Shown: positions 1 to 51,928, counted from the stretch's first letter. The stretch is DNA of 51,928 nucleotides from Dehalococcoidia bacterium (GCA_040882355.1 JBBEBM010000079.1:1-51928), one strand, 5' to 3'. Notes: generated by a model from the letters alone, not told the origin. Numbers and translations: made by a program.

Positions 1-1
1 G

Positions 2-196
2 GGGCCGCCGGCCGCAGAGACCTATCGACGCTACCACGGGCTGATCGTGCTGCACGGCAAGCAGACCTGCCGCCCGCGCCCGCTCTGCGATCGCTGCGCC
101 CTCCTCGAAATGTGCGCGACGGGACAGGCGGGCCCGACTCACTCCGCGGGTCCGGCTCCCCCGCCGCAGGCGGATCCGCCTTTGGCGGAGGCCTGA
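2..196 (+). CDS. Endonuclease III-like HhH-GPD DNA glycosylase, C-terminal fragment (5' truncated by the window edge)
   Basis: Manual translation of frame 2: ...YRRYHGLIVLHGKQTCRPRPLCDRCALLEMCATG...; the four-Cys [4Fe-4S] FCL-type motif follows 'LIVLHGK'. Stop TGA at 194-196. Confidence 0.8.
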   Translation, partial: GPPAAETYRRYHGLIVLHGKQTCRPRPLCDRCALLEMCATGQAGPTHSAGPAPPPQADPPLAEA

Positions 197-254
197 CGCA
201 CCCACGGCCCCGGGCGTGGTACAATCGCGGCACTCTGGACAAGGAGGCTCATCC

Positions 255-566
255 ATGAAGCCGTTACGCGGGTGGGACATCGTGGAGTTCGGCCGGATGG
301 CCGGGTTCGCTATCATCGCGATCGGGTTTGGCGTTGCCGCTTGGGAAGCGATCGATCTCAACGGCGAGGACTCTGGGATTGAAGGTTCCCAGATATTTCG
401 CGGCTTCCTCACCAGCGTACTCGCGTGGCTCCAAACGGGCGCGCTCGTGATCCTGGTCGCGGAAATCGCTAGCCGTCTGGGGGTCGCCGGGCAGGAGGAA
501 GGCGTGCTTGACGAGGGTGAGTCAGCCGACACCGAGAGCGCTGGCGAGCCACCCGAGGTGAACTAG
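255..566 (+). CDS. Hypothetical two-TM membrane protein with acidic tail
   Basis: SD AAGGAGG at 241-247 precedes ATG 255; two hydrophobic segments. Confidence 0.6.
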   Translation: MKPLRGWDIVEFGRMAGFAIIAIGFGVAAWEAIDLNGEDSGIEGSQIFRGFLTSVLAWLQTGALVILVAEIASRLGVAGQEEGVLDEGESADTESAGEPPEVN

Positions 567-780
567 CCCTCGTCCGGCGGGCCAGGCGCACCCTTCGCGG
601 AGGTCAGGCTTCAGCCTGACGCGCCACAGATCGTGCGAGAGACGCGGCTCATCCGCCAGCTCGCGAACGTGCCTGCCGCGACCATGCCGGCGAGCGCGGT
701 CTCTAGAGGAAGCTGCGCGTCTCAGCGCGCAGACGTGCAATCTACGACTCCCCGCGATTCTGTGATAGCCTGCCACTGCC

Positions 781-1371
781 ATGGCCAGCGCCCCGCGCAC
801 CACCACCAAGCGAATGTCCCGCGCCGCTGCGCAACCGGCGCATCCTGAGCTAATCGAAGGGCTGCCCGACTACCTGCGGCGTGGTCTCGACATCGTCTTC
901 GTCGGCATCAACCCGGGGCTCGCGTCGGCCGCGAAGGGGCGACACTACGCCGGGCCCGGCAACCACTTCTGGCCACTGCTCCACGAGGCGGGCTTCTTGC
1001 CCGAGCCCCTCACGCACGAAGAAGACTGGCGTTGCCCGAAGTTCGGCGTTGGCCTGACGAACCTCGTCGACCGCCCGTCGCGCGGCATCGATGACCTCTC
1101 GCGCGACGAGATGCGCGCGGGCGCGGGCCGGCTGCGCGAGAAGCTCCGCCGCTGCCGGCCGCGCGTTGTCTGCTTCAACGGCAAGCTCATCTATGAAGTG
1201 TTCGCCGGCCATCGCTGCGATCTCGGCCTGCAGGCGGAGCGTCTGCCTGAGGGCGCCCTCGTCTACGTCATGCCCTCGACGAGCGCGCGCACGGCCAGCT
1301 ACCAGCGCTCCGACAAGCTGCGCTTCTTCCGCGAGCTGAAGCGCATCGTCGATCGGGAGGCGTCACAGTGA
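781..1371 (+). CDS. mug: G:T/U mismatch-specific DNA glycosylase (UDG family 2, TDG/MUG)
   Basis: GINPG, GPGNHFW, FNGKLIYE and MPSTSAR motifs. Confidence 0.9.
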   Translation: MASAPRTTTKRMSRAAAQPAHPELIEGLPDYLRRGLDIVFVGINPGLASAAKGRHYAGPGNHFWPLLHEAGFLPEPLTHEEDWRCPKFGVGLTNLVDRPSRGIDDLSRDEMRAGAGRLREKLRRCRPRVVCFNGKLIYEVFAGHRCDLGLQAERLPEGALVYVMPSTSARTASYQRSDKLRFFRELKRIVDREASQ

Positions 1372-1937
1372 GCGGGCGCCGTCGCAGACGGACGCGAGGG
1401 CGCAGCGAGCAGGGCGTTGCAACTGCGGTCGCGGAGCCTCCTCCGGTCGAAGCGCCCTCGCCCGACGAGACGCCGATCTTCTCAGAACGGCTGACCGCGT
1501 TTCTCGAGTCCTACTATGCGGGCGAGGCGCCGAACGCGGGCCGTTTCTGCGGCCACTGCTACAGCCCGCTCGCCAAAGAGCGCACGGAGTGCCCGCACTG
1601 CGGCCGTTCGGTGAAGGAGCGCCCGCCCGTCGGCTACGTGCCGGACCCCGTGCGCGAGATGTTCCGTCGCACGCGCGGCCGCGAGAGCCTGATCGTGAAC
1701 AGCTTCGCCTACCTGGGGCTGGCGCTGGCCGTGCTCATCTTCATCGTCGCATTCGCCATCACGTTCTCGCTCAGCGGGAACGTCTGGCTGCTCGCGCTCG
1801 ATACGCTCCTGCTCTTCGTGCTCGCTCGCGTGCTCGCGGGCCTGCTCGGCGGCTGGATCGGCGACGAGCTCGGCCATCGCTACGCCCAGCGCAAGCTCGC
1901 CGAGGAGTGGCAGACCTTCGCAGCGGAGCGCGCCTAG
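1368..1937 (+). CDS. Zinc-ribbon membrane protein
   Basis: FCGHC...ECPHCG Cys pairs and two C-terminal TM helices; GTGA overlap with the mug stop. Confidence 0.65.
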   Translation: MSGRRRRRTRGRSEQGVATAVAEPPPVEAPSPDETPIFSERLTAFLESYYAGEAPNAGRFCGHCYSPLAKERTECPHCGRSVKERPPVGYVPDPVREMFRRTRGRESLIVNSFAYLGLALAVLIFIVAFAITFSLSGNVWLLALDTLLLFVLARVLAGLLGGWIGDELGHRYAQRKLAEEWQTFAAERA

Positions 1938-2001
1938 GCGCAGGACATCGAGGGCTCCCGGGCATATATAGTAAAGTGATCGAGCGCATAACTACATGAT
2001 G

Positions 2002-2030
2002 TTGACACAAATGGACCAATGGGCTATATC
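2002..2030 (+). promoter_or_regulatory. Sigma70-type promoter for pyrE
   Basis: TTGACA (2002-2007), 17 nt, TATATC (2025-2030). Confidence 0.6.
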
Positions 2031-2055
2031 TAGGGTGTCAGTGGGGGGAGTCGAG

Positions 2056-2697
2056 TTGAAGGGAACTGGTGGGAGCGTGAGTAGTTCCGAGCTTCTAGAT
2101 GAACTCCGGAACCTGATGCAAGAGTATTGCTTCGAGTACGGGGAGTTCACGCTCTCCTCGGGCCTCCCGAGCAAGTACTACTACGATGGTAAGCGCGCCA
2201 CCCTCGATCCCTACGCAGCCTCGTTGATTGGTAAGGTCCTTACGGACGTTGTCATCTCTTCCGGCGCGGAATGTGTTGGAGGCCTCGAGATCGGTTCAGT
2301 GCCCATAGCTGTCGAGGTAGGGCAGGCGGCGCTAGCTCAGCAGCGTGACCTCCCTACCTTCATCGTCAGAAAGGCACAGAAGGAGCACGGTACGCGCGAT
2401 TCGGTTGCGCAGGCGTATACCAGGCATGGAGATTTACTGCGACCCGGGCGTCGCGTCGCGATCGTCGACGACGTCATCACAACTGGCGGCTCCGTGTCGA
2501 AGGCGATCGACGCTGTGAAGCAACTGGGTTGCGAGATCGTACTCGTCGCCGTACTCGTCGAGCGGCACGAGGGAGGCGCAGAGGATTTGCGCGCACGCTA
2601 CGATGTCGTGTCGCTGTTCCGCTCCGACGAGACAGGGCATCTCTCCGTCAACCCCGACTTCGTTAGGCGGCTCGAGGCGGCCCGCGCGGCGGCGTAG
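2056..2697 (+). CDS. pyrE: Orotate phosphoribosyltransferase (start TTG 2056 or GTG 2077)
   Basis: GEFTLSSG..SKYYYD, RKAQKEHG flexible loop, VDDVITTGGS PRPP-binding motif. Confidence 0.9.
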   Translation: MKGTGGSVSSSELLDELRNLMQEYCFEYGEFTLSSGLPSKYYYDGKRATLDPYAASLIGKVLTDVVISSGAECVGGLEIGSVPIAVEVGQAALAQQRDLPTFIVRKAQKEHGTRDSVAQAYTRHGDLLRPGRRVAIVDDVITTGGSVSKAIDAVKQLGCEIVLVAVLVERHEGGAEDLRARYDVVSLFRSDETGHLSVNPDFVRRLEAARAAA

Positions 2698-2958
2698 CCA
2701 CCCCCGTAGCCCAGGCCGTCAGCCCGGGCGGCCAGTACGTCACCGGGCAGGCGATTCGCCGCCCCATGCCGCCGACTTCAGTCGGCGGTACCGCACCCGC
2801 CCACATCCTGGAGGCCGGGCCTTCAGCCTGGCGACCACGCGCGCCCACACCGTAACGATTGGCGCACCGAAGTCGTCTTCCCGGTCCGGTAGGGAGCGCC
2901 GGTGGTGGGCGTGCTACCATCAGCGAGACAAGGCGCTCGGATCGAAAGGCAGGCAAGC

Positions 2959-3618
2959 ATGGCCATCATCGGTGTCATCGAAGCGGAGCTGCAGTCGTCG
3001 AGCGAGGAGCAGACGGGCGGCATCGGTCCGCTCTTCAAGGAAACGCGCGTCGTCACGCCGTTCGCCGTCGGCGAGCTCGCCACACGCGCGCTCAAGGCGA
3101 TGCAGAAGGCCGGCGTCAAATCGGTCGCGGCGCTCTTCATCGGCGAGGCGGACCTCTTGGCTGAGCAGAAGGACGAAGAGATTGGCGTCGACAAGGCGCT
3201 TAAGCTCGTCGTGGCCGGCGACTTCGATGAGATCGCGATCGACTTCAGCGCGATGCTCGTGCACGATGAGCAAGACCTCGAGCTTTCGATCTCGGTCGAG
3301 GGCAGCTCGGAGTACGAGAAGGGCGAGCCGGCGCTCGCGGTGCTCGTGACCGGCACGGAGCTGGAGCCCGAGGGAGGCCCGTCGGCGCAGGCAGCGGTTG
3401 CGTCGAAGGGAACGGGCGACGACCTCGCAGAGCCCGACGTGCTGGACCTCGGGCCAGACTACCTGGCGCAGATGGGGACGTTCCTGGAGCGCCTTCGCGC
3501 CGAGCTCGACAAGGAGCTCTCCCTGCTCGACCCCGACGTGCGCGTCTGGGAGGAAGAGACCGCCGATCCAACGAGCGGCGGGCGCAGCTCTATCCCGGGC
3601 GTCGGGCCCGGCATCTAG
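2959..3618 (+). CDS. Hypothetical acidic protein
   Basis: Long ORF with host-like codon usage; no motif recognised. Confidence 0.6.
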   Translation: MAIIGVIEAELQSSSEEQTGGIGPLFKETRVVTPFAVGELATRALKAMQKAGVKSVAALFIGEADLLAEQKDEEIGVDKALKLVVAGDFDEIAIDFSAMLVHDEQDLELSISVEGSSEYEKGEPALAVLVTGTELEPEGGPSAQAAVASKGTGDDLAEPDVLDLGPDYLAQMGTFLERLRAELDKELSLLDPDVRVWEEETADPTSGGRSSIPGVGPGI

Positions 3619-4382
3619 ACGCCTGTCGGCCCGGCGGGCTGGTCCAGCAGCCCGAGCCCGGTGAGCGCCGGAAACAGCTCCGGCAGCGTGTCGATGCGCG
3701 CGTGCGGCTCGATGCCGTCGACGCGATGATCGCCGATCTGCACCGCCCACATTCCCACAGCGAGCGCGCCCGCCACGTCCGCCTCCGGCCAGTCACCGAT
3801 GAAGACGGCTTCGCCCGCCTCCACGGCGAGCGCGTCGAGTGTGCATGTGAACATCCCCGTCGCCGGTTTCCACAGACAGGCCTCGTCGGAGAAGGTGAGC
3901 ACTTGGAAGGAGTGCAGGAGTCCTTGGTCAGATAGCAGATCGCGAAGCACCGCGCCGCTCGACCAGCCAGTGTTCGACACAAGACCCATGACCAGACCGC
4001 GCCGACGCGCCGCGCCTAGGATCTGATGCGCGCCGGGTACCGGGATCGGCGGGTGCCGCTTGATCGCCCCTGCCAACGCGTCGCCAAGGGCGCGCTTGTC
4101 GTCGTCCAACACCCGGCTTGCCAGGCCTTGGTCGAGCAGCTCCAACAACAGATCAACCCGATCGGGCGGGGCGAGGTCGCGGCCCTCTGCGTTGATAGCG
4201 GTGTGATGAGTGCTGAAGGCCTTGAGTGCGGCCGCGATGGTGTCTTGCTCGTACGCGTAGCCCGCCGCCTCCAGCGCCTGAGCCGCGAGCCGCGCCCGCG
4301 TCACGCTGCGGGGCTCCGGGCCGCGCACAGAGTCGTCGACCAGCGTTCCCCAGAGATCGAAGAGCAGCGCGCGAATCGCCAT
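3615..4382 (-). CDS. HAD-superfamily hydrolase
   Basis: FDLWGTL motif I, SNT motif II, KP motif III, IGDWPEAD motif IV; SD CAGGAGG before ATG 4382. Confidence 0.88.
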   Translation of the reverse strand: MAIRALLFDLWGTLVDDSVRGPEPRSVTRARLAAQALEAAGYAYEQDTIAAALKAFSTHHTAINAEGRDLAPPDRVDLLLELLDQGLASRVLDDDKRALGDALAGAIKRHPPIPVPGAHQILGAARRRGLVMGLVSNTGWSSGAVLRDLLSDQGLLHSFQVLTFSDEACLWKPATGMFTCTLDALAVEAGEAVFIGDWPEADVAGALAVGMWAVQIGDHRVDGIEPHARIDTLPELFPALTGLGLLDQPAGPTGV

Positions 4383-4396
4383 CGGTGCCTCCTGGA

Positions 4397-4428
4397 AAAG
4401 CAAACCGCCCCGAATCATCGGGGCGGCT
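4397..4428 (-). terminator. Probable intrinsic terminator after tatA
   Basis: Minus strand reads CCGCCCCGA-TGAT-TCGGGGCGG followed by TTTGCTTTT. Confidence 0.6.
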
Positions 4429-4448
4429 ATTCGATCACATGGCGCTTG

Positions 4449-4769
4449 CTACTTGACGGTGGCTTGAGTGGGGGCGCCGCACTTGGCACAGAACTTCGTC
4501 TCCGCGCTCAGCTCGGCGCCGCAGTTGCTGCAAAAGCGGCCCGTGGGAGCGGCTCCGGCTGCTGTGCTCGAAGGCTGATCAGCGGAGGGCGCTCCATCGG
4601 CCGCCTCCGCCTCGTCATCTTCCTTGACGGTGCGGCGGAACTCGCGGATCCCCTTCCCCAGCGACGAGCCGATGTCGACCAGCCTGCTCGCGCCGAAGAC
4701 CATCAGCAAGACAACGATGATGAGCCCGATTTCAAGCGGGCCGAAGCCTGGCATGCCTACTGCTAACAT
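4449..4769 (-). CDS. tatA: Twin-arginine translocase TatA/E subunit fused to a C-terminal zinc ribbon
   Basis: GFGPLEIGLIIVVLLMVFGASRL..IGSSLGKGIREFR, then FCSNCG..KFCAKCG. Confidence 0.88.
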   Translation of the reverse strand: MLAVGMPGFGPLEIGLIIVVLLMVFGASRLVDIGSSLGKGIREFRRTVKEDDEAEAADGAPSADQPSSTAAGAAPTGRFCSNCGAELSAETKFCAKCGAPTQATVK

Positions 4770-4885
4770 CGCCCCACCTCCCTTCTGAAAGGCGCATTCA
4801 GAGTAGCACCGGCCCCCAGGGTCGTCAAGCGGTTCCCAGGTTCGTTGGCGGGCCGGGCGAGGCGAGCGTATAATCGTCCGGCATC

Positions 4886-5839
4886 ATGATCATCGCCGTC
4901 TCGTCACTCGTCGCGGAGCAGTACGGCGAGCGCATTCGCGCGGTCGCGTCGAACGTGGAGCTGGTCTGGCCGGAGGGCGAAGGGTGGTCCGGCGATGAGC
5001 AGGCGGCCGGCGTCGCGTACTTCTCCGAAGACTTCTGGACGACGAACCGCGACCAGATGGTGCAGCTCTTCACGCTGCCCAACCTGCGCTGGTTCCACAG
5101 CTTCGCCGCAGGCGTCGACCACCCCGCCTTCCGGGCGCTGCTCGAACGCGGCGTCACCGTAACGAACTCCCCCGGCGGCAGCAGTCCCGCCATCGCGCAG
5201 TACGTCATCGGCATGATGCTGCGTGTCGCAAAGCGCATGGACGCGTGGGCGGAGTCGCAGCGCGACCGTCGCTGGGCGCCGATCCCGACGGAAGAGCTGA
5301 CCGGCAAGACGCTGGGCATCATCGGCGTCGGCCATATCGGTGGGGAAGTCGCCCGGCTCGCGCAGGCGTTCGGCATGCGCGTCGTCGGCTGCCGGAGGAG
5401 CCAGCGCCGCATACGCCACGTCGATGAGATCGTGCCGCCCGAGCGCCTGCGCGACCTGCTAACGCGCGCCGACTTCGTGGTGCTCGCCGTGCCGCTCACC
5501 GCAGCGACGGAAGGCCTGATCGGCGAAACGGAGCTGCGCGCTATGCGCGACGACGCGTGGCTGATCAACGTCTCCCGCGGCCGCGTCGTGGACGAGGCGG
5601 CGCTGGTGCGTGCGCTGCGCGACGGCGTGATCGGCGGCGCGTGCCTCGACGTCTTCCATCAGGAGCCGCTGCCGCTGGAGAGCGAGCTGTGGTCGCTGCC
5701 GAACGCCATCGTTACGCCGCACAATTCCGGCTGGTCGCCGCTGAATCGTGATCGCGTCGCCGACATCTTCCTGGATAACCTGCGCCGCTACGCCTCGCGC
5801 CGCCCCCTGCGCAACGTCGTCCGGCTCGCGGACCTGTAG
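4886..5839 (+). CDS. D-2-hydroxyacid dehydrogenase
   Basis: GVGHIG Rossmann motif, INVSRG, LDVFHQEPL, TPH. Confidence 0.92.
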   Translation: MIIAVSSLVAEQYGERIRAVASNVELVWPEGEGWSGDEQAAGVAYFSEDFWTTNRDQMVQLFTLPNLRWFHSFAAGVDHPAFRALLERGVTVTNSPGGSSPAIAQYVIGMMLRVAKRMDAWAESQRDRRWAPIPTEELTGKTLGIIGVGHIGGEVARLAQAFGMRVVGCRRSQRRIRHVDEIVPPERLRDLLTRADFVVLAVPLTAATEGLIGETELRAMRDDAWLINVSRGRVVDEAALVRALRDGVIGGACLDVFHQEPLPLESELWSLPNAIVTPHNSGWSPLNRDRVADIFLDNLRRYASRRPLRNVVRLADL

Positions 5840-6010
5840 CAGAGCCGCCGCGCCGGAGGTGTTCTCGAAGGCCAGGCGCTAGCCCGGCGCACGATTACGC
5901 GTAGCGACGCCACGTTGTTGTCATGCTGAGCGAAGCGAAGTATCTGGCGGCCCCGCAGGGACGAAACGTTTGCCGGCCGCCATCCGCTTATCCGTTTCGT
6001 ATCCGCTGAC

Positions 6011-6259
6011 CTACCCCAGGAGCCGCCACACCACCGGGATCATCAGCCCGACGATCGTCAATACCGTGATGATCAGGACGACGCCGCGACGCAGGAAGAG
6101 CGGCTTGGGCGCCGGCTCCCAATCGCCGTAACCTGCCGCCTCCGAGAGGTCGTAGTCGGGGTGCGTCGGGTCGTTCGGGTCGAGCTCCCACTCGCCCTCG
6201 AGCTCCTCCTCCTCGCCGTCTTCGGCTTCGGGCCAACCCTCGCCCGGCCCGCGTTCCAT
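6011..6259 (-). CDS. Small hypothetical membrane protein
   Basis: Acidic N-terminus and one C-terminal TM helix; directly downstream of the ABM gene. Confidence 0.55.
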   Translation of the reverse strand: MERGPGEGWPEAEDGEEEELEGEWELDPNDPTHPDYDLSEAAGYGDWEPAPKPLFLRRGVVLIITVLTIVGLMIPVVWRLLG

Positions 6260-6261
6260 CG

Positions 6262-6588
6262 CTAGCTCGCGGCGGCGACCCGTCCCGCAGGGGTTTCGAC
6301 GATCACCGCCTCATAGGTCCTGAGGTGCGGCGGCCCCTCGACCACGCCCATCAGCGAGCCGGCCTGCCGGTGCCCCTGCACGAAGGCGTCGCTCTGCGTC
6401 CACGCGATGAACGCGTCACGGCTCTCCCAGGTGCTGTGACTGATGAACTCGCCCTCGTCGCCGCGCAGCAGCGCGAACTGGACGAAGCCGGGCACGCCCT
6501 TCAGGTGGCTCTCGCGCTCGCGCCACACCTGCTCGAACGCGTCCTCCTGGCCGGCCGCGATCTTGAAGTTGTTCATGGCGATAAACAT
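6262..6588 (-). CDS. Antibiotic biosynthesis monooxygenase family (IsdG/HmoA-like heme-degrading)
   Basis: MFIAMNNF, VPGF..F.LLRG, W.S.DAF..WT.S..F..GH pattern. Confidence 0.85.
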   Translation of the reverse strand: MFIAMNNFKIAAGQEDAFEQVWRERESHLKGVPGFVQFALLRGDEGEFISHSTWESRDAFIAWTQSDAFVQGHRQAGSLMGVVEGPPHLRTYEAVIVETPAGRVAAAS

Positions 6589-6784
6589 CGGCGCGCTCCT
6601 CTCTCGATTCGGTACGTGATCATGTTACACGATGGCAGCGGTGCGGTGGACGGGCGGCATGTAGGGGCGCACGGCCGCGCACCCCCTGTCATTCTGGGCG
6701 AAGCGAAGATATGGCGCCGGCAAGCGAAGGTCTCTCACCCGGGGTAGCGTCAGATCCCCCGTGGTGCTCGTCGAGCTTCGAGAC

Positions 6785-7633
6785 TCAGATCTCCCCCCGG
6801 AACTCCTGGTACAGCCGCCCCACGTTCAGCGGCAGGCGCTCCGGCTCCGCCCACGACCCGTACTCGCCCAACTCGATGCCGCGCCACGCGTCCCGCTCCG
6901 AGCGCCCGGCGTCGAAGGCGGCGCGCGCCTGGTCGCGGACCGATTGCAGGTAGCCGCGCATCTCGCGCAGATCCGCCTTCCCGGCGACGGGCCCGTGCCC
7001 GGGCGCGATCGTGTCCACCTCCATCGCGTCGACCTTGTCGCACACCTCCAGCCATCCTCCGACGTGGCCCTCGAGCGCGAGCGGCGTCACGTACAGGAAC
7101 GCGACGTCTCCCGCGAAGAGAAGCCGTTCTTCCGGCAGCAGCACCAGCGCGTCGCCGATCGTGTGTGCCGGGCCCAGGTGAACGAGGCGGACCGTGCGGT
7201 CTTCGTGGTGCAGCGTCAGCTCGCCCTCGAACGTGAGGTCGGGCAGCCGCAGCTCGACGCCATCCGTCTCCGCGACGAGCTCCGGAATGCGCGGCCGCAG
7301 GATCTCCAGCACGCTCGTCCCGACGCGCTGCTGCTCGCGGCGGGCGTTGGCGTGGCTGATGATCTGCGCCTCCGCGAAGAGCGCGTTGCCCAGCGTGTGG
7401 TCGACGTGGTGGTGCGTGTTGATCAGCATGCGCACCGGCTTGTCGGTAACGCGCCGGATCTCGTGGCGGAAGGCCCGCGTTATCGACGGCGCGAACAGCG
7501 CATCGATCACGATGCACGACTCCGCGCAGACGATCAGCCCGGCGTTGCTCACGCACAGCCCGCCGCCTTCCTGCACGTACGCAAACACGCCGCCAGCGAT
7601 CTCGATCAGTCCGGTCGGCCACGTCCTAGACAT
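6785..7633 (-). CDS. MBL-fold metallo-hydrolase (cyclase-like)
   Basis: THHHVDH, AHT.GD, FAGD, PGHG motifs. Confidence 0.9.
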   Translation of the reverse strand: MSRTWPTGLIEIAGGVFAYVQEGGGLCVSNAGLIVCAESCIVIDALFAPSITRAFRHEIRRVTDKPVRMLINTHHHVDHTLGNALFAEAQIISHANARREQQRVGTSVLEILRPRIPELVAETDGVELRLPDLTFEGELTLHHEDRTVRLVHLGPAHTIGDALVLLPEERLLFAGDVAFLYVTPLALEGHVGGWLEVCDKVDAMEVDTIAPGHGPVAGKADLREMRGYLQSVRDQARAAFDAGRSERDAWRGIELGEYGSWAEPERLPLNVGRLYQEFRGEI

Positions 7634-8087
7634 CGCTATGCCAGTGCTGTGGTTCGAGGCTGGGCGCTGCAGGCTGCGTACCGTCCATCACGGTGGGGCC
7701 CGTGCGGGGAACAAAGAACGCAAGCAGCCCAGCGGTCGGCGCCAGCAGCGAGGTAGTCGCGGGAATGAGCAGCACTCCCGAGATGAGGGTCCAGCCCGCG
7801 ATGCGGAGCGGCAGGCCCGCCCTGGCCACGCTTGCATGTCGCGCGAGGATGCCTGCAGCCAGCGCCAGGACTCCAGTACCGACACAGACGAACAAGCCCC
7901 AGACCGGCAAGGCGTCTCGTAGGAGCAAGGCGGTCATCGCCGCGGCCAGAGCAACGGGCAGGCCAAGCATGACGAACGCGGTCGCGCGCCACTCACCCAG
8001 GCGGCCTGTCGCCACAGCGAAACCGGAGGCGCGTGCGAGTGCCCAACTGGTGAGTGCCAGGAAGACGACGTATGTTAGGTAGAGCAC
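7626..8087 (-). CDS. Hypothetical multi-TM membrane protein
   Basis: About five hydrophobic segments; collinear with its neighbours. Confidence 0.5.
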   Translation of the reverse strand: MLYLTYVVFLALTSWALARASGFAVATGRLGEWRATAFVMLGLPVALAAAMTALLLRDALPVWGLFVCVGTGVLALAAGILARHASVARAGLPLRIAGWTLISGVLLIPATTSLLAPTAGLLAFFVPRTGPTVMDGTQPAAPSLEPQHWHSDV

Positions 8088-8126
8088 GAGATGACCTCTA
8101 CGATGAGTGCGCGAGTCCGGGCGCCA

Positions 8127-9410
8127 TTAGAACGTCACCGGGAGCGCCCGCAAGCTGCGCACCAGCATGAGCTCGTCCCAATCGAGGCGCTCCGTGCCCA
8201 GCCGGAGCTTGGGGAAGCGCTCGATGACGGCGCCGAAGGCGATCTGCGCCTCGACGCGAGCCAGGGGCGCTCCGAGGCAGTGGTGGACGCCGTACCCAAA
8301 GGCCAGATGGTGGTTGTCGCGGCGGGTGACATCAAGGCTGTCTGGGTTGGTGAAACGGGCTGAATCGCGGTTCGCTGCTCCCAGGAGCAGCATGACCTGC
8401 TCTCCCGCCCTGATGGTTTGGCCGCCGATCTGGACGTCTTCAAGGACAAACCGGCTCGTCGCCTGCGCGGGCCCATCGTAGCGGAGGAGCTCTTCGGTCG
8501 CGCTTCCGATCAGGTCCGGCTCGCGTCGCAGCAGCTCGATCTGATCGGGGTGCTGGAGCAGCGCCAGGAGGCCGGTGCCGATAAAGTTCGTCGTCATGGC
8601 ATGGCCAGCATTGAGGAGCAGGTGACAGGTAGCCAGGACCTCGTCCATGCTCAGGCTGTCGCCAGCCTCCTCCGCTACCAACAGAGCGCTGATGAGATCG
8701 TCCCTCGGCTGCTGCCTTCGCTCCTCCACCACCTGCCTGAAATACGTCGCGAGTTGACGCGCCGCGGTGTCCGATCGGCTTAGCTCGTTGGGCGTTTGGT
8801 ACCCTATCGCGAGCAGCATTTCGTCCGACCAGTGCTTGAAGCGCTCGCGGTCCTCCGGCGGGACTCCAAGCAACTCCGCGATGACGGTGACCGAGAGCGG
8901 CACCGCGAGATCTTGGATGACGTCCATTTCACCGGCCGGTCGCACGTCGTCCAGGCACTGCTTAACGATCTCTCGGATGCGGGGTCGCAGCGCTTCCACC
9001 GCCCGCGGGCTGAACGCGCGGCCGACCAGGGCGCGCAGTCTCGTGTGATCGGGCGGGTCCAGGCTCAACATGGTGGGAGGGAGCTCAGCCTGCTCGTCGA
9101 GCGTGTGGTCCGCCACGCTCTGGTCTGTCGCGTGCGTATGGCGATACAGCTTCCTCAGGTCTGTCAGGAACCGGCCGTCGCGGAGGACGCCGGTCACGTC
9201 TTCATGCCGGGTGAGCACCCAGGCCTTCGCCAGGAGGCTACGGTGGACGCGGTCGCCGTCCTGCAGCGACCGGTACATCGGGTATGGGTTGCTCCAATAT
9301 TCCGGGCCGAACGGGGTATAGGTCGCGCCCGTCCTGCGCCGCTCGATCTCGAGCAGCGCGAGCGCCCTCAGCGATCTGGCGGTGCGCTTTAGACGTCCGG
9401 GTATGCTCAT
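8127..9410 (-). CDS. Cytochrome P450 with an atypical I-helix
   Basis: DPPDHTRLR, EELLRY (ExxR), FGYGVHHCLG heme motif; I-helix reads AGHAMTT. Confidence 0.93.
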   Translation of the reverse strand: MSIPGRLKRTARSLRALALLEIERRRTGATYTPFGPEYWSNPYPMYRSLQDGDRVHRSLLAKAWVLTRHEDVTGVLRDGRFLTDLRKLYRHTHATDQSVADHTLDEQAELPPTMLSLDPPDHTRLRALVGRAFSPRAVEALRPRIREIVKQCLDDVRPAGEMDVIQDLAVPLSVTVIAELLGVPPEDRERFKHWSDEMLLAIGYQTPNELSRSDTAARQLATYFRQVVEERRQQPRDDLISALLVAEEAGDSLSMDEVLATCHLLLNAGHAMTTNFIGTGLLALLQHPDQIELLRREPDLIGSATEELLRYDGPAQATSRFVLEDVQIGGQTIRAGEQVMLLLGAANRDSARFTNPDSLDVTRRDNHHLAFGYGVHHCLGAPLARVEAQIAFGAVIERFPKLRLGTERLDWDELMLVRSLRALPVTF

Positions 9411-9476
9411 GGGAAGCTCGCAGCCGTCTCAAGAACCTCGACGGCCAGCGCCACCATGCATCTTCTCACAGGCGTG

Positions 9477-10256
9477 TTACGAAAGCGCCAGCCCGTCCAG
9501 GAACTCCCGCACGGCTGCGTTGACCACGTCCGGGCGTTCGAGCGCCGCGGGGTGCCCGGCGCCCTCCACGACGACCTTGCGGCCGTTCGGCAGCTTCGAT
9601 TCGAAGTAGCCGGCGCTGGCGAGGTAGTTCTTGTCGTTCTCGCCGACGATCACAAGCGTCGGCACGTCGATCGTTGTCGCGTCGACGAACGCCGGGTGCG
9701 CCATCACCCCGCGCTCGACGTTCGCCATACCGCGCACGTAATGCTGCGCCACCTCGCCCAGCGCTGGCGCGCCCACGCGCAGCTCCTTCGCCGGACGGCG
9801 CTCGTCGCGGGCGAACGTGCTCTCCTGCCGCGCCGCGAGCTTGGCGAGTGTGTCGGTCCAACCCTGACTGCCCTCGGCGTTGCGATAGCCCGGCCCGGCG
9901 GCGTGGAGCACCAACGCCGCGACGCGTTCCGGGTAGGCCTCGTAGAAGCGAAGCGCGGTGTAGCCGCCGAGCGAGTGCCCGCCGTAGACCGCGCGCTCGA
10001 TGCCCAGGTGGTCGCTCAGTGCGCGCAGGTCTTCGACGACGATGTCCTGCGTGTACAGCGCCAGGTCGTCCGGCGCCCCCGAGCGATAGTGGCCGCGCAT
10101 GTCCCACGAGACGACTCGATAGCCGTCGGCGAGCGACTCGGCGAGCGGCGTCCACAGCTCGGCGCAGTCGCCCAGGCCGTGCGTGAGGACGACCGGGAAT
10201 CCGGCGCCGTGCTCCTCGTAGTAGATATCGATATCGTTGACGCGAACGGTGGGCAT
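9477..10256 (-). CDS. Alpha/beta fold hydrolase
   Basis: HGL oxyanion loop, GHSLGG nucleophile elbow, GEND, GAGH. Confidence 0.9.
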   Translation of the reverse strand: MPTVRVNDIDIYYEEHGAGFPVVLTHGLGDCAELWTPLAESLADGYRVVSWDMRGHYRSGAPDDLALYTQDIVVEDLRALSDHLGIERAVYGGHSLGGYTALRFYEAYPERVAALVLHAAGPGYRNAEGSQGWTDTLAKLAARQESTFARDERRPAKELRVGAPALGEVAQHYVRGMANVERGVMAHPAFVDATTIDVPTLVIVGENDKNYLASAGYFESKLPNGRKVVVEGAGHPAALERPDVVNAAVREFLDGLALS

Positions 10257-10390
10257 GCAGGTACCTCAAGACGTTTTGTCGCACCTTACCACAGAATCCA
10301 TCTGTAATGGCGACCTGGTAGCGGCGACCTTCAGGTCGCCACCTGCGCGGCTTCCACCATCCGTTAATCCGTTTCCTATCCGTTGACAGA

Positions 10391-11173
10391 CTACGCCGGC
10401 GGCGGTCGTAGCGGTTGTGGCCGGTCGCCAGAGGCGTAGCGGCGCAGCCCCTCCGCCATCTTCGGGTCCGTGAGCGATTCGCGGTGCAGCGCCGCCTCCC
10501 GCACGAGGCCCTCCTCGACCGGCAGCGTCAGTCCTTCGAGTGCGGCGCGACGGTCGTTTTGCATCGCGAGCTGCGGGTAGGTCGAGAGCGCGGCGGCGAT
10601 CTCGATCGCGCGGTCTAGCGCCTGGCCCGCCGGTACCACCTCCTGCGCCAGCCCCATTCGTAGCGCGTGGTGCGCGTCGATGAGGGCGCCTGTGACGATC
10701 AGGTAGAGCGCGTTCCCCAGCCCGACGATGCGCGGCAGCCGTTGTGTGCCGCCGTCGATCAGGGGCACGCCCCAGCGACGGTTCAGCACGCCGAACTGCG
10801 CGCTCGCCGAAGCGATGCGGAAGTCGCACCAGCAGGCCAGCTCCAGCCCGCCCGCGGTGCAGTAGCCCTCGACGGCCGCGATCGTCGGCTTCTGGACGTT
10901 CGTGATGCGCGAGATGCCCATCGGGCCGGACTCCTCGGCGTTCGGGCGCGCCATCAGCGTTGCGGAGTTCTTCAGGTCCGCGCCGGAGCAGAATGCGGCG
11001 TCGCCGGCTCCGGTGAGGATCAGCACGTCGAGGCCGTCGTCGCTGCGGAACGCCTCGACCGCCTCGAACAGTCCCTGCGCCGTTTCGCCGTCGACGCAGT
11101 TGCGCACCTCCGGCCGGTTGATTGTGACGACGAACGTGCGATCGCGCCGCTCGGTGAGTACCGTCTGCGCCAC
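10391..11173 (-). CDS. Enoyl-CoA hydratase/crotonase family protein
   Basis: INRPEVRN, FCSGADL, AGGLELA..CD; probable GTG start at 11173. Confidence 0.9.
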   Translation of the reverse strand: MAQTVLTERRDRTFVVTINRPEVRNCVDGETAQGLFEAVEAFRSDDGLDVLILTGAGDAAFCSGADLKNSATLMARPNAEESGPMGISRITNVQKPTIAAVEGYCTAGGLELACWCDFRIASASAQFGVLNRRWGVPLIDGGTQRLPRIVGLGNALYLIVTGALIDAHHALRMGLAQEVVPAGQALDRAIEIAAALSTYPQLAMQNDRRAALEGLTLPVEEGLVREAALHRESLTDPKMAEGLRRYASGDRPQPLRPPPA

Positions 11174-11175
11174 TG

Positions 11176-11736
11176 CTACGTCTCCGCGCCCGTGATGTGG
11201 CCGACGTGCGCGAGCACGTGCAGCACGGCGACGGAGTTGATCACGCCCGCGAGCGCGCCCGTGATCCCGCCCGACGAGCGGATCGGCCGCGTCAGCAGCG
11301 CCTCGTCCGCGCCCTCCACAGCGGCGATCGTCGCCGCCCGGTTCCGCTCGAACTCGTCCAGCAGCTCGGCGACGCTCGCGTCGGCGCGCTTGGCCACCTG
11401 ACGGTCGTTGTACGAGTCGACCCCGCCCTGCATCGGGCGCGTCGGCAGGTTCGGCGCCTCGCTCGGCTCCGTGCGACGCACCTCGGTAGTGGTGGGTGCG
11501 GGGGCGGCGGGCGCGGGCTGCGGCGCCTCCTTCGCAATCTCGAGCAGCCGCGGGTAGCTCCACTCAATCGATGCGATGTGCGCCAGGATCTGGCGTCCGT
11601 TCCAGCCGTTCTCGTAACGTCCTTGCTCGAAGTCCGACTCGGGCAGCGCCCGCAGCTTGTCGAGCGCCTGCTGGCCGCTGTCGCGCAGCGCGTCCAGCAG
11701 CTCGGCCTTCGTCGGGATGGCGGGTTGGGTGGTCAT
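11176..11736 (-). CDS. DinB/mycothiol-dependent maleylpyruvate isomerase N-terminal superfamily protein
   Basis: GWNGRQILAH ... HVLAH His pattern of DinB four-helix bundles. Confidence 0.7.
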   Translation of the reverse strand: MTTQPAIPTKAELLDALRDSGQQALDKLRALPESDFEQGRYENGWNGRQILAHIASIEWSYPRLLEIAKEAPQPAPAAPAPTTTEVRRTEPSEAPNLPTRPMQGGVDSYNDRQVAKRADASVAELLDEFERNRAATIAAVEGADEALLTRPIRSSGGITGALAGVINSVAVLHVLAHVGHITGAET

Positions 11737-11750
11737 GACCTACTCCCTCG

Positions 11751-12563
11751 TCAAGCGGGGCGACGGCCCCACACGGTCCACATGATCGGCGATGGCGCCA
11801 TGAAGGATGGATCGTCCAGGCGGGCCAGCTCGCGTTCGAACTCATCGGCCGTCATCAAGCCGGAATCGATGATCTCGGCTCTCATGTGCCGGGCGTTCGT
11901 GCGCTGCATGCCTGCACCGACGGATCCTCCTTGCCAGAGGAGGACCCGTCCCTCCGCGTCCACATCCTGCATGCCGTTGGCGCGAAGCCGGCCGGGTAAG
12001 AGCCGCCCACACCTGGTGTCCGCGCCATGATTGGTCAGGACCTGCTGGATGGCGAGAACAAGGGGCGTCCCGGTCTCAGCGGGATTCACTGATGCGTCGG
12101 GCAGCATGGAGCGTGCGTCGAACTCTTCCAGCACCAGCCAGCCTCCGGGCTTGAGCGCCGCGATCAGCCGTTGCAGGACCGCCTCGCGATCCGGCAGGTG
12201 GACGAGCACCAGGCGCGTGTGCGCGAGATCGAACGCCGCTTCGGGCAGCCGGTCGTCGACGATGTTGTGGCGTTGGACGTCGAGGTTGCCGCCCTGGAGG
12301 CGTTCGAGGTAGTCCGTGTTGAGGTCGGTGGCGAGTACGTAGCCAGTCGGGCCGACCTCCTCACTCAGCCAGCGCGCGATCGACCCACCGCCGGCCCCCA
12401 CGTCGAGGCAGCGCCAGCCCGGGCCAACGCCGCGCGCCTTCAAGTGGCGCGTCGTGGTCTCGTCGTACAGCGCCGCAAGCGCATCGAAGCGATCGCTTGC
12501 CGGCTCGCCCGCGTGCTCGAACGCGTACCTGTTTGCGGGAGCGCTGCTTTGTGCGTCCGTCAT
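11751..12563 (-). CDS. Class I SAM-dependent methyltransferase
   Basis: CLDVGAGGG, FDLAHTRLVL, LKPGG. Confidence 0.9.
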   Translation of the reverse strand: MTDAQSSAPANRYAFEHAGEPASDRFDALAALYDETTTRHLKARGVGPGWRCLDVGAGGGSIARWLSEEVGPTGYVLATDLNTDYLERLQGGNLDVQRHNIVDDRLPEAAFDLAHTRLVLVHLPDREAVLQRLIAALKPGGWLVLEEFDARSMLPDASVNPAETGTPLVLAIQQVLTNHGADTRCGRLLPGRLRANGMQDVDAEGRVLLWQGGSVGAGMQRTNARHMRAEIIDSGLMTADEFERELARLDDPSFMAPSPIMWTVWGRRPA

Positions 12564-12786
12564 CGCATCCTTACCCCGGTGGCGGTGCGCGGTTGGGTGC
12601 TCACGAGGCTCTCTCCTTTGTCATGCTGAGCCCTTCGCCGGCGCTCAGGACAGGCTCCGCGAAGCGCCTTCCATCACGAGATTCGCCGGACAGGCTGGCG
12701 GACACGAGACCCAACGAGAAGGCGAAAACTGATCGGCCAATCTGTGTCCATCCGTGCCAATCTGTGTCAATCTGTGGCCCGTCCTC

Positions 12787-14355
12787 CTACTTCGCGTCCT
12801 TCGCGCGCTCGGCTTCGATCAGCTCTCGTCGCAAGATCTTGCCGGACGCGGTCTTCGGGATAGACGGCACGAACTCCAGCTCGCGCAGCTTCTTGTACGG
12901 CGCGACCCGCTCCTCCACGAAGAGCATCACGTCCCGTGCGCTCGCCTCTCGACCCTCCCGCAGCACGACGAACGCCTTCGGCACCTCGCCCGCCTCGAAG
13001 TCGCGCTTCGGGATGACGGCGGCATCGAGCACCGACGGGTGCTCCATGATCACGCCTTCCAGTTCAGCCGGCGCGACCTGGTAGCCCTTGTACTTGATCA
13101 TCTCCTTCGCCCGGTCGACGATGTAGACGTAGCCGTCCTCGTCCAGCCGGGCGATGTCGCCGGTGCGCAGCCAGCGGTCCTCCCCCTCGCCGATGATCGA
13201 CGCCGCCGTGGCGTCGGGGTTCTTCCAGTAGCCGAGCATCACCTGCGGGCCCTGGATCAACAACTCGCCCGTTTCGCCAACCGGCAGCTCTGCAAGGCTC
13301 TCCGCGTCGACCACCTTCTCGAGCGTGTCGGGCACGGCCGCGCCGGCGGAGAGCGGCCTCGCCGCGTCGAGCGGGTTGGCGTTGGTGAGCGGGCTCGTCT
13401 CGGTCAGGCCGTAGCCCTGGATCATCGCGCACCCGAAGCGCTCCGCCGCCATCTCGCCCACCTCCGGCGGTAGCGGGGCCGCCCCCGACAGGATGAAACG
13501 CAGCGATGAGTGGTCGTGGTGCTCGAGGCCCGGGTGGTGGACCAGCGCGAGCAGCGCCGGCGGCACGACGTAGAAATCGGTGACGCGGTACTTCTCGATC
13601 AGGTAGAGCGTCTGGTCCGGGTCGAACCGCGGCATTACGAGGCACGTGCCGCCCATCGCCAGCGAGCCGTTCAGCAGCACCATCAGCCCGTAGATGTGAA
13701 AGAACGGGAGGAAGGCCAGGATAACCGACTGCTCTGTCGTCAGCCCGATGCCTTCCATCTGCCGGGTGTTCGACGTCAGGTTGTAGTGCGACAGCATCAC
13801 GCCTTTGGGTAGGCCCGTTGTCCCGCTCGAGTAAGGCAGCACCGCGATGTCCCGCTCGGGGTCAATCTCCACCGCCTCGAAGTCCGTCGTCTCGCCGGCG
13901 ATCAGCTCCCAGATCTGCTCGATCGGGACGACACGCCGTATCCGCGGCACGTGCGATTTCGCCTCTTCGAGCGTCGGCCGCAGCGCCTTCGCGCAGAAGA
14001 CGACGACCGCCTCCGCGTCGTCGAGCTGGTGCTCGACCTCGCGCTCCCGGTAGAGCGGGTTGAGCGTGGTCACCTTCGCGCCGCAAAGCAGCGCGCCGTG
14101 CAACGCGACGGCGAACTCAGGACAGTTGGGCGTGAACAGCGCGACCGTCTCGCCCTTCGACAGCTTCGCGTGGCGCTGGAGGTAGCTCGCCAGCTTCCGC
14201 GACGCGTCCCACACCTCGCGGTACGTGTACGCCTTCTCGTCGATGTCGATCAGCGCCGGCTTGTCGGGCAGTCGCTCCGCGGACAGCCGGAGCAGCTCCG
14301 AGAAGTGGTGCTTGGGGTACGGCGCCTGCGACGGCCAGGGGCCCGTAGCAACCAT
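12787..14355 (-). CDS. AMP-binding acyl/aryl-CoA ligase (4-coumarate-CoA ligase-like)
   Basis: YSSGTTGLPKG, QGYGLTE, TGD, IKYKGYQVAPAELE, SGKILRR. Confidence 0.93.
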   Translation of the reverse strand: MVATGPWPSQAPYPKHHFSELLRLSAERLPDKPALIDIDEKAYTYREVWDASRKLASYLQRHAKLSKGETVALFTPNCPEFAVALHGALLCGAKVTTLNPLYREREVEHQLDDAEAVVVFCAKALRPTLEEAKSHVPRIRRVVPIEQIWELIAGETTDFEAVEIDPERDIAVLPYSSGTTGLPKGVMLSHYNLTSNTRQMEGIGLTTEQSVILAFLPFFHIYGLMVLLNGSLAMGGTCLVMPRFDPDQTLYLIEKYRVTDFYVVPPALLALVHHPGLEHHDHSSLRFILSGAAPLPPEVGEMAAERFGCAMIQGYGLTETSPLTNANPLDAARPLSAGAAVPDTLEKVVDAESLAELPVGETGELLIQGPQVMLGYWKNPDATAASIIGEGEDRWLRTGDIARLDEDGYVYIVDRAKEMIKYKGYQVAPAELEGVIMEHPSVLDAAVIPKRDFEAGEVPKAFVVLREGREASARDVMLFVEERVAPYKKLRELEFVPSIPKTASGKILRRELIEAERAKDAK

Positions 14356-14386
14356 GACGATCCCTCCCTACTGAATTGGCCGCCCC

Positions 14387-14415
14387 ATAATCCCCCACCG
14401 GCCCAAGGCTGTCAA
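14387..14415 (-). promoter_or_regulatory. Probable sigma70 promoter for the CoA ligase
   Basis: Minus strand TTGACA, 17 nt, GATTAT; downstream SD AGGGAGG. Confidence 0.45.
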
Positions 14416-14690
14416 GATGACCCTTCTGCGGGCGAGGCCGTCGTCTCCCCTTCAGCGGGTCAGCCTTCAGGCTGACGAGACCAGATGCGACCGGGCTCGG
14501 AGAGGCGGGTCTCAGACCCGCCCGCCATGCGTCGGCCCCGCCGAGTCGCGGCGACCGGGACTTGTCCGCCTCCGGCGGAGGTCGCCACCAGCGCCGTTCC
14601 GGCCACCCGCCTCAAAGTGGCTCGCCTCACCGTCCATCCGTCAACAAACCCACGTCCGCCAGTCTGTGTTTCATCGGTGTCAATCTGTGG

Positions 14691-15566
14691 CTAACCGGCC
14701 TGCGCGCCATCCGCCGCCGGCGCATCCAGCACCCTGATCGCCGCTGCGATGCCGAATCCCGAGTCCGTGAACTCCCACGTCACGAACCGCTCGTCGCGCT
14801 GCACCAGCTCGCGCCACACTCGCTGCAGCGCCGGTGCCTGCGCGATGTCGTCGAACGCGAGGATGCCGCCCACCTTCAGCCGCGGCAGCGTGTTCGCGAT
14901 GTCGATCGCCGCGCCGAGCACCGAGTGGTCGCCGTCGACCGTAATCAGGTCGAAGTACAGGTCCGGGTGGCGGCCAAGGAACGCGGGAACCGTGCTCCGG
15001 CTGTCCCCCGCGATCAGCGTCACCTCGCCCGTGTGCCCGACGCGGCGCAGCTCCTCACGCACGAAGTCCGGCCCCGGGTTCTCGATGCCGCCGTAATCGC
15101 GGATCCAGAGATCGAAGCCGTGGATAGCGCACTCAGGCCGCAGCGAGCCGACGATCGATGCGCTCCTGCCCATGCGCACGCCGATCTCCAGGTAGCTGCT
15201 CGGCTGAAGGATGTTCGTCGCGGCGTAGAGCAGCGTGGGCAGGTCGGCGTAGCGCCAGTAGTCGCCGAACTTGTCGCGGCACCACTGATAGTAGGCGATC
15301 TGGCCCCCCAGATGAGCGCTTGGCGTCAGTCCCTCGCATAGCGCCAGGACGTACTCGTGCGCGTCCTTCGCCATCGCCGCCGCGCCGACCGTCGCGGGGC
15401 TGGGCGGCAGGAACGGCAGGTCCGCGTGGCCGGTGCTGACGGCCGGCGCGCTGCCCGTGTAGCGTGGACGCGGAAGCGGGCGCGCGCTGTCCCACGCCTC
15501 CAGCAACCGGTGCGCCAGCGGTCGCGCGCCCGGCAGGCGGCGGATCGTGTCCGCTGCGCTACTCAT
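14691..15566 (-). CDS. Class I SAM-dependent methyltransferase (Methyltransf_24-like), paralog 2
   Basis: YLEIGVRMGRS, FDLITVDGDH, LKVGG; ATG 15566 overlaps the upstream stop (ATGA). Confidence 0.85.
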   Translation of the reverse strand: MSSAADTIRRLPGARPLAHRLLEAWDSARPLPRPRYTGSAPAVSTGHADLPFLPPSPATVGAAAMAKDAHEYVLALCEGLTPSAHLGGQIAYYQWCRDKFGDYWRYADLPTLLYAATNILQPSSYLEIGVRMGRSASIVGSLRPECAIHGFDLWIRDYGGIENPGPDFVREELRRVGHTGEVTLIAGDSRSTVPAFLGRHPDLYFDLITVDGDHSVLGAAIDIANTLPRLKVGGILAFDDIAQAPALQRVWRELVQRDERFVTWEFTDSGFGIAAAIRVLDAPAADGAQAG

Positions 15567-16414
15567 TCGGAGACGCGGACGGCGATCGCGACGCCCGTGC
15601 GGGCGCCGGTGAACTCCCAGCTCACGAAGCGCCGGTNNNNNNNNNNCCAGATCCGCCGCGACGTCGGGAAGAACGGCAGGTCGTCGTAGATCAGCACACC
15701 GCCCACCTTGAGTCGCGGCAGCGTGTTCGCGAAGTCGTCCGCCACGCCCGGCACCGACTTCTCGCCATCGACCGTGATCACGTCGAAGAAGAGATCGGGG
15801 TGCTGGCGCAGGAACGCTGGTACCGTCTGGTGACTGTCGCCGGAGACGAGGACGACCTCGCCCGTGTGCCCGACGCGCCGCAGCTCCTCGCGCACGAACT
15901 CGGGCCCCGGGTTGTCGACGCCCGCGTAATCCGGGATCCAGAGGTCGAAGCCGTAGATGGCGCATTCAGGCCGCAGCGACCCGACGAGCGCCGCGCTCCT
16001 GCCCCTTCGAAGCCCGATCTCCAGGTAGCTGTTCGGCTTGATCAGCGTCGCCGCCGCCCAGAGCGCCGTCGTCAGGTCCGCGTGGCGCCAGCTTGCGCCG
16101 AAGCGCTCGCGCGACCAGAGGTAGTACGAGAGCTGCTCGGTCAGCTCCTGGCTCGGCGTCAGCTTCTGGACGAAGTCGAGCACATACTCGATCGCTTCCG
16201 GCGACATCGCCGCAGCGCCGACCGTCTCGGCGCCCGGTGGAAGGAACGGGTCGAGCGGCTCGCTCCCGCCGATACGAGGCGTGTTCGGGATGTAGCGAGG
16301 CAGCCTGAACGGGCAGACATTCGCCCATTCCTGGCGCGCCTGCTTCAGGCCGCTACGAAAGCCCCGAACGAGGGGGCGCGCTCCCGGGACGCTGCGCAAC
16401 GCTGATCGTATCAT
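15563..16414 (-). CDS. Class I SAM-dependent methyltransferase (Methyltransf_24-like), paralog 1; spans an N gap
   Basis: YLEIGLRRGRS, FDVITVDGEK, LKVGG; probable start ATG 16414. Confidence 0.82.
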   Translation of the reverse strand: MIRSALRSVPGARPLVRGFRSGLKQARQEWANVCPFRLPRYIPNTPRIGGSEPLDPFLPPGAETVGAAAMSPEAIEYVLDFVQKLTPSQELTEQLSYYLWSRERFGASWRHADLTTALWAAATLIKPNSYLEIGLRRGRSAALVGSLRPECAIYGFDLWIPDYAGVDNPGPEFVREELRRVGHTGEVVLVSGDSHQTVPAFLRQHPDLFFDVITVDGEKSVPGVADDFANTLPRLKVGGVLIYDDLPFFPTSRRIWXXXXRRFVSWEFTGARTGVAIAVRVSE

Positions 16415-16564
16415 CGGTATGGGTGAGGTCAGTATACTAACGCTGTTGCTGAAGGGTGAAGGCCGCTGGCCGGTCCACGGAGACTCCCGGATGCGCAACC
16501 GGCCAGGTATGCCGCCGACTTCAGTCGGCGGTCGAGAACACACCCTCAAACGAAGAGCGCCGAC

Positions 16565-17227
16565 ATGACCGAAACCACCCTCCAGATCGACGTCCCCGGC
16601 TCCGGCGCCGTCACCGCGATTCGCACCGAGCCGGAGGGAGACGCCGTAGGCTGGCTGTTCGTCTACGCGCCGGGCGCCGGCTCCAACGTCCACGACCCGT
16701 TCGGCGTCTACGCCTGTCGCCGGCTCGCAGGCGAGGGCATCGCGGCCCTCCGACTCCAGTTCCCCTACATGGAGGCGCGCAAGCGCGGCCCGGACCGTCC
16801 GCCCGTGCTCGAAGCGACCTGGCGCGCCGCCATCGACGCCGTGCGCGCGCCCGGCGTCCGCCTCGTCGTCGGCGGGCGCTCGATGGGCGGGCGCATCGCG
16901 TCGCAAGCCGTCGCTCAGGGCGTCGAGGTCGATGCGCTCGCGCTCTTTGCCTACCCGCTGCACCCGCCCGGCAAGCCCGAGCAGCTCCGCGACAAGCACC
17001 TGCCGTCGATCACGGTGCCCGCGCTCTTCTGCTCCGGCACGCGCGACGCCTTCGCCTCGCCCGACGAGCTGCGTGCCGCCGCCGCGAAGGTGCCGCGCTC
17101 CACTGTCCACCTGCTCGAGGGCGCCGACCACGGCTTCGCCGTGCCGAAGGCGAGCGGGCGCACTCGCGACGACGTCTGGTCGGAGGCCGTCGATGAGCTA
17201 CTGGCGTGGCTGCGGGAGATCGATTAG
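16565..17227 (+). CDS. Alpha/beta hydrolase (KANL3/Tex30-like)
   Basis: PGAGS, GGRSMGG, YPLHPPGK, GTRD, GADH. Confidence 0.88.
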   Translation: MTETTLQIDVPGSGAVTAIRTEPEGDAVGWLFVYAPGAGSNVHDPFGVYACRRLAGEGIAALRLQFPYMEARKRGPDRPPVLEATWRAAIDAVRAPGVRLVVGGRSMGGRIASQAVAQGVEVDALALFAYPLHPPGKPEQLRDKHLPSITVPALFCSGTRDAFASPDELRAAAAKVPRSTVHLLEGADHGFAVPKASGRTRDDVWSEAVDELLAWLREID

Positions 17228-17236
17228 CTGCACCGT

Positions 17237-17983
17237 CTACGGCGCAGTGGCGTTGACCCGCTTCGGGATCCGCTTGCGCCGCATCCGAGCCAGACCCTGC
17301 AGGTCCTCCGCCACCGTCTTCAGCACGTTCACCCTCGTGTCCGGGTCCTCCACCCAGCGCACCGGCACCTCCTTCACGCGATAGCCACCCTTCTCCGCGA
17401 GCAGCAGCAGCTCCGTGTCGAAGAACCACTCCTGGTTCTCGATGCGGGGCAGCAGCTCGTGGGCGGCCTGACGGCTGATCGCCTTGAAGCCGCACTGCGT
17501 GTCGGAGAGCCGCGAGAGGAAGAGCAGCTTGATCAGGAAGATGAACCCCCGCGACGTGATCTCGCGCTTGATCGAGCGCGTGATCTGCGAGCCGCGCGTC
17601 ATCCGCGAGCCGTACGCCACGTCGTGGCCCTCTTCGAGGACCGCCCGCGCGAGCGGAAGCAGCCCGCCGAGGTCGGTCGAGAGGTCGATGTCCATGTAGC
17701 ACATCGCGTCCGCGTCGCTCTCCGACCAAGCCTTGCGCAGCGCTCTGCCGCGCCCCTTCTGGTCGAGGTGTACGACGGTCAAGTCCTCGCCTACGTCCTC
17801 GAGCCGCGATGCGAGCTCCTGCGCGACCGACAGCGTCTCGTCCGTCGAGGCGTTGTCCGCGACGGTGATGCGACGGGTGTAGGGAAACTGGTGCTCGTTC
17901 AGGTACGCCCGCAGCCGCTCGACGCTGCCCGCCAGCACGTGCGCCTCGTTGTACACCGGCAGCACGATGTCTAGCTGGGGCAC
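17237..17983 (-). CDS. Glycosyltransferase family 2 (polyprenol-phosphate glycosyltransferase-like)
   Basis: PVYNE, ADNASTD, YMDIDLS, DTQCGFK, WFFDTE; probable start GTG 17983 with GGAG upstream. Confidence 0.9.
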   Translation of the reverse strand: MPQLDIVLPVYNEAHVLAGSVERLRAYLNEHQFPYTRRITVADNASTDETLSVAQELASRLEDVGEDLTVVHLDQKGRGRALRKAWSESDADAMCYMDIDLSTDLGGLLPLARAVLEEGHDVAYGSRMTRGSQITRSIKREITSRGFIFLIKLLFLSRLSDTQCGFKAISRQAAHELLPRIENQEWFFDTELLLLAEKGGYRVKEVPVRWVEDPDTRVNVLKTVAEDLQGLARMRRKRIPKRVNATAP

Positions 17984-18141
17984 CGGCCGCTCCAATCGCA
18001 CGCGTCATGTCTCGGCGCGGTCGTCTCCCATAAGCCCCTCTCCCGCGAGGCGGGAGAGGGGTGGCCGAAGCATGCCCTGAGCGTTGCCGAAGGGGCCGGG
18101 GTGAGGGTGGAAACGGGCAGGACGATGTCGAGCTGGGGCAC
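17954..18141 (-). repeat. Duplicated 5' end of the GT2 gene (17954-17983 vs 18112-18141) flanking a palindromic element
   Basis: Both copies encode VPQLDIVLPV; 4 of 30 nt differ, all synonymous third positions. Confidence 0.8.
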
Positions 18142-18415
18142 GGGACGATTCTATCGACTGCGCGTCTTGGGGCCTAGGGACGGTCGTGCGGTCGAGGGCC
18201 GCCCTACGTTGTCATGCTGAGCGCAGCGAAGCATCTTTCGGTGCGCAGGGGAACCGCAAGACCCCTGGACAAGCTGAGGGTGCCAATAGTGGGACGCGTC
18301 CAAGGGAGACCCGGCCCAGGACAGAGCTGAAGCTCTGTCCCTACATCCGCCGCACACGCTCCGACCGCCATCCGTTGATCCGTTCTCGGAATCCGTTGAC
18401 AGATGATCCGTTGCC

Positions 18416-19513
18416 TCAGACGCAGAGCGAATCCTGCAGCGTCTGCGACAACTGCAGCGGGTCGCTGGCGACGACGCTCGCGGCGTACAGCTCCATCCCG
18501 CCGAAGTCGTTCGTTCGGGTCGTCGGGTCGCCCCGGTCGACGATGCGCACCATGATCGGGAAGCCGTCCCAGCTCTCGTGCGTCGGCGCCAGCGGCGGCC
18601 GGTAGAGCACCAGGTTGAACGCCGTGACGCCCAGCCGGTCTCGATAGCACGCGAGCACGTCGTAGACGCGGTCCTTGAGCGAGTCGCTCATCTCGTCCGC
18701 CATCAAGATCACCTCGTTCTCCTTGATCGGGGCCATGTTCGCCATGACGCGCACGCCGTTGCAGCGAAAGCCCGCGCCGATCAGCTCGTGCGCGGTGTAG
18801 AGCGCGTCGAAGTAGTTCTGGCGGTGCGTCGCTTCGAACAGCAGCGCCGAGCGCCGCAGCGACTCGATGGCGGCGTAGTGCATGTCGCGGCCGAGCATCA
18901 CCTGACAGTGGCCGTGCAGCAGCGATGCCCCCGCGCGCCAGAGGCAGTTCCAGAGCAGGAAGTAGTACTTCGCCGCCGGGTCGCTGCGGTGCGCCAGCGC
19001 GGCCCAGCGCTCGCCCGTGTCGAGGTAGTCGTGGATCTGCTCTCGAGTGAAGTGGAGCGGGTGCTTCTCCTTGAACACGACGACGCTGTGCAGCCCGTCG
19101 AACTTCGCGATGTTGCTCGCCGTCGTGCACCACTCGCTCTCGACGCGGCCGAAGGTGTCCTCAGGCGTCAGGTTGTACACGTCGTCGAACGGCTCGTTGT
19201 TGGCGCGCTCCAGCTCCTCGTCCAGGTCGAGCTCGCTGCGCCACATCGGGCGGGCGGAGCGCAGCCAGTTGAAGAGCACGCCCTCCAGCGTCACGACGTT
19301 CGTCACCTTGACGATCTTCTGCCGGCGCACCTGGTCGACGCCGCCGAAGCGCTCCTCGATCCAGGGACGCATCGCCTCGGGCGGCACAAGGTCGCCCTCC
19401 GTGGTGCTGACGTGGAAGACGCGCTCGAACGCGAGCCGGTCTTCGAGCGGCAGCTCCGCCACAAGCTCGTCCAGGCGCATCACCGTCAGGTCTGAGGCCA
19501 CTGTCATCTCCAT
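18416..19513 (-). CDS. GalT-like HIT-superfamily nucleotidyltransferase/phosphorylase
   Basis: WN....AGASLLHGHCQ (HxHxQ) and an upstream SNIAKF..H motif. Confidence 0.7.
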   Translation of the reverse strand: MEMTVASDLTVMRLDELVAELPLEDRLAFERVFHVSTTEGDLVPPEAMRPWIEERFGGVDQVRRQKIVKVTNVVTLEGVLFNWLRSARPMWRSELDLDEELERANNEPFDDVYNLTPEDTFGRVESEWCTTASNIAKFDGLHSVVVFKEKHPLHFTREQIHDYLDTGERWAALAHRSDPAAKYYFLLWNCLWRAGASLLHGHCQVMLGRDMHYAAIESLRRSALLFEATHRQNYFDALYTAHELIGAGFRCNGVRVMANMAPIKENEVILMADEMSDSLKDRVYDVLACYRDRLGVTAFNLVLYRPPLAPTHESWDGFPIMVRIVDRGDPTTRTNDFGGMELYAASVVASDPLQLSQTLQDSLCV

Positions 19514-19749
19514 ACCCCCTACGTATGTTCGTCAGTTTCCTACCATCTCGTAACGCGGTTGGGGTCCGGTTGATTGCGGGTATGTCTAAAGAAGTAGGGC
19601 CGGACACTCGCGACGTTCGCGGCGGGGCCGCGCCGCCGTTCGTTGGCCCGGTGTTCGAGCCCGACAGACCTGCCGCTCGTGCCTTGGCACTTTGCTCCCC
19701 CGTCGCATCGCTCATCCTGGTTCCTGGTTGCAGATTCCTGGCTCCTTCG

Positions 19750-21321
19750 TCAGTGCCTGAAGTGCCGGTATCCCGTCACCACCATCGCGACGCCCAGCCG
19801 GTCGCAGGCCGCGATCACGTCGTCGTCGCGCACGGAGCCGCCCGGCTGCGCGACCGCCCGCACGCCCCCCTCCGCCGCCAGCTCGATGCTGTCCGGGAAG
19901 GGAAAGAACGCGTCCGAGGCCAGGGCGCTGCCGGCGGCGCGCTCGCCCGCGGCCTCCAGCGCCAGGTGGACGCTGTTTACGCGGTTCGGTTGGCCCGCCC
20001 CCGCCCCCACCATCGCGCCGTCCTTCGCCAGGACTATCGCGTTCGATTTCACGTGTTTCACGGCCTTCCACGCGAAGCGCAGGTCGGCGATCTCCTGCTC
20101 GGTCGGCGCCCGCTTCGTGACGCTGCGGAACTCGATGTCGCCGTCCGGCACCTGGTCTGGCGTTTGCAGCAGCATCCCGCCGACCACCTGCCGCACTTCG
20201 AAGCGGCTCGCGTCCGGCTCGATGAGCGGCGCCTTCAGGATGCGCAGGTCGCGGCTCTTCGACAGCAGCGCGACCGCGTCGTCGTCGTACTCCGGAGCGA
20301 CGATGATGTGGAGGAGCAGGCGCTGGCCGCTCGTCGGGTGTTTCGTGCCGCGGATCTCCTCGGCCAGCGCGCGCGTGACGGCCCGGTTGATGCCCACGAT
20401 GCCGCCGAACGCGGAGACCGGGTCGCCGAGGAAGGCCCGCCGCCAAGCCTCGCGGACGTCCGCGTTCGCCGCGAGGCCGCAGGGCGTCGCGTGCTTGATG
20501 ATGGCGACGGCCGGCTCGCCGAAGTCGCAGGCGGCCCGCCACGCCGCATCCGCGTCCAGGTAGTTGACGTACGACATCTCGATGCCGTGGAGCTGCTCCG
20601 CCGCCGCGATGCCCTGCCCCTGCAGCGTCGACGCGTCGGCGTAGAACGCCGCCCGCTGGTGCGGGTTCTCTCCGTAGCGCAGGTCCAGACGCTTCCGCAG
20701 CCCGAGCGTCAGCGCCTCCGGGAACTCGTCGCCTTCGCGCAGGTACGACGCGATCGCCGTGTCGTACAGCGCGACGTGCTGGAAGGCCTTCGTCGCCAGC
20801 CGGCGACGCTCCGCCGGCGTCACAGCGCTCGGGGCGCCGCTATGCGCGCGCAGCGCTTCGAGCACCGGCGCGTAGTCGGCCGGGTCGACGAGCGGCAGCA
20901 CGTGCGGGTGGTTCTTTGCGGCGGCGCGCAGCATCGTCGGCCCGCCGATGTCGATCTGCTCCAGCGCGTCCTGCAGCGTCACCCCCGCCTTCGCGATCGT
21001 CTCGACAAACGGGTAGAGGTTGACCGCGACGAGGTCGATAGGCGCCAGGCCATGCTCTTCGAGCTGGCGCAGGTGGTCGGGCAGGTCGCGCCGGGCGAGG
21101 AGGCCGGCGTGGACGGCGGGATGCAGCGTCTTCACGCGCCCGTCCAGGATCTCAGGGAAGCCCGTCAGCTCCGAGATGCCCCGTACCTCAAGCCCCGCCT
21201 CCGCTAGGTGGCGCTGGGAGCCGCTGGTGGAGTAGACCTCCGCGCCCAGGTCCAGGAGGCCGCGCGCCAGCTCCTGGGCGCCGGTCTTGTCGTATGGGGC
21301 GATGATGGCGCGCAGGGTCAA
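19750..21321 (-). CDS. purH: Bifunctional AICAR transformylase/IMP cyclohydrolase
   Basis: GRVKTLHP, IDIGGP, LRYGENPHQ, SAFGG, KSNAI, SDAFFPF, RHFRH; TTG start. Confidence 0.97.
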   Translation of the reverse strand: MTLRAIIAPYDKTGAQELARGLLDLGAEVYSTSGSQRHLAEAGLEVRGISELTGFPEILDGRVKTLHPAVHAGLLARRDLPDHLRQLEEHGLAPIDLVAVNLYPFVETIAKAGVTLQDALEQIDIGGPTMLRAAAKNHPHVLPLVDPADYAPVLEALRAHSGAPSAVTPAERRRLATKAFQHVALYDTAIASYLREGDEFPEALTLGLRKRLDLRYGENPHQRAAFYADASTLQGQGIAAAEQLHGIEMSYVNYLDADAAWRAACDFGEPAVAIIKHATPCGLAANADVREAWRRAFLGDPVSAFGGIVGINRAVTRALAEEIRGTKHPTSGQRLLLHIIVAPEYDDDAVALLSKSRDLRILKAPLIEPDASRFEVRQVVGGMLLQTPDQVPDGDIEFRSVTKRAPTEQEIADLRFAWKAVKHVKSNAIVLAKDGAMVGAGAGQPNRVNSVHLALEAAGERAAGSALASDAFFPFPDSIELAAEGGVRAVAQPGGSVRDDDVIAACDRLGVAMVVTGYRHFRH

Positions 21322-21734
21322 GACATCTCTTCCCTCAGACTCTCCTCGATGATAGGCCGAAGGGCGTTCAACATGCCGTCGACGACCCTGAGTGCCTCTT
21401 CCGCCTCTTCCTTGGTGTATTCGTGTTCAGAGGCAAGGTCGGGGTACCTGGTCGAGACGTAGTACCCGTCGACATTGCGCGCATCTTCCTCCAAGGCCCC
21501 GACCCTCTCATCCAGTCCGGCGCAAAGAGCAACCAGCCGAACCAGCTCGTGGGTCTTCGGGTAGGGGACACCGTGGGCCAGGAGAAGCGCCTTGAGCATC
21601 TTCTCGAAGACTTGCTGGCAGGCGAAACAGGCTTGGGCATAGTAGCCACCAGCGAAGTCGTGCCTCGCCCAGCCGCTGTCTCGGAGAGCGCTCTCAAGCC
21701 ACGCCTGTGCGTCGGCGGACAGCGGCTCGGTCAT
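21318..21734 (-). CDS. HEPN domain protein (MNT-associated)
   Basis: ACF.CQQ.FEK.LKA, KTHEL, Y..TRYP, EEAE.AL pattern. Confidence 0.9.
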   Translation of the reverse strand: MTEPLSADAQAWLESALRDSGWARHDFAGGYYAQACFACQQVFEKMLKALLLAHGVPYPKTHELVRLVALCAGLDERVGALEEDARNVDGYYVSTRYPDLASEHEYTKEEAEEALRVVDGMLNALRPIIEESLREEMS

Positions 21735-22068
21735 AGATCACCTTACCCTTAGCGAGCACCTCTTGGGTGAGAAAGAAGCGATTCTTGCTAATGCCGCGCT
21801 CCAGCTCCTCCGGGGTTAACACGAAGATATCTGTGGAGCGCCAAATGTGAATGGCGTGATTGAGCTCTCGAATCCGCTGGAAGTAGGGCTTACGGGTGCG
21901 CTTGATCACCAAGAGGTCGAGGTCGCTGTCCTGGCGCGCCCGGCCGGAGGCGGCGGAGCCGAACAGGATGATCCTCTCCGGCCGGTACACCTGGACGATG
22001 CGGTCTCGCACGTAGGCGATGTCGTCGGCCAGCGGGCCCATGGGGCGGACGGCGAGACGGCGCGCCAT
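21694..22068 (-). CDS. Minimal nucleotidyltransferase (MNT) antitoxin-like protein
   Basis: ILFGS-x10-DLD (GSX10DXD); GKVIY near the C-terminus. Confidence 0.9.
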   Translation of the reverse strand: MARRLAVRPMGPLADDIAYVRDRIVQVYRPERIILFGSAASGRARQDSDLDLLVIKRTRKPYFQRIRELNHAIHIWRSTDIFVLTPEELERGISKNRFFLTQEVLAKGKVIYDRAAVRRRTGVA

Positions 22069-22148
22069 CAGGGGCGCCTCCCGCGCGCCAGCTCCTGGGC
22101 GCCGGTCTTGTCGTATGGGGCGATGATGGCGCGCAGGGTCACGCTGCT

Positions 22149-22177
22149 AGGCTAACGGGTGGGGGACTCTCGTTCAA
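22149..22177 (-). promoter_or_regulatory. Sigma70 promoter, probably leaderless, upstream of the first purH 5' copy
   Basis: TTGAAC (22177-22172), 17 nt, TAGCCT (22154-22149), 6 nt, GTG (22142). Confidence 0.6.
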
Positions 22178-22188
22178 ACGACCTTCGA

Positions 22189-23247
22189 TCACGCCACCGT
22201 AACTCGATTGGATGGGGCCGAGTGGGCCACCACCTCACCCACCACGAACGCGTCCGGCAGCGAGGCGCGGATGCCGGCGACCTCCGACGGCGCCGCCGCC
22301 AGCACCAGCCCCACGCCCATGTTGAACGCGCGCCACAGCTCCTCTTCGGCCACGTTACCCTCTCGCTGGATCAGGCGGAAGAGCGGCGGCGCCTCCCACG
22401 CCGAGCGGTCGACGCGCGCTCCGAGACCTTGCGGAAGGATGCGCGGAATGTTCTCGATCAGGCCGCCGCCCGTAATGTGCGCGATGCCCTTCACCATGTC
22501 ACGCACGGCCGCCACCTCGCGCGTGTAGCCCCGGTGCGGCGTCAGCAGCGCCTCGCCCAGCGTTACACCTAGGTCGGGCTCGATCCGCTGCAGCCGCGCC
22601 CGGTCTTCGTCGCGGTCGCCGCCCACGCCGATGCCGAACACGCGCCGCACCAGCGAGAAGCCGTTCGTGTGCAGCCCGCTCGAAGACAGCCCGATCAGCG
22701 CGTCGCCCTCCTTGATCGATGACCCGTCGATGATCGAGTCGCGCTCCACCGCCCCCACGACGAAGCCCACGATGTCGAAGTCGCCCGGCGCGTAGATGTC
22801 GGGCATGTCGGCGGTCTCGCCCCCGATCAGCGCGCATCCCGCCGCGACGCACGCCGACGCGATGCCGCGCACCAGCGCCTCCTTCTCGTCCGGCGTCAGC
22901 GTTGAGGAGGCGATGTAGTCGAGGAAGAAGAGCGGCTCCGCGCCCGACGTGATGATGTCGTTCACGTTCTGGTTGACGAGGTCGACGCCGATCCCCTCGA
23001 AGCGCCCCAGCAGCGACGCGATCCGCACCTTCGTGCCGACGCTGTCCGTGCTGGACACAAGCACCGGCTCGCGATACGACCCGAGCGCGAACAGCGCGCC
23101 GAACGGCCCCACCCCCGCCAGCACCTCCGGCCGGTGCGTCGACGCCGCAATCGGCCGGATCCGCTCTATGAACCGCTTCCGCGCGTCGATATCTACGCCA
23201 GCGGCTGCGTATGTCAGGGGAGGGCGCTGTGATTCGCTAGCCGGCAT
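22189..23247 (-). CDS. purM: Phosphoribosylformylglycinamidine cyclo-ligase (AIR synthetase)
   Basis: TYAAAGVD, STDSVGTK, GAEPLFFLDY, GGETA, SSGLHTNGFS, HITGGG, FNMGVG. Confidence 0.97.
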   Translation of the reverse strand: MPASESQRPPLTYAAAGVDIDARKRFIERIRPIAASTHRPEVLAGVGPFGALFALGSYREPVLVSSTDSVGTKVRIASLLGRFEGIGVDLVNQNVNDIITSGAEPLFFLDYIASSTLTPDEKEALVRGIASACVAAGCALIGGETADMPDIYAPGDFDIVGFVVGAVERDSIIDGSSIKEGDALIGLSSSGLHTNGFSLVRRVFGIGVGGDRDEDRARLQRIEPDLGVTLGEALLTPHRGYTREVAAVRDMVKGIAHITGGGLIENIPRILPQGLGARVDRSAWEAPPLFRLIQREGNVAEEELWRAFNMGVGLVLAAAPSEVAGIRASLPDAFVVGEVVAHSAPSNRVTVA

Positions 23248-23386
23248 ATCGTGTGAGGACGGAACTCCCCTCTCCCGCCAAGCGGGAGAGGGGCCGGGGC
23301 TGTGGGTAGCACCGCTTGCGCGCGTCGATATCTAAGCCAGCGCTTGCATACGTGAGCGGCGGCCGCTGCGATCCGCTAGCCGGCAT
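23172..23386 (-). repeat. Duplicated 5' end of purM (23172-23247 vs 23311-23386) flanking a palindromic element
   Basis: 76-bp ungapped alignment with 12 mismatches, 8 of them synonymous; MPASESQRPPLTYAAAGVDIDARKR vs MPASGSQRPPLTYASAGLDIDARKR. Confidence 0.92.
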
Positions 23387-23518
23387 GGCTGATGGGAGAG
23401 ACTCCCCCTCTCCCTCGGAGCGAGGGAGAGGGGCCAGGGGTGAGGGAGCGAGGGCGCGGCGAATCGCTGGATGATACGGCTAATGCGGTGGGCACGGAGC
23501 CGGCGGTGAGGGCGGCCC

Positions 23519-24979
23519 TCACGCCCTGGGGCTGACGGAGGGCACCGTCTCCGTCCACTCGAACTCGTGACGGTCGCTGCCCGCGACGGGCTCCAGCGCC
23601 AGCTTGTCCATCTCCAGCGGCACCGGCATCGGGTAGTTGCCGGTGAAGCAGGCCAGGCAGAACTTGTCGCGCGGCTTGCCCACCGCCTCGATCAACCCCT
23701 CGACGCTCAGGTAGCCGAGCGAGTCCGCGCCGATGTGCTCGCGGATCTCCTCGACGACCATGCGCGCGGCGATCAGCTCCCAGCGCCGCCCCATGTCGAT
23801 GCCGAAGAAGCAGGGGTGCGTGATCGGCGGGGCGGTGATGCGCATGTGCACTTCGCGCGCGCCCGCCTTGCGGATCATCGCGACCACGCGCGATGCTGTC
23901 GTGTCGCGGATGATGCTGTCGTCCACGACGACGACGCGCCGGCCTTCGAGCAGCTCCGGCAGCGGGTTGAACTTGAGCTGCACGCCGATGTCGCGAAGGC
24001 GCTGGTCGGGCTGGATGAACGTGCGCCCAACATAGCGGTTCTTGACGAGACCCTCGACGAACGGGATGCCCGACTCCTGCGAGTAGCCGACCGCGGCCGC
24101 CGTCGCCGAGTCCGGTACGCCGATCACGACGTCAGCGTCGGCGGGATGCTCCCGGGCGACCTGGGCGCCCAGCGCCATCCGCACCGGGTAGACCAGCTTG
24201 TTGTCGATGACGCTGTCGGGGCGGGCGAAGTAAATGTACTCGAAGATGCAGAAGGCGTCCTTGCGCGCCGCCGCCTGGTGGCTCTCGACGCCTTCGCTCG
24301 TGATCCGAACGACTTCGCCCGGAGCGATCTCGCGCACCGACGTGGCTCCCAGGTGGTCGAATGCGCACGTCTCGGAGGCGACGACCCAGCCGCCGTTGAG
24401 CTTGCCCAGGCTGAGCGGGCGGTTGCCCATCGGGTCGCGCGCGGCCATCAGCTCGTCCTTCGTCAGCACGACCAGCGAGTACGCGCCCTGGACGCGTCGC
24501 ATCACGTAGCTCCAGCGCTCCCGCCACGTTGCGCCGGGCGCGTGGGCGAGCGCGCTCGCGATCACCTCGGCGTCGGTGCTGGACGCGAACTCGACCCCCT
24601 GCTCCTGCAGGTCGGCCTGTAGGACGGCGGCGTTGACGATGTTGCCGTTATGGCCCAGGGCCAGTTTGCCGTTCGGCCCGTCGGTCTCGATGGGCTGGGC
24701 GTTGCAGGCCAGGCTGGAGCCGGTGGTGGAGTAGCGGGTGTGGCCGATCGCCATGTAGCCGGGCAGATAGCTCAGGTCCTCTTCGTCGAAGACCTGCGAG
24801 ACGAGGCCCATGCCGGTGCGGAGATTGAGATCGAGGCCGTTGGTTGCAGCAATCCCCGCGCTCTCCTGCCCTCGATGTTGGAGGGCGTAGAGCCCGTAGA
24901 AGGCGATCCTGGCAACGTCTTCGCCCGGGGCGTAGACCCCAAAGACGCCGCAGGCCTCACGAGGGTGCGAATCGGTCAG
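23519..24979 (-). CDS. purF: Amidophosphoribosyltransferase (Fe-S, propeptide type); probable CTG start
   Basis: In-frame extension gives TDSHPREACGVFG..LQHRGQESAG; also GHTRYST, HNGN, CIFEYIYF, CFFGID, CLAC. SD GAGGAGG lies before CTG 24979. Confidence 0.95.
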   Translation of the reverse strand: MTDSHPREACGVFGVYAPGEDVARIAFYGLYALQHRGQESAGIAATNGLDLNLRTGMGLVSQVFDEEDLSYLPGYMAIGHTRYSTTGSSLACNAQPIETDGPNGKLALGHNGNIVNAAVLQADLQEQGVEFASSTDAEVIASALAHAPGATWRERWSYVMRRVQGAYSLVVLTKDELMAARDPMGNRPLSLGKLNGGWVVASETCAFDHLGATSVREIAPGEVVRITSEGVESHQAAARKDAFCIFEYIYFARPDSVIDNKLVYPVRMALGAQVAREHPADADVVIGVPDSATAAAVGYSQESGIPFVEGLVKNRYVGRTFIQPDQRLRDIGVQLKFNPLPELLEGRRVVVVDDSIIRDTTASRVVAMIRKAGAREVHMRITAPPITHPCFFGIDMGRRWELIAARMVVEEIREHIGADSLGYLSVEGLIEAVGKPRDKFCLACFTGNYPMPVPLEMDKLALEPVAGSDRHEFEWTETVPSVSPRA

Positions 24980-25113
24980 GAGCGCTCCCTCCTCGCACGC
25001 GGTCCCGATGCACCGTTAGTGTACCAACGCCCCGTGCTTAGGGCAATCGGGGCGGGCGGCGCTAACGCTACGCATCGACGATGTCGGCCGCGATTTTGCT
25101 TCGAGTGTGGCCG

Positions 25114-26460
25114 CTACCCTAACTCGATGGTCGCCGGCCGCGTCCCTCTCCGGAGCCGCAGCAGCGACGACCGCGGTAGCCAGACGCCGTTCCGGAGCTG
25201 CGACCCTGCCAGCCAGCCCCAGAGCAGCGCGACCGGCACGACCTTGATCGCGTGCTGCGTGATCACGCCCCAGGCCGGCCACATCTCTTGGTGGCTCTGG
25301 TACTGATTCAGCGTGCTGATCGGGCCCGTGTTCCACACATTCTCCATGAGCCAGTAGGGCGTCGGCACCGCGATGAAGAAGAAGGCTACCAGCGCCAGCG
25401 GACGCAGGGAAGGCCGGAAGATCACCAGCAGCACGAGCGCCGGCAACAGCATGACGTAGTGATGCTCCCAGACCGTGTAGACCAGGAAGAAGCTGGCGAC
25501 CCACATCGCAAAGACTGCCAACGGGTCGATCCGCCTCGGCCAGAACGTGGCCACCAGCGACACGCCGATCACCGTGTACGCCAGCGCTTCCAGGTAGACC
25601 GTCGATACGCTCTGCGCGTCCGCGTCAAACGCCAGGATCGAGTTGCGCAGCAGCGAGACGGCGCCCAGGTCGCCGGGGTTGAAGTACGTCGCGCGCACGG
25701 TCGATTCGCCGAGGACGCCGGTGTTCGCCACCCAGAAGATCTCCCAGTCGTCGGGCCGCCAGAGGAAGTAGACCAGGCTCAGCCCGCCCAGCACCGCGCC
25801 TGCGATGAGCGAACGCCACCAGCGTAACCTAAGGAACAGCGGCGCGAGGAGAGCGCTGCTGCTCTTGATCACCAGCGACACGACCCAGGGCGGCCCGGCC
25901 AGCAGTTCTCGTCCGTGGACGGCGCCCGCGCCTGTCCAGAGCAGCAGCGTTGCCATGAGGAACGAGAATTGCCCCATGTACTGCTCCAGATAGAACGGGC
26001 TGAAGACGAACCACATCGCCGCGCCGATTGCCGCCCACGTCGTGCGGCCGCCCAGCCGCCAGGTCGCGTAGGCGTTCAGAATAAGCAGCAGCTCGTAGAG
26101 GGTCACCCAGCTCCAGTAGGCCGTCCACGCGCCGATGTGCAAGGCGTTCGGCGGCAGCGCGAATACGTAGGCGAAGCCGGGCACATACCGGTAGAGCGAC
26201 GAATACGGCACGACCGGCGAAATGTCGGGGTCCGTGAAGTAGACCGACCCGCCCTCCAGCGCGCGGTGGCCGGCCTCGTAGATGCTGAAGAAGTCGACGC
26301 CTTGCTCGTGGACGTTGGAGTTGTCGAACAGCGGATCGAGGTAGCCCCAGAAGAGCGACCCCATCATCAGCGCATGAACGATCAGGGCGACGCCGATCAG
26401 CGCGAGCGCCCAGCCGGCAGCGCGCTTCGGCGGACCCTCGATCTCCAGTACGTCCGTCAC
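25114..26460 (-). CDS. GT-C fold membrane glycosyltransferase (GT87/DUF2029-like)
   Basis: DF..IY.AG, YRY.P, GQ, IK, WEHHY; many TM helices. TATAAT-N6-GTG leaderless geometry. Confidence 0.75.
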   Translation of the reverse strand: MTDVLEIEGPPKRAAGWALALIGVALIVHALMMGSLFWGYLDPLFDNSNVHEQGVDFFSIYEAGHRALEGGSVYFTDPDISPVVPYSSLYRYVPGFAYVFALPPNALHIGAWTAYWSWVTLYELLLILNAYATWRLGGRTTWAAIGAAMWFVFSPFYLEQYMGQFSFLMATLLLWTGAGAVHGRELLAGPPWVVSLVIKSSSALLAPLFLRLRWWRSLIAGAVLGGLSLVYFLWRPDDWEIFWVANTGVLGESTVRATYFNPGDLGAVSLLRNSILAFDADAQSVSTVYLEALAYTVIGVSLVATFWPRRIDPLAVFAMWVASFFLVYTVWEHHYVMLLPALVLLVIFRPSLRPLALVAFFFIAVPTPYWLMENVWNTGPISTLNQYQSHQEMWPAWGVITQHAIKVVPVALLWGWLAGSQLRNGVWLPRSSLLRLRRGTRPATIELG

Positions 26461-26600
26461 GGCGCCATTATAGACCTAGCCTCAGCCGCAGCCGAGCCGC
26501 GACGCCGCTTCAGCTTCGCCTCAAAGCCGCTTGCACCCAGCCCCTCGTTCGGGTTTAATCCCCTCGTATCCTCACCTTTACGTCAAGGAGGTATCTAGCT

Positions 26601-27530
26601 GTGGCTGATCGATTGAAGGGCCGCGTGGCCATCGTCACCGGGGGAGGGCGCGGCATCGGTCGCGGCGAGGCGCTCCTGCTGGCCCAGGAGGGCGCCGCTG
26701 TCATCATCAACGACTTCGGCGGGTCCGCCGCCGGCGAAGGCGAACAGAAGGGTCCCGCGGACGAGGTCGCCGACGAGATCAAGGCGATGGGCGGCCGGGC
26801 CGCCGCCAACTACGGCAACATCGCCGCGTTCCAGACCGGCGAGGACCTCGTCAAGCAGGCCGTCGACGCGTTTGGCAGGCTCGATATCGTTGTGAACAAT
26901 GCCGGCATCCTGCGCGATCGCATGGTCTTCAACATGAGCGAGGAGGAGTGGGACTCGGTTATCGCGGTTCACCTCAAGGGCCACTTCAACCTGACGCGCG
27001 CCGCCTGCGTTGTCTTCCGCCAGCAGCGCTCCGGCGTCATCGTCAACACGTCATCGGAGTCAGGGTTGGGCAACCGTGGTCAGGCGAACTACAGCGCTGC
27101 GAAGGAGGGGATCATCGGCCTCACGCGCACGACGGCCCGCGACATGGGGCGCTACAACGTGCGCTGCAACGCGATCCGGCCGCGCGCGGCGACCCGACTC
27201 ACGATCAGCGACGACATGCGCGAGGCCGCCTCGCGTGGAGGCGCCGCCGGTATGGGCCTCGACGCGCTCAAGGCGTTCGAGAACGCCAACCCGCCCGACG
27301 CCATCGCCCCGATGGTCGTCTGGCTCTGCACGGACGAAGCCGCCAACGTCAACGGCCGCAACTTTCTCGTCACAGGCAACCAGATCGGCCTCTACAGCGA
27401 GCCGCAGGTGGTCGCGGACGCCCGATCGGACCACGGCTGGTCGCTCGATGAGCTCTCGGACGTGATGCCGAAGCAGGTGACGAGGGATCTCACCAACCAG
27501 TTCGCCCCGAAGGAAGAAGCGCCCGCGTAG
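26601..27530 (+). CDS. SDR-family oxidoreductase
   Basis: TGGGRGIG, NNAGILRD, YSAAK; SD AAGGAGG. Confidence 0.93.
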   Translation: MADRLKGRVAIVTGGGRGIGRGEALLLAQEGAAVIINDFGGSAAGEGEQKGPADEVADEIKAMGGRAAANYGNIAAFQTGEDLVKQAVDAFGRLDIVVNNAGILRDRMVFNMSEEEWDSVIAVHLKGHFNLTRAACVVFRQQRSGVIVNTSSESGLGNRGQANYSAAKEGIIGLTRTTARDMGRYNVRCNAIRPRAATRLTISDDMREAASRGGAAGMGLDALKAFENANPPDAIAPMVVWLCTDEAANVNGRNFLVTGNQIGLYSEPQVVADARSDHGWSLDELSDVMPKQVTRDLTNQFAPKEEAPA

Positions 27531-27553
27531 AGCCCGGCGGAGCACAAGGACCG

Positions 27554-27592
27554 CGCCCGGTCAAGCCATCGGCCTGACCGGGCGTTTCCTTT
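27554..27592 (+). terminator. Intrinsic terminator after the SDR gene
   Basis: CGCCCGGTCA...TGACCGGGCG stem followed by TTTCCTTT. Confidence 0.65.
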
Positions 27593-27642
27593 CAGGAGGG
27601 GCTAACGAGACTGGAAGGCGCCGCGCTTGCTCGATCGGTCCG

Positions 27643-28992
27643 CTATGGCGTCGGCGCGACCCGGTCCTCGCGGGACGCCCTCGCGCCAAACGACAGGCGG
27701 CTTCCAAGGAAGGCGCCACTCGCATCCCAGGCCGAGATGAGGAACACGCCGGTGAAGATCGCCATGATCGGCGCCAAGGGGAAGTGATAGCGAGACACCG
27801 GATTGAAGAACGCGAACACCAACGTCCAGGCCACCACAGGCAGGATCAACACAACCACGGCGCGCTGGCGTCGCCACAAACAGAGCGCCGCGCCGGTCAG
27901 GGCCGCGCCTCCAACAGCGAAGTAGAAGCGGTCGGCCAGCCCGCTCCAGCGATGCTGGGCATCGAGCGAGAACGGACGCTCGTAGTTCGGGTTCGGGTCG
28001 GGGTCGCGCCGGAAGGTGATGAGGAAGATCGCTTCGCTGTCGTTGCCGTAGAAGTCGCCGAGCTTCTCCGCCGCGTATCCGAGCGCGCGGTGCGGGTGCG
28101 TGAGCTGGTACTGCAGTCCCTCTGAAGGCGAGCGCACCGGAGCCGTACTTGTATCTAGCTCCGGGGCGTCCGGGTCGAGCGCTCGTGACAGCGCATTGTC
28201 GCCGTTCGACCGGATGACGATGAAGTCGTCGAGCTGTATCATGTTGCGCGCCGTCCATGGCGTGAGTGCAACCACCGTGCCCAGCGCGAGAAGCACCGCA
28301 TACCCGGCGACGCGTCGCCACGGACGAACCGTCAGCATCCACATGGCCGGCAGTACCGCGGCCAGGAACAGGCCTTCAGCGCGCACTAGCGCGGCGAAGC
28401 CCACGAGGAAACCGAGGAGCAGCACCTGCCAGACGCGACCATCCTGCCGCTCCACTGTCCAGACCAGAGTCAACAAGAGGATGAGCATGAATACCGCCGC
28501 GAACATGATCTCCGAAAAGACCAGCGTCGTGAAGTAGATCTGGCCCGGGAAGAACGCCAGCACGAGCGCCGCGGCGTACGCCACCCGCCGGTCGAAGATT
28601 CGGCGACACATGAGGTAGACCAGAACCACGGTAATCAGCGCGAAGGCAAGGTTGAGCGCCTTCGCCCAGAGGAGGTCCGCCCAGAGGACTTTGTAGAGCA
28701 CCGCCAGCGTCGCGGGGTAGGCGGGCGGCCATTGCGCCGTTAATCCTCCGCCCCACGGGTCGACGTAGCCGTGCCCGTCCGCCAGCAGGATCGCGACTCG
28801 GTGGTAGAAGACGCTGTCGTCGAAGCGGCCGTCGAGCGGGTCGACGTTGACATACAGGACCCACGCCACTCGCAGGGCCACTGCGGCGCCTAACGCCACG
28901 CCCAGCCACGGCAAGTCGCCTCGGGTGAGCAGAGGTGTCGACGCAGAGGGGGTGTCGTCGGACGAGCTTCGCGATGGGGCCCCGACGCTCAT
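27643..28992 (-). CDS. GT39/ArnT-like membrane glycosyltransferase
   Basis: DD...Y, WPPAYP, SE, PW..RN, RYHFP; multi-TM. Start uncertain (28992 or 29040). Confidence 0.78.
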   Translation of the reverse strand: MSVGAPSRSSSDDTPSASTPLLTRGDLPWLGVALGAAVALRVAWVLYVNVDPLDGRFDDSVFYHRVAILLADGHGYVDPWGGGLTAQWPPAYPATLAVLYKVLWADLLWAKALNLAFALITVVLVYLMCRRIFDRRVAYAAALVLAFFPGQIYFTTLVFSEIMFAAVFMLILLLTLVWTVERQDGRVWQVLLLGFLVGFAALVRAEGLFLAAVLPAMWMLTVRPWRRVAGYAVLLALGTVVALTPWTARNMIQLDDFIVIRSNGDNALSRALDPDAPELDTSTAPVRSPSEGLQYQLTHPHRALGYAAEKLGDFYGNDSEAIFLITFRRDPDPNPNYERPFSLDAQHRWSGLADRFYFAVGGAALTGAALCLWRRQRAVVVLILPVVAWTLVFAFFNPVSRYHFPLAPIMAIFTGVFLISAWDASGAFLGSRLSFGARASREDRVAPTP

Positions 28993-29112
28993 GGCCGCCT
29001 CACGGTATCGAGCGTCTGCTGGCGGGTCAAGACCAGGCATCTAGCGTGCACGCCCTTGACGTAACCGTGCCGAATCGGGCATCATACGTGGCGCAGCCCG
29101 GAAGCGATTCGC

Positions 29113-29144
29113 TATACTGGGCCGGTTAACTAAGCGAACGCTTA
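29113..29144 (+). promoter_or_regulatory. -10 box plus palindromic operator upstream of the ferritin-like gene
   Basis: TATACT at 29113-29118; TAAGCG-AA-CGCTTA at 29131-29144. Confidence 0.55.
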
Positions 29145-29161
29145 CTAAGGAGAACAACCTC

Positions 29162-30391
29162 ATGGCCGACGACGCTGCCACGGTTGAAGTCCCGCCGGAT
29201 CTGCTCGAACGCGCGAAGATCGTCGGTTGGCCGGAGGACCTCGTCGTCGAAGCGCTGCGTCTCGGCGCACAGCCCGCCGACCTCGTTCGCTTCATGAGCA
29301 TGGGAGTCTCCGCAGATCAGGCCCGCGAGTTCATGGCCGCCCAGGCCGCCGGCGGTGCGCCGCCCGCGCCGCAGCTCGACCTCGCGTGGATGAACGTCCC
29401 CACCGAGTGGGGCGTTCGCGCGAAGCCGACCAAGAAGGGACTCACCATTGAGGCGATCAACGTTGGCAAGTACGGCGACGTGCCCGAAACCTGGGAGTAC
29501 CAGACCGAGATGCCTCGCGGCGCGATCCCGATCCTCGGCGTCGAGGGCATGGGCTACTCCGTCTACGAAAAGCAGGAGCTCTGGTCCGACAACGCCGGCG
29601 ACCTGTACGAAGAGGCGATCCAGCGTCGCTGGCGCCCGGCCACCGACATCCCCTGGGATGCGCTGCAGCCGTTGCCCGACGACGTCGAGCGCGCGATCTG
29701 CCAGCTCTGCACCCACTTCAGTGAGAAGGCGCAGCTCGAGGCCGACGTGCTCTCCGGCTGGGAGCCCGAGCTGAGCTACGGCTACCACGAGGTGAAGCTC
29801 TATCTGGCCACCGTCATCTTCGAGGGCGCGCGCCACGCCGAGGTGTTCCGCAAGCGCGCCCTGAGCAACGGCGGCGGCCTGGGTATCCAAAGTCCCGGTT
29901 GGGGCTTCCGCTCCGTCACCGACGCCCGCAACTTCACCGAGATGATCACCATCCAGATGGTGCTGCAGGACGGCTTCACGCTCACGCAGTACGAGTTCGG
30001 TGAGGCCTACGCCCAGAATCCCGCCGAGGCGCTCATCTACCGCCTGGCGATGCAGGATAAGGCGCGTCACATCGCTTATGGCATCGCTCACCTGAAATAC
30101 GTCATGCTCCACCGCGCCGAGCGACGCGAGGAGATCTATCGCTACCTCGAAAAGGGCGAGTCGCTGCTCCTCGCTGACGACAAGGACTCAGCTACCCGCG
30201 AAGCCTTCGCCATCCTGTTCGCTGGCGGCAAGGACAACATCCAGGAAGGCCTGCGCACCTATAACCTGATGCGCAAGCGACAGGTGCAGCAATACCTGGA
30301 CCGCCTCAACTGGGCGACTATCGATCGTGCCGAACACCTGAGCCCCGGGCTCCGTGCTTACGTGGACGAGCCCGCGGAAGCGACCGCCTAA
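29162..30391 (+). CDS. Ferritin-like superfamily protein (diiron oxygenase-related)
   Basis: LYEEAIQRRW...DIPW..L and two helix-pair motifs ending in ARH (EGARH, DKARH). Confidence 0.75.
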   Translation: MADDAATVEVPPDLLERAKIVGWPEDLVVEALRLGAQPADLVRFMSMGVSADQAREFMAAQAAGGAPPAPQLDLAWMNVPTEWGVRAKPTKKGLTIEAINVGKYGDVPETWEYQTEMPRGAIPILGVEGMGYSVYEKQELWSDNAGDLYEEAIQRRWRPATDIPWDALQPLPDDVERAICQLCTHFSEKAQLEADVLSGWEPELSYGYHEVKLYLATVIFEGARHAEVFRKRALSNGGGLGIQSPGWGFRSVTDARNFTEMITIQMVLQDGFTLTQYEFGEAYAQNPAEALIYRLAMQDKARHIAYGIAHLKYVMLHRAERREEIYRYLEKGESLLLADDKDSATREAFAILFAGGKDNIQEGLRTYNLMRKRQVQQYLDRLNWATIDRAEHLSPGLRAYVDEPAEATA

Positions 30392-30424
30392 CGGCGAGCC
30401 GGACAACGCAAGAGGAGGAGAGTC

Positions 30425-30865
30425 ATGCCGAAGTTCCCATCCGTCGAGTGGTTTGACGCGATCAAGGACCTGGTGAACAACGATGAGGCCTTCAAGCGCC
30501 TGGGCACCGTCGATGCCACCGTCGGGGTCAAGGTGGGCGACCAGATCTTCCAGCTCACCTTCGAGGCCTTCGAGTGCACCGATGCGAAGGAGATCCAGGA
30601 ACATGCGCTGCGCGACCTCGATTTCTGGCTGGAGCAGTCACCGAAAGAGTGGCAGGACATGCTCCAGAGCATCAAGCAGCACGGCGCCGCCGACCTGCAG
30701 AACACGCTGAATACCATCGACCTCAGCCGCCCCGAGGGCTTCGCGCGGTCGTTCGACGGTTACCGGCGTGACGCTTTCTACCGCTTCAACCAGAGCCTGC
30801 AGCACTTCTTCGACTCGTCCGCCAAGATCGACACCGAGTTCGCCGTAGGCGCGGGCGCGGGCTAG
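30425..30865 (+). CDS. SCP2-like hypothetical protein
   Basis: FPSVEWF..... N-terminus is typical of SCP2-fold partners; SD GAGGAGG. Confidence 0.55.
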   Translation: MPKFPSVEWFDAIKDLVNNDEAFKRLGTVDATVGVKVGDQIFQLTFEAFECTDAKEIQEHALRDLDFWLEQSPKEWQDMLQSIKQHGAADLQNTLNTIDLSRPEGFARSFDGYRRDAFYRFNQSLQHFFDSSAKIDTEFAVGAGAG

Positions 30866-30939
30866 CCACCGCCAACACCTGGGCGCCCCGCCTCACCTTC
30901 GCGGGTGTCATTATTTCGTGGACTTGGAAGGGAGCCATC

Positions 30940-33900
30940 TTGCTCTGTACCTCCTGTGGCCACGACAACCGCGAGGGCGCGCGGTTCTGCGGCGAGTGCG
31001 CCAGCGTAGTCGTCGAGGCAGCCGCGTGCCCCGCCTGCGGCACACCGAACCCCCGCAGCCAGAAGTTCTGTGACTCCTGCGGCCAGTCGATAGGCCCGGC
31101 CACCGCCTCGAACGTCCCACCCGCGCCTGCCGCAGAGGAGCCTCCGGCTTCCTTCGCCGCGGGGCGTTACCAAGTCCGGCGCTTCCTTGGCGAGGGCGCC
31201 AAGAAGCGCGTCTTCGAGGCGCACGATACGCTGCTCGATAGGGAGGTGGCCGTCTCCCTGATCAGGACCGAGGGCCTCGACACGCTGGGCAGACAACGAA
31301 TCACCCAGGAGGCGCAGGCACTTGGGCGCCTCGGCGCCCATCCAAACATCGTCTCGGTGTTCGACCTGGGGCAAGAGGCGGACCCGCCATTCATCGTCAC
31401 CGAGCTGATGGCCAGCGACGCCGCCGCAGCCCTTCGCGAGGCTGGCGGCCCGCTACCGCTGGAGCGGACTCTGGCGCTCGCGAGAGACGTCTGCCGGGGC
31501 CTGGTATTTGCCCACAGCCAAAACGTGGTCCACCGCGACCTCAAGCCGGGCAACGTCTGGCTTACCAGCGACGGCGTCGCCAAGATCGGTGACTTCGGCC
31601 TGGCGGTGAGCCTCGACAGGTCGCGCCTCACGCAACAGGGCATGATCGTCGGCACCGTCGCGTACATGCCGCCTGAACAGGCGCTGGGCGGCGATATCAC
31701 GCCTCGTTCCGACCTGTACGCACTGGGCGCGATGCTCTACGAAATGGTCGCCGGCCGGCCCCCCTTCCCCGGCGACGACCCAACCGCGGTGATCAGTCAG
31801 CACATCAACGTGGCACCCGTGGCGCCGTCCTGGTATACGGAGCATTGCCCGCCTGACCTCGAAGAGCTGATCCTCCGCCTTCTCGCGAAGGACCCGGGGA
31901 AGCGTCCTGAGTCAGCAGCCGACGTACTCGCCTCGCTCGAGCGGGTCGACCCGACGCAGAAGAGCGCTTCGCACTCTGAGTCCAACGTGCTCGACCGGCT
32001 CTCCCGCGGCGTGTTTGTCGGCCGTGAGCAGGAGCTGGAACGCCTCCGGCGCGCCTTCGACGAGGCGTTCGCGGGGCGCGGATCGCTCCTGATGCTTGTT
32101 GGCGAGCCCGGTATCGGCAAGACCCGCGCCGCGCAGGAGCTGGAGACGTACGGGCGCATTCGCGGGGGCCTAGTCCTGTGGGGGGCAGCGCACGAAGCGG
32201 CCGGCGCGCCCGCGTACTGGCCCTGGGTGCAGGTCGGTCGAGGGTACGGTTCGACGCATGATATCACCGAACTCGCGACGGACATGGACGGCAAGCAAGC
32301 CGTCCTGGCGGGCATCTTCCCGGAGCTGCGCGCCGGTGCGAACTACGTGGAGCCCGACGTTGTTGAGGACCCGGAGGCAGCGCAGTTTCGGCTGTTCGAC
32401 TCCTACACAACGTTCGTACGGGCGATGGCGAAGCGCTCGCCACTGATCCTCGCGCTCGACGACCTGCACTGGGCGGACAAGCCGACCCTACTGCTGCTCC
32501 AGCACCTGGTACGGGAGCTCTCGCACATGCGCGTGCTTGTCGTGGGCACGTACCGCGATACAGATCTCGTGCGCGGCCATCCGCTCTCCGAAGCGCTCGC
32601 AACGCTCAATCGCGGCGCCGGGTTCCAGCGCGTCGTCCTGCGCGGCCTGGCGCGCGACGAAGTGGCCGGCTACATCCGCGGCGTGGCGAATGTCGAGCCA
32701 GCGCGTCCCGTAGTGGAGCGCATCTTCGAGGAGACGGAGGGCAACCCCTTCTTCCTCTCCGAGGTCGTCAACCTGATGGCACAGGAAGGCTCGCTGACGG
32801 CGGATTCTGTGTCGGACATCGCGGTGCCGGACGGCGTCCGTGAGGCGCTAGGGCGGCGCCTGGACCGCATCTCCGAAGGAGCGAATGAGCTGCTCCAGGT
32901 CGCCGCGGTTATCGGCAGGGAGTTCACGTATGACACGCTGACGCTGATGGGTGAACGCGACGAGAACGAACTGCTACGGCTCATTGAGGAGGGGCTGGAC
33001 GCCCGCGTAATCGAGGAGATGGACCAGGCCGGCCGATATCGCTTCACACACGCCCTGATGCAAGAGACGCTCCTTGGCGAACTCTCGACGACACGCCGGG
33101 TCCGGCTGCACGGCCAGGTGGGCGACGCCCTCGAACGGCGCTGGGGCGCCCGCGCCGAAGAGCGGGCGAGTAGACTCGCCCCGCACTTCGTCGAAGCAGC
33201 CATGGTGACGCCACGTCACGGCGCCAAGGCGGTGCGCTACTCCAAGCTCGCAGCGCAACAAGCTGAGGCCCAGTTCGCGTGGGATGAAGCACTGAAGCAC
33301 TACGAGGACTGCCTGACACTCGTGAGCGACGCGGAGGGCGGGCTGGGTGAGGACGAGTCCGCGCTGCTCACGTCGGCAGGAACGTGCGCCCGCAACGCAG
33401 GGGACTACCGTGCGGCCTGGCGCTCGCTCATGCGGGCCATCACGATCTTCCGCCAGCGCGGCGACGCCCCCGGCGTCGCGCGCGCTACCCTGGAGGCACT
33501 TCGGATCGACGCGCCGGCCGGACGCCACTTTGAGCTGGCCCATGCCGCGCTCGCTGCTCTTGGACCAGACCAGCCCTACATGGAGGCGCAGATGCTGGCC
33601 GTAATGTCGCAACCGCAGCTGGCACTTCAGGTTAGCGACGAAGAGGCCGCGCGGATAAGACACCGGGCTGAGGATCTCGCGGGGAAGCACGGCTTCCAAG
33701 ATGTGGAGGCGCACATCACGTGTGGGGACGCAAGTAGAGCGAATCTAGACGGTGATTTCGAGAGGTCGGCACTGCTCAACGCGGAGGCGCATAAGCGATT
33801 CGCCGACCTGGGCCTGGTCCGAGACGCCGCCATCGCCCTGCAGTCTCGGGCGTTCAGCCTGGTCTTGATCGGAGACCTGGACCGGGCGCGCGCCGCGGCC

Positions 33901-35280
33901 GAGGAGAGTCTATCCTACGCCCGCCAGCACCACATCCGCTTCGCGGAGATGGTGTCTTCGGACTTCATTGCTGCTGTGCTGTTCGCGCGGGGCGAGTTGG
34001 ATGCGTTCGATGCGCTGTCAGAGGAGCGGGGCGCAAACGCCGGCTACCTGCTGGACTTGATGCGCGCGGCGCGTTCGGAGATGGCCGGGGACCTCGATGC
34101 GGCCGTGGCTCTGCTGCCGGACCCGCGATTCGTCGGGGGCTCCCCCATGTATCTGGGTCAGCTCCACGCGGGGCGCGCCCGCATCATGCACAACGCCGGA
34201 CATGAAGGTCGGGCGAGGGATGAGTACGCCCGCATGCGGGAGGCGATGGAGAATAACCCAACGTCGAGAATCGTCAGCGGGATTCCGTTGCACGGCTCGG
34301 TGTTTGGGTCGCTCGATGAGGCGCTGCCTGCCCTGGCGGATGAGGACTTTCTGAACGCTGTGGTTGACTACGGCGACCCGCCCGGTGACTTCGATCCGAG
34401 TGGCCGAAGCCCGCAGCGTGCGCGGGCCGGGATGAAGCTCCACCTGGGCCTGTTTGACGACGCCGAGAACCAGTACCGGCACACGCTGGCCTGGTGCGAG
34501 CGCGAGCACTGCCCTGTTGAAGCCGGCCGATGCTTGCAAGGGCTCGCGGAGGTCGCCGAGCGGCGCGGGCGGACTGCAGAGGCGATGCAGCTCCTGGACC
34601 GCGCAGGCGAGCTGTTCCGCCAGCACGGCGCCAAATTCTACCTGGACCAGGTGATCGCCCGGAAGCTCCAGTTGCAGGGGGTCACCGTCTCCGACATCCA
34701 GACGTCGATCGGGGCCGTGACGCTCGCCGTGGAACGCGAGCGTCCGGATATGAGCGTCCACGCCGGCCCGGACGGGACGGTCACTCTCATGTTCAGCGAC
34801 ATCGAAGCGTCGTCGGAGATCAACGAGCGGCTGGGCGACGAACGGTGGCTGGAGGTCCTACGACAACATAATGCCATCATCCGAGAGCAGGTCGCCGCAC
34901 ACGGCGGATCTGAAGTGAAGTCGCAGGGCGACGGCTTCATGATCGCGTTTTCAGACCCGCGACGCTCGCTTCAGTGCGCCGTGGCGATGCAGCGGGCGTT
35001 CGCCGCTCATAACGAGGGTCCAGCCGTGGAGCGGCTTCATGTGCGCATCGGCCTCCACACTGGCGAAGCGATCAAGGAAGGCAGTGATTTCTTCGGCAGG
35101 AACGTCACGCTCGCCGCCCGCATCGCCGACCAGGCGAAGGGAGGCCATATCCTCGTCTCGTCGCTGCTCAAGGAGCGAACGGATGGCATCGAGGGCATCG
35201 CCTTCGCCGGAGGCCGCGAGGTCGCGCTCAAGGGCCTGTCGGCCACGCAGGCTGTGTACGAGGTCGCCTGGGAATCATGA
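30940..35280 (+). CDS. Multidomain signalling protein: double zinc ribbon, Ser/Thr kinase, STAND AAA ATPase, TPR-like repeats, class III nucleotide cyclase
   Basis: CxxC pairs; HRDLKPGN/DFG/PE; GEPGIGKT, LDDLHWAD, GNPFF; FSDI, GDGFM, RIGLHTG, FGRNVTLAARI. Confidence 0.92.
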   Translation: MLCTSCGHDNREGARFCGECASVVVEAAACPACGTPNPRSQKFCDSCGQSIGPATASNVPPAPAAEEPPASFAAGRYQVRRFLGEGAKKRVFEAHDTLLDREVAVSLIRTEGLDTLGRQRITQEAQALGRLGAHPNIVSVFDLGQEADPPFIVTELMASDAAAALREAGGPLPLERTLALARDVCRGLVFAHSQNVVHRDLKPGNVWLTSDGVAKIGDFGLAVSLDRSRLTQQGMIVGTVAYMPPEQALGGDITPRSDLYALGAMLYEMVAGRPPFPGDDPTAVISQHINVAPVAPSWYTEHCPPDLEELILRLLAKDPGKRPESAADVLASLERVDPTQKSASHSESNVLDRLSRGVFVGREQELERLRRAFDEAFAGRGSLLMLVGEPGIGKTRAAQELETYGRIRGGLVLWGAAHEAAGAPAYWPWVQVGRGYGSTHDITELATDMDGKQAVLAGIFPELRAGANYVEPDVVEDPEAAQFRLFDSYTTFVRAMAKRSPLILALDDLHWADKPTLLLLQHLVRELSHMRVLVVGTYRDTDLVRGHPLSEALATLNRGAGFQRVVLRGLARDEVAGYIRGVANVEPARPVVERIFEETEGNPFFLSEVVNLMAQEGSLTADSVSDIAVPDGVREALGRRLDRISEGANELLQVAAVIGREFTYDTLTLMGERDENELLRLIEEGLDARVIEEMDQAGRYRFTHALMQETLLGELSTTRRVRLHGQVGDALERRWGARAEERASRLAPHFVEAAMVTPRHGAKAVRYSKLAAQQAEAQFAWDEALKHYEDCLTLVSDAEGGLGEDESALLTSAGTCARNAGDYRAAWRSLMRAITIFRQRGDAPGVARATLEALRIDAPAGRHFELAHAALAALGPDQPYMEAQMLAVMSQPQLALQVSDEEAARIRHRAEDLAGKHGFQDVEAHITCGDASRANLDGDFERSALLNAEAHKRFADLGLVRDAAIALQSRAFSLVLIGDLDRARAAAEESLSYARQHHIRFAEMVSSDFIAAVLFARGELDAFDALSEERGANAGYLLDLMRAARSEMAGDLDAAVALLPDPRFVGGSPMYLGQLHAGRARIMHNAGHEGRARDEYARMREAMENNPTSRIVSGIPLHGSVFGSLDEALPALADEDFLNAVVDYGDPPGDFDPSGRSPQRARAGMKLHLGLFDDAENQYRHTLAWCEREHCPVEAGRCLQGLAEVAERRGRTAEAMQLLDRAGELFRQHGAKFYLDQVIARKLQLQGVTVSDIQTSIGAVTLAVERERPDMSVHAGPDGTVTLMFSDIEASSEINERLGDERWLEVLRQHNAIIREQVAAHGGSEVKSQGDGFMIAFSDPRRSLQCAVAMQRAFAAHNEGPAVERLHVRIGLHTGEAIKEGSDFFGRNVTLAARIADQAKGGHILVSSLLKERTDGIEGIAFAGGREVALKGLSATQAVYEVAWES

Positions 35281-36125
35281 TCGGTCGCCTCAGCCGCCGC
35301 GACTTCCTCAAGCTCACCTCGGCCGGCTCGCTCGTTCTCGCGCTCGGCTGGAGCGCCGAGGCCTGCGGCGACGGCGACGAGGCCCCAGAGTTCTTCACGC
35401 CGCAGGAACGCACGACGCTCGAGGCAGCGGTTGAGCGCATCCTCCCCGGCGCTGTCGCGGCGGGCGCTCTGATCTACATCGAGCGGCTCCTCACCGCGTT
35501 CGACCACGACCGGCCGCCCATCTTCGCCGGCGGACCGTTCAGCGATCGCCACCCCTTCCCGAACATCGAGCGGGGCGCGCCGTCCGACGACTTTCCCGAC
35601 AACGACTTTGAACGCTTCATCCCGCTCTCGCGCATCCGCGAGCTGGCGTGGCGCGTGCGTATCTTCGGTTCGGCGAATGTGCCCGGAGCCGAGTTCATGT
35701 TCGAGTCGGTCACGGGCCATCGCGACCTCTACCGCGAGAGCATCGGCGATCTCGATGCGAAGGGCCGCGACCTTGCCGGCACGAGCTTCGTCGAGCTGCG
35801 TGCGGAGCAGCAGGACGAGGCGCTCACCCAGGCGTCCCCTGCGTTCGTCGGCCAGCTCATCGAGCACGTCGTCGAAGGTGTCTACGCCGCGCCGGAGTAC
35901 GGCGGCAACGCTGGTCTCGCCGGCTGGCGGTCGTCGCAGTACGAGGGCGACAGCCAGCCCCTTGGGTACTCAATCTTCAACGCCGCGACGAACGAGTACG
36001 AGGAGCTGCCTGAGCGGCCGCTCTCGACGGAGAACCCGGACGAGGACTTCAGCGGCCTCCAGGGCGACGTGCTGGAGTTCATCGCGGCGATCACCCTCGG
36101 CCAGGGCGGCCAGCGCTTCTTCTAG
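35277..36125 (+). CDS. Gluconate 2-dehydrogenase subunit 3 family protein with Tat signal
   Basis: SRRDFLK twin-arginine motif; EG.YA.PEYGGN..LAGW. Confidence 0.85.
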   Translation: MIGRLSRRDFLKLTSAGSLVLALGWSAEACGDGDEAPEFFTPQERTTLEAAVERILPGAVAAGALIYIERLLTAFDHDRPPIFAGGPFSDRHPFPNIERGAPSDDFPDNDFERFIPLSRIRELAWRVRIFGSANVPGAEFMFESVTGHRDLYRESIGDLDAKGRDLAGTSFVELRAEQQDEALTQASPAFVGQLIEHVVEGVYAAPEYGGNAGLAGWRSSQYEGDSQPLGYSIFNAATNEYEELPERPLSTENPDEDFSGLQGDVLEFIAAITLGQGGQRFF

Positions 36126-36127
36126 CC

Positions 36128-37849
36128 ATGGCGATCCCCTCGAACGAGCCGGACGTCCTGGGCAACACCGACCTCGACTCGTTCGACGCGATCGTCATCG
36201 GCAGCGGCGCGGGCGGCTCGACGGCGGCCTACGTCCTCGCCACAAACGGCAAGAAGGTGCTGGTTCTTGAATCCGGCGACAACTACTTCGAAGGCCTCGA
36301 CGACCCGGACAAGGACAAGCCCGTGCCGCTCTTCAGCAACGACGAGCTGAAGCTCCGCGTCCGCGACCTGATCAGCCCCGACCCACTGCTGGAGCCGCGC
36401 ACGTTCCGCGCCAGCGAGGCGGATGGCGAGCGCACGCACGTCGGCGAGGTGAACAACCTCCCGAAGACCGTCGGCGGCGGGGCCGTCCACGCCGACATGA
36501 AGTACCCGCGCTTCCAGGAGACCGACTTCCGGCTCGGCTCGCTGCTCGGCGAAGTACCGGGCGCCAGCTTCGCCGACTGGCCGCTCACCTACGACGAGCT
36601 GGAGCCCTTCTACGCGGAGGCCGAGCAGATCACCGGCGTGCAGGGCGACGATAGCGCCGACCCGTTCGCTTCGCCGCGCAGCAAGGGTTATCCGATGCCC
36701 CCTGGCGCGCCAATGTACGTCAGTCTGCTCGCCGCCGAGGGCGCCCGCAAGCAGGGCTACCAGCCCTTCCCCTATCCGACCGCGATCAACTCGCGGCCGT
36801 ACCGCGGCCGGCCGCCGTGCGTCGACTGCGGCTTCTGCTCCGGCTACGGCTGCCCGACCAATGCCAAGGGCTCGCCCGCGGTCACGTTCCTGCGCGAGGC
36901 GCTGCTCAGCGAGAACTGCCAGGTGCGTTACAACTGCCACGTCGCGCGCCTGCTCGCGAACGCATCGAAGACGAGCATCGAGGGCGTCGAGTACATCGAC
37001 CCAGACGGAAACCGCCGGCAGGCTAAGGCCGACATCTACGTCCTTGGCGCGAGCGCGATCGAAAGCGCGCGCCTGTGCCTGCTCTCGGACCCGGACGGCG
37101 CGGGCCTTGGCAACTCCAGCGGCCTGGTCGGACGGAACCTGATGTTTCACTTCCAGACGGTCGGCGTCGGCATCTTCCAGCAGCGGCTGCACGGCCATCG
37201 AGGCCGCGCCCTCACGCACGGTATGGCCGACTTTCGCGGCGTGCCCGGCGATCCTGAACGGCCCCTCGCCGGCATCATCGAGTTCGGCGCATCGACGGAG
37301 CTGATCTTCGAGGCCAAGACCTACGCCACAACCCTGGGAATGCGGGGCGAGCGCCTCAAGGAGTTCCTGCGTCAGAGCCCGCTGCGCGACCGCCTGATGG
37401 GGCTGACCATGCAGGCGGAAGACGCCCCGCAGCCCACGAACCGCGTCGACCTCGACCCGGAGGTGCGCGACGTGTATGGCCTGCCCGTCGCGCGCATCAC
37501 GTACCAGAACCACGCCTTCGAGCTATCGGCGCGCGAGTTCTACATGCCTAAGCTGCTCGCCATCGTGCAAGCGGCGGGCGCGCAGTTCGGCTTCATCGCG
37601 CCGCCGGACACGCCGCCGGCGTCGCGTCATATCATGGGCACGCTCCGCATGAGCGACGACGCGCGCTCCTCCGTCTGCGACGGCTTCGGCAAGTTCCACG
37701 ACCTCGAGAACTTGTATTGCGCGGACGGCGCGACCTTCGTCACGTCGTCCGGCTACAACCCGACGCTCACGATTCACGCGCTCGCGCTACGCATGGCTGG
37801 CAACCTCATCTCGCCAAGCAACGCCGCGCGCGTGCTACGTCACACATGA
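36128..37849 (+). CDS. GMC-family FAD oxidoreductase
   Basis: GSGAGG, VGGG, CVDCGFCSGYGCP, HIMGT.RM, NPTLTI. Confidence 0.92.
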   Translation: MAIPSNEPDVLGNTDLDSFDAIVIGSGAGGSTAAYVLATNGKKVLVLESGDNYFEGLDDPDKDKPVPLFSNDELKLRVRDLISPDPLLEPRTFRASEADGERTHVGEVNNLPKTVGGGAVHADMKYPRFQETDFRLGSLLGEVPGASFADWPLTYDELEPFYAEAEQITGVQGDDSADPFASPRSKGYPMPPGAPMYVSLLAAEGARKQGYQPFPYPTAINSRPYRGRPPCVDCGFCSGYGCPTNAKGSPAVTFLREALLSENCQVRYNCHVARLLANASKTSIEGVEYIDPDGNRRQAKADIYVLGASAIESARLCLLSDPDGAGLGNSSGLVGRNLMFHFQTVGVGIFQQRLHGHRGRALTHGMADFRGVPGDPERPLAGIIEFGASTELIFEAKTYATTLGMRGERLKEFLRQSPLRDRLMGLTMQAEDAPQPTNRVDLDPEVRDVYGLPVARITYQNHAFELSAREFYMPKLLAIVQAAGAQFGFIAPPDTPPASRHIMGTLRMSDDARSSVCDGFGKFHDLENLYCADGATFVTSSGYNPTLTIHALALRMAGNLISPSNAARVLRHT

Positions 37850-37931
37850 TCGCCGTTCCGATAGGCTGAAGCCTGTCCAACGGGGGCCTCAGGGCCCGTC
37901 CCTCGGGAGCCTTAGGAAAGGAGAGCCGACT

Positions 37932-38357
37932 TTGTCAGACGGAACGTCACCCACGGCCCACACGAAGCACGGCGACCTGACGCTGGACGAGATCGCCGAG
38001 ATGCAGCCGGGCATGGCCCGCCTCATGCTCGAAGTCTCGGAGCGCTTCTGGATCCTCTACTTCGCCGCGAAGGGCGGCAACTGGGACCTCGCCCGCCACG
38101 AGTTCAGCGAGACGCGCAAGACGCTGCGGATGGCCGGCCTGGTGCGGCCGAAGTACACGCAGGCCCTGGCGCAGTTCGAGGCGGAGCAGCTCGCCGCGCT
38201 CGAGGGGTCGATCAAGGCGAAGGACTGGAGCGCCTTCGACGCCGCCTTCCACGCCGCCGTCGACACCGGCAACGAGAAGCACCGCGAGCTGGGCTACGAG
38301 TACATCGAGTGGCAGGTCCCCGACTCGCCGCCGCCGTACCTACGGGTAACGGGGTGA
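37932..38357 (+). CDS. Hypothetical helical protein (cytochrome c'-like fold suspected, no CxxCH)
   Basis: SD AAGGAG before TTG; QPGMARLM...LYFA..GNW.LA..E pattern. Confidence 0.65.
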   Translation: MSDGTSPTAHTKHGDLTLDEIAEMQPGMARLMLEVSERFWILYFAAKGGNWDLARHEFSETRKTLRMAGLVRPKYTQALAQFEAEQLAALEGSIKAKDWSAFDAAFHAAVDTGNEKHRELGYEYIEWQVPDSPPPYLRVTG

Positions 38358-38387
38358 GGAGCGCGTGGCAGGGCTAAAGCCCTGCAG

Positions 38388-38822
38388 CTACGAACCGGTG
38401 CCGGTTGCGCGCCGCCGGAACACCACCAGCGTGACCTCGTCGTCCACTTCCTCGAAGTCGACCTGCACCGGCAGGCCCGCCGCGTAGTCCTCCACCGGCA
38501 CGTCCACCACGTTCGTCACCATGCGCGGCCCCTCTTCGAGCTGCACGGCGACGACCGGCCACGGCGCCCGCTCGGCGAAGAACGGCAGCAGTGGCGGGTG
38601 GGCCACCGTCCAGCTATACAGCGTCGCGCGTCCGCTCACCTGCGTCCACGCCGTCCGCCGCGAGCCGCAGCCCCCGCACGCGACCTCCGGTGGAAAGCGA
38701 TACGCCGCGCAGTCGTCGCAGCGCTGGAGCACCAGCCGGCGCTCCTTCGCCGCCGACCAAAACGGCTCGGTCAGCTCCGTAGTCGCCGGCAGCGGCCGTT
38801 GCGAGATCATATCTTGCGTCAT
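38388..38822 (-). CDS. Zn-ribbon/OB-fold protein (DUF35/ChsH2 family)
   Basis: PFW, QRCDDC, ACGGC, G.LYSWTV, LEEGPRMVTN. Confidence 0.9.
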   Translation of the reverse strand: MTQDMISQRPLPATTELTEPFWSAAKERRLVLQRCDDCAAYRFPPEVACGGCGSRRTAWTQVSGRATLYSWTVAHPPLLPFFAERAPWPVVAVQLEEGPRMVTNVVDVPVEDYAAGLPVQVDFEEVDDEVTLVVFRRRATGTGS

Positions 38823-39346
38823 CAGCCAGCTCCTTCCCTCGACACGCTCCACGGAGTGAGTCGCGGCACCCACCGTGGAACGTTCCGCTTATACAGACGG
38901 TAGTCGTCGCCGAAGCGCTCCTCCAGTCCTCGCTCCTCGACGAGCGGCAGGTAGAGCGCGTTCGCTAGGACGAACGCCCCGAACCACGCCAGGAGCGGCG
39001 GCGATCCGAGCAATGCGGTCTCGCCCAGCAGCACGCCTAGCACACCGCTGATCATCGGGTTGCGGACGTGGCGGTAGGGGCCCTGCACGACGAGGCGCTG
39101 CGTCGGGTCCCACGGCGCGAGCGTCCCGCGCCCGGCCCCAGCGAAGAGGCCGATCGTCCAGGCCATCAGCGCCAGGCCACCGGCGATGAGGGTCGCACCC
39201 AACGCGAGCGGCGCCAGGCGCGCCGCGCCTCCCAGGCCCCAGCCGATATGCGCGCTCTTCGTAATGTAGAGCAGCAGGCCCGGCACGGCCAACGTCACCA
39301 TCGCCGGAAGGAACGCGATTGCGCGCAGGTGGCGCGAGACGCTCAT
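38822..39346 (-). CDS. Isoprenylcysteine carboxyl methyltransferase/PEMT family membrane protein
   Basis: GTLAPWDPT.RLV.GPY..VRNPM, EE..L..RFG..Y..Y...VPRW. Confidence 0.88.
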   Translation of the reverse strand: MSVSRHLRAIAFLPAMVTLAVPGLLLYITKSAHIGWGLGGAARLAPLALGATLIAGGLALMAWTIGLFAGAGRGTLAPWDPTQRLVVQGPYRHVRNPMISGVLGVLLGETALLGSPPLLAWFGAFVLANALYLPLVEERGLEERFGDDYRLYKRNVPRWVPRLTPWSVSREGAG

Positions 39347-41874
39347 GAGCCCTCCGGCGACCACGCCTCGACCACGCCCTGCGCGATGAGGCTGTCGATC
39401 GCGCCTTCTTCGTATCCCAGCTCCGAGAGGATGGCGCGCGTATGGCCCCCCACCGGCTCCCACGGCCCGTAGCTCAGGTCATGCCCGGAGAACTGCACCG
39501 GCGAACCGTGCCGCCGGTAGGACCCGTAGACCGGCCCGCTCGTCTCCACGGAGTAGCCCTCCTCGCGCATCGATTCGTCTTCCAGCCAGAAGCGTCCGGG
39601 GTCGCGCGACTCGACAGCGGCGAGTGGCACGTCGTGTTCGCGCGCGATGCGCTCCCACTCCTTGGCCGGTCGGGCCTGCAACGCCTCGCCGATGGTGGAC
39701 GCTAGCTCCCTCGCCTCGGGCGAATCGGCCGGCGCCCAGCCCCCGTCCCAGCGCGACTCGAGGTCTCGCTGCTCGATCGTGCGGCAGAAGCCGGCCCACT
39801 CACGGCGTCGCAGGCAGGCGAGGAACACCCAGCCCTCCGCCGTCTCGTACAGGCGATGGAGGGGTCCGATGCCATGGAGATCGCCGTCGACCTGGCGCGG
39901 CGCGGGCCGGCCGTCGTAGGCGATCAGCTCGTCTGAGTTCGCGTACATGTTCGAAGCGATCATCGTCGTCATCATCGACTGGCCCTGGCCCGACTCGTCG
40001 CGCGCGTGGAGGCCGAGCAGCAAGGCCGTTGCGGCGGCGATGGCCGCGTTCACGTCGGGGTTGGCCTCGTTGGCGGCCAGCATGCGCCACGCCTCGCGCT
40101 TTAGGTCGTCGATGGGCAGGTCCTGGCTGTTCGGCGGCGGGTGGCCCGCGCCCACCTGGCGCATGGCGTTGCCCGCGATGGCGCCGGCGATCGGATGGAA
40201 CGCCGGACGGCTCGCGTCCGGCCCGCTGTCGCCGTAGGACGCGCCGTACAGGTAGGCGAGGCGCGGATTGAGCTTGCGACACGTCTCGTCATCGATGCCG
40301 AGGCGCTCCGGCACCCCCGGACGGAAGTTGTGGAGCAACAGGTCCGCGCGCTCGATGAGCCGGTGCGCGATCGCGCACCCGGCGGCGTGCTTCAGGTCGA
40401 CAGCAATGCTCTCCTTGCCCTGCGTCGTCGGGAAGGCGAGCAATCCACCGGCCGAGTAGCGGCTGTAGTCGCCGCCCAGCGCCTCGATCTTGATCACGCG
40501 CGCGCCGAGGTTCGCGAGCAGGCTCGTGGCGTACGGCGCCGCGAAGAACGTCGCGAAGTCGAGCACCATCACGCCAGCGAGAGGCCCGACTTGCGCGACC
40601 GCCGCCCGGCCGTCGCGGGCCGCTGCTGGCCCCGACGCCTTCTGCATGATCGTGGCTTCTGTGTGCTCGCCGAGGCGCGGTGCGCCGCGCTCGATGCCTA
40701 CTTCGCTCTCGGAGTAGCGCGCGAGCGAGCCGGGTTGGCGCGTCGTCGCGCCGTCGAGGCCCGGCACGGAGACGATGTGTTCGTTGTGCATTACCTGGCG
40801 ATGCTCGATCGCCTCGAGCGGCGTGAGGAAGCGGTCGACCGCGACATTCTCGTTCGCGTCGAAGATGCCCGCCCAATCCGCGTACGTCTTCGTCCGCATG
40901 CGTTCGAGCACGGCCTCCCAGAGCGCCTCGGAGTCGCTTTCGGTCGCAACCGAGGGCATCTTGGCGAAGCGCTCCTCGCCGTACAGCTCCACTAGCGCCA
41001 TCGCCTGCATCTGGGCGAGCCAGAGGTGGTCGGCGGTGTTTGCGAACTGGAGCCAGAAACCGTCCTTCGTCACGGCGGGCAGGTAGTTCGGCCGCGGCAC
41101 CCGGAAGTCGGGGCGGTGGACCTGTCGGGGGTTGTAGCTGCGCCCTATTTGCGTCGCCGGCCCGCTGGCCACGGCCGCTTCCGCGCGTGGCTGATTGTAG
41201 AGGCCCTTCGTCGAGGTCCGCTCGGCGGTCGTCGCGTCCACGCCCGCGATCTGGGGCGCGATCCACTGCACCATGTCGTAGGGCATCAGCGCTGCAAGCA
41301 GCGAGACGCTCACCTTCTGGCCGACGTCAGTCTCGCGGCGGTGGCGCAGCGCCGCGAGACTGCCTTGCACGGTCAGCATCGCGGCCGAGAACGACGCGCA
41401 GGGCACGGCGGGGTAGGCGGGCCCCGGCCGGTCCGCGATGCCCTCGAACATCATCATCCGCCCCGACTTCGCGGCGACGAGCGCCTCGTAACCCTTGAGG
41501 TCGCGAAAGCGCTCGTGTTCGCCGTAGCCGGTGATCGACGCGTAGACGACGCCGGGGTTGACGGCGCGCGCCTGCTCGTAGCCGATGCCCAGCCGCTCCG
41601 CGACACCCGGCCGGAAGGAGGCGACGACGACGTCCGTGCCGGTGATGAGGCCCAGCGCCTGTTCGCGCCCTGCCTCGGTTTTGAGGTCGAGGACAACGCT
41701 CTGCTTGCCGCGGTTCCACGTCTGGAAGGCGGGTAGGTCGCGTGCCGGGTCGCCTTCCGGCGGCTCGACCTTGATCACGTCCGCGCCGTTGTCCGCAAGC
41801 ACCATCGTTGCCAGCGGGCCGGCCATCCAGGTGCTGAAATCGATGACGCGAAGGCCGTCGCAGGCGCCGCTCAT
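39343..41874 (-). CDS. Family III CoA-transferase (CaiB/BaiF), two tandem domains
   Basis: Two copies of the GP/AP...LA..GA.VIK.E and GK.S..DLK pattern. Confidence 0.92.
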   Translation of the reverse strand: MSGACDGLRVIDFSTWMAGPLATMVLADNGADVIKVEPPEGDPARDLPAFQTWNRGKQSVVLDLKTEAGREQALGLITGTDVVVASFRPGVAERLGIGYEQARAVNPGVVYASITGYGEHERFRDLKGYEALVAAKSGRMMMFEGIADRPGPAYPAVPCASFSAAMLTVQGSLAALRHRRETDVGQKVSVSLLAALMPYDMVQWIAPQIAGVDATTAERTSTKGLYNQPRAEAAVASGPATQIGRSYNPRQVHRPDFRVPRPNYLPAVTKDGFWLQFANTADHLWLAQMQAMALVELYGEERFAKMPSVATESDSEALWEAVLERMRTKTYADWAGIFDANENVAVDRFLTPLEAIEHRQVMHNEHIVSVPGLDGATTRQPGSLARYSESEVGIERGAPRLGEHTEATIMQKASGPAAARDGRAAVAQVGPLAGVMVLDFATFFAAPYATSLLANLGARVIKIEALGGDYSRYSAGGLLAFPTTQGKESIAVDLKHAAGCAIAHRLIERADLLLHNFRPGVPERLGIDDETCRKLNPRLAYLYGASYGDSGPDASRPAFHPIAGAIAGNAMRQVGAGHPPPNSQDLPIDDLKREAWRMLAANEANPDVNAAIAAATALLLGLHARDESGQGQSMMTTMIASNMYANSDELIAYDGRPAPRQVDGDLHGIGPLHRLYETAEGWVFLACLRRREWAGFCRTIEQRDLESRWDGGWAPADSPEARELASTIGEALQARPAKEWERIAREHDVPLAAVESRDPGRFWLEDESMREEGYSVETSGPVYGSYRRHGSPVQFSGHDLSYGPWEPVGGHTRAILSELGYEEGAIDSLIAQGVVEAWSPEGS

Positions 41875-41984
41875 GTGCGCAAGCCTCTCTTGTTGCTCAT
41901 CACGGTGCCCATTGTACACGGGGAGGGGGGGGGNNNNNNNNNNCTCCAGCGGCCACCCTCCCTCGCGTCTCGTTTCGCGTCGCC

Positions 41985-43238
41985 CTAGCGGGCGGTGGCT
42001 TTGCGCTTCGCTGCCGGGCGGCGCGCGCCGTTCGCGCGGGCGCCGTTCTTGCCAGGCACTGCCAGGTTCTCGAGGTGATAGATGCGCATTGCGTTACCCG
42101 AGCACATGAGCTGGCGCTCCGTCGGGTCGACGTCGTGCATCATCTGGTTGATCAGCAGCCGCGAGTAGGGCCAGTCGTTGCCGTGATGGGGATTGTCGCT
42201 GGACCACATCATGTTCTGCACGCCCACCGAATGCCGCAGCGCGATGCCCGAGAAGTCGTGCATGAAGGTGGCGGCGCAGTTCGTGCGCCAGTAATGGCTG
42301 GGCGGCTCCTGCAGGTCGAAGCCGACCCAGTTGCGGTTCCTCCAGTACCGGTCGTCCATCATCTCGAGGAAGTGAGGGAGCCAGCCCACACCGATCTCGA
42401 CGAAGACGACCTGGAGCTGCGGGAAGCGGTCGAAGACGCCGGTGAAGATGAACTGGCTGATGACCGGCGTAACGCGAGTGAAGACGCCGGCGTAGCTGGC
42501 GATAGCGCGCTTGCGAGCGGCGATCGCCTGCAGGCCTGTCGTAGCGCTCTGCGTCCCCGACTGTTGCTTCAGCAACGCGTCGCGGGACTCGAGCATGATG
42601 TGCACGTGCACCGGCAGACCGGCGTCGACGCAGGCGGCCCAAAACTTGTCGTCGATGTCCGATATCCCGTCGCCGCCGTTCGGCCACGAGCCGATGAGCA
42701 CGCCGCGAGCACCGGCACGCGACGCCTTGCGCACGTACTCGACCGCCTTGTCGATGCCCAGGCTCGGGATCTGGTAAATCGGGAAGATGCGGTTTCGGTC
42801 CGCCGCGAACTCCTCCTGGGCGAACTCGTTGTAGGCGTCGATGCCAGCGAGGGAGACTGCCGGGTCGGGCTGTCCGAGCCAGCGGAAGATCGTGCGCTCC
42901 GGCGGGAAGACGACGATGGCGTCCACGCCATCGATGTCCATGTCCTTCAGGCGCTCCTTGCCGTTGTAGCAGGCCTTGCGCGCCTCATCGTACGACACGC
43001 CGAACCACTTGAAGTCCTCAAAGCGCTTGCCCGGCGTCGTCACCAGGCCGATCGGGTCGAGCGAGCCGGTGCCGTGGTCCCAGGCGTCGCCGCCCTCATG
43101 GTCCTTCTTCAGCTTGGGCGCGTACTCCTGGAACTTCTTCGGCAGGTGCTTCTTCCAGATGTTGGGCGGCTCCAGGATGTGCGTATCTGCGTCGATCAGG
43201 ACGTACTGGCCGGATGGTCTGCTGTTGTTGGCTGGCAT
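41985..43238 (-). CDS. Amidohydrolase_2 family protein
   Basis: DADTH, HVH, FDRFP.L, E.G.GW, WSSDNPH. Confidence 0.88.
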   Translation of the reverse strand: MPANNSRPSGQYVLIDADTHILEPPNIWKKHLPKKFQEYAPKLKKDHEGGDAWDHGTGSLDPIGLVTTPGKRFEDFKWFGVSYDEARKACYNGKERLKDMDIDGVDAIVVFPPERTIFRWLGQPDPAVSLAGIDAYNEFAQEEFAADRNRIFPIYQIPSLGIDKAVEYVRKASRAGARGVLIGSWPNGGDGISDIDDKFWAACVDAGLPVHVHIMLESRDALLKQQSGTQSATTGLQAIAARKRAIASYAGVFTRVTPVISQFIFTGVFDRFPQLQVVFVEIGVGWLPHFLEMMDDRYWRNRNWVGFDLQEPPSHYWRTNCAATFMHDFSGIALRHSVGVQNMMWSSDNPHHGNDWPYSRLLINQMMHDVDPTERQLMCSGNAMRIYHLENLAVPGKNGARANGARRPAAKRKATAR

Positions 43239-43315
43239 GGCTGCTCCTTTCGGGACCGGTTCAGTGGGGAGTGCGCCGTAGTATACCCACCACCCCTTGA
43301 CTTGACAAGACCGAG

Positions 43316-44401
43316 CTACTTGAAGTGGGGGAGTACCTCCTCGCCAAGCAGCCGGATGGTCTGCATCACCTTTTCATGCGGGATGCGGCCCGCCTGCACC
43401 AGCAGGATGAGCTGGTCGACGCCCGCCTCAACGTAGCGCTCCGCCGTCTTCCGGCAGCTGTCCGGCGTGCCGATCATGAGCGCGCCGTTGCGCACCTGCG
43501 CCTCGAAGTCGAAGACGCGGCCGCGCCACTCGCCCTCCCGCTTCGCCATCTCGACGTAGAACTCGTACGACTTGGGCGCTTCCTTCTTTGCGCCCCAAGG
43601 CACGAAGAGGATGTCGATCGAGCTCTGGAAGAACAGCGCTGCTGGCTTGCCCACCTCGATCGCCTCGTCGACCGTCGGCGCGCAGACGCCGAGCGTCGTC
43701 GCGGCGAACTGGTTGTTGACGAACTCGCCGACAGGCTCCGCCTGTTTGATGTTGTCGCGGTAAACCGTCATGATCGTGCTGAGCAGCGCCGGATCGGTGA
43801 AAGCGAAGGACAGCACGCCGAGGCCGAGCTTGCCGCCCAGCGCGAAGGTCTCGGGCTGCGTGCACGCGACCCACATCGGCGGGTGCGGCTTCTGGATCGG
43901 CTTCGGGATCACCGGCCGCGGCGGGATGACGAAGTACTTGCCCTCCCAGGAGAACTCCTCGTCCCGCCACATGCGCGGGATCATCTGCACCGCTTCTTCC
44001 CACATCCCGCGCGAGTCCGATGGGTCGATGCCGAAGCCGCCCAGCTCCTGCTCGGTCAGCGAGCGGCCCGTGCCCAAGTCGAGCCGGCCCTCGCTGAGGA
44101 TGTCGAGCGCCGCAGCCCGCTCCGCGACGCGGATCGGGTGGTTGAACGGGTAAGGCAGCAGCGCGATGCCGTGCCCCAGCCGCACGTTCTTCGTGCGCTG
44201 ACTCGCTGCGGCCAGAAAGACCTCGGGCGCCGGCGAGTGAGAATATTCCTGCAGGAAGTGGTGCTCGACCTCCCAGATGTAATCGAAGCCGACCTGATCG
44301 GCGAGCTCGATCTGCGTCAGGGCGTCGTGGTAGGTGCGGAACTCCGCCCCATCGTCCCACGGCTTCTGCATCTGGAGCTCGTAGATCAGCCCGAACTTCA
44401 T
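43316..44401 (-). CDS. LLM-class flavin-dependent monooxygenase
   Basis: EHHF..YSH, AERAA.LD.LS.GR, PKP.QKPHPP; ATGA overlap with the P450 stop. Confidence 0.92.
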   Translation of the reverse strand: MKFGLIYELQMQKPWDDGAEFRTYHDALTQIELADQVGFDYIWEVEHHFLQEYSHSPAPEVFLAAASQRTKNVRLGHGIALLPYPFNHPIRVAERAAALDILSEGRLDLGTGRSLTEQELGGFGIDPSDSRGMWEEAVQMIPRMWRDEEFSWEGKYFVIPPRPVIPKPIQKPHPPMWVACTQPETFALGGKLGLGVLSFAFTDPALLSTIMTVYRDNIKQAEPVGEFVNNQFAATTLGVCAPTVDEAIEVGKPAALFFQSSIDILFVPWGAKKEAPKSYEFYVEMAKREGEWRGRVFDFEAQVRNGALMIGTPDSCRKTAERYVEAGVDQLILLVQAGRIPHEKVMQTIRLLGEEVLPHFK

Positions 44402-45645
44402 CCGAAGAGCACCGGGAGCGAGACTGGGGATCGGAAGATCAGGCCGCTGATGTGCGGGTCGTGCGCGTCCGGGTCCAGCCGGAGGTTCGGCAGCCGGTCG
44501 AGCAGCGCATTGATCACAACGGTCGTCTCCATGCGGGCCAGGTGCTGGCCCAGGCAAACGTGCGGGCCGAAGCCGAACGCGACGTGCGGGAAGCGCTTGC
44601 GGAAGATGTTGAACTCGTCCGGATTGTCCCAGCGGCTCTCGTCGTGGTTCGCCGCGCCGACAGAGACGTTGATGAACGCCCCTTCAGGTACCGGCACGCC
44701 GCAGACCTCCGCGTCCTTCGCGGCCATGCGCATGATCAGCGTCAGTGGCCCTTCCCAGCGCAGCCCCTCCTCGAGCGCCTGCGGCAGCAGCGACCGGTCT
44801 GCGCGCAGCGCGTCGAGCTGGTCGGTGTGGGTGAGCAGCCCGAAGATGAGGTTGCTCGACGAGCGATATGTGGTCTCGCCTCCGGCCGGCAGGAGCAGGC
44901 GCAGGAATGCGACGATCTCCTCGTCGTTCAGCCGGTGCCCTTCGACGTCAGAGTGCGCGAGAACGCTGATCAGGTCCTCCTGCGGCGCCTTCCGCTTCTC
45001 CTCGATCTTGACCACCAGATAGTCGTGCAGCTTCTGGGAGGCGGCCAGCCCGCGGGGCGGGTCCGCGCCGACGTTGATCAGCTCGATCGCCCAGCGGTGG
45101 AACTGCGGGAGATCCTCCTCCAGCAGGCCAAGCATGCCCGTGATCACGTGGATCGGGAAGGGGAAGGTGAGCTCGCGCACCAGGTCTGCGCTGCCGCGAT
45201 CCACGAACTTGTCGACAAAGCGGTTTACCGTCGGACGGATGATCTCCGCCTCCCAGCGCTCCATCGCGCGGCGGCTGAACGCCTGCTCGAGCAGCGCCCG
45301 GTAGCCGCTGTGCTCCGGCTGGTCCATCTCCAGGATGGAGTGCCCCATCACGATGCCGATCGTGTTCGCGTAGCCCTGCGACGAGAAGGTGGTGCTGTCC
45401 TTCAGGATCTGCGTCACGGCGTCGTAGCTGAGGGCCGAGTACGGCTTGGCGTCGGTGAACATCACCGCCGCCGGGTCGTGCAGCCCGAAGACCATCCATA
45501 GGTTGCCCTCCAGCACGGGCGCCTGTTGGCGCAGCTCGGCGAACTTCGGGAACGGATTGCGCACCCGGTCCGCGCCCAGCGCGTGGTCGAACGCCTCGAA
45601 CGGATCGTACGCGTCGTCTTCGACAGCGGTGCCTTGCGTGGTCAT
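44398..45645 (-). CDS. Cytochrome P450
   Basis: AGGETT, EGLR, FGFGPHVCLG. Confidence 0.95.
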   Translation of the reverse strand: MTTQGTAVEDDAYDPFEAFDHALGADRVRNPFPKFAELRQQAPVLEGNLWMVFGLHDPAAVMFTDAKPYSALSYDAVTQILKDSTTFSSQGYANTIGIVMGHSILEMDQPEHSGYRALLEQAFSRRAMERWEAEIIRPTVNRFVDKFVDRGSADLVRELTFPFPIHVITGMLGLLEEDLPQFHRWAIELINVGADPPRGLAASQKLHDYLVVKIEEKRKAPQEDLISVLAHSDVEGHRLNDEEIVAFLRLLLPAGGETTYRSSSNLIFGLLTHTDQLDALRADRSLLPQALEEGLRWEGPLTLIMRMAAKDAEVCGVPVPEGAFINVSVGAANHDESRWDNPDEFNIFRKRFPHVAFGFGPHVCLGQHLARMETTVVINALLDRLPNLRLDPDAHDPHISGLIFRSPVSLPVLFG

Positions 45646-45825
45646 GGGGAAAACCTCCCGGTTCAGAGCATCACGTTTCGCAGGCCTGAGGGCGGCGCGA
45701 CGCTGCGGGGTTATCGGTATACGCGGTTAGACCCGCACAGCCTGTATAGCCCTGCAAGAGGGGCCTCGCCTACCCCTGTTTGGGGGTTTTCGATTGGGGC
45801 ACCTGTCTACCAGAGTCTCTGGGTG

Positions 45826-46410
45826 CTAAACGAGTCCCTGCCGGGCCGCCTTCGCCGCCAGCTCCGCCCTGCGATTCACGCCGAAGTAGCGCATGATCTT
45901 TTCGATGCGGTCCTTGATCGTGTGGCTGCTCAGGTAGACGCGCTCGGCGATCTCTCGGTTCGACAGCCCGTTGGAGACGAGCTGCAAGATCGTCATGTCG
46001 AGCTTGGAGAGCGGGCGCCCTCCAACCGTCTCCGCGACACGAGGCGCGCTGGCCAGCTCCCACGCCATGGCAAGCGCGCCCACGCGCCGCCCGCGCTGTC
46101 GCACCCATGAGCCGCTCACCTCGACGGTAACCGTACTACCGTCGCTCCGGGTCACGTCCATGACGAACGGACGGATCTCGCTCCCGCCCTGGAACAACCC
46201 CTGGGCGACCTGCGCCTGCTCCGGCGCTAGGATCTCCACGAAGTGCTTCCCGATCAGCTCGTCCGCCTGTCTGCCTAACAGCGCCAGGCCGCGCGCGTTC
46301 ACGTACATGAACCGGCCTTCCAGGTCCAGCGCGAGGATCGCCGCACCCGCGCCCTCCAGTAGGTCGCGGTACTTGATCTTGGGGTGCTCCGCTTGTTCAC
46401 GACCGCTCAC
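45826..46410 (-). CDS. PAS domain LuxR-family transcriptional regulator
   Basis: N-terminal PAS; C-terminal GLSNREIA..LS..TIK HTH. Confidence 0.9.
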   Translation of the reverse strand: MSGREQAEHPKIKYRDLLEGAGAAILALDLEGRFMYVNARGLALLGRQADELIGKHFVEILAPEQAQVAQGLFQGGSEIRPFVMDVTRSDGSTVTVEVSGSWVRQRGRRVGALAMAWELASAPRVAETVGGRPLSKLDMTILQLVSNGLSNREIAERVYLSSHTIKDRIEKIMRYFGVNRRAELAAKAARQGLV

Positions 46411-46512
46411 GATGCTGCTCCGAACCTACGAACGCTCGACAGGGTGCCGAGCGCTCAGACCGAACACAGTGTATCGAAAAGCAGCCTGGGGATGCCGAGG
46501 TGGCGGTCGGGC

Positions 46513-47727
46513 CTACGTAACGACGCCAGCTTCCTTCAGCCGGGCGATCTCGTCCCAGTCGATGCCCAGCTCCTGGAGCACCTCTTCGGTGTGCTGACCG
46601 AGCTCCGGCGCGCCGGCCTTCACCTCAAGCGTGCCGTTGTTGTACTGCACGGGGCTCGCGACGACCTTTCCCTGCGGGTGCGTGGGGTTCTGGATCAGAT
46701 AGCCGTTCGCGTCTACCTGAGGGTCGTTCGGCACCTCCACCGGCGTCTGCACCGCGGACCAGACGCACTCGTGGTTATTGAGCTGCTCCGTCCAGTGCGC
46801 GAGCGGCTGGGCAGCGAACGCCTCGCGGATCAGCGCCGCCAGCTCCTTGCGTCGCTCGGAGCGCGCCTCGAACGTCGCGTACTGCGGGTCCTCGATCAGG
46901 TCCGCGCGTCCGAGCGCGCGGCAGAACCCCGGCCAGTAGCGGTCGGCCTGGAGCATGTTGAGCAGGATGATCCGCTTGTCCGCGGAGCGGTACGCCCCCA
47001 CCAGCGGGTTCGGCGGCATGCTCGCGCCGATACCGACCGCCTCGCGCGGGTCCTTGCCGAGCAGGGCGCTCGCCAGGATGTCCGGCGCCAGCACCCACAT
47101 GCCCATGTTCAGCAGCGAGAGGTCGACGAGCCCACCCTTGCCCGTCACGCTGCGCCGGTAGAGCGCCGCGGCGATGCCACCGGCAAGCGCCAGGCCCGAC
47201 GCGACGTCGCCCATCGCGGCTCGCTGGCTGATGAAGCCGCCGTCGAGCGGCGTCAGCATGTGGGCGATGCCGCTGCGCGCCCAGTAGGAGATCGCGTCGA
47301 AGCCGGCCTTGTCGGAGTCGGGCCCGCGCTGGCCCTGGCCGTGGCCACGAGCATAGACCAGACGCGGGTTGACGGCCGAGAGGTCGTCGTAGGTGATACG
47401 CAGCCGCTCGCGGGCGGGCTCGAGAAAGCTCGTGACGAAGACATCCACGTTCTCGATCAGCTTCAGGAGGATGTCGCGGCCTTCGGGCTTGCCGAGGTCG
47501 AGGCCCATCGCCCGCTTGCCGCGGTTCATCTGCTCGACGATGTAGTTGTAGTCGCCCGTGCTGGCGATGAGGCCGCCCGCCATCAGGCCGCGCAGGGGAT
47601 CGCCGCGCTGGGGGTGCTCGATCTTGAGCACGTCGGCGCCCCAGTCCGAGAGTACCGCGCCGCAGGAGGGCACGAAGCCCCACTCGGCGAGCTCGATCAC
47701 CTTGATGTTCTCTAGCAGGGGTTCCAT
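46513..47727 (-). CDS. Family III CoA-transferase (CaiB/BaiF)
   Basis: DWGADVLKIE, NRGK, GFD, AMGD (catalytic Asp), PELGQHT. Confidence 0.92.
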   Translation of the reverse strand: MEPLLENIKVIELAEWGFVPSCGAVLSDWGADVLKIEHPQRGDPLRGLMAGGLIASTGDYNYIVEQMNRGKRAMGLDLGKPEGRDILLKLIENVDVFVTSFLEPARERLRITYDDLSAVNPRLVYARGHGQGQRGPDSDKAGFDAISYWARSGIAHMLTPLDGGFISQRAAMGDVASGLALAGGIAAALYRRSVTGKGGLVDLSLLNMGMWVLAPDILASALLGKDPREAVGIGASMPPNPLVGAYRSADKRIILLNMLQADRYWPGFCRALGRADLIEDPQYATFEARSERRKELAALIREAFAAQPLAHWTEQLNNHECVWSAVQTPVEVPNDPQVDANGYLIQNPTHPQGKVVASPVQYNNGTLEVKAGAPELGQHTEEVLQELGIDWDEIARLKEAGVVT

Positions 47728-47736
47728 AGCGGCGCC

Positions 47737-47765
47737 AGCGTAGCAGCGAGGCTAGGGGGTGTCAA
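47737..47765 (-). promoter_or_regulatory. Sigma70 promoter for the CoA-transferase
   Basis: TTGACA, 17 nt, TACGCT, 9 nt, ATG. Confidence 0.55.
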
Positions 47766-47783
47766 GAAGAGGTTGGGAGAGGA

Positions 47784-48045
47784 TCAGTCTGCCCGGAGCT
47801 TCAGGCCGTCGCGCCGGCTGGCATGGAGGACGGTGAGTCCGACGATCTTCCCGTCGCTGTAGCGCACGACGATGTCATCGTCGGTGAAATCCGAGTCGCT
47901 CGCCTCCGCCCGCTCGAACGTCTCGTACAGGACGTCTGCCTCCTGATCGTAGTCCCAGGTGAACTGCGATAGCGGAGGAGCAGCGGCAGAGCCAGTTTCA
48001 CGGAGTCGATGGTGGCCGCGTCGGTTACAGCATCCACGGCGGCAT
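47784..48045 (-). pseudogene. Frameshifted DUF2283-like (antitoxin-associated) gene
   Basis: WDYDQEADVLY...SDFTDDDIVVRY.DGKIVGLTVLHAS is in one frame, the plausible N-terminus (VDAVTDAATIDSVKLALPLLLRY) in another, and the SD-preceded ATG 48045 is out of frame with the latter. Confidence 0.65.
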
Positions 48046-48051
48046 GACTCC

Positions 48052-48936
48052 CTATGGCCAGATCCGTTCGATTGAACCGAGATCCTCGTCGGGATACGGA
48101 AAGATATACCAGACCTCTTCGAAGGGGTGCTGCGACTTTGCCAGAATATCCTTCGCCAGAGCAGCCGCTCTGCCCTCAACCACGGCTTGACCCACGTTGC
48201 CGTAGGCAAGGAGCCACAGGCTCGCCCTGGAGGGCTTTGCGTAGTGCTTATCGACCTTGCGCTGGACTGCTCCCGCCAGAAGAGCCTCCGCCGTGTCAGT
48301 CGATTGCGGGAAGGAGCCAGAACACCCGATGCTGCCGGCGCGACCCGATGCGTGAGCCGCAAACCGCCTACAGAAGGCGCCGACTTCGTAGACACCAAAT
48401 TCTGGCTCCCATCGGTACAACCTGTACTGACCAACCGCCAGGAGTTGAAGAGCGGGCAGGCAGGCGCGCAGGTTCTTGACGATGAAGTCCATCATCCGTT
48501 GAGCAGCCTTGCCAGCCCGTTTCGTAATGGTCGGCCAGGCTGGCTCTTGATACCCGTCGTTCAGCTGAATGTCGATGCCCGCGAAGCCGTCCCATATGTC
48601 TTCCAGCGACGCTCGAATGCCTCGTGTGTACTCCTGCTGCAGCGCGCGCTTCGCAGCATGGTCGCTGTTCAGGACTTCGACTACCTGAATCTCGATCTGG
48701 CGGTCGCCTTCGCACGCGCAGTAGTCATGCCCGTCCTCCTGTCCAGGGTGGACGTCGGAGAGCTGCCGACCTTCGAAGTGCGCCAGGGCACCGGCAAATT
48801 TGCGTACGGTCACGCCCTCGAGTTCTAGCTTGCTTTCAGGGAGAGGCTCGAGGCTCTTGGAGACCTTGCCCGTCGCGGAGAACACGATTGCGCCAAGGGG
48901 TAGGCTGGGCTTTCGCGGTGTACTGCGCGCCGCCAT
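48052..48936 (-). CDS. Hypothetical protein (atypical composition; possible nuclease-like fold)
   Basis: 294-aa ORF with SD TAGGAG directly after the sdh operon; visibly more A/T-ending codons than its neighbours. Confidence 0.65.
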   Translation of the reverse strand: MAARSTPRKPSLPLGAIVFSATGKVSKSLEPLPESKLELEGVTVRKFAGALAHFEGRQLSDVHPGQEDGHDYCACEGDRQIEIQVVEVLNSDHAAKRALQQEYTRGIRASLEDIWDGFAGIDIQLNDGYQEPAWPTITKRAGKAAQRMMDFIVKNLRACLPALQLLAVGQYRLYRWEPEFGVYEVGAFCRRFAAHASGRAGSIGCSGSFPQSTDTAEALLAGAVQRKVDKHYAKPSRASLWLLAYGNVGQAVVEGRAAALAKDILAKSQHPFEEVWYIFPYPDEDLGSIERIWP

Positions 48937-48949
48937 AGAGATGTGTCTC

Positions 48950-49840
48950 CTACGCTCCCACCTTCGCCATCACCTTGTCGAGCACCTTCTCCGTGCCGAT
49001 GACATGGCGGTTCATGCGCAGCTCCTTCGGCTCGATACCGATGGCGAGGCCGATGAGCTGCGGTAGGTGGAGGATCGGCACGCCCAGCTCCTTCTCGATG
49101 ACGGCGGCGGCGCTCGGCTGCTGCGCATCGAGGTTGAGGTGGCAGAGGGGGCACGGCGTGACCAGGCAGTCGGCGCCCTGGTCCTTCGCTTCGGATATGT
49201 GTGTGCCCGCCTGCGTGAGTGAGTTCTTCCGGTTGTTGGTGAGGATCGGGAAGCCGCAGCACTTGTTCTTGCCTTCATAGTCGACAGGCTGCGCGCCCAC
49301 CGCCTCGATGATGAGGTCGAGGTAGTTGTCGCGCTCGGGATGCTCCGCCATGCCCAGGATGCGCGATGGCCGGAGGATGTAGCAGCCGTAGAACGGCCCG
49401 GCGCGCAGGCCCTCGAGCGGGCGCGTCACCTGCGCCTTCAGCTTTTCGAGGCCGAAGTCCTCCACCAGCACCCACATGAAGTTCTTGATCGTGAGGCCGG
49501 GCTTGTACTCCAGGCCCTCCTCTGCGAGCTTCTCGTTGATGCTCGCGCGGTACGCTTCGTCGCGGTCGAGCTTGTCCTGCACCAGGCTCTGCACGCCCTG
49601 GCACGTCGAGCAGATGTTTACGAGATCGAGACCCTTCTGCTGCGCGAGGGCGAAGTTGCGCGCGTTGAGCGCGTCGGCCAGCTCCGGCTCGTGCTCCGTA
49701 ATCACGCCGGCGCCGGTGCAGTTGCCGTCGTACAGCTCGTCCAGCTCGATGCCGAGCGCGGCCGAGACCTTGATCATCGAGTCGTACAGCTCGGGACACG
49801 CGCCCTTGGAGACACAGCCCGGCCAGAAGGCGTACTTCAC
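48950..49840 (-). CDS. CCG-domain (HdrB-like) subunit of type-E succinate dehydrogenase
   Basis: FWPGC, NCTGAG, CSTC, FYGCYILRP, KCCG, PCPLCH; GTG start 49840 overlaps the sdhB stop. Confidence 0.9.
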   Translation of the reverse strand: MKYAFWPGCVSKGACPELYDSMIKVSAALGIELDELYDGNCTGAGVITEHEPELADALNARNFALAQQKGLDLVNICSTCQGVQSLVQDKLDRDEAYRASINEKLAEEGLEYKPGLTIKNFMWVLVEDFGLEKLKAQVTRPLEGLRAGPFYGCYILRPSRILGMAEHPERDNYLDLIIEAVGAQPVDYEGKNKCCGFPILTNNRKNSLTQAGTHISEAKDQGADCLVTPCPLCHLNLDAQQPSAAAVIEKELGVPILHLPQLIGLAIGIEPKELRMNRHVIGTEKVLDKVMAKVGA

Positions 49841-50823
49841 TTCGCGACCTCCTTCTTCTTCTCGCTGCGCACGCGCTCGAACAGCCGGCGGACACGCTTG
49901 ATGCCCGGAATGGGCTTGTGCCAGGGGAGCGGGTGACCCCAGGGTAGCTTGCCGGCGCGCAGCATGCGCAGGCCGCCTGGCAACTCGCTCAGGAGGCGAG
50001 GGACGTTCCAGACGCCGACCGATTGGACCAGCAGAGTTACTTCGTCCAGGCGGCCCAGGCGGCGCACCGTCCCGGCGAAGGCGCTGCCATGCCGCGCGCC
50101 GGTGTTTCCGGTGATCCCCGCCTCCGTCGCCAGCTCCCGGAGCTGCATGATGCGGTCCATCGGCCGGACATCCTTCGGGCAGACCTCCACGCACATGTTG
50201 CAGCGCGTGCAGTCCCAGATGCCGCTGTACTCGCTCAGCTTCGCCAGGCGTTCCTTCGACAGGCCGTCGCGCGGGTCGCCGACGAAGCGATACGCCTTCG
50301 CCAGCGCCGCCGGGGCGATGAAGTTCTTGTCGACCTCCAATACGGTGCAGTCGGAGACGCACGCGCCGCACTGAATGCAGTTCATTGTGTGGGCCAGGTC
50401 GAGCATCGCTTCGTTCGGCACCAGGTACTCGCGCTCAGGCTCCGGGCCGGTCGGCTGAAGCCACGGCTCCACCTGACGGGTCTTGCTCCAGTGCACCTCC
50501 ATGTCCGTGACCAGGTCCTTGAGCACGGGCATGTTGCCCATCGGCTCCACGACGATCTCGTGGTCGCTGTTGTGTTTCGTCATCTCGACGACCTTCGTCT
50601 TGCAGGCGAGGCGAGCGCGATGGTCGATTCGCATGGCGCAGGAGCCGCAGATCGCGCTCCGGCACGAGCAGCGAAGCGAGAGCGTGCCGTCGTGGTACTC
50701 GCGCACCTCGATCAGCGCATCGAGCACGGTGGCGTTGTCCTCCATGTCCACAGTGTATTGCTGAAACGTTGCGCCGTCGCCGGACGCGGGGTCGAAGCGC
50801 CTTACCTTGAGCTTGATCTCCAC
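49837..50823 (-). CDS. sdhB: Succinate dehydrogenase/fumarate reductase iron-sulfur subunit
   Basis: SCRSAICGSCAM..LAC, CIQCGACVSDC, CTRCNMCVEVCP. Confidence 0.95.
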   Translation of the reverse strand: MEIKLKVRRFDPASGDGATFQQYTVDMEDNATVLDALIEVREYHDGTLSLRCSCRSAICGSCAMRIDHRARLACKTKVVEMTKHNSDHEIVVEPMGNMPVLKDLVTDMEVHWSKTRQVEPWLQPTGPEPEREYLVPNEAMLDLAHTMNCIQCGACVSDCTVLEVDKNFIAPAALAKAYRFVGDPRDGLSKERLAKLSEYSGIWDCTRCNMCVEVCPKDVRPMDRIMQLRELATEAGITGNTGARHGSAFAGTVRRLGRLDEVTLLVQSVGVWNVPRLLSELPGGLRMLRAGKLPWGHPLPWHKPIPGIKRVRRLFERVRSEKKKEVAK

Positions 50824-50871
50824 AGGGCCCTCCGTGTCGCCGTCGGGCTGAAGCCCGACCCGCGAACTGGG

Positions 50872-51873
50872 TCAGTACTTCCGCTCGGCCGGTGTCCACT
50901 GGGTGATGGTCACCGGCGCGAAGTCCGTTCGGACGCCTTCGGGCGTCCACGTGAGCAGCACATGTTTGAGCCACTCCTGGTCGTTGCGCTCGGGGAAATC
51001 GAGACGGGTGTGCGCGCCGCGACTCTCCTTGCGCGTGATCGCGCCCTCCACGATCGCCTCCGCGCAGTCGAGCAGGAACTCCAGCTCCAGCGCAAAGAGC
51101 AGGTCTGTGTTGAATACCTTCCCCTTGTCCTCGACAGGCACCTTCGCGTAGCGCTCCTTGAGCTTCTTCACCTCTTGGCGTTGCGCCTCCAGCCCCTGGG
51201 CCGTCCGGAATACGCCCACGTTTTTGTCCATTGAAACGCCCATGTCGAGTCGGATCTTGGCCACGCGGTCGCCGTTCTTGGGGCGGTCCAGCAGGTCCTG
51301 GACCCTCCGCTTCTCGCTCTCGATCACGCTCTCAGGCACGCTGAACGAGCTGACGCCGCGCCCGAACTCCGTCGCGGCGATTCCCGAGCGCCTCCCGAAG
51401 ATGACGGTGTCTAGCAGCGAGTTCGCGCCGAGCCGGTTGCCGCCGTGCACGCTCACGCAGGCGACTTCGCCCGCGGCGTAGAGCCCCGGTAGCGGCGTGG
51501 CGCCGTTCACGTCTGTCTTCACGCCGCCCATGGCGTAGTGCATGCCGGGGCGGATCGGTATCGGTTCCTTGGCGATGTCGACGTTAACGAAGTCGATGCC
51601 GATCTCGCGGATCTGCCAGAGCCGCTCGGCGATGATCTGCTCGCTGAGGTGACGCATGTCGAGGAACACGCAGCCGTCGACTCCGCGACCTTCATTGATC
51701 TCGGTCTGCTCCGCCCGCGAGATCACGTCGCGGCTCGCGAGCTCCATCGCGGTCGGCCCGTAGGTCTTCATGAATCGCTCGCCTTCGGAGTTGAGCAGGT
51801 AGGCGCCCTCGCCGCGGGCGCCCTCCGTGATCAGCACCCCGCTGCCCTTGAGGGTCGTCGGGTGGTACTGGAC
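50872..51873 (-). CDS. sdhA: Succinate dehydrogenase/fumarate reductase flavoprotein, C-terminal part
   Basis: QYHPT, EGARGEG, ELASRD, HYAMGG, VHGGNRLGANSL, ESRGAH; recognisable homology ends at about 51873. Confidence 0.93.
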   Translation of the reverse strand, partial: VQYHPTTLKGSGVLITEGARGEGAYLLNSEGERFMKTYGPTAMELASRDVISRAEQTEINEGRGVDGCVFLDMRHLSEQIIAERLWQIREIGIDFVNVDIAKEPIPIRPGMHYAMGGVKTDVNGATPLPGLYAAGEVACVSVHGGNRLGANSLLDTVIFGRRSGIAATEFGRGVSSFSVPESVIESEKRRVQDLLDRPKNGDRVAKIRLDMGVSMDKNVGVFRTAQGLEAQRQEVKKLKERYAKVPVEDKGKVFNTDLLFALELEFLLDCAEAIVEGAITRKESRGAHTRLDFPERNDQEWLKHVLLTWTPEGVRTDFAPVTITQWTPAERKY

Positions 51874-51928
51874 CCCAGAATTCATGAAGAGGATCGTGAA
51901 GCAACTGAGGCATGGCCAGATTACGATT

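Follow-up and report, generated by a model that had tools for sequence, protein, structure and literature searches.

Repeated ends of conserved genes around inserted DNA in a Chloroflexota genome are best explained as scars of recombinase-independent insertion

How did three neighboring genes come to carry a second copy of their own start, set apart from the intact gene by inserted DNA? The question is raised by purH, purM and a GT2 glycosyltransferase gene in the window, a 51,928-nt stretch of an uncultured Chloroflexota metagenome-assembled genome (sediment metagenomes, 82 contigs, 94% complete). A sequence-only reading had described the three duplications and proposed for them an undescribed mobile route specific for gene starts and, as a secondary idea, the recombination of a donor allele. 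The duplicated 5′ ends around inserts are indeed present on the coding (-) strand, on which all features below lie, with 61/61, 64/76 and 39/49 identical positions for purH, purM and GT2, respectively. These and similar loci are best explained as scars left where foreign DNA was inserted beside conserved genes without a recombinase, the class known as insertion with long target duplication. Of the two ideas, the recombined donor allele is the one that we judge best supported.

The purH gene (AICARFT/IMPCHase; 19750..21321; Pfam, E 1e-109) now starts, as judged by comparing its junction with those of relatives, at a TTG overlapping the HEPN stop codon, the ancestral ATG having become CTG. The functional, downstream copy of its 61-nt repeat (21260..21320) matches the orphan, upstream copy (22081..22141) at every position, and the identical tract takes in the HEPN stop codon. 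The insert of 760 nt between the copies carries an MNT nucleotidyltransferase antitoxin gene (21694..22068; Pfam Polbeta and NTP_transf_2) and a HEPN-domain toxin gene (21318..21734; Pfam HEPN, E 5e-29; GC3 0.76 vs. a genome median of 0.886), which overlap by 41 nt. The neighboring MNT and HEPN genes share an operon and match a HEPN-MNT toxin-antitoxin (TA) pair, with the activity predicted. The upstream MNT gene overlapping the HEPN gene, both with Pfam matches, is a likeness to type II/VII modules; the purH case differs in its setting within an essential purine operon, where it follows a leader derived from the start of the host gene. This purH′ leader ORF (22068..22142), which contains the orphan copy, has a GTG start, 20 purH codons, four more codons and a TGA overlapping the ATG of MNT. 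A leader stop/MNT start overlap is also found in G015 (TAATG) and G004 (ATGA) and is thus conserved in three genera, to which the TA insert itself is common. The two purH copies have no differences inside the window genome (G000) and none inside G015, vs. 4/36 between these genomes, and gene conversion appears to keep both copies identical in each genome.

The purM gene (AIR synthase; 22189..23247; Pfam AIRS and AIRS_C) lies downstream of purF (23519..24811), the operon neighbor that we named from synteny and a reading of its translation. Direct-repeat comparison placed the functional copy, comprising the first 25 codons, at 23172..23247 and the orphan copy at 23311..23386, with a 63-nt spacer (23248..23310) that contains a palindromic mini-element (hairpin 23267-23294). 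A second copy of the mini-element (23404..23446) precedes the orphan start, so that the element and the first 25 codons form a tandem unit of approximately 139 nt; by blastn the match extends over 137 nt with 77% identity. The orphan opens the purM′ short ORF of 49 aa (23386..23237), whose stop is reached some 10 nt into the downstream copy. For a 28-nt stretch confined to the orphan, metagenome contigs gave 0 exact matches, and the donor allele was not found there.

For the GT2 gene (17237..17983; Pfam Glycos_transf_2, E 7e-22) the most likely start codon is the GTG at 17983, relatives starting at the same VPQLDIV residues. Its functional copy (17950..17998) consists of a 15-nt leader and 11 codons and is identical at 39 of 49 positions to the orphan (18108..18156); the pair takes in 15 nt upstream of the GTG, and the 26/30 identity noted by the sequence-only reading refers to the first 30 coding nt. 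The 109-nt insert (17999..18107) had no Rfam match and contains a palindromic mini-element with an inner hairpin at 18034-18061 and an outer arm motif adjoining the upstream copy. Here, too, the orphan opens a short ORF (GT2′, 56 aa, 18141..17971) that ends some 10 nt into the downstream copy, so the open state described for all three upstream copies is accurate. The synonymous bias, formerly taken to suggest that both copies had evolved as functional N-termini, is visible in purM (8 synonymous vs. 3 non-synonymous codons) and in the coding part of GT2 (4 vs. 1), but by our calculation the numbers for either gene are too low to rule out drift.

Empty sites expected in relatives were found. The purM|purH junction is empty, with the genes adjacent, in six relatives (G012, G014, G011, G010, G003 and G008), and it holds the TA pair with an orphan in G000, G015 and G004. 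Self-comparison of 16 relative loci revealed no flanking repeats beyond the two purH ones, hence the purM and GT2 starts are single-copy wherever these junctions are present. Alternative cargo occupies the same junction: a clean TA pair with no orphan in metagenome contig L188, restriction-modification pairs without repeats in G002 and G005, and an aspartyl-protease-like gene without duplication in G009. The L188 form is the donor-type arrangement needed if the insert entered through a single homologous anchor. At the same time, the frequent presence of cargo without duplication at this junction counts against the proposed start-specific route.

Across the whole genome, low-copy local repeats of comparable size and identity form 66 direct vs. 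6 inverted loci, and about 70 low-copy loci in 3.3 Mb have the same layout, most of them at gene 3′ ends and each with a different, unique target sequence. The layout is supported as recurrent and non-random. The same-family genome G001 has a similar density, with seven direct loci and no inverted one over 400 kb. In 20/72 loci the insert-facing edge of the repeat comes no more than 8 nt from a called stop codon (shuffled null 2.2 ± 1.3, maximum 6), and among 15 stop-coincident pairs 13 orphans retain a stop at the same place, where the similarity ends, 6 of these 13 with a different stop codon. The repeats are 29 to 525 nt long, in a continuum reaching 226, 359 and 525 nt. Copies are often 80–90% identical with coding-like differences, and several pairs reach 96–100%. 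In 43 ungapped pairs the differences are distributed over codon positions 1/2/3 as 78/74/208 (58% third position), an excess that by our own estimate is only moderately above that given by a drifting orphan and a constrained functional copy; purM alone does not reject that null. Mismatch polarity is symmetric between functional and orphan copies (80 vs. 82). Net indels in 12/15 gapped pairs are not multiples of three, implying that the orphans are decaying now.

The cargo is heterogeneous, which speaks against the particular cargo class that had been envisaged. Pfam searches identified the TA pair, kinases, methyltransferases, nucleases and genes without a Pfam match, accompanied by palindromic elements of 55–120 nt. 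The 35 bracketed cargo genes are foreign in composition (GC3 0.79 vs. 0.886 for 2975 genes, p 4e-10). In agreement with the sequence-only reading, the six genes of the window interval have no Pfam match to an integrase or transposase. The only mobility match among 85 cargo and flank genes is an IS200-type Y1 transposase, which is itself cargo at C50. No terminal sequence or marker gene shared across inserts was seen, and a hairpin is present in 13/67 of them. The genome encodes Ku (Pfam).

We propose that diverged donor DNA integrates by a single homologous anchor, the end of a conserved gene, leaving an orphan terminus, a mechanism to which we give about an even chance. The incoming DNA would come from a related organism in which a conserved gene has the cargo, be it TA pair, accessory gene or palindromic mini-element, as its immediate neighbor, and homology to the recipient would be restricted to the end of that gene. 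Either a circularized fragment would integrate by a single crossover, or a one-ended homologous invasion would copy the donor gene end and the cargo, after which the new end would be joined to the other broken end; by both routes the gene would remain intact, with the cargo next to it and a short orphan of its start or end left over. As we propose, only products retaining one intact gene would survive, so that scars would gather at gene termini, and repeat edges would fall on start or stop codons because donor-recipient homology ends there. Orphans would later be homogenized by gene conversion, as for purH, or left to decay. The purH orphan start would have been retained as a translated leader, and since this leader ends within the MNT start codon, translation may proceed through the TA pair and purH as one coupled chain. 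The geometry of a replacement N-terminus claimed earlier is right, but a dedicated element is needless.

In favor of integration through one anchor we counted the direct-orientation bias, the stop-codon edges, the retained but differing stops, the third-position excess, the symmetric polarity, the continuum of repeat lengths, the foreign GC3 of the cargo, the clean TA pair in L188, the concerted purH copies, the G001 loci, Ku and the published proposals for Rhs tips and T6SS effectors cited below. Counted against it were the lack of a donor match for the purM orphan, mini-elements abutting repeats exactly, frameshifting indels, the only moderate third-position excess, the H. pylori repeats and usual HFIR (homology-facilitated illegitimate recombination) products described below, and the crudeness of the gene caller.

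Several of the latter points fit a true long target duplication in place, in which staggered break ends are filled in, or replication switches template twice, so that the copies are identical at birth and one drifts. Several mini-element inserts abut the repeat exactly, and where exactly one mini-element lies between repeats, most clearly at G000:C43:90227, the locus looks like such an in-place event. The near-identical pairs, the frameshifts, the resemblance of the purM unit to a tandem copy of element and start, and the enrichment of mini-elements between repeats (8/51 motif hits vs. about 8% of non-genic DNA) point the same way, as does the view in the accessible part of the literature of a target duplication by an unknown mechanism (PMC2853133). 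Yet the other 43/51 hits have no detectable flanking repeat, and in-place duplication accounts poorly for the spike of edges at stop codons, some of them inside the stop, for the six differing stops, symmetric polarity and third-position excess, for remnants of up to 525 nt, and for the orphan-free TA pair of L188. We consider it rather unlikely. In H. pylori, left and right repeats are listed as more alike mutually than to the empty site (Furuta et al., PMC2853133), a likeness equally expected from conversion and from duplication in place.

The geometry also equals that of integrative elements which rebuild the end of their target gene, such as phage 21/e14 in icd and SXT in the 5′ end of prfC. 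There a duplicated gene end flanks the element, copy differences are mostly synonymous, and SXT supplies a new 5′ end. The repeats could accordingly be attL/attR of site-specific elements from which the integrase and most other sequence have since been deleted, and one att-like locus elsewhere in the genome, with three copies of a tRNA 3′ end (G000:C68:56372-56579), would fit this. In contrast to those elements with an integrase and a defined att site, no integrase had a Pfam match among the 35 bracketed cargo genes or their flanks, the smallest inserts are 55–120 nt, the repeat length varies, and the roughly 70 target sequences all differ, making this origin improbable. A site-specific element with att duplication was also rejected as a candidate class, no integrase being found by Pfam in or beside the insert, as was a classical transposon or MITE, which needs a fixed target-site duplication under about 15 bp, whereas the repeats compared for this purpose vary between 29 and 184 nt.

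A dedicated route, in which small cargo targets 5′ ends, takes over the promoter and start codon and provides the gene with a new N-terminus, gains support from the clustering of start-type cases: about 11 remained after curation (the gene caller is crude, so called starts are unreliable), and 3/11 lie inside 6 kb (p ~0.0016 under uniform placement). Leader ORF stops overlapping the next start or lying shortly inside it, the leader-MNT overlap conserved in three genera and addiction-type cargo (TA, restriction-modification) recurring at the purH start of relatives are also consistent with it. This route is, however, already weakened by the 3′ bias of the classified pairs, of which 46/88 touch gene 3′ ends and 17/88 touch 5′ ends, so that start specificity does not hold. 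The mixed cargo, its acceptance at the same junction without duplication, and inserts sharing no terminal sequence or gene, with a hairpin in a minority, leave it very doubtful.

Nor is the phenomenon new in kind. Insertion with long target duplication has been described for restriction-modification genes (Furuta, Abe & Kobayashi 2010, PMC2853133), where Nobusato et al. 2000 is cited as the first report. As far as the accessible text of that paper goes, its cases share with ours direct repeats >30 bp of variable length around cargo (61, 76 and 49 nt in the window), a single copy in empty-site genomes of a repeat unique in the genome, no linked mobility genes, some repeats overlapping a gene 3′ end and an unknown mechanism; inserts here are likewise <20 kb. 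There, the cargo is restriction-modification genes and DNA breakage by the enzyme is suspected, whereas Pfam shows HEPN and MNT with palindromic mini-elements in the window and varied cargo elsewhere. Further differences from the cases covered in that text are the number of loci here, edges tied to start and stop codons, diverged copies with coding-like differences, and one case that is conserved in three genera and evolves in concert.

The layout of an intact gene, then cargo, then an orphan of the same terminus nearby is likewise that of C-terminal displacement in Rhs, CDI and T6SS loci (PMC2935791, PMC5361080), where, in the accessible parts of these sources, a circle with single crossover was proposed for Rhs tips (Jackson et al. 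2009) and homology-facilitated illegitimate recombination (HFIR) for T6SS effectors (Kirchberger et al. 2017), and successive events stack orphans, as at G000:C42:85985. In those systems an internal conserved core is repeated and the displaced tips differ in function (toxin/immunity diversification), whereas here the genes are ordinary housekeeping genes whose end is unchanged, the orphan being no more than a short, superfluous terminus, and 5′-end cases occur too. HFIR in transformable bacteria, cited in this context (de Vries & Wackernagel 2002, Prudhomme et al. 2002, Meier & Wackernagel 2003), similarly imports foreign DNA by one homologous anchor and an illegitimate joint, without a recombinase of its own. 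The loci are thus a genome-wide form of a known class of recombination scar and not an undescribed start-capture route. Experimental HFIR usually deletes or replaces recipient DNA, and a duplicated anchor end is not its typical product.

Taken jointly, the observations allow a tentative reading, which we regard as rather unlikely: in this Chloroflexota family, conserved gene ends may act as generic landing pads for recombinase-free gene gain, giving a large share of recent accessory genes, while addiction modules (TA, restriction-modification) may favor the start of an essential purine gene, with the orphan start kept as a translated leader and held identical by gene conversion, and with repeat-mediated deletion of the module punished by the toxin. 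If so, the purH insert would be a stable, self-protecting, operon-embedded element.

That strain variants were concatenated during assembly is most implausible despite the fragmented metagenome-derived genome and unitigs that break inside the exact 61-nt repeat, given that two other genomes have the purH structure in sequences of their own, density is similar on a 591-kb contig of the same-family genome, some cases occur in a closed single-contig relative, and diverged repeats have no long shared k-mers able to mislead an assembler. Logan contigs from up to three samples span the purM pair (X1 record 7), the GT2 pair (X1 record 1, X2 record 9, X4 record 25) and the purM-end/purH′/MNT junction (X4 record 29) with 0 differences; runs X1, X2 and X4 share a study, and the source sample is possibly X1. 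The junctions are to this extent genuine, but the HEPN/purH copy had no bridging contig among those listed because of the unitig breaks in the repeat. Between purH and GT2 the window also carries a conserved 365-aa gene (18416..19513), which had no Pfam or NCBIfam match; it is present in some relatives and missing from this position in G008 and G007.

Every gene of the purine interval is encoded on the minus strand: purF comes first, followed by purM, purH, a 365-aa gene of unassigned family and GT2. Comparison of the window with itself revealed that purH, purM and GT2 are each preceded by a second copy of their own start and an intervening insert, and that the upstream copies persist as open short ORFs, as the sequence-only reading had noted. 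The two purH starts (21260-21320 and 22081-22141) are identical over 61/61 nt and are separated by 760 nt that encode an MNT nucleotidyltransferase and a HEPN-domain protein, a predicted toxin-antitoxin (TA) pair. The start pairs of purM (23172-23247 and 23311-23386) and GT2 (17950-17998 and 18108-18156) are identical at 64 of 76 and 39 of 49 nt, respectively. Their inserts, of 63 and 109 nt, each contain a palindromic mini-element whose inner hairpin reads CCCCTCTCCC...GGGAGAGGGG. A third copy of this mini-element is located 5′ of the orphan (redundant) purM start, so that element and start make up a tandem unit of approximately 139 nt with 77% identity. No Rfam family matched window positions 17800-23700 at E≤1, so that the small inserts do not belong to any riboswitch or other RNA family known there. 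Further families of hairpin repeats, some of them GTAG-initial, were seen at 18200-18340 and in the intergenic gaps of the operon in many relatives; they resemble the GTAG-tagged REPs named in the title of an earlier report (PMC3733652). Just past GT2, at 14691-16399, we also observed a pair of neighbouring paralogues (76% identity over 551 nt) with a short masked (N) stretch inside.

The layout at all three genes was confirmed. Contigs of the probable source run and of sister samples, which share a study with the assembly and are thus not independent of it, spanned the start pairs of purM and GT2 and also the junction of the purM end, the orphan purH start and MNT with 0 differences. Within the exact 61-nt purH repeat the unitigs break, as k-mer graphs necessarily do. 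Independent support came from two other genomes, G015 and G004, which have the TA pair and the duplicated purH start in their own sequence (copies matching at 42/42 and 50/53 nt). Among the metagenome contigs examined, which cannot show absence, none displayed an empty-site joint over the TA insert.

The source genome (3.33 Mb, 82 contigs, 67% GC) has as its closest named relatives, among the matches listed, uncultured Chloroflexota/Dehalococcoidia MAGs with at most 61% identity in purH. Comparison of this genome with itself yielded 139 pairs of short direct repeats lying close together (25-220 nt in length, with identity of 78% or more and a spacing of no more than 3 kb), and after copy-number filtering and merging 66 direct vs. 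6 inverted loci were left. Among the 88 low-copy pairs, classified against 3024 genes from our own crude codon-usage caller, 46 were at the 3′ end of a gene and 17 at the 5′ end, with 6 intragenic and 22 other, a few pairs falling into two classes. A route specific to gene starts, as proposed in the sequence-only reading, is thus not supported; the pattern concerns 3′ ends more often than 5′ ends and is genome- and family-wide. The insert-side edge of the repeat was no more than 8 nt from a stop codon called in this way at 20 of the 72 merged loci, vs. 2.2 ± 1.3 (maximum 6) in 200 position shuffles. As start-codon calls were too imprecise, the corresponding null for starts was set aside and start-type cases were curated by hand. 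This added eight to the three of the window, among them an AhpC-like gene with APH kinase cargo, a thiolase-like gene, a ClpB-like gene with a hairpin insert and a decayed polA remnant. The presence of 3 of these 11 cases inside 6 kb (p ~0.0016) marks the purine operon as a hot spot.

Three further loci of the same genome deserve mention. The 3′ end of the Ku gene is doubled at C35:27893-28516 (101 nt, 98% identical), with different stop codons in the two copies and a 422-nt insert containing a 70-aa ORF between them. At C42:85985-86321 the C-terminal end of one gene occurs three times in succession with palindromic mini-elements in between, which resembles several rounds of displacement layered on one another. 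Three tandem copies of an apparent tRNA gene 3′ end, approximately 140-170 nt apart, were found at C68:56372-56579, an arrangement typical of the attachment-site remnants of integrative elements.

Pfam searches assigned the bracketed genes to three APH-family and one ABC1 kinase, HEPN/MNT, PIN/MazE and a DUF5615 protein, DUF559 and NYN nucleases, methyltransferases, DinB, SnoaL and PNPOx proteins, and one IS200-type Y1 transposase; many had no Pfam match, and no integrase was found among them. The cargo is foreign by composition: median GC3 was 0.79 vs. 0.886 and the codon-usage score per codon 0.22 vs. 0.40 (35 vs. 2975 genes, p ~1e-10 for both), and the TA insert has 62% GC vs. 72% in the adjoining purH. 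Most of the small inserts are palindromic mini-elements. The transposase gene (133 aa; C50:1440-2098) lies between 125-nt direct repeats of 81% identity in surroundings dense in further short repeats, and may encode a REP-associated transposase.

A 400-kb sample of a 591-kb contig from G001, a genome of the same family, contained 7 direct and 0 inverted loci, including cargo genes between duplicated gene ends and between duplicated leader-plus-start segments. For G021, a closed single-contig relative of another family, 400 kb gave only 3 direct and 0 inverted loci, whose anatomy relative to gene termini was indistinct under our ORF filter. The direct-only loci of both genomes indicate that the pattern belongs to the lineage rather than to a single assembly.

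The gene order from purF to GT2 is conserved family-wide, and the purM|purH junction was found in relatives both empty and with other cargo. It is empty in six genomes. Two others have Type II restriction-modification pairs (L015 of G002, 2707-4393; L018 of G005, 2598-4540) composed of an N6_N4 DNA methylase and an EcoO109I-like endonuclease with 55% GC, and G009 has an aspartyl-protease-like gene; these three inserts are of low GC and without repeats, are codirectional with the operon and extend as far as the start of purH, where they end. A metagenome contig carries a clean TA pair (MNT 81% identical) with no orphan, in which 6 nt separate the purM stop from the MNT start and 4 nt the HEPN stop from the purH ATG. 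In a genome from another family, a distantly related HEPN-MNT pair (35% identity) lies between a MoxR-like gene and purH, again without a repeat. Duplication of purM or GT2 was seen in 0 of 16 fetched relative loci.

In the three genomes with the TA pair and the orphan, the junctions are alike, with GGAGG 5′ of the MNT ATG and the HEPN TGA 2 nt ahead of the ancestral purH ATG. Divergence of the TA genes parallels that of purH, and together with the common junction features this suggests a single origin of the insert. The purH copies show 0 differences within the source genome and 0 within G015, vs. 4/36 nt between the two, which indicates that the two copies are under concerted evolution. In the window the purH start (21319-21321) is a TTG overlapping the TGA that ends HEPN; the ancestral start codon, ATG in relatives, has become CTG, and the orphan copy begins with GTG (22140-22142). 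Since the identical 61-nt tract takes in the HEPN stop codon, conversion probably ran from the downstream to the upstream copy; as gene conversion resets identity, the identity of the repeats is no guide to the date of the event. The orphan purH start is an intact leader ORF in 3/3 genomes, and its stop overlaps the MNT ATG (TGATG, TAATG, ATGA).

We give about an even chance to the reading that diverged donor DNA is integrated while anchored at a single conserved gene end, the orphan and functional copies being different alleles. Consistent with alleles, differences at codon positions 1/2/3 number 78/74/208 in 43 ungapped pairs, mismatch polarity is symmetric (80 vs. 82), remnants reach 226, 359 and 525 nt, and the orphan stop codon is at the same place in 13 of the 15 stop-coincident pairs. 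Similarity ends exactly at the stop, and 6 of these 13 orphans use a different stop codon. The main rival, genuine long target duplication arising in place, seems to us rather unlikely. It would account for certain inserts that consist of exactly one mini-element between the repeats, and net indels are not multiples of three in 12 of 15 gapped pairs. By our own arithmetic the third-position excess only moderately exceeds that of a drifting orphan beside a constrained functional copy, and purM alone does not reject the drift null; a direct search of metagenome contigs for the orphan purM allele in use elsewhere, by 28 nt found in that copy alone, gave 0 exact matches, an uninformative result as exact matches only were counted. 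Simple tandem duplication is possible for purM, C39:13942 and C73:17486, and was rejected for most loci, where the insert is unique and not repeated past the second copy. Hairpin elements were dismissed as the general agent, since no more than 13 of the 67 inserts hold a hairpin of at least 9 bp and a flanking repeat is missing from 43 of the 51 element matches, so that the duplication is not the property of one element.

Integration of donor DNA at a gene end, each step of which we infer, could proceed through a circle and a single crossover or through one-ended invasion followed by end joining. Selection would then keep the products with an intact gene, and the orphan terminus would afterwards be homogenised by gene conversion or decay. 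The donor-allele idea of the sequence-only reading is thus retained as the best current one; its claim of an undescribed route is not. According to the excerpted text of Furuta, Abe and Kobayashi (PMC2853133), "insertion with long target duplication" places restriction-modification genes within variable direct repeats of >30 bp, with a single repeat copy at the empty site and no mobility genes; in H. influenzae the repeat overlaps a gene 3′ end, and the mechanism is given as unknown, with DNA breakage suspected. As described there, our case fits in everything except the restriction-modification cargo. The geometry is also common to two systems, as far as the excerpted reports go: orphaned Rhs fragments, which are explained by one homologous crossover with an episomal circle that carries new cargo and a conserved-gene segment of variable length (Jackson et al., PMC2935791), and T6SS effector displacement, for which homology-facilitated illegitimate recombination is proposed (Kirchberger et al., PMC5361080). 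That homology-assisted illegitimate recombination shapes small variable segments is argued in the excerpted text of Touzain et al. (PMC2884548). Our literature searches on TA pairs with 5′ duplication and on MITEs in Chloroflexi returned nothing specific.

One genome of this lineage offers approximately 70 examples, in which the cargo varies and the edges follow codon boundaries, and one site exists in three natural states (empty, clean insert, insert plus orphan); together these make the mechanism testable by population genomics and transformation experiments. To our knowledge, no mechanism for insertion with long target duplication has gained acceptance since the first report, and beyond a few model species there is little documentation of how bacteria acquire single genes when no phage, transposon or integrase is involved. 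Duplicated gene starts or ends and short orphan ORFs in such genomes would be recombination scars, which annotators may miscall, and predicted translational coupling can wire a TA pair into an essential biosynthetic operon.

Further variation was seen around GT2. In L012 (G004), L013 (G012) and L019 (G014) a gene of approximately 620-730 nt, with a Walker-A-like GxxGxGKT recognized by eye and no flanking repeat detected, directly precedes GT2 after the 365-aa gene, and GT2 begins with M(K/R)LDIV, not VPQLDIV. The 365-aa gene itself (window 18416-19513) had zero Pfam or NCBIfam matches. It is absent from G008 and G007, where purH adjoins GT2, so that either its presence is an insertion or its absence a deletion.
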